A DNA stretch of 24,581 nucleotides from Nitrososphaeria archaeon (GCA_050011875.1 JBEKIG010000022.1:1-24581); one strand, 5' to 3'; shown: positions 1 through 24,581, counted from the first letter of the stretch. Made by a program: numbers and translations. The notes: generated by a model from the sequence alone, not told the origin.

Positions 1-373
1 AAAAATAAAATATTTTCCCACCAAAATTAAGAATTAAACCTGAGAATTTGCCTTTCCTCGCAACCCTCCTCATATCTCACATGTCGCTGTCTGGGTCTCT
101 AATACGTATGTCGCTGGATTGGCACTCTCCTATTAGCAGAGCCTATTCGATAAGGATTTTTTCCTTTTTGGTGAAACTATTATGTTCTGATTGTTTAATC
201 CACTTAGATTAGTCCTATTTCAAGAGAAAGCTAACTTAACTCACGATTTTCATTCTTAGTTATAGTAAGATTGTTGGGTGATGCATCTCCTATCTCACAT
301 TAAAATATATCATCGACCAAAAAATAAAACATATTATAGACACTTTTTACTTATAAGCACAGTGGGTATCTAG

Positions 374-790
374 ATGGAAAATGACGAAAACAAAGAATTA
401 GAAAGAATCAAACAAGCAAAATTGCGAGAGAAGATGAAAAGGTTGGCTTCTGAAAAACAAGGAACATCCTTGAATGAACCTGTTGAGATGACTGATGCAA
501 CGTTTAAAGAAATGATTCAGAATCATTCGCTGGTAGTGGTTGATTGTTGGGCGCCTTGGTGTGGTCCATGTCAAATGGTTGCCCCTGTTATAAAGGAACT
601 GGCGCGAGATTATGCAGGGAAAATCTTATTTGGAAAGCTGAACGTGGACAATAATCAAGAAGTTAGTACACAGTATGAAATAATGAGTATCCCAACACTG
701 TTAGTGTTCAAAAATGGAAAACTTGTAGACACGATTATCGGCGCAGCACCAAGACAAATGCTGGAACCGAAAATAAGAAGTTATCTTTAA
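374..790 (+). CDS. trxA: Thioredoxin with charged N-terminal extension
   Basis: Canonical WCGPC active site in VVVDCWAPWCGPC, plus SIPT cis-Pro motif and KLNVD. Confidence 0.95.
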   Translation: MENDENKELERIKQAKLREKMKRLASEKQGTSLNEPVEMTDATFKEMIQNHSLVVVDCWAPWCGPCQMVAPVIKELARDYAGKILFGKLNVDNNQEVSTQYEIMSIPTLLVFKNGKLVDTIIGAAPRQMLEPKIRSYL

Positions 791-795
791 AACTG

Positions 796-970
796 ATGCA
801 ATTGATTGTAGAGATAGAAATAAACAATGACAAATGCATTGAATGTAAGGAATACATTAAAGCATGCGAATACGATAGTACTAAAGTGATTTGACGACAT
901 GCCAATGGCCGTAAATCCTAAAAGTTGTGCGCTTTGTTTTAGGAAAAATAAATGTTCTGTTAAGTCTTAA
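796..970 (+). pseudogene. Degenerate 2x[4Fe-4S] ferredoxin
   Basis: ATG at 796 gives MQLIVEIEINNDKCIECKEYIKACEYD (CxxCxxYxxxC, third Cys replaced by Tyr). After a 1-nt shift it continues VLK*FDDMPMAVNPKSCALCFRKNKCSV*, a damaged second motif. Not in the ORF track. Confidence 0.75.
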
Positions 971-1037
971 GGTGATTATTCTCCATGCTAACTGTCGTCT
1001 CGAACTCCCTGACGCTGAGGAGGTTCAAGCCCAGGCT

Positions 1038-1268
1038 ATGACGATAGCAAGCGGGAGAGTTTCGTTCACCGTGAACTCCGTGGACTGCATCGTATATATG
1101 CCGATCTTCCAAAGGAAACTGGTAAATCTTAAAAGAATCAAGAGCGTGAAGCCCCTGCCCATGCTCAACAAGATTGTAATCGAGTTTTCCCCCGCCGACG
1201 TCTCGGAGGTGGAAGTGAAGAAGGAGGTCAGGGATTCCGACCTCGTTATGGGTCGGAAAATCCTTTAA
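1038..1268 (+). CDS. Heavy-metal-associated (HMA/CopZ-like) small protein with a degenerate metal motif, possibly decaying
   Basis: From ATG 1038: FTVNSVDCIVYMPIFQRKL...IKSVKPLPMLNKIVIEF fits the HMA fold pattern, but CxxC reads CIVY. The 927 start overlaps the ferredoxin remnant and is unlikely. Confidence 0.55.
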   Translation: MTIASGRVSFTVNSVDCIVYMPIFQRKLVNLKRIKSVKPLPMLNKIVIEFSPADVSEVEVKKEVRDSDLVMGRKIL

Positions 1269-1708
1269 GAAAATGCTCCAGTTGCGTTAGGTGTGTTTTC
1301 TGGCACTTGTTGGGTGATATCCCAATATTCTGCAATCTTGTCTTTACTGAAACGGAATAGATGGACTTGCCTTAACCCTCCGTCATTTGGTCTGGAGCTG
1401 GAGAGTTGAGTATGCACTGCAACCATGTCTCCGTCAGCAAGGACCTGCCTGATGTTGAGCTTAAAGTCAGCTTTCGACCCTTTTGAAATTCCTTCCGCTC
1501 CTTGTTTTTGAACGGCGATTATTGCGTCGATTATCGTTTCCATGGTACCGGGAATGTAGGGATTGTGGGTCTTACATTCAGGGGTAAAAAAACGCAGCCC
1601 GTCCTTTGGTCTTCCTAAACCAACTAAATTGAGAAATTCGACTGCAATGTTCTTATGGACTTTATTAACATCGTTTTTAGGTACCTTAAAAGGTGTCTTG
1701 CTATCCAT
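1265..1708 (-). CDS. SnoaL-like / NTF2-fold protein
   Basis: HNPYIP, RQVLADGDMVAVH and VHLFRFSKDKIAEYWD are typical SnoaL motifs. Confidence 0.88.
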   Translation of the reverse strand: MDSKTPFKVPKNDVNKVHKNIAVEFLNLVGLGRPKDGLRFFTPECKTHNPYIPGTMETIIDAIIAVQKQGAEGISKGSKADFKLNIRQVLADGDMVAVHTQLSSSRPNDGGLRQVHLFRFSKDKIAEYWDITQQVPENTPNATGAFS

Positions 1709-1765
1709 TTTTTCACCAAAAAAGTTTAGGAATTAACAAATTTAAGCGTATTGATAAGCGCAGCC

Positions 1766-2132
1766 TTTTGCTCAATATCGCCGCTAAAATCAGAGGCTGT
1801 GTCTCCTTATCTGTCAGCTTTCCCTTAGCAATCACCCTGCCCTTGTACGTCGAGTAAAGATCGTTTATCTTGCCTGCAACTTTTGGCGCAATTTGGTTAA
1901 TAAAAAATTAACTGATTTGGTTAAGGATCATTACCGAATCGGTTAAGTGCTTTTAAAATTGATTGAGCTAAAGACAAACATCTAAATTTGGTTTGGCTCA
2001 ACACGTTTTAAAACAAAATGCTATCGATAACTATTTCCTGTTGGCTCAACTTAAATGCGTTCTGCATGAGTCTTAAAACGCACTGGCTCAACATGTTTTT
2101 TTGTTCAATTATTAACTTAACCAATTTGGTAA
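1766..2132. repeat. Non-coding modular repeat element, copy 1 (GCTCAA boxes plus TWACC-N5-GGTWA dyads)
   Basis: 1788-1823 matches 3145-3180 at 28/36 nt. 2084-2108 is identical to 3303-3327 (25 nt). Dyads at 1909, 1931 and 2118; TGGCTCAAC near 1994, 2042 and 2084. Confidence 0.7.
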
Positions 2133-3043
2133 AGTTTGTTAAATAATAGGTATATGCAAGCAAAGCATTCTTGTTCCTTGAATTTTCACGTGGAGTGTTC
2201 GAGCAGATCTAAGTACGTATGATTCTATTATCTGATCTACTGTTTTTGTTCCGTTAAATATTGGAGGTCTTGCTCAGTTAGTTTGTGAGTGGATTGAACG
2301 AACCAGCCTCAATTCTTTATTGGATCTTTGCCAGTAAACGCTTCAAATTGGGACTGTAAGTCTACATCATGTAGATTACCTTGAAAAATTGTTTCCGATT
2401 TTGGAGAAGCATATTACTGCCAAGGCTAAAACGCTTGTGGTTAAAGGTCACATCGATTCTTTATGGGGATGAATGTAAAAACTGCACTTTTTGGAGTGTC
2501 TGGGAATCATGAGTTCCAACGTTAGGTTATTGCAGATTTTCCCACCTTGACACTATGCCCCCCCTTTGAAATTGAGTTTTATGTCCTCCTTATCAGGATA
2601 ATGAGCTATAAATATCGAAAGCAATAAAAAAAGAGACTTGTCAATTGCGATTTTTATTTCTCAGATTTAATAAAGTATTATATTACAGAAGGTTTAGATT
2701 CAAATATTTTCGTAAAGGTAAAGATATGTAACCACATTAGTCTTTTAACTTTAGCTCTTAGAAAGGGATTCACGATGGATGAGGAATGATAATGCTTAAA
2801 AAATGAACCTATCTACTTTTTTGTATTATCTCTGTACTAGGTATTACGCTGTTAATTTACTTGATGGCGTTTATGAAATTTACATCCTGAGCTAAGTGGA
2901 ACAAAAGGGGATTTTAGGATACTTTTATATCACTGGGTGAACTATTTCTCGAATTGGTAACAGTTTTTAAGGTCGTTTCAAGGCCAAATTTGCCTAAAAA
3001 AAATAGTGCAAAAACATGCGATTTTTTTATGATGAAACGAGTC

Positions 3044-3327
3044 TGGCACGGCGTCGACGTGCCATTTACCAGTTTGGTAAACGTAAGGGACACATAACCA
3101 GTTTGGTTATATAACCAGTTTGGTTATATCCTAAATGAAGCCAGAATCAGAAGCTCTAGTTCCCTATCGGACAGCTTTCCAAAAATTAAAACTGATTGAG
3201 CAAAAAAAATAAGTGATCACTCTGAGCCAGCAAGCAGAATATTTGGAGTTAGCATTTCCGATTTTTTTTGATTGAGCCGGAATAAATTTCCTTAAAAGTT
3301 TTTGGCTCAACATGTTTTTTTGTTCAA
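3044..3327. repeat. Non-coding modular repeat element, copy 2, with a GC hairpin and tandem 17-bp dyads
   Basis: Hairpin TGGCACG-N7-CGTGCCA at 3044-3064; TTTACCAGTTTGGTAAA at 3065-3081; ATAACCAGTTTGGTTAT twice (3094-3110, 3111-3127); TGAGC/GCTCA boxes near 3194, 3222, 3270 and 3303. Confidence 0.75.
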
Positions 3328-3335
3328 CTATGACA

Positions 3336-4331
3336 TTAACCAGTTGAAGACAGACTTATGTCGACGTAACCTGTCTCCAGGGTTAAACTTGAACCTGAGC
3401 CTAAATCCGTGAATGTAGCGGAAATCTGAATAAAGTACTTGCCAGTGGAAGGCGGTTCATTACCGTTGGATACATTTTGGGATGTATCCCATCTAATTAT
3501 ACTACTTGTTTTTTGTCCGGGCTCCAGAATACTATTATTACCGTTTGATCCGTATGGATATGTAAAGTATGCAAAGGTGTCATACACGAGGCTATGTGAG
3601 TCACGTACATTCACTTCTATATAGTCTCCCATACTCGAAAAGGTTATTCCATTGGTATCGTTGATATTTTCGAGTGTTGCGTTAATCGTTAAGTCATCTC
3701 CCGATCTGATGTTAAGGCTGCTTAAAGTTGCAAGGAGCTCAACTCCATGTTGACTAACTACAATTTGGGAAGGTGAGTTTGAATGAGCTAATAAAAAATT
3801 TTTAACGAGACCGTACATGCTATTATTGACACTGACCTTATAGACGCTGAATTCGTCCTCATACCAAATTGTATTTCCGACGAGATCAAGTTTGATTGAG
3901 GAGCCGTTGCCTAGCTCAAAGGATAGGGTTAGGTCATGCTCATATGCGGCGAGAGCCGTCCGCGTTTTGCCATCGACAACTGCTATCTTAGACGTCATTT
4001 TCGTAACGTTTGAATCTTGGAGATAACTGATGACCTGCCCGCACAGAGAATCATTTCTTTGCATCAAAGCATTTTGACCTGTATTGAAGGACTCTATTAC
4101 GATACTTTGGCAGCTAGAAATTGTATTAACTACATCCGACCAACTATTTGGATAACTTATTGTAATAGTGGTCTCCGTTATTGTAGATGTTGAATAAGAA
4201 GAAGGAGGCAGTGTATCAAAGTAGACAATCAAAATCAGAATCAGAGCGATAACGATGAATCCAGCCTTTGGAATTTTCGGAGTTTCGGCAGACTCCAACT
4301 GTTTAGTTGCAAGGAAGCCTCTGTGAGCCAT
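3336..4331 (-). CDS. N-terminally membrane-anchored surface protein with a C-terminal Ig-like (BsuPI-like) domain
   Basis: Hydrophobic segment GFIVIALILILIVYF, Ser/Thr-rich linker, and C-terminal ILEPGQ...IRWD...PSTGKYFIQISATF pattern. Confidence 0.7.
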   Translation of the reverse strand: MAHRGFLATKQLESAETPKIPKAGFIVIALILILIVYFDTLPPSSYSTSTITETTITISYPNSWSDVVNTISSCQSIVIESFNTGQNALMQRNDSLCGQVISYLQDSNVTKMTSKIAVVDGKTRTALAAYEHDLTLSFELGNGSSIKLDLVGNTIWYEDEFSVYKVSVNNSMYGLVKNFLLAHSNSPSQIVVSQHGVELLATLSSLNIRSGDDLTINATLENINDTNGITFSSMGDYIEVNVRDSHSLVYDTFAYFTYPYGSNGNNSILEPGQKTSSIIRWDTSQNVSNGNEPPSTGKYFIQISATFTDLGSGSSLTLETGYVDISLSSTG

Positions 4332-4525
4332 ATATCATCAACCTATGGAAAGCCATCGGTTTTTAGACATGAGTAGTTTACTTTTGTTACCAAAATTTAG
4401 TCAACACTTGAACATCTATATAACTTTTCCAGTATCTGACCTCCCTGATTGAAAACAGGTTTACATAATCCCCGGTCCAACCCTGAGATTTGTTAAGGTA
4501 AGTATCGATTAAGGATAATTAGGCT

Positions 4526-4599
4526 GTCAAGTCTGTTAAGTTGGTGTTAAGTTTGATGTTAAGTTTTTTGTTAAGCTGTGCGTCAAGTTTTCCGTTAAA
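4526..4599. repeat. Phased GTYAAG repeat array (7 copies, 9-12 bp spacing)
   Basis: GTYAAR at 4526, 4535, 4546, 4558, 4570, 4582 and 4594. Confidence 0.8.
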
Positions 4600-4761
4600 T
4601 TTTGATTTTTTAACGCCAAAAACAGCGTCCGGTTTTTATCTCATTATTTTCCAGCAGACTTATCCGGGGCATCTGTCAAACGTTAAGACGTTTTCCTTGA
4701 CGCAACATTTGCAGGCCTTTGTCCGTAAGTTGGAGGCTGCTGAGGGTCGCTGACAGCTGCT

Positions 4762-4848
4762 GTTGATTGCTGTCGATAAATTGATGCGTGTTGACGGACG
4801 TTGATGATCGTTGATGACCGTTGATGATCGTTGATGATCGTTGACGGT
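4762..4848. repeat. 10-bp tandem repeat, consensus GTTGATGATC
   Basis: RTTGAY at exact 10-bp register at 4780, 4790, 4800, 4810, 4820, 4830 and 4840; degenerate copies at 4762 and 4772. Confidence 0.9.
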
Positions 4849-5263
4849 TTGTAATCTATCCGGTAGCATATCGTATTTGGGGGGCTTTGGGAAAAGCCTC
4901 AGGAAAAGGCACTTATTGGCACAAACTCTCTGGTACGACATCATATAAACAAATTTTCTATTTCTATGCAGTTCACTTCTATAGGGGACCATCAATAATA
5001 TATCTATTAGGGAGTAAACTGTTCACCATAATTTTCTATAGGGGGCCATTATTAATATGTAATTTTGGAGGCGAAACCGAATCTAAATATCTTTGCAGTC
5101 TCAAATTTATAGGTTATAGAGTTCTTTAACGGTCTTTAAGATGTTCCTTTAACTTAAATTTACAAATTGGATAACCAAACTCAGACAGATAGTAGAGAGT
5201 CGAGGTACCGATTAATCTATGTTCAAAGAAAAAGTTAGCATTAGTTCTTGTCCCGGTAAACTT

Positions 5264-5280
5264 AAAAGAAAAAAAGAAAG
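5264..5280 (-). terminator. Oligo-T archaeal terminator of the major pilin gene
   Basis: Minus strand reads CTTTCTTTTTTTCTTTT about 10 nt after the stop codon. Confidence 0.6.
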
Positions 5281-5290
5281 GGGAGGTAGT

Positions 5291-5779
5291 CTATGGTGCT
5301 ACGACTGATGCAGGATAGTCATTGCCAGCTGCTGAGTGAACGGTTATAGCGTAGGTATTTCCTGAAACTAGACCCATTCCTGCAGTAGTACTAAAAGTAA
5401 TTGTCATTATTACGCTTGCGCCTACTGGCAAGGATAATGGTGTTATCTCTGGATTAGCTATAGCAGTTGTAGTAGCACCAGTAGCTATTGTTGACCAACT
5501 AATGGTACCAGCTGGTCCAGTCCAAGCTGATAACGGTTCACCGTTTACGAATATAGCGACTATAGTGGCGGAAGATGAGCCCGCGTTCTTGAGTTGAAGA
5601 ACAACCGTCTGATCATTAGTCGAGTACGCGCTGACTACATCTATTTTTTCGTACTTTGTGAACGTCCCTACTAATCCTGCTGCCCAGAATGCTACCGCAA
5701 TCGCAATAGCGACCGCGACAGCGATCAAAATAACTGTTGCAATTACCGGACTAATACCTTTCCTCTTTTTGAGGTACAT
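5291..5779 (-). CDS. Archaeal type IV pilin, probable major pilin
   Basis: Class III signal peptide MYLKKRKG|ISPVIATVILIAVAVAIAIAVAFW; short beta-rich globular domain; own promoter and terminator. Confidence 0.92.
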   Translation of the reverse strand: MYLKKRKGISPVIATVILIAVAVAIAIAVAFWAAGLVGTFTKYEKIDVVSAYSTNDQTVVLQLKNAGSSSATIVAIFVNGEPLSAWTGPAGTISWSTIATGATTTAIANPEITPLSLPVGASVIMTITFSTTAGMGLVSGNTYAITVHSAAGNDYPASVVAP

Positions 5780-5802
5780 GAAAGATATTCTTATATTAAG
5801 TT

Positions 5803-5816
5803 TATTTAAACCTTTC
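5803..5816 (-). promoter_or_regulatory. BRE/TATA promoter of the major pilin, probably a leaderless transcript
   Basis: Minus strand GAAAGG-TTTAAATA ends 24 nt upstream of the ATG at 5779. Confidence 0.65.
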
Positions 5817-5823
5817 TGAAAAA

Positions 5824-5855
5824 TTTCACAAATCTCTTTATGATTTATTGTGAAA
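5824..5855. promoter_or_regulatory. Inverted repeat (putative operator) between the divergent pilin promoters
   Basis: TTTCACAA (5824-5831) and TTGTGAAA (5848-5855), with inner AATC/GATT symmetry. Confidence 0.4.
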
Positions 5856-5925
5856 ATATCTTACCCATAATAAAATATAAATAGATCTATAATATACGTT
5901 TGCTCAGGTTTCCTTCAAAGATGGA

Positions 5926-6759
5926 TTGATAGATTTGAAAAGAAGAAAGAGGTTTGGTATTTCTGAAGTTGTTAGTACAGCTATATTGATCGCCGTTATA
6001 CTTATCTCGGTTATATTAGCCTTCGGTTATGCCACCTATGTTATCGGAATACAGAATGCGTCAAATGAATTCAGTCAAGATCAGGGGATTACGCTGTCCT
6101 TTGAAAATATGATTGGAGGCCTGATTTATACACCTGATTCCAGCGCCTTTATTCAATATAACTTCAGAACTTCTGGACCGAGCTTCGATAAAACCGGAAA
6201 TAATATCACTCTTGCTATCTCCCAACAAAATGGACCCAACTACACACCTTTAGCAGCAAAAAATGCGTCTATTGCTGTATTTCGAATCAAAGGGGGCTCT
6301 AATGTAGCCACAGTGAACAGCAATCTGGTCGGCAACAGCTCAATTCTCTTGACAGATGCTTCTCAATCAATCGGTAGGGTCACGGTCAATCAGTCTCAAG
6401 GTGCGTGGGTATCTCTAGACTATGCAAGGGTGAGAATCAACTATCTTGGAATCTCCACATTCTATAATGGCACTGGCTTAGAAGAGTTTAATGTAGTTGA
6501 AGTAACCTATCTCAATCTTACAAGAGGAAAGTGGTTTGGCGGAAGCCTCTTAACAATTTCAGCTAGAAACAGTGCGGTGCTATCCTATCAGCTTCCCGTG
6601 TTTGGCATGAACAAACAGATTACATTTACAACGACGGGTGGATGGCCGACTTCTCAGAGTGCGAGTAAAACCCTGACAGGCCTAGGCGGAGATCTTACCA
6701 AGAGAACGATCGTCCGTGTAGTCTTTGCGGAGATTGTGATTACAGTGGGTGGTAGCTAA
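5926..6759 (+). CDS. Minor pilin-like protein with a class III signal peptide
   Basis: KRRKRFG|ISEVVSTAILIAVILISV; many N-x-S/T sequons; first gene of the coupled operon. Confidence 0.85.
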   Translation: MIDLKRRKRFGISEVVSTAILIAVILISVILAFGYATYVIGIQNASNEFSQDQGITLSFENMIGGLIYTPDSSAFIQYNFRTSGPSFDKTGNNITLAISQQNGPNYTPLAAKNASIAVFRIKGGSNVATVNSNLVGNSSILLTDASQSIGRVTVNQSQGAWVSLDYARVRINYLGISTFYNGTGLEEFNVVEVTYLNLTRGKWFGGSLLTISARNSAVLSYQLPVFGMNKQITFTTTGGWPTSQSASKTLTGLGGDLTKRTIVRVVFAEIVITVGGS

Positions 6760-7232
6760 TGTCTTCTAATATCATGGTGCATATCATAGGAACGTTAGCC
6801 ACTTTGGTGATGTTTTTGATTATTTCAGCTGCCACTGTCAGCTATGTTGCATCGATGACTCAAGCCGTAATATCTTCTCAGCTTGAAGAGGTGGCTGCCG
6901 AAGTCTCTTCGACGGCTGTCGACCTCACCGTGTTGGCTGTAAACTCGAAGAGCGAATCGCTCGTTTTAGAGAAGACAATCAATATTCCGACAACTGTAAG
7001 TAATAGCCCCTATTCAGTATTGCTTGTAGAATCCGGCGGTGTATGGCAGGTTATGGCGAGACTAAATGCTCAACCAACTGTTTCAGGGGAAGCCGCATTA
7101 TGGTCTGGGAACTCCCCTACGATAAATATGGTTCAGAGCACGGTCTCCTCGGGCGAACCTTTAATTGTAAGATGTCAGAAGACGACTGTTGGAGACAGCC
7201 CATCCCTGACGATTCAGCTGTTTGGTGGGTGA
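6759..7232 (+). CDS. Pilin-like protein without a basic leader
   Basis: Hydrophobic N-terminal helix HIIGTLATLVMFLIISA, then an amphipathic helix and a beta domain; TAATG overlap with the upstream stop. Confidence 0.7.
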   Translation: MSSNIMVHIIGTLATLVMFLIISAATVSYVASMTQAVISSQLEEVAAEVSSTAVDLTVLAVNSKSESLVLEKTINIPTTVSNSPYSVLLVESGGVWQVMARLNAQPTVSGEAALWSGNSPTINMVQSTVSSGEPLIVRCQKTTVGDSPSLTIQLFGG

Positions 7233-7237
7233 TTTAA

Positions 7238-8098
7238 GTGAATGCTATTTATGAATATATTCTTGCGACTGTTGTCGTGATATTGTTAGTCGGATTGACA
7301 TTTGTCAACTTGACTTCGTCAACGTTTATAGGCATAGACATTCTTAATGGGGATCAGATAAATACGGTCGCGGGGGAAGTCTTTAACAAAATTATACTTA
7401 CACCAGGTGATCCAGTAGACTGGAATAGAACCAATGTCAATTCGCTCGGATTGGCAAAGGTTAATTCTACAGCATTTACCTTAGACAGAGATAAGGTTTT
7501 GTGCCTAAAGAATGGATCAATTAACGGAAATGAAGCTGTGAGGCTTCTGGGCTTAGAACATCTCTACAACTTTTCACTGAGTATATCTCCAGCATTAATT
7601 ATAAATGTCACCAAAATAAGCTATATTGCAGGCCGCCATAGCTTCAACGTTATGGTAAAGGATTTGAATGGTCTACCTGTTTCAACGGTTGTGGTCGAAG
7701 GATATTATGTGAACAATACTGACGATTGGAACACAGGTGATGCTATTGTGCGTAACAGTACTACGACTGGAATTAACGGGCTTGCAACTTTAAACTTCAC
7801 TTCTAAGAATCCCAAAGATGTTGTGCTCCTGATAACTGCAAAGTCGTACACTACAGTTACTCTGGCTGAATTTTATGTGCCAAATTCCTCATATACTTCA
7901 CCTAGTACATTGAATCCTCCGAAGGCTCTTACGGTTCAAGGTGACTATGTGGTTGAGGGCCAACCTATAATCGGTGCTTTCACCTTTCCTTCACCTGAAC
8001 CACAAGGAGTTTTGAAGACGGTCTCCTTAAGCCAATTTGTGAGTATTGACGATTACATGTATGAGGTGAATTTTCACTTTTGGAGCGTGTCACAATGA
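7238..8098 (+). CDS. Pilin-like protein without a basic leader (TPGxPxDW type)
   Basis: MNAIYEYILATVVVILLVG, IILTPGDPVDW...SLGLA and an Ig-like segment TTTGINGLATL; within the operon. Confidence 0.72.
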   Translation: MNAIYEYILATVVVILLVGLTFVNLTSSTFIGIDILNGDQINTVAGEVFNKIILTPGDPVDWNRTNVNSLGLAKVNSTAFTLDRDKVLCLKNGSINGNEAVRLLGLEHLYNFSLSISPALIINVTKISYIAGRHSFNVMVKDLNGLPVSTVVVEGYYVNNTDDWNTGDAIVRNSTTTGINGLATLNFTSKNPKDVVLLITAKSYTTVTLAEFYVPNSSYTSPSTLNPPKALTVQGDYVVEGQPIIGAFTFPSPEPQGVLKTVSLSQFVSIDDYMYEVNFHFWSVSQ

Positions 8099-9243
8099 CT
8101 CATTTCTTGTCGAGTAGGCATAGAAGGGCTCAGGCCAGGATAATAGAAGCGTTGCTGGCGGTTTTTATAATGACAGTCGCTATCCTTACAGCCACCTTCT
8201 ACAGCACGACAACATCTCAGGTTTCAGGAGAGAATCTTCAGCAGACAGCGAATAATCTCATCTACGCTCTTGATAACACTGAAGCCTTACAGGGCATCCT
8301 CAGTGCAGCGGGAAACTGGCAGGCGCAGCTTCAGCAACTCATACAGAGCCTTCTTCCAGCAGGAACATACTTTAACGCCAACGTTCTCCTGTCGAATGGG
8401 ACCATCCTTAACACGTCTCCGATAGGCAACATGGGGGGACTACAATTCGGTGTAACCACAAACGTCACATATGTGATCTCGATTTCACTCCCCAGCCCCT
8501 ACGCTAAACTGTCAATGCTTCCTACGAAGTTTAATGTCGTGCTCGTCAACGATATTTCAGGCAGTATGAAGTGGGTGGAACCAAATATCACGGAAACCCC
8601 TCCTGCTTCATGCAGCTATGATGGACGATGGATCTGTCCTTTGTACCCTGGACAGAATAGTAAGGAACAGGACGCCCGACTTGCGGCTAAGGGGTTTGTT
8701 AACGACTTAAATGTTAGCACAAATGGTGATCACATCGGAATTGTTGCGTTCGGTGACAGCGGCTATATCCGATCTCATCTTACTGGGAACAAGGCAACAG
8801 TCCTGAATACGATTTCCAACTTGACCGCTCAAGCTGAAGGTACTTACTTGTCAGATGGATTAGCTAAAGCGATCCAGGTCTATAATCATAATCCCGTTCG
8901 GCCAGAGAATCAGAGCCAGTGGGTGATGGTCCTTCTGACAGACGGTTATCCGACATATCCTGGTGATGGCAGTTCATATTCAGTGAGAGGTGCAAATGAT
9001 GCGTTGGGAAATGCTACGATACTCCACAATATGAACGTGACTATGTTCACGATCGGTTTGGGTGTTGAAATCGATCCAGGACTTCTCACCGCTATCGCAG
9101 GCAGTCCTTCCAACTATTTTTATGCGCCCACATCTGCGGACCTTCAAGGAATTTATCAGACGATCGCTAATAGATTGTCTATAGGCGTTGGACTCACATC
9201 TGAGACGGTCATTCTACAGATAACGCTAGCAACGAGTGGGTAG
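8095..9243 (+). CDS. Pilin-like protein carrying a von Willebrand factor A (vWA) domain
   Basis: Start ATG at 8095 overlaps the upstream TGA (ATGA). Signal RHRRA|QARIIEALLAVFIM. Complete MIDAS: DISGS, GTYLSDGL, LLTDG. Confidence 0.9.
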   Translation: MTHFLSSRHRRAQARIIEALLAVFIMTVAILTATFYSTTTSQVSGENLQQTANNLIYALDNTEALQGILSAAGNWQAQLQQLIQSLLPAGTYFNANVLLSNGTILNTSPIGNMGGLQFGVTTNVTYVISISLPSPYAKLSMLPTKFNVVLVNDISGSMKWVEPNITETPPASCSYDGRWICPLYPGQNSKEQDARLAAKGFVNDLNVSTNGDHIGIVAFGDSGYIRSHLTGNKATVLNTISNLTAQAEGTYLSDGLAKAIQVYNHNPVRPENQSQWVMVLLTDGYPTYPGDGSSYSVRGANDALGNATILHNMNVTMFTIGLGVEIDPGLLTAIAGSPSNYFYAPTSADLQGIYQTIANRLSIGVGLTSETVILQITLATSG

Positions 9244-9245
9244 TT

Positions 9246-12200
9246 ATGAAGGGCAGAAAGGCTAGAAAGGGGCAGTTTCTCATTCTGACCGCTGTGGTGC
9301 TAGTATTGGCCCTAATACTAATCTCCACCATCTTGAATACAGCTATACTATCTAGAACAGAGTATCTGGAGCCAAGCTTTAGGGAGGTAACTCAGAAGAT
9401 CAGTACAGATTTTCCGGATGCTCTGGGTGGAGCTCTCTCAAACGCTACAATGACCTATAAGGCTACAGGAAATATGACAGAGGCGCTATTGAATGCTGAA
9501 ATCTCTCTGGCAAACTGGAGGGAGAATATCTTGAATGAATACGTGGGCTTCGGTGTCAGATTGAGTGTTTCCGATCCTGTCATCGAGCTTAACTGGGACA
9601 CTCCTGATGAAGGAAACTCTTCTATTACCGCTAATGTTGGACTAAACCTGACCACCCTAGGATTTTCGGGTTGGAACGATACAGAGACAGTTGAAGCCTC
9701 CGCCCAAGTTCAAAGGTCACCTGATTCTGTCATAGTTACACCCAACGAACTCACATTCAACATGACCTTTGTTAAAGAGGATGGTAGTCCTGTAACAAGT
9801 TTGACAAACGAAACGCTTGAAATCAACGCCCACTATGTAGGTGCCCAGCAAGTCTACCAGACCCTCAACATGTCGACTGCTACGTTCAGATACCTCGGTA
9901 ACGGTCTATATAACATAACTGCTGGAATTGATAACACGATAGATGCTTTCCAACTAGCTGCATACGATGACCGTGGTGTATTGGTCTGCCTGACGTCGAG
10001 CTTGGCTGTTCCAGTTAACGAAGCTATCGTAAAGTCCATCAAACTTACCACAGGTCCTAGTAGCACAAAGGCGGATGTGACAGTTGTTTCATCCCTCAAT
10101 AAGCCCATTCAAGGTGCCACTGTATATGGGCATTGGGCGGGCCCAAATGTCACCAGCACAGATCAAGTGCCAGAAATAATGCAAACCAACGCCAATGGCA
10201 TAGCAGAGTTCACAGCTTCAACTTCTTCTTTATTCAAACAGAATGTGACAAAAGGTGTCACAGAAAATTCCAATGTGGGTGTAATCAGTTTTAATATAGA
10301 TGATGTTTTGTTTGTACCTGTAATAGGAGTAATAGGTCCTGCTACTGCCAATAATATCAATGGGTGGACGGGAGTGAACAATGCCAAGATTGATAATGAA
10401 CAACCAATAGTTCTTTGTGCATCTGCCTCTACGAGTGGATCGCAAGCAACATTCAGCGGTTACAATTTTAACATGATACCATCTAATATGACGATCACGA
10501 ATGTATGGCTTAGACTTGATTCTTGGACTCCAGGGACTCTAGATAACAACTATATTTCAGTTGCAATCAGCAACGATAGTGGTACTAAGTTTCCATGGTC
10601 TGTGAATGTGTATCCACCCACCTACCCTGCGACTCCAGAGCCAACGCCGTTAGGAAACTACCCGCTCTGGATTAAGCTGAATAGCACTTCACCATTGGGT
10701 TGGAATGTCACACAACTTCAGAACACTAATTTTTACTTTAAGCTCACTAAGATTACAGTCGGCTCCTCCGCTACTGTATACTTGGACTTCATTCCAATCG
10801 TTGTACTGTATCAGCCGAATTATGTATATGAGCCTCTGAGAAGCGTAACACAAGCTACGGCGGTCAAGAGGGGCGCTTCACTTTTTGTCGGCACATGGTC
10901 GAATGCAGCAAATGCATTACAAAACAATACCAATTCCTATGCATATGCAACCACAGCCAGTTCCACATTGATACTGCGCCCTAATGCCGCTGGGACATAT
11001 CAGCAGTGGGCCACCTTCGGCAGCGGAAGTAGCCATTTCGGTAGTACCTCAGACCAGAGCGACCTTACTGGTGTCCAAATAACAGGTAACACATCGGCTA
11101 AAGAGACTGAAAATCTTCAGAATTCAACTCAGACGGCAACGATAAATAACGTCACTATATATATGAGAGCGAAGGAGTCTGGAACAACATTAGTATATAA
11201 TAATGTAACTTTTGATGCTGCATCTTCTGCAACGACATCTGCTATTGCATTCAGTACAGGAACTACAGACTATGGAACTGGTACTGGAGAAACAGCTTCT
11301 GCAATCACTATTAATGCAGGTGATTTTGTCCTTGCAGACGTCGCTATCGTTGGTACTTCTGTAACTGTTTCTAGTATTACTCTTGGCTATGGGAACTCTA
11401 TGAGTAGTCTAACTAGTAATACTGGTGACGGAATAGGAAATTATCTTTATTACTATGTTGCTACAACTAGTTTGGGCAGTGTAACTCCAAGACTCAGATT
11501 ATCATCACTTGGTGCTTATCATGCTTGGACTGTAGTAGATTACACTGGAGTATCAACATCTTCACCATACTGGGCAAATACTGGCACGAGTGGCGGTACC
11601 TCAATAAGTTCTGGAAGTACAGAATCTGCAGCTACTATGGCTGCAAAAAGCACAGGAAGATTAGTAGTATCTGCTTTTACTGGTATTAGTGCATCTAATT
11701 CAGCTACAGCTATTACTATTGCTGCTGCAAATAGTGAAAATCAAAGAGAAGTAGTAAAACAAAGTGGAAGTAGTTCTAATCAAGCTGTAAGTGCAGAACT
11801 TGAAGATTATGCTTCTGATGCTAGCAGAATCAATAAAGCAACGTATACTGATTCAGGAGTTACTATGGATTACAATACGATAACTGTGACACTTTTACCA
11901 GCTAGGTCAATGTCTTGGACTCATACAGTTGGAACGGGTAGTAACCGTCTACTTCTTGTAAGTATTGGAACATACAACATCTCGGGGACACCTGCAACCG
12001 TCTCAAGCATTAAGTATGGTGGGGTAGCGTTAACCCTAGTTGCGAGCGACGTCTACTCAACAAACCCGCAGGTTGGAAGTTATCTATATAGTTTAACAAA
12101 TCCCGCATCTGGCTCCAATACTATCAATGTAACATTCTCAGCTTCGACACTTGCGGTCGGCGGTTCAGTATCATATTTTAATGTTAACCAAACCAACCCA

Positions 12201-13421
12201 ATACAATCAACCGGAATAAACCAAAATTCTGGAACAACCCAATCGGTGACTGTAACTCCAACAGGCACATACAGCAAGATTTTCTATGCCAGCATGATGT
12301 CCTACCAAACAGCGTCTTATACGGTAACAGGCTCTGGACAAACCAATAGATGGACACAAACCAGTTCCAACCTTAAAGGTCGTGAGAGTGAAAAAAATGT
12401 CACGGGCGGAACTTCACAAACGATGTCGTGGACAACCAGCAGTACTGTAAGCTGGGTGGCAATCGGCGCAATTATTGTGCCAACAAATACGAACCCTGTG
12501 GAACAAGCGGTTATTCTTTGGCGAACTCATAGCACGAATTATCAAAGCTCTGCCTTTACTATTTCAAGAACAGCCTTTACGAATTATTCCAAGACACTGA
12601 CAATAAACAATAATACAGGACAACCTTGGACGTGGGCTGAAGTAAACGCTTTAGAGATAGGCGCAATGGCGACACAACTTGGAGCAACGGAAACTATTCA
12701 AGTCAGCGAATTCTGGATCGTAGTTAATTACATGAGTGCCCCGACAGAAAGATATTACGGATTCGGCTTTAACATTCCATCAGAATCGATCATAGACTAT
12801 GTTGATATTCAGTCAGACCTCTGGCTTCAGTCCAGTGGAAATGACTATGTCAATATGTCAATAAGCAGAAATTCAGGAGTTAGCTGGCTGCCAGCCCAAC
12901 CATTTCAAGTAAACCCTCTCACAATAAATGAAAAAACATATCACACAAATGCCACAGGATGGTACAAATGGACGCCTGCTGACCTGAACGGCAACGGAAT
13001 CCAAGTGAATATCACAAAAGTGACCGTCGGCGCAAGTGAACAGGTGAACCTCGACTACCTCGCGTTGTATGTTGTATACCACAACATGCCAACCCTTTCA
13101 CCGCCTTTCATGCACGTGGACAATATTACACTCTCGCAGCAGGGAACCTCTCCGAAAAAGCTCCAAGCAAGTGTTAAGATAGTCGATGCAAGACTTGATC
13201 CTGTGTTAAATGCAAAAGTATACGTAACTATAACTGATACAAACGGTTCTAGTTGGGTACGTAATGCGAACACGGCTTCAAATGGTATAGTAACCTTTTC
13301 TCTTCCAGGAATACAGTCAGGCCACTCGTACACCCTTACAGTGACCAATGTCATAATGACAGACTGGGTCTACGACATCCAGATAAACTATGTATCTTCG
13401 GAATCGTATAAGGTAACGTAA
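9246..13421 (+). CDS. Giant pilin-anchored multidomain adhesin (1391 aa)
   Basis: Class III signal KARKG|QFLILTAVVLVLALILIS; Ser/Thr/Asn-rich beta domains; internal repeats; no C-terminal membrane anchor. Confidence 0.88.
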   Translation: MKGRKARKGQFLILTAVVLVLALILISTILNTAILSRTEYLEPSFREVTQKISTDFPDALGGALSNATMTYKATGNMTEALLNAEISLANWRENILNEYVGFGVRLSVSDPVIELNWDTPDEGNSSITANVGLNLTTLGFSGWNDTETVEASAQVQRSPDSVIVTPNELTFNMTFVKEDGSPVTSLTNETLEINAHYVGAQQVYQTLNMSTATFRYLGNGLYNITAGIDNTIDAFQLAAYDDRGVLVCLTSSLAVPVNEAIVKSIKLTTGPSSTKADVTVVSSLNKPIQGATVYGHWAGPNVTSTDQVPEIMQTNANGIAEFTASTSSLFKQNVTKGVTENSNVGVISFNIDDVLFVPVIGVIGPATANNINGWTGVNNAKIDNEQPIVLCASASTSGSQATFSGYNFNMIPSNMTITNVWLRLDSWTPGTLDNNYISVAISNDSGTKFPWSVNVYPPTYPATPEPTPLGNYPLWIKLNSTSPLGWNVTQLQNTNFYFKLTKITVGSSATVYLDFIPIVVLYQPNYVYEPLRSVTQATAVKRGASLFVGTWSNAANALQNNTNSYAYATTASSTLILRPNAAGTYQQWATFGSGSSHFGSTSDQSDLTGVQITGNTSAKETENLQNSTQTATINNVTIYMRAKESGTTLVYNNVTFDAASSATTSAIAFSTGTTDYGTGTGETASAITINAGDFVLADVAIVGTSVTVSSITLGYGNSMSSLTSNTGDGIGNYLYYYVATTSLGSVTPRLRLSSLGAYHAWTVVDYTGVSTSSPYWANTGTSGGTSISSGSTESAATMAAKSTGRLVVSAFTGISASNSATAITIAAANSENQREVVKQSGSSSNQAVSAELEDYASDASRINKATYTDSGVTMDYNTITVTLLPARSMSWTHTVGTGSNRLLLVSIGTYNISGTPATVSSIKYGGVALTLVASDVYSTNPQVGSYLYSLTNPASGSNTINVTFSASTLAVGGSVSYFNVNQTNPIQSTGINQNSGTTQSVTVTPTGTYSKIFYASMMSYQTASYTVTGSGQTNRWTQTSSNLKGRESEKNVTGGTSQTMSWTTSSTVSWVAIGAIIVPTNTNPVEQAVILWRTHSTNYQSSAFTISRTAFTNYSKTLTINNNTGQPWTWAEVNALEIGAMATQLGATETIQVSEFWIVVNYMSAPTERYYGFGFNIPSESIIDYVDIQSDLWLQSSGNDYVNMSISRNSGVSWLPAQPFQVNPLTINEKTYHTNATGWYKWTPADLNGNGIQVNITKVTVGASEQVNLDYLALYVVYHNMPTLSPPFMHVDNITLSQQGTSPKKLQASVKIVDARLDPVLNAKVYVTITDTNGSSWVRNANTASNGIVTFSLPGIQSGHSYTLTVTNVIMTDWVYDIQINYVSSESYKVT

Positions 13422-13684
13422 TGTGTGTCAAGGGGCTTTTGCTGTAGAAGTGTTAACATCGTAGCCTTGTAATCCTTTCGCTTGATGTTCCAAAAGGTCT
13501 AACTGACTGTTGTTTGAGGTTCAAACTCGGTAAATAACTTTGTAATCCTTCCCATAGAACTTTTGCCTCGAGATCTTATATAACTTCATGTTTACAAAGT
13601 AAAGTCTAAGTAAGCCTAACTTTTTATCCTGAACCTTAAAGAAAAGTTTTTAATAGCTCATTCTACATTAATATGAGGTAGTAG

Positions 13685-14383
13685 ATGAACAAGAAGCACG
13701 GTGTTTTATGTCTAGCTTTATTCTTAATGCTTCCCTTGATGAATTTTGCAATGGTACAATCTTTGAACGGAACAAGTTATCCGAGCAAAATGAATGAGAC
13801 AACGTCTTTAAGCGCCTTCTCTTCCTACATCAATTCTTCCTACATCGATATTTTAAGTGAACAGTCTTCTGTTTCAATGCCCGTCAACACATCAATATCA
13901 AACAATACATCTTTGTATTCGATAAACGTTTTTTCTAACATAAACGCATTAATAAATATTTCACCGAGCGCTCCAAACAACGTGTACAGAGAGAATACTA
14001 CGGTCACGCTAACTGCACCATCTAGTGTACCCCTTGACGGCTTCTTAGGCGCTCTTGGCGCAAAGTACGATTTCAAAGATTGGTCCTGCTCTTGCGGATC
14101 GACCTATACCTCAAATCCGTTAACTTTCACTATAATGTCAGGAGACATGCAGAACCTCGTATTTAATGCGAACTACGTGCCTGACTACACCATTGTCTAC
14201 GTCATCGTAGTCACAATTGTCATCGTTGTTATAATATTAGCCCTTCTACTGTTAAAAGAAGCAAAGTTAGAAAATAAAAAGGGGCACAAAGCAGAAACAG
14301 CCAAAATAATGGATAAAAGTGAAAACGTTAAGGATTTTCCTGCAGAAGAAAAGAAGGATGACAGTGTAAAAGAAGGTAAGTAG
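13685..14383 (+). CDS. Short membrane-anchored surface protein (InlB B-repeat-like domain); short paralog of 16917-19634
   Basis: Signal peptide, VTLTAP...GFLGALGAKYDFKDW, C-terminal TM helix and charged tail EEKKDD, all shared with the 905-aa protein. Confidence 0.8.
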   Translation: MNKKHGVLCLALFLMLPLMNFAMVQSLNGTSYPSKMNETTSLSAFSSYINSSYIDILSEQSSVSMPVNTSISNNTSLYSINVFSNINALINISPSAPNNVYRENTTVTLTAPSSVPLDGFLGALGAKYDFKDWSCSCGSTYTSNPLTFTIMSGDMQNLVFNANYVPDYTIVYVIVVTIVIVVIILALLLLKEAKLENKKGHKAETAKIMDKSENVKDFPAEEKKDDSVKEGK

Positions 14384-14451
14384 CGACTTCCATTTTCATT
14401 TCTTCTTCTTTATCGTATAGTTATTTGCATTTCGAGTGACATATGTGTTTG

Positions 14452-14881
14452 TTATTTACAGCTATAACAAGACAGATTATCATTTGAATGAGCTTTTAAA
14501 ATTCCAAAATAATAGATGCTCTTGAATGCGTTAACAGTACCATATATAAGTGCACCGTTTATCAGTGTGCCATTACAATGGAGGTGTGTCACAGTGCCAT
14601 TTACACTAAGAAGGAATGTCCCAACATTACTAACGAAGTCAGGACCACCACTTCTTGGATTATATCTTATATGCCTGAGCTCCTGGTTTCATTTCGACAT
14701 CTTCAACAATTTCGGCGAGGTTATATGTTGAATCTTAAGCCTGCGAGAATTCTGATTGGTCCGCTTGCATCTGGAATATGCTATTTGCATAGGTTAGCAC
14801 ACCAACCAGTATCATGATTAAAGCAGAAAATATGATCACGGTTGAAACAACTAGGCTTATCCCATGTCTTTTTCTATGCAT
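14452..14881 (-). pseudogene. Frameshifted and truncated minor pilin, paralog of 5926-6759
   Basis: Reads MHRKRHG|ISLVVSTVIIFSALIMILVGA, shift, YANSIFQMQADQSEFSQA*DSTYNLAEIVEDVEMKPGAQAY, shift, RYNPRSGGPDF. This aligns with GISEVVST...YATYVIGIQNASNEFSQ...TPDSSAFIQYNFRTSGPSF. Similarity fades near 14520. Confidence 0.85.
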
Positions 14882-14903
14882 TCAAATTATACTTAAACCT
14901 TAT

Positions 14904-16745
14904 CTAGTGTAAACCGATCATTTGGAATAATCTCATGATTATTGAGGATGCAGGGGCTATTTGGAATGACCCCATGAGTATTGGCGCGATATACAGCGTC
15001 AGAAGTGCGATTGAGGCAAGTACGAATGAATGAAGAAAACCTGCGCTAACCCTCTCGCCAGAAACCTTTCCCGCAATCAGGCCCATAAATACGGTGTTGA
15101 ATATTATAGGTGGAACAAAAAGTCTTACAAAGTCAGAGAAATTGAAACTTTCTGAATACATTGTGAAGACACTCCTCGCAAAAAAGATTATCGTTATCGT
15201 ACACACCAACAAAATTACCCCTCCAAGATATGGCAGCAGCAGTAGGGGCTTGATATTTTGCTTCTTTTCCCTTTCAATGGCGTTTATTGACTCGCTAAAG
15301 GAAGCGAGGCTTTCGAGTGTTTCCGGAGTACCTCCTCCAACATCAATCGAATCGATTAGAAGGAACATTGACATCATGTTTAACCAACCATGTAGCTGTT
15401 CCCTTAGATTGCTCATTACCTTTCTAAAAGATATTCCCCAGTTGATTTGATTCGACATAACCTTCAGAATCTTTGAGAAACTTCCATAATTTCTCGATGA
15501 CAGGTAGAACATACATTTTTCAGGGCTAATCCCAGTCTTACGAATTTCGACCAAATCTCTAAGAAAATTGGTGATACCTGATCCAGCTGCCCTGGTCTGT
15601 CTTGAGTAATACGTATCAGCGATCATCCCTGGAAGGAAAAGCACCATTAAGGTGATACATATTCCTACGCCCCCTTCGAATCCAGCATCTAACCCTAAGG
15701 CCTTATTAATGCCAACAATTAGGTCGTTGAAGATCTTTAATGGACCGAGAGGTACGTCTGCAAAGAATGCAATCACCATTGGATAAGCGAGTAAGAGTGT
15801 AAAAGGAATTGTAGCGCCGAACCACTTGTACGCTCTGTAATCTGAAACCGGGTATTTTGGCGCAGAAACATCAATAAGGTATAAAAATACTATAGAAACA
15901 ACTGGTAACATTATGTAGGCGAACATAACGAAACTTCCTGCGGAAAAAAGTGTTGCAGAACCGATCGGCATAATTTTGGTGACGATATACATGACGTATA
16001 AAGTTAAAGCGAGAAGTATTGCAACGGTGATGTACGTCTCCATGAGAAGCGCCATACGCTCCCCAATCACCTTCATCTTTGCCTTCCTGTTCTCAAACAT
16101 CATTTCAGTTCTTCGAAGAAGATAGTGCTCAGTATCCCCACCAACCCTCAGAGTTGAAGCATAACCTAATACAAATTCCTTATAATCGTTGCTCGGCACG
16201 TGTTTGGCGCTTTCTTCTAACGCGGTAACGGGATCAATTCCTCGAGCTCGAGTATCTATGTAAACAATTTTTGCTGCCATGCTCAGCTGGGGAAGGAAAT
16301 CGACATCCTTGAGTTTTTCGAAGGCCTTAAATGGGGAAATGCCACCTGATGCCAGAACACTAACGTAGGCTGCTGCGAATGGAACTTCAGTGTCTAGGTT
16401 TGAAGCACGATCCGTTGCTGCAAACCTCGGATAAAACAGAAAGATAACTAAAATGATGAATGGAACCGCGATCAAAGATAGCAAAAGGGGGCTTATCAGA
16501 AAAAAGCCCACGACAGCGGTAACGGTAAAGATTGGCAGAGAAATAAAAAATGTCAATCCAGACATAGCTAAATATGTTTCAGGATGTATACGCACGTTTG
16601 CGGACTCCAAAGTTTTAGCGATGCCTTGAAAGTATGGAAACATTCCCCTTCCAAACCATCCAAAATAGGTGTACGACAGCCCGGCAAAGGTTAAGCCAAC
16701 CTTCTCTTTCTTCACCGTACTAACCTTCCCTTTCTTCATCGTCAT
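14904..16745 (-). CDS. tadC: Type IV pilus membrane platform protein (TadC/ArlJ-like, two T2SS-F domains)
   Basis: EVPFAAAYVSVLASGGISP, GIDPVTALEESAKHVPS, FLRDLVEIRKTGISP...YGSFSK and FMGLIAGKVS; multiple TM helices. The start may be 16739. Confidence 0.93.
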   Translation of the reverse strand: MTMKKGKVSTVKKEKVGLTFAGLSYTYFGWFGRGMFPYFQGIAKTLESANVRIHPETYLAMSGLTFFISLPIFTVTAVVGFFLISPLLLSLIAVPFIILVIFLFYPRFAATDRASNLDTEVPFAAAYVSVLASGGISPFKAFEKLKDVDFLPQLSMAAKIVYIDTRARGIDPVTALEESAKHVPSNDYKEFVLGYASTLRVGGDTEHYLLRRTEMMFENRKAKMKVIGERMALLMETYITVAILLALTLYVMYIVTKIMPIGSATLFSAGSFVMFAYIMLPVVSIVFLYLIDVSAPKYPVSDYRAYKWFGATIPFTLLLAYPMVIAFFADVPLGPLKIFNDLIVGINKALGLDAGFEGGVGICITLMVLFLPGMIADTYYSRQTRAAGSGITNFLRDLVEIRKTGISPEKCMFYLSSRNYGSFSKILKVMSNQINWGISFRKVMSNLREQLHGWLNMMSMFLLIDSIDVGGGTPETLESLASFSESINAIEREKKQNIKPLLLLPYLGGVILLVCTITIIFFARSVFTMYSESFNFSDFVRLFVPPIIFNTVFMGLIAGKVSGERVSAGFLHSFVLASIALLTLYIAPILMGSFQIAPASSIIMRLFQMIGLH

Positions 16746-16916
16746 TTAATATGAACCATATTAATTTAAACTTAACGTTGAAATCTGATTATTTTTCTAT
16801 CAGAATATATAAAAATGCCCTACTTTAATCTTGAACCTCCTTAATTTTAATGACGGTCAAACTTTCTTCCAAAAACTTTAAAAACAAAGATGTGAAAAAT
16901 AATATGTGGGCCAGAT

Positions 16917-19634
16917 TTGGATAAAAAAGCGGTCGTTTGTATTATCTTATTTCTTATGTTGGCACCGATGCTTGGAGCATCCTATGCATCATCGTCCGTT
17001 CAACTCAGTCTTCTAATCACTCCGGCTTTAGCTTCTGTCCCTTCTGATGGCCTACAACATCCAGCTTTCTACGTTTCGGTTGTGGATAGCTCCGGCAACC
17101 CTAGAGCCCTACAAAAAAATATTAACGTAACTACTTCTAGTTCAGATAATAGTATATTGAAAGTCCCCAGTAACATAACAATGGGGATTGGAAGCTACTA
17201 CACTATCGTGTATGGTTCGAGCACCATTTTGGTAGGGAAATCCGTTCAGGTTTCAGTTTCGTCGTCTGGTTTTCAATCTGGCACGGCCACAATTTCAGTG
17301 GCACCTCCGGCAGGCACTCCGATATCCCTGAAGATCACCCTGCTTCCAAACACGGTAGCACCTTTGGTGGGATCAGAGTCAGATGTTGTCGTCACAATTG
17401 TTGACGCATATAACCAGCCTGCTAAAGCTAGAACTAATATTAATGTAACTTTGTCTTCATCTAATCTTCAGATAGCAGATCTAATCCCTAGAACAATTAC
17501 AGTTTCAAAGGGGAATTTTTCTGCTATGGCTAAGATCAAAACTACAGGCTTTGTTGGAAGTACTTCAATTACAGCCTCCTCATCCAACCTTCAGTCTGAC
17601 ACTCAAACTTTTACGGTCTCCGGTCCTAAACCGCAACAAATTGATATTTGGTCCCCTACTGATATTTGTACAAATGAATCAGTCTATATCCCTGTTATGG
17701 TAACGGACCAAAATCTTGAACCTGCAAAACTACCTTTCAAACTTAACATCAGCCTTTATTCTACGAATACATCCATAATTTCTGTTCAAAGCCGTGTTGT
17801 CATAGGTATTGAACAATGGTATGCGTTGGCGACAATAACTTCTTCGAACATTACGGGGTCAGCTACTATTTATGCTTCAGCAGAAAATATATCTTCTACT
17901 AACATCGTTGTAAACGTTGTCCGTGCGGTCGGACCTCCAAAGTTTAAAAACAAGAGTGTGACGCTCAAGATCTACTCCTTGGCAAATTATTTTCCAGCTG
18001 ACGGAATAAACTATACCGGTCTTATGGTGCAATTAGTCAATGCAAGTGGGTATCCAACCTGGTCCAACGTCTCAAAGGTCATTAACCTATTTTCAACGAA
18101 CAATGCGATTCTTGCTGTACCCGCGACAGCAACGATTTTAGCAAATCAGTCGATAGTCTACATCCCTGTTATCCCCGTGGAGCCAGGCAGTGTTCAAGTA
18201 AGCGTAGTTGCCTCAGGCTTTATCGGGACTCAATGCCCATGTTCTGTATATGAACCAATACCAAGCTCTATGCAGATAGTGGTTCCACCAGTCCCTGCAG
18301 GGGGGGAAGTTACCGGGTGCCTTTATATTTCAGGCGGGGGTGGGCCAGCTCCTGTACAACAGAATACTGTAGTGACTTTATCTTCTTCTAACACAAAAGT
18401 AGCTGAAGTCGATGCTACATCGACGCTTCTAAATAAAAACTACACCGCCGAATTTAAAGTTACAGGAGTAACTCCGGGCTCTTTCTCTTTATCTGCATCG
18501 GGTCCAGGTATACCATCAGGCAGCATGCAAGTACAGATTTCTCAATTAAGGCCCTCAAACTTCTTTGTATCAACTATTAAACCCCTAGTTGGAATGCAAT
18601 TTCCGATTATTACGCAGATCATTTCTTCTTCAGGTCCTCCGGCAGTACTCGACGAACCCGTTCAAATAGAAATTTCTTCAAGCAATACGACCGCTGTCAG
18701 CCTGCCCACTACTGTTCAAATTCAAGCCGAAAAAAGTGAAACAATCGTATACGGCACAACTAACTCATCTACCAGCATTACATCGGTGACGATTGCATCG
18801 GTAGGCTTCACTTCTTCGACTTTGCAACTGCAGGCCATATCCTATAAAGGCAGTTTGGTATTAGTAAGTAATAAAACATCATCAACCGTCAATTCAGCTG
18901 TTACAATTCAAGCCATAGTTACATTGGGTGGTAATCCAGTTAGTGGAGTAAAAGTCTTTTGGAAGGGGCAGGGACTACTAGCTAATAATAGTATTACGGG
19001 CTCCTTTGGCAACTGTAGTAACCTTCTTACTTTGAAGCATGGTCAAAACGATGTCGGAGCATATGCTGTGATTCCAGGCGTAGGTTATGTTAACAATGTT
19101 ACGGAGGTTCAAGGGTTAAACGAATATGTATTGGAAACTTCTTCGAACGTAAATGTGAACGTTAACGTGGCGCCGAGCGCACTCGAATACAAGGAAGGTT
19201 TATCGGTGACTTTAACTGCGCCAAATACTGTAGCTATGAATGGATTAATCGGTCTTCTGGGCGGAAAATATGATTTCAATAAATGGACCGGTTTTATAAA
19301 CTCTCAGCAAAATCCTATGAATATAGTCTTTTTAGGAGGCAGTACAACGTTGACTGTTAGAGCTATTTACGTAGAAGATCTTACATTTGTATATGTCTGG
19401 CTTGCAGTTATAATTCTAATTGTAGCCGTCATCGGTTTCTTCTTTTTTAGAAGGTGGTATATGTTAAGACCGCCTAAAGAAGAAAAGGAAACAGAAGCAT
19501 CAGAAACATTAGAAGAGACTGTAACGGAAACAAAAACAGAAGGGGGCAAAGAAAAAGAGACCGGAGAAAGCAAGGACGTAAAGGAGTCCTCTACTGAAGA
19601 AAAGAAGGATGACAACGCAAAAGGAAATAGCTAA
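16917..19634 (+). CDS. Large membrane-anchored surface glycoprotein with tandem Ig-like domains
   Basis: Signal peptide; six roughly 100-aa repeats with a V.L.SSN..V..VP..VTI pattern; Big-1-like domain; InlB B-repeat-like domain; TM helix and acidic tail. Confidence 0.85.
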   Translation: MDKKAVVCIILFLMLAPMLGASYASSSVQLSLLITPALASVPSDGLQHPAFYVSVVDSSGNPRALQKNINVTTSSSDNSILKVPSNITMGIGSYYTIVYGSSTILVGKSVQVSVSSSGFQSGTATISVAPPAGTPISLKITLLPNTVAPLVGSESDVVVTIVDAYNQPAKARTNINVTLSSSNLQIADLIPRTITVSKGNFSAMAKIKTTGFVGSTSITASSSNLQSDTQTFTVSGPKPQQIDIWSPTDICTNESVYIPVMVTDQNLEPAKLPFKLNISLYSTNTSIISVQSRVVIGIEQWYALATITSSNITGSATIYASAENISSTNIVVNVVRAVGPPKFKNKSVTLKIYSLANYFPADGINYTGLMVQLVNASGYPTWSNVSKVINLFSTNNAILAVPATATILANQSIVYIPVIPVEPGSVQVSVVASGFIGTQCPCSVYEPIPSSMQIVVPPVPAGGEVTGCLYISGGGGPAPVQQNTVVTLSSSNTKVAEVDATSTLLNKNYTAEFKVTGVTPGSFSLSASGPGIPSGSMQVQISQLRPSNFFVSTIKPLVGMQFPIITQIISSSGPPAVLDEPVQIEISSSNTTAVSLPTTVQIQAEKSETIVYGTTNSSTSITSVTIASVGFTSSTLQLQAISYKGSLVLVSNKTSSTVNSAVTIQAIVTLGGNPVSGVKVFWKGQGLLANNSITGSFGNCSNLLTLKHGQNDVGAYAVIPGVGYVNNVTEVQGLNEYVLETSSNVNVNVNVAPSALEYKEGLSVTLTAPNTVAMNGLIGLLGGKYDFNKWTGFINSQQNPMNIVFLGGSTTLTVRAIYVEDLTFVYVWLAVIILIVAVIGFFFFRRWYMLRPPKEEKETEASETLEETVTETKTEGGKEKETGESKDVKESSTEEKKDDNAKGNS

Positions 19635-19996
19635 AGGCTCTAACCCTCATATTCAGAGGCGACTTGATCTCGAAGACATCAACTCAGCCTTCAGATACAT
19701 GAAAAGATATGCGAAGGATGTCATAGAACATGAGAATACAGAATCAACTAAGAACAAGTTAGAGCCTTAACCGTAGATTATCCTAATAAAGTAGCATACT
19801 AAACTTTGCTATTAATGCTGTAGTTATGCTATTACTTAATTCAAATAAAGAATTTTATGGTTTGCAAAAAAGTAAAGTAAACTATCTGATTTCAGAAATA
19901 ATTAGATAGATTATATGCTTATGAAAATCTTTTTTTTATCACTGCATTCATTCGACTATTTATGTTCAGATATAAAAGTAGGGTGATCAGTAAACT

Positions 19997-21538
19997 TCAA
20001 TTTTGTTCACTCTCCGGGGAGGCTTTACTTTTACGCAATAGGGTGACTGCCAAAAGCGCTACGATCGCCAGCAGAGGAATCCAAAGCAGCTGAAGATACA
20101 GGTTCAAGCTATCCTGAATAACGATTCCTCCAACAGGTGAAGCTGTCGTCTCAGTCGTAGTTGCAGTAGGCGTCGTGTACAGGTAAGCTTCGAAAGTTGC
20201 AGTTATGGACTGGTTAGCTTGAACATCGCTAAAGACAACTGTTTGACCAGCAGGCGAAGAAACCGTCACAGGACTGCCATCAACCGTTATGCTCGCAATG
20301 TAGTAACCTACACTAGACGTGCCTGCATTAGGCGTAACAGAGAAACTCAGGCTACCACCCTCAGCAACCGTCGAATTACCAGGACTAATAGTGCCATCGC
20401 TAGACTGAGTAACCGTAATAGTGTACGTGTAAGCCGCGAAAGCATAAACATTGCCGTCATATGAGCCGACGTAAACGACGCCTCCGACAACAGCAGGAGA
20501 AGACCACACCCAGCCTCCAGTAGTGAAGTTCCAGATTTCAGCACCATTAGAAGCGTTCAAAGCATAAACATTGCCGTCAAATGAGCCGACATAAACGATG
20601 CCTCCGGCAACGGCAGGAGAAGAAAACACCCAGTTTCCAGTAGTGAAGTTCCAGATCATAACACCGCTAGAAGTGTTCAAAGCATAAACCATGTTGTTAA
20701 GTGAGCCGACATAAACGATACCTCCAGCAACAGCAGGAGAAGAATACACATCTCTTCCAGTAGGGAAGCTCCAGATTTCATCACCATTAGAAGCGTTCAA
20801 AGCATAAACATTACCGTCGTATGAGCCGACATAAACGACGCCCCCAGCAACAGCAGGAGAAGAATACACAGCGCCTCCAGTAGTGAAGTTCCAAAGTTTA
20901 GCACCGCTAGAAGCGTTCAAAGCGTAAGTATTTTTGTCCCATGAGCCGACATATACAACGCCCCCAGCAACAGCGGGAGAAGAAAACACATAGCTTCCAG
21001 TAGGGAAGCTCCAGATCGAAGCACCGCTAGAAGCGTTCAAAGCGTAAACATAGTCATCAAGTGAGCCGACGTAAACAGCGCCTCCAGCAACAGCAGGAGA
21101 AGACCACACCCAGCCTCCAGTAGTGAAGCTCCAAAGCTTAACACCGCTAGAAGCGTTCAAAGCATAAACATTGTCGTCATCTGAGCCGACATAAACGACA
21201 CCTCCAACAACAGCAGGAGAAGATCGCACACCACCTCCAGTAGTGAAGCTCCAAAGCTTAACACCACTAGAAGCGTTCAAAGCATAAACATTACCGTCCC
21301 ATGAGCCGACGTAAACGACGCCTCCAACAACAGCAGGAGAAGATTCCACAGAGTTTCCAGTAGTGAAGTTCCAAAGTTGAACACCACTAGAAGGGCTTGA
21401 GGTAGAGTATCCAGAATGCGCAGCATCATGACGAAACATCGTCCAATCGTCGCTAGCCCCAACAGCAGAAGGCAGCAAAGACAAACACAGCAAAACAGTC
21501 AACGACACAAGAAAGAACCTTGCAAACTTCACTTTCAT
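19997..21538 (-). CDS. Membrane-anchored PQQ-type/BamB-like 8-blade beta-propeller protein with an Ig-like stalk
   Basis: Signal peptide; WTMFRHDAAHSG; 8 x 40-aa SSPAVxGGVVYVGSxDxNVYALNAS repeats; C-terminal TM. ATG at 21538 follows GGAGA; the ORF track start is 21559. Confidence 0.93.
   Translation of the reverse strand: MKVKFARFFLVSLTVLLCLSLLPSAVGASDDWTMFRHDAAHSGYSTSSPSSGVQLWNFTTGNSVESSPAVVGGVVYVGSWDGNVYALNASSGVKLWSFTTGGGVRSSPAVVGGVVYVGSDDDNVYALNASSGVKLWSFTTGGWVWSSPAVAGGAVYVGSLDDYVYALNASSGASIWSFPTGSYVFSSPAVAGGVVYVGSWDKNTYALNASSGAKLWNFTTGGAVYSSPAVAGGVVYVGSYDGNVYALNASNGDEIWSFPTGRDVYSSPAVAGGIVYVGSLNNMVYALNTSSGVMIWNFTTGNWVFSSPAVAGGIVYVGSFDGNVYALNASNGAEIWNFTTGGWVWSSPAVVGGVVYVGSYDGNVYAFAAYTYTITVTQSSDGTISPGNSTVAEGGSLSFSVTPNAGTSSVGYYIASITVDGSPVTVSSPAGQTVVFSDVQANQSITATFEAYLYTTPTATTTETTASPVGGIVIQDSLNLYLQLLWIPLLAIVALLAVTLLRKSKASPESEQN
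20440..21392. repeat. Eight near-identical 120-bp intragenic tandem repeats
   Basis: CCAGTAGKGAAG recurs at 20517, 20637, 20757, 20877, 20997, 21117, 21237 and 21357. Confidence 0.95.
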
Positions 21539-21992
21539 ACTCTTTATTTCTCCAACCAACTAATATTTGATTATGTTTATAAGTTTTATTCCCATATACT
21601 TGATTTCACGCTTGCTAAACATTTTTTGGATGTAGCTCTACTTATGTTATAATTATGATGATAGGATGCGGTGTCCGTGATTATAAATCCTACGGTAATA
21701 ATCTATTCATAAAAAATAAGGGGGAAATTACCTCTCCAAATTATTATTTATTTAGTGATTTTTTAACTTGAGATAAGAGAGGAAGAGCTAGGATCACAAA
21801 TAAGATTAGTTAGCTGTTTCTATAGTTTCTAAGTCGACGCTGATAGCTTATGCTCTTAGTGAGATAGCCTCCTTTAAAGGTATAAAATCTGTTAAGACAC
21901 ATATCTATCGATTTCTGATAGTGGTCCTCCTATATAAAGGAGCCCTTATCCATCAATTAAATAGAGGTTTCTTAACTTCTATTTTTCGATGC

Positions 21993-22148
21993 TGTTCTGA
22001 AATGGGAAGGTAGGTTCCCGATTGGCATGTTAATGCCTTCTGTAATAGGGTTCCTCAGAGTGTGTTGGCAAGACATTACACAGATTATAGCCCACAAAGA
22101 CTAAAAGAGATATATGACAAAGCAAAATTGAAGGTTTTAGACACATAA
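21993..22148 (+). pseudogene. C-terminal remnant of an archaeal tyrosine recombinase/integrase
   Basis: CSEMGR*VPDWHVNAFCNRVPQSVLARHYTDYSPQRLKEIYDKAKLKVLDT* retains the R-x6-RHY catalytic-tyrosine region seen in SSV-type archaeal integrases; internal stop at 22011. Not in the ORF track. Confidence 0.8.
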
Positions 22149-22786
22149 TGTGTTCTAACTATTTCTGCAATGGATAAGCGAACAAGAACAGCCACGATCT
22201 TACTAAATATCTCCAAATGTGATTTTGAAGCATCAAAGAAACTATTTAAAAATAGATTCCATTATCAATTTTAATTTCTATTGGAAGCTCTAACCAAAGT
22301 CTTAAATAGCATTTGATCTTATTTTGAAAGGAAAAAGAATGCATCAGTATGGTGCGATAATAAATGTCATAGGCAATGATAATCCGAATATAAAGTCTTT
22401 GTTAAATGAGGGTTTATGGGGATTTCCTGATGATAAAAGAGGTAGTTAAAAATCCTTAGTTAATGTGAACGTGTAAAAATCTCTCTGATTTGTCAACGCT
22501 GAGAATCATTTGCGAGAGTTGCGGGCACATCAACAAAGTGGAGCATATTTCCTAATTTTTCGGGTGTCTCGGGAGCTATTAGATATAATTTTATTAAATG
22601 CTGATGTCCAACAACTTCACATAAGTAGATTTCTGAAAAGTCCCTTTTTTTCATTTTTTAAGGAAATGTTATGAGATAAGTTCATTATTTTTTGCGGATT
22701 AGATAAATATTTTAAAGTAAGCTTATTTTATAATAAATAATGTATTAAGTAATAATAAGAACACATAACTTTATGCTTAATCTAAT

Positions 22787-23176
22787 ATGCCATATGAAAT
22801 CAACCAAAATGGAATCAAGGATGAGCTGCGGTTTACTGAGGAGACTGGAAGCAGTGAGAGTGAATCGTCAATTGATGGATTGATTTTCCAAGCTATTGAT
22901 GAAGCGCTTTCAATACTGGGTAACAAATCAAGGGAATCCATCTATTACTTTCTTGAATCAGAGCATGGGTTGAGTAAGGAGGAAATTCCCTCTAATTTGA
23001 AGAGGTTTCATGAAGCGTTGCGTATGATTTTCGGTGCAGGTGCATACGTGCTCGAAAAGCACATCCGAAGTTGTTTGGAAAAAAAGTTTGGCACTTATAT
23101 TCCTTTAATCAAGGACCAAGACCTTATCGAGTTTGTCGTAGAAATAGAGAAGATAAATCGGAAGGGCGGGGTGTAA
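22787..23176 (+). CDS. NitrOD5/DUF3227-like small archaeal signalling output protein
   Basis: AIDEALSILG...IYYFLE...EEIP..LKRFHEALRMIFGAGA.VLEK pattern; sits directly upstream of a PAS sensor. Confidence 0.75.
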   Translation: MPYEINQNGIKDELRFTEETGSSESESSIDGLIFQAIDEALSILGNKSRESIYYFLESEHGLSKEEIPSNLKRFHEALRMIFGAGAYVLEKHIRSCLEKKFGTYIPLIKDQDLIEFVVEIEKINRKGGV

Positions 23177-23181
23177 CTGAT

Positions 23182-24581
23182 TTGATCTCTGTTGACTTCT
23201 TGAATGAAGAATTGCTTTCAAGGATCTTTTCCTTTAAGGAAAAGGCTGAAGCCTTCAAACTCCTTAAAGACATCTTTTCAAAGCCAAGGGGATATGCTAC
23301 AATCATATTTTCCTACCTTCCTGAAGCAAACAATCTCAGGGTGGAACAATTCTCAACTCAACTTAACAGAAGGGAGGATCGGAAGCAACAGCTTGAAGGC
23401 ACGACTTCCACAATAATGGAAAACGGAATATTTTACAGAGTACTAAGGGGAAAGGAAACAGTATACGATGTCACATATTCCATCCTAAAAGAAATATTTC
23501 CTGAAATCTATAACGATACCCACAGTTTAGCTCTAGGCTATTCGATTGTTGTACCACTCACTTCGCAATCTAAGGTCATCGGCGCACTATTGGTCTCTTC
23601 TTTTGGTCTCGACCACAGTTCTGTTCCAGAGGTTCAGATTTTGGGAAACAGTATTTCCGCTATTCTGAACATTGTGGACCACCATTTAAGTCATGAGGTA
23701 AAATATCGCCAGCTTGTTGAAAGCGCTCAAGAAGGGATATGGGCTATCGATTCTGAAGCTAGGACCACTTTCGTCAACCCCCGTATGGCAGATATGCTGG
23801 GTTATACTGTGGAAGAAATGAATGGGCAGTCTTTATACGAATTCATGGATGAGAGGGGGAAGGTTCTTGCTGGAAGGCTTTTTGAACGCCGCAGGGAAGG
23901 TGTCAGGGAAAGCCATGAATTCGAGTTCATGAGAAAGGATGGTGCAAGAGTTTACACAAGTTTGGAAACTTCACCTTTACGTGATGACAGAGGAGGATTC
24001 ACAGGAGCTTTAGCGTTTGTCACCAACATTACTGAAAAGAAGAAGATGAATGAAGAGTTATATCAAAATGAGGTAAAATATCGCCAGCTTGTTGAAAATG
24101 CGCACGAAGGTATTTGGGCAACAGATTCTAAAATGAAGACAACATTCGTTAACCGTCGTATGGCAGAAATGTTAGGGTACACTGTAGAGGAAATGTTTGG
24201 TCGCTCAGTATACGAGTTCATGGACAAGAAGAATATCGCAATTTCAAAGAATAAACTGGAACAGCGTAAAAAAGGTGTTAGTGAAAGCTATGAACTCGAA
24301 TTTATTAGGAAGGATGGAAAAAGGATTTACACTATTATTACTATTTCGCCTATTTTAGATGAGAAAGGAATTTTCGCTGGCGTCTTAGCTTTTGTCACAG
24401 ATTTATCTGATAAGAGGAGGATGGAGGAGGAGATCAGAAGCCTAGAGAAGTTTCCTGCTGAGAACCCCAGTCCAATACTTCGTTTAAGTCAAGATGGTGT
24501 TATCCTTGCCTCCAACAGGTCTTCTGGAAGTCTACTGGAGAGTTGGGGCTGTAAGGTTGGTGGCTACGCTCCAAAGAATTG
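23182..24581 (+). CDS. GAF-like + PAS-PAS-PAS sensor protein (probable histidine kinase), truncated by the window end
   Basis: Open frame from TTG 23182 to the window end, absent from the ORF track. GAF-like SIVVPLTSQSKVIGALLVSS; two PAS repeats YRQLVE.A.EGIWA.D...TFVN.RMA.MLGY; third PAS starts at FPAENPSPILR. Confidence 0.9.
   Translation, partial: MISVDFLNEELLSRIFSFKEKAEAFKLLKDIFSKPRGYATIIFSYLPEANNLRVEQFSTQLNRREDRKQQLEGTTSTIMENGIFYRVLRGKETVYDVTYSILKEIFPEIYNDTHSLALGYSIVVPLTSQSKVIGALLVSSFGLDHSSVPEVQILGNSISAILNIVDHHLSHEVKYRQLVESAQEGIWAIDSEARTTFVNPRMADMLGYTVEEMNGQSLYEFMDERGKVLAGRLFERRREGVRESHEFEFMRKDGARVYTSLETSPLRDDRGGFTGALAFVTNITEKKKMNEELYQNEVKYRQLVENAHEGIWATDSKMKTTFVNRRMAEMLGYTVEEMFGRSVYEFMDKKNIAISKNKLEQRKKGVSESYELEFIRKDGKRIYTIITISPILDEKGIFAGVLAFVTDLSDKRRMEEEIRSLEKFPAENPSPILRLSQDGVILASNRSSGSLLESWGCKVGGYAPKN

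Follow-up and report, generated by a model that had tools for sequence, protein, structure and literature searches.

The gene studied here raises the question of whether the modules of a large archaeal protein follow one another along the chain or lie inside each other, and of what such a protein would do beside pilin-like genes. It is carried on a window, i.e., the whole stretch of DNA analysed (24,581 nucleotides; GCA_050011875.1, JBEKIG010000022.1:1-24581), from a Nitrososphaeria archaeon. The source organism is an uncultured peat archaeon and the window comes from a MAG.

Architecture of the gene

The ORF list and translation gave one uninterrupted frame of 1391 aa, in which residues convert to nucleotide positions as 9246 + 3(aa-1) (Table 1). 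The closest relatives of the protein were found in Nitrososphaeria MAGs, and in its own 2.64-Mb genome no other ORF with A, B, C, D or E modules was detected. The architecture is A[B]A-B[C[D[E]D]C]B-A, of which the inner nest B[C[D[E]D]C]B is real at the boundaries in Table 1, as seen from profiles, unbroken homologues and docking with controls, and the A[B]A part is weakly supported. We consider it likely that the gene belongs to an archaeal type IV pilus system and encodes a very large, modular surface protein of pilin-like type, built as a recursive nest of beta-sandwiches with a swappable cassette.

Table 1. Features of the nested gene and of the surrounding locus
Feature	Position (nt)	Strand	Residues (aa)	Description
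Candidate major pilin	5291..5779	-	162 in length	Divergent; Pilin_N E 0.0022, under cut-off
Four upstream genes	5926..9243	+	277, 157, 286 and 387 in length	157 aa DUF7266-like; 387 aa with VWA; N-terminal hydrophobic helices
Whole gene	9246..13421	+	1391 in length	Pilin-like N-terminus, then nested beta-sandwich modules
Leader and N-terminal domain	9246..10025	+	1-260	Short basic leader, hydrophobic helix, then pilin-like-protein domain
A1 N-side part	10026..10319	+	261-358	MG/Ig-like beta-sandwich, first copy
B1	10362..10811	+	373-522	Intact CBM32/35-like jelly roll inserted in A1
A1 putative C-side part	10815..10877	+	524-544	Weak basis
B2 N-side piece	10890..10964	+	549-573	B profile positions 1-24
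C N-side half	10962..11192	+	573-649	C profile positions 2-77, iE 8.7e-34
D first strand	11199..11243	+	652-666	D N-terminal weight matrix
E	11244..11903	+	667-886	Innermost domain, D-like fold
D remainder	11904..12485	+	887-1080	Phage minor-tail-protein-like domain
C C-side half	12498..12734	+	1085-1163	C profile positions ~78-156, iE 2.2e-36
B2 C-side piece	12738..13079	+	1165-1278	B profile positions 23-132, iE 2.4e-26
A2	13092..13418	+	1283-1391	Intact MG/Ig-like beta-sandwich
PilC/TadC-type platform protein (T2SSF)	14904..16745	-	613 in length	PF00482 E 1.1e-20

Evidence for split domains

Self-blastp found no internal repeats in the protein at E<=10, so any repeats are remote. Through profiles drawn from relatives with unbroken domains, C, D and B were each matched as two complementary pieces. 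Among the 154 proteins compared, full-length unbroken matches numbered 42 for C, 113 for D, 19 for B, 7 for E and 10 for X, and no Pfam family was found for B, C or D/E/X. The split domains read in an earlier note on this DNA thus have contiguous homologues at every level.

The C profile (28 unbroken C domains, 158 positions) was divided between the two halves listed in Table 1. In the AlphaFold model of 1131 residues the pLDDT was 91-98 for the N-side and 94-98 for the C-side half, and such values above 90 in each half would be unexpected for an isolated half-sandwich. The B profile (132 positions) drew on unrelated proteins for its 6 unbroken B domains; B1 covered positions 2-132 with iE 3e-20, and the N-side piece of B2 was weak alone (iE 0.031). 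In Smith-Waterman comparison B1 was similar to the C-side piece of B2 (z 15.3, 0 of 300 shuffles reaching the score), and its similarity to the N-side piece alone was not significant (z 0.7, 71 of 300 shuffles). The fold of B1 resembles CBM32/35/36 and discoidin domains (VIA-align Z 9-10.7, rmsd 2.8-4.2 A, ~3 A, over 116-135 aligned residues in the model range about 100-262), differing from them in having no sequence-family match: no CBM model of Pfam or NCBIfam matched P0001, as the window protein is termed, or the B-rich P0065 and P0098. The pLDDT of B1 was only 65-85, and a CBM-like fold is no proof of common function; sugar binding by B is putative.

For D, a profile of 93 unbroken segments and a weight matrix of their first 18 positions were used. 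Over the full length of the protein the matrix scored highest at aa 652, with 10.8 bits against 2.1 for the next best site (mean -22.8, sd 8.9), and gave -11.7 on the stretch directly before the D remainder, and the profile matched with positions 12-223 at aa 868-1080 (iE 2.2e-61). The N-termini of unbroken D domains in homologues correspond to the first strand of the window protein joined to its D remainder. The intervening residues, aa 666-889, matched positions 2-225 of a 232-position profile of stand-alone E domains, one of which follows a signal peptide in P0068. Both E and X are distantly related to D (D against E by hhalign: probability 95.6%, E 1.1e-8). The phmmer matches of D run on into the end of E. 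The second half of E and the D remainder were modelled poorly by AlphaFold (pLDDT <45), and for that reason the evidence for the D[E]D level comes from sequence profiles and ESMFold2 docking.

In the docking, with E cut out, aa 545-666 were set against aa 887-1279 and reached ipSAE 0.79, 0.79 and 0.81, against 0.00 as the best of 3 for the controls; of the 80 solved complexes and 110 mismatched pairs used for calibration, 58 and 2 reached the mark, counts that hold approximately because the docking was given a custom alignment. The runs gave 436-442 contacts, agreed in at least 95% of them and had a partner pLDDT of 86. Interface residues were drawn from all three split levels, including B2 N-side residues 546-561 and 564-579 facing the C-side chain and aa 647-665 of the D first strand facing the D remainder. 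The lowest-error contacts of the C N-side half fell in the C C-side half, and the low-error pairs placed the first and last strands of C together, with the insertion point at the opposite end of a strand pair of ~9 residues. A search for solved structures related by sequence gave 0 matches at E<=1. The split pieces were found to pack, in prediction, into one domain in three dimensions.

The earlier note had placed an intact B at about 10320-10814, a second B in two pieces, C split around D, and D split by E. Each of these readings was borne out: the intact B by the match at 10362-10811 (iE 3e-20), the second B by complementary positions 1-24 and 23-132 at the coordinates proposed before, C by complementary halves with iE <1e-33 each, and D by the matrix match at aa 652, the profile match at aa 868-1080 and the occurrence of E on its own elsewhere. 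Its idea that the halves pair in a structure prediction agreed with the docking of the N-side on the C-side chain.

N-terminus and domain A

A basic stretch followed by ~25 hydrophobic residues opens the translated protein, and by eye this leader and helix are putatively class III signal-like; the rest of aa 1-260 is a domain common to other pilin-like proteins. The match to DUF7382 was weak (E 0.0066, under the cut-off). In P0009, P0035, P0043 and P0054 a region matching aa 4-251 is followed by an unbroken D.

At the other end A2 matched the A profile over positions 1-110 (iE 1e-56) and complement C5 MG4 by VIA-align (Z 9.3-9.4, model range 1024-1131), in keeping with the intact A copy already read at the 3' end of the gene. 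The A1 N-side part matched positions 18-73 of the A2 profile at aa 268-325 (iE 3.7e-4) and A2 by Smith-Waterman (z 3.4, 3 of 300 shuffles reaching the score), with an AlphaFold pLDDT of ~80 over its first 70 residues. The putative C-side piece alone had no significant similarity. Its resumption is suggested by one 10-column block of the A2 tail, whose best match outside A2 lies at aa 522 (z 3.9); aa 524-544 are invariant or nearly so among orthologues (81-100% identity), and the AlphaFold confidence there was low (pLDDT ~45). Of the full nested order proposed before, the inner nest from B to E therefore stood, through profiles and docking, and the hosting of B1 by A remained weakly indicated.

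Pilus locus

The gene is the last in an operon of pilin-like genes, and the one immediately before it, at 8080-9243, encodes a helix-plus-VWA protein. The four upstream genes, which belong to this operon, putatively encode minor or modular pilins. In L003 the four-gene order is kept upstream of the orthologue, with a T2SSF homologue at the matching position, and in L002 the VWA gene lies upstream of the orthologue. At least 2 frameshifts interrupt the orthologue in L003. No gene for a pilus ATPase or peptidase was found within the window, and no Pfam pilin-related model scored above cut-off in the protein or the window. The 1391-aa protein is encoded in a locus with candidate pilins and a platform gene of the assembly machinery.

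Relatives and variation of the nest

We compared the orthologues to gain insights into the plasticity of the nest. P0002, from another source, is 66% identical and has the same architecture. The scaffold is conserved among orthologues to ~aa 656 and from ~aa 1084, and the content between differs, the loop of C holding D[E]D in the window protein and P0002 and a single X in P0003, P0004/L002 and P0005/L003; the variation of the nest that the earlier note had suggested looking for among orthologues is thus seen in its innermost content. Identity to P0002 was lowest in E (49%) and B1 (55%), against 75-80% in the C N-side half, the D remainder and the C C-side half, and the two innermost domains diverge faster. 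The presence and absence of the cassette among the 5 orthologues suggests its exchange in the C loop. C has a single insertion hot spot in the comparison of relatives. In at least 27 of the 154 relatives B, C and D/E/X were nested in each other in varied orders, including C[X]C (P0008, P0013, P0017, P0029 and P0087), B[C]B (P0010), C[B]C (P0016 and P0075), C[B[X]B]C (P0020), D[D]D (P0021) and D[X]D (P0096 and P0100), and D[E]D was restricted to P0001 and P0002. Pre-nested cassettes such as C[X]C may move as units.

The modules B, C and D/E/X also recur in proteins of tailed viruses. Matches to phrog_553 'minor tail protein', a family name that is an annotation with no tested function, were obtained for P0154 (8e-17), P0145 (3.9e-11) and P0001 at aa 820-1081 (3.4e-8). 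The model of an unbroken D homologue matched 85 BFVD viral models at E<=1e-3, with TMq 0.62-0.78 for D against BFVD mycobacteriophage minor tail proteins, and matches of D to solved structures were unclear (best Foldseek E 1.6e-3; best VIA Z 7.0 over half the domain). C and B had viral neighbours in the ESM Atlas with scores of 0.91-0.97, and C was present in 13 of 44 candidate stretches from IMG/VR contigs on which terminase and portal genes also lie. D is thus alike in sequence and predicted fold to the minor tail proteins of mycobacteriophage and Gordonia phage (phrog_553, BFVD), where it is annotated in tail proteins, whereas here it belongs to a cellular pilus-locus protein and is split by a guest.

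Comparison with known systems

In pneumococcal RrgA a VWA-like domain has others nested around it, and in the integrin beta subunit the arrangement is PSI[hybrid[beta-I]]; as proposed here, the nest of host domains, two to three levels deep in these cases, ends in an adhesive domain. These have other folds and belong to sortase pili and eukaryotic receptors, whereas the present nest has four levels with a swappable cassette, and our literature search found no paper that treats RrgA as nested or inserted domains. The protein ends in A2, with no C-terminal sorting motif and no hydrophobic or charged tail. A sortase-assembled RrgA-like tip adhesin was considered and rejected, the sorting signal being absent and the organism archaeal. 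PilB and PilC of Streptococcus sanguinis are reportedly modular type IV pilins in which the pilin module is fused to a VWA or lectin module. They resemble the present protein in that a pilin-type leader and helix, putative here, precede an adhesive module, an arrangement that the helix-plus-VWA product of the neighbouring gene at 8080-9243 matches exactly, and differ in being bacterial with a single appended module, whereas here the pilin status is putative and ~1130 residues of an archaeal protein are nested.

Large adhesin-like proteins in archaeal type IV filament loci (PLoS Genet 2026, PMC13705601) are alike in size, in Ig-like or galactose-binding folds, in their pilus loci and in their proposed adhesion, and the available text of that paper mentions Ig folds in tandem as well as PilY-like proteins, with no nesting described. 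Recursive domain insertion of up to six levels is described for the Si3 region of cyanobacterial RNA polymerase beta' in a survey (Protein Sci 2026, PMC13114784), with multi-level interruption and small beta-rich modules with adjacent termini that act as both host and guest. Si3 uses one repeated module type in a cytoplasmic enzyme, whereas the modules of the present protein are extracellular, of at least four unrelated types (A, B, C and D/E/X) and changeable in order, the innermost differing between orthologues. Recursive nesting itself is already known, and what differs is the use of at least four unrelated module types in a pilus-locus protein; the earlier description of an unusual mechanism was thus overstated (PMC13114784).

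Proposed role and alternatives

In the pilus reading, the ectodomain would begin with an MG/Ig-like A that hosts a CBM-like B, after which a second B hosts C, C hosts D and D hosts E, before a final A. Each host domain would fold from two sequence pieces on either side of its guest, a scheme made workable by the neighbouring termini of each guest and a permissive loop in each host, and the double covalent attachment of each guest might keep the assembly compact and robust. The protein would be exposed on the pilus or at its tip, where E, and in the first nest B1, could as innermost modules form the binding surfaces; glycans or other polymers of cell surfaces are the probable ligands. Lineages might change specificity through exchange of the C-loop cassette, as tailed phages exchange receptor-binding modules, and the nest may thus be a scaffold for the swapping of binding tips.

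The earlier note had envisaged growth by one domain at a time into a distal loop, so that depth equals age, the newest domain sits at the tip and the whole makes a straight two-stranded telescoping stalk, which we find rather doubtful. It would agree with the innermost content being what differs between orthologues, with D[E]D occurring in P0001 and P0002 only, and with the low-error docking pairs that place the termini and the insertion point of C at opposite ends of its strand pair. However, composite units such as C[X]C and B[C]B recur in other proteins and the nesting order is variable (C[B]C, C[B[X]B]C, D[D]D, D[X]D); whole sub-nests may move together, because C[X]C recurs in unrelated proteins, and this told against the newest domain being at the tip. 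Of the telescoping stalk, the C level fits a distal loop, with its ~9-residue strand pair, and at the D/E and B/C levels the shape is conjectural, the sites lying near the host N-terminus in sequence: E enters after the first short strand of D and C after 24 residues of B2, and a linear stalk is not obvious.

That the nest is real and the protein unconnected with pili, being an N-terminally anchored glycan-binding surface protein or a virus-captured set of modules with another role beside pilus genes, we consider unlikely. The pilin models under cut-off, the ATPase and peptidase genes missing from the window and the viral relatives of all modules would fit it; however, the order of the four pilin-like genes and the VWA gene is kept in two other MAGs, the operon lies between a candidate major pilin and a platform gene, and the N-terminal 250 residues are common to proteins with the same basic-plus-hydrophobic leader. 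Linear domains like beads on a string, with the halves alike by chance or through short strand swaps, are very improbable. The empty self-blastp, the B2 N-side and A1 C-side pieces that are not significant alone and the phmmer matches of D reaching into E could be read that way, but the complementary halves of one 158-position C profile, both with pLDDT above 90, the matrix that picks aa 652 and not the stretch before the D remainder, and the docking at 0.79 against 0.00 contradict it. A chimera of the metagenome assembly or a frameshift joining unrelated genes is hardly credible. The window does come from a MAG and the L003 orthologue carries frameshifts, but the frame is uninterrupted and P0002 has the same architecture at 66% identity. 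The junctions, for which the earlier note had pointed to the reads, are spanned without joints by Logan contigs from two runs, which may be of the source sample, one contig matching the gene over its entire length with 0 differences and another two bridging all junctions.

The nested gene and its putative pilus locus

The window protein (P0001) is encoded at a putative pilus locus (Table), as the final gene of a co-directional block in which it stands behind four smaller genes, each having a hydrophobic helix at its N-terminus and one of them matching DUF7266 weakly. Its own N-terminus carries a short basic stretch followed by a hydrophobic helix of ~25 residues, which we read as a candidate class III (pilin-type) signal. 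With its helix and VWA domain, the adjoining 387-aa protein resembles a 'modular pilin' of that type. The gene for a candidate major pilin lies just upstream of the adhesin operon and is divergently transcribed, and a PilC/TadC-type platform gene lies downstream of the nested gene. In two MAGs labelled Nitrososphaeria (L002 and L003) the orthologues lie in the same gene arrangement, again with the VWA gene upstream.

The window is the entire 24.6-kb contig, and belongs to a genome bin of 2.64 Mb (97% complete, 4.8% contamination). Among 5909 stop-to-stop frames of at least 80 aa in this genome, no other ORF carries any of the nested modules at E<=1e-4. Base composition shows no clear anomaly across the insert, and direct DNA repeats were absent at the domain junctions except for two 16-nt pairs at chance level. 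The sequencing runs containing this DNA are peat metagenomes, with no RNA runs among those listed. Two proteins, of 905 aa and 232 aa, flank the platform gene; neither matches a Pfam family or contains module B, C, D, E or X.

Table. Genes of the contig (positions in nucleotides) and modules of the window protein (positions in residues, aa); n and c denote the N-side and C-side pieces of a split domain
Feature	Position	Strand	Observation
Candidate major pilin, 162 aa	5291-5779	-	Hydrophobic helix with a typical short basic leader; sub-threshold Pilin_N match (E 0.0022)
Helix-plus-VWA protein, 387 aa	8080-9243	+	VWA domain E 3.5e-18; N-terminal hydrophobic helix; directly upstream of nested gene
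Nested gene, 1391 aa	9246-13421	+	Single unbroken ORF
Flanking protein, 232 aa	13685-14383	+	Signal-peptide-like N-terminus
PilC/TadC-type platform gene		-	T2SSF, E 1.1e-20
Flanking protein, 905 aa	16917-19634	+	Signal-peptide-like N-terminus
Secreted PQQ-type beta-propeller protein	19997-21559	-	No evident tie to nested gene
Double-PAS sensor protein	23071-24579	+	Runs off contig end; no evident tie to nested gene
Module B1	aa 373-522		Entire under B profile, iE 3e-20
Module B2n	aa 549-573		B profile positions 1-24, iE 0.031
Module Cn	aa 573-649		C profile positions 2-77, iE 8.7e-34
Module E	aa 666-889		E profile positions 2-225
Module D	aa 868-1080		D profile, iE 2.2e-61
Module Cc	aa 1085-1163		C profile positions ~78-156, iE 2.2e-36
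Module B2c	aa 1165-1278		B profile positions 23-132, iE 2.4e-26
Module A2	aa 1283-1391		Clear

Nested topology of the window protein

Beta-sandwich modules of the window protein are inserted into one another in the order B[C[D[E]D]C]B, where a guest in brackets interrupts its host. No internal repeat was found by self-blastp at E<=10, the repeats being detectable only by Smith-Waterman comparison with shuffles and by profiles; we looked beyond these repeats for relatives having an unbroken version of each putative split domain. With aa 261-1391 as the query, exhaustive phmmer searching yielded 2860 proteins at E<=1e-3, the best 150 of which, along with four from a word-index search (the window protein P0001 and its relatives P0003, P0004 and P0006), formed the working set of 154.

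The halves of C are directly adjacent (0-12 residues apart) in 28 proteins, and the resulting profile of 158 positions matches the window protein twice, in complementary portions. For D, a profile of 223 positions was built from 93 unbroken segments. In the homologues this domain starts with a short strand bearing an F/Y-D-A-x-S-S motif ~10 residues ahead of an S-W-x-H-T motif, and in the window protein 220 residues separate the two. A weight matrix of D's first 18 positions scores best in the whole protein at aa 652 (10.8 bits, against 2.1 bits for the next best, a mean of -22.8 and sd of 8.9), and the stretch directly ahead of Dc scores -11.7. The guest within D is recognised by an E profile of 232 positions, and a stand-alone E lies directly behind the signal peptide in P0068. 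The B profile (132 positions, from six unbroken copies in P0016, P0065 and P0098) covers the first copy entire and the second in two pieces.

The outermost level, A[B]A, is the weak point of the topology: the first part of A1 matches positions 18-73 only of the A profile (iE 3.7e-4), and for its resumption after B1 the best match of a 10-column A2 block outside A2 is at aa 522 (z 3.9). The order A[B]A-B[C[D[E]D]C]B-A proposed in the earlier note was borne out by complementary profile matches from B inwards and stays weak at A[B]A. Contiguous homologues, for which the note had suggested a search, exist for C, D, B and E, each being found unbroken in other proteins.

Predicted pairing of the split halves

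As a complementation test, a complex predictor was given chain 1 (aa 545-666, comprising B2n, Cn and Dn) and chain 2 (aa 887-1279, comprising Dc, Cc and B2c), with E removed. The halves were predicted to dock with ipSAE of 0.79, 0.79 and 0.81, where the best of three controls reached 0.00, and the runs had 436-442 contacts with at least 95% agreement (pLDDT 86 for the partner, 90-92 for the others). In the predictor's calibration, 58 of 80 solved complexes attain the docking mark, as do 2 of 110 mismatched pairs, figures that are a rough guide here as our own alignment was used. Chain 1 contributes B2n and the whole of Cn and Dn to the interface, and chain 2 contributes the whole of Cc, parts of Dc and the final strand of B2c, so that all three split levels take part in the predicted docking. 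As a sequence search of the PDB gave no match for the window protein, the predictor is unlikely to have reproduced a specific known complex, though jelly-roll folds are common.

The lowest-error pairs place the last strand of C (~aa 1153-1161) antiparallel to the last strand of Cn (~aa 634-642) and in contact with the first strand of C (aa 576-577). This strand pairing, taken from the docking pair list only, would set the termini of C at one end and its insertion point (aa 647/1085) at the other. The model thus supports the earlier proposal that the split halves pair.

AlphaFold modelling of aa 261-1391 (1131 residues, scaffold alignment) gave a mean pLDDT of 61 and pTM of 0.41, with 91-98 for both halves of C, ~80 for the first part of A1, 65-85 for B1 and 75-91 for A2; Dc and the second half of E, where the alignment is shallow, fell below 45. 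MAFFT alignments of the split domains were set aside, as D-only and E-only rows were wrongly placed on C, E rows were matched to D, and the first strand of D was aligned with the final part of E, and a deep alignment would therefore bias the modelling of D[E]D toward a tandem.

Orthologues and assembly controls

The ortholog P0002, 66% identical over its full length and of the same architecture, is independent confirmation of the nested arrangement. The least conserved parts between the two are the innermost domains (E 49%, B1 55%), against 75-80% for Cn, Dc and Cc. Three further orthologues, P0003, P0004 (on L002) and P0005 (on L003), keep the scaffold up to ~aa 656 and from ~aa 1084, and have a single domain X of ~210 residues in place of D[E]D; the nesting thus varies among orthologues, a comparison that the earlier note had suggested. 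By hhalign, D is related to E (95.6%, E 1.1e-8), E to X with a probability of 71% and D to X weakly (22%), B and C are unrelated (2.7%), and A is unrelated to the other modules. The orthologue on L003 (8001-11492) is broken by at least two frameshifts within B2c and A2, its frame shifting near the end of a 1006-aa ORF and later reverting, which may reflect an assembly error or a pseudogene.

For the window protein itself, one Logan contig covers the whole gene with no differences and two further Logan contigs bridge every junction with no joints, although both runs are possibly the source sample. Run X3 contains only five small identical pieces. In run X4, a soil relative 90-99% alike covers ~9246-10129 and 12022-13419 without the middle, and in one low-depth contig the similarity ends at 12022, inside D, the sequence upstream of that point being different. 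A strain whose C loop has other content may account for this, on evidence too thin to call.

Nesting across the family and proposed mechanism

When the 154 proteins were annotated with the five profiles, 27 had at least one split domain by a strict rule, which misses the window protein, P0020, P0055 and P0082, whose splits are visible in the annotation table. C is a hot spot of insertion, being split in 21 proteins and every time at profile positions 74-87, with guests of ~136 to 744 residues: X in eight, B in P0016, P0075 and P0023, and unassigned content in others. Unrelated proteins nest the same modules in other orders, namely C[B]C (P0016), C[B...B]C (P0023), C[B[X]B]C (P0020), D[X]D (P0096 and P0100) and D[D]D (P0021). 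P0010 has B[C]B, at a site in B different from that of the window protein, and in P0006 D is split by an unassigned guest. Guests of D in these proteins enter at profile positions ~82 or 168, unlike in the window protein. Unbroken full-length matches number 42 for C, 113 for D, 19 for B, 7 for E and 10 for X, and P0009, P0035, P0043 and P0054 combine an N-terminal region in common with the window protein and an unbroken D.

We infer a role for the window protein as a giant modular adhesin, either a minor pilin or associated with the pilus, whose exposed innermost modules would be putative binding surfaces and which could be retargeted by exchange of the C-loop cassette, that is, the content at the insertion site of C. 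Modular pilins, RrgA and integrin beta offer parallels. A wider reading, which as a whole we consider possible but somewhat improbable, is that B, C and D/E/X form an undescribed 'plug-in' beta-sandwich toolkit, common to tailed viruses and to surface proteins of uncultured archaea and bacteria and nested combinatorially. Adjacent termini and one or two permissive loops per module would then let any module host any other, such that cells, and perhaps viruses, could assemble nested adhesins in many combinations and change their targets through exchange of the innermost cassette at the fixed hot spot in C. On that account the family would normally grow by nesting and not by tandem repetition, with the window protein as its deepest case in this analysis, and the double attachment of a guest may have been selected for resistance to force or proteases at the pilus tip.

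Recursive nesting has been documented up to six levels in cyanobacterial RNA polymerase, and insertions occur in about one fifth of multidomain proteins (PMC13114784). Archaeal type IV filament loci encode large adhesin-like proteins, and nesting is not mentioned in the available portion of that report (PMC13705601). Our literature searches returned no description of these modules or of an archaeal pilus adhesin with nested domains; adhesin architectures may be shown in the supplementary figures of PMC13705601, outside that coverage. What appears to be new is the combination of four levels of unrelated, uncharacterised, virus-shared extracellular modules, changeable in order and with a swappable innermost cassette, in a pilus-locus protein.

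The organism being uncultured, the significance is for now structural and evolutionary rather than physiological. Four nesting levels of unrelated extracellular modules provide a useful case for discontinuous-domain folding and for loop-grafted binder design. If the C-loop cassette sets binding specificity, the locus illustrates a way for archaea of soil and peat to redirect their pili, and archaeal adhesins would be tied to the pool of modules from which phage host-recognition proteins are built.

Module identity and viral relatives

Pfam and NCBIfam searches of the window protein gave only a sub-threshold DUF7382, and Pfam gave nothing relevant on ten homologues; no module has a family in either database. 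With 2860 relatives at E<=1e-3, defining the modules would annotate many 'hypothetical' surface and phage proteins. The VIA-align matches of B1 are jelly rolls of the CBM32/35/36 and discoidin types (Z 9-10.7) and those of A2 are macroglobulin-type beta-sandwiches (Z 9.3-9.4), the list for the large model being filled by these two modules. Searching the PDB with the large model, Foldseek proposed, at very low TM, reelin repeats as well as GH2/neuropilin jelly rolls, from which we retain only 'jelly-roll-like'.

The model of the unbroken D homologue P0154 (pLDDT 90.8) found nothing in the PDB by Foldseek at E<=1e-3, and its best VIA-align hit, Z 7.0 over half of the domain (TNF/C1q-like, phage RBP head), is not decisive. 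Among predicted viral structures the same model has 85 matches at E<=1e-3, and many of these carry the annotation of minor tail proteins of mycobacteriophages or Gordonia phages. The phrog_553 family ('minor tail protein') is matched by the sequence of D, and phrog_6368 (function unknown) by C. The nearest ESM-Atlas clusters are viral for both C (0.96-0.97) and B (0.91-0.93). C is also found in bacterial MAGs of several phyla. In 50,697 deposited phages, tblastn found no match to an unbroken C protein. Among 44 candidate stretches of IMG/VR contigs, 13 have an unbroken C, some adjoining terminase, portal or head-tail adaptor genes. One such viral contig (L024, 5851-6498) encodes a 215-aa C-domain protein between the large terminase and portal genes, and in another (L021, 5878-8520) the gene for an 880-aa protein that starts with a C domain lies near that for a head-tail adaptor.
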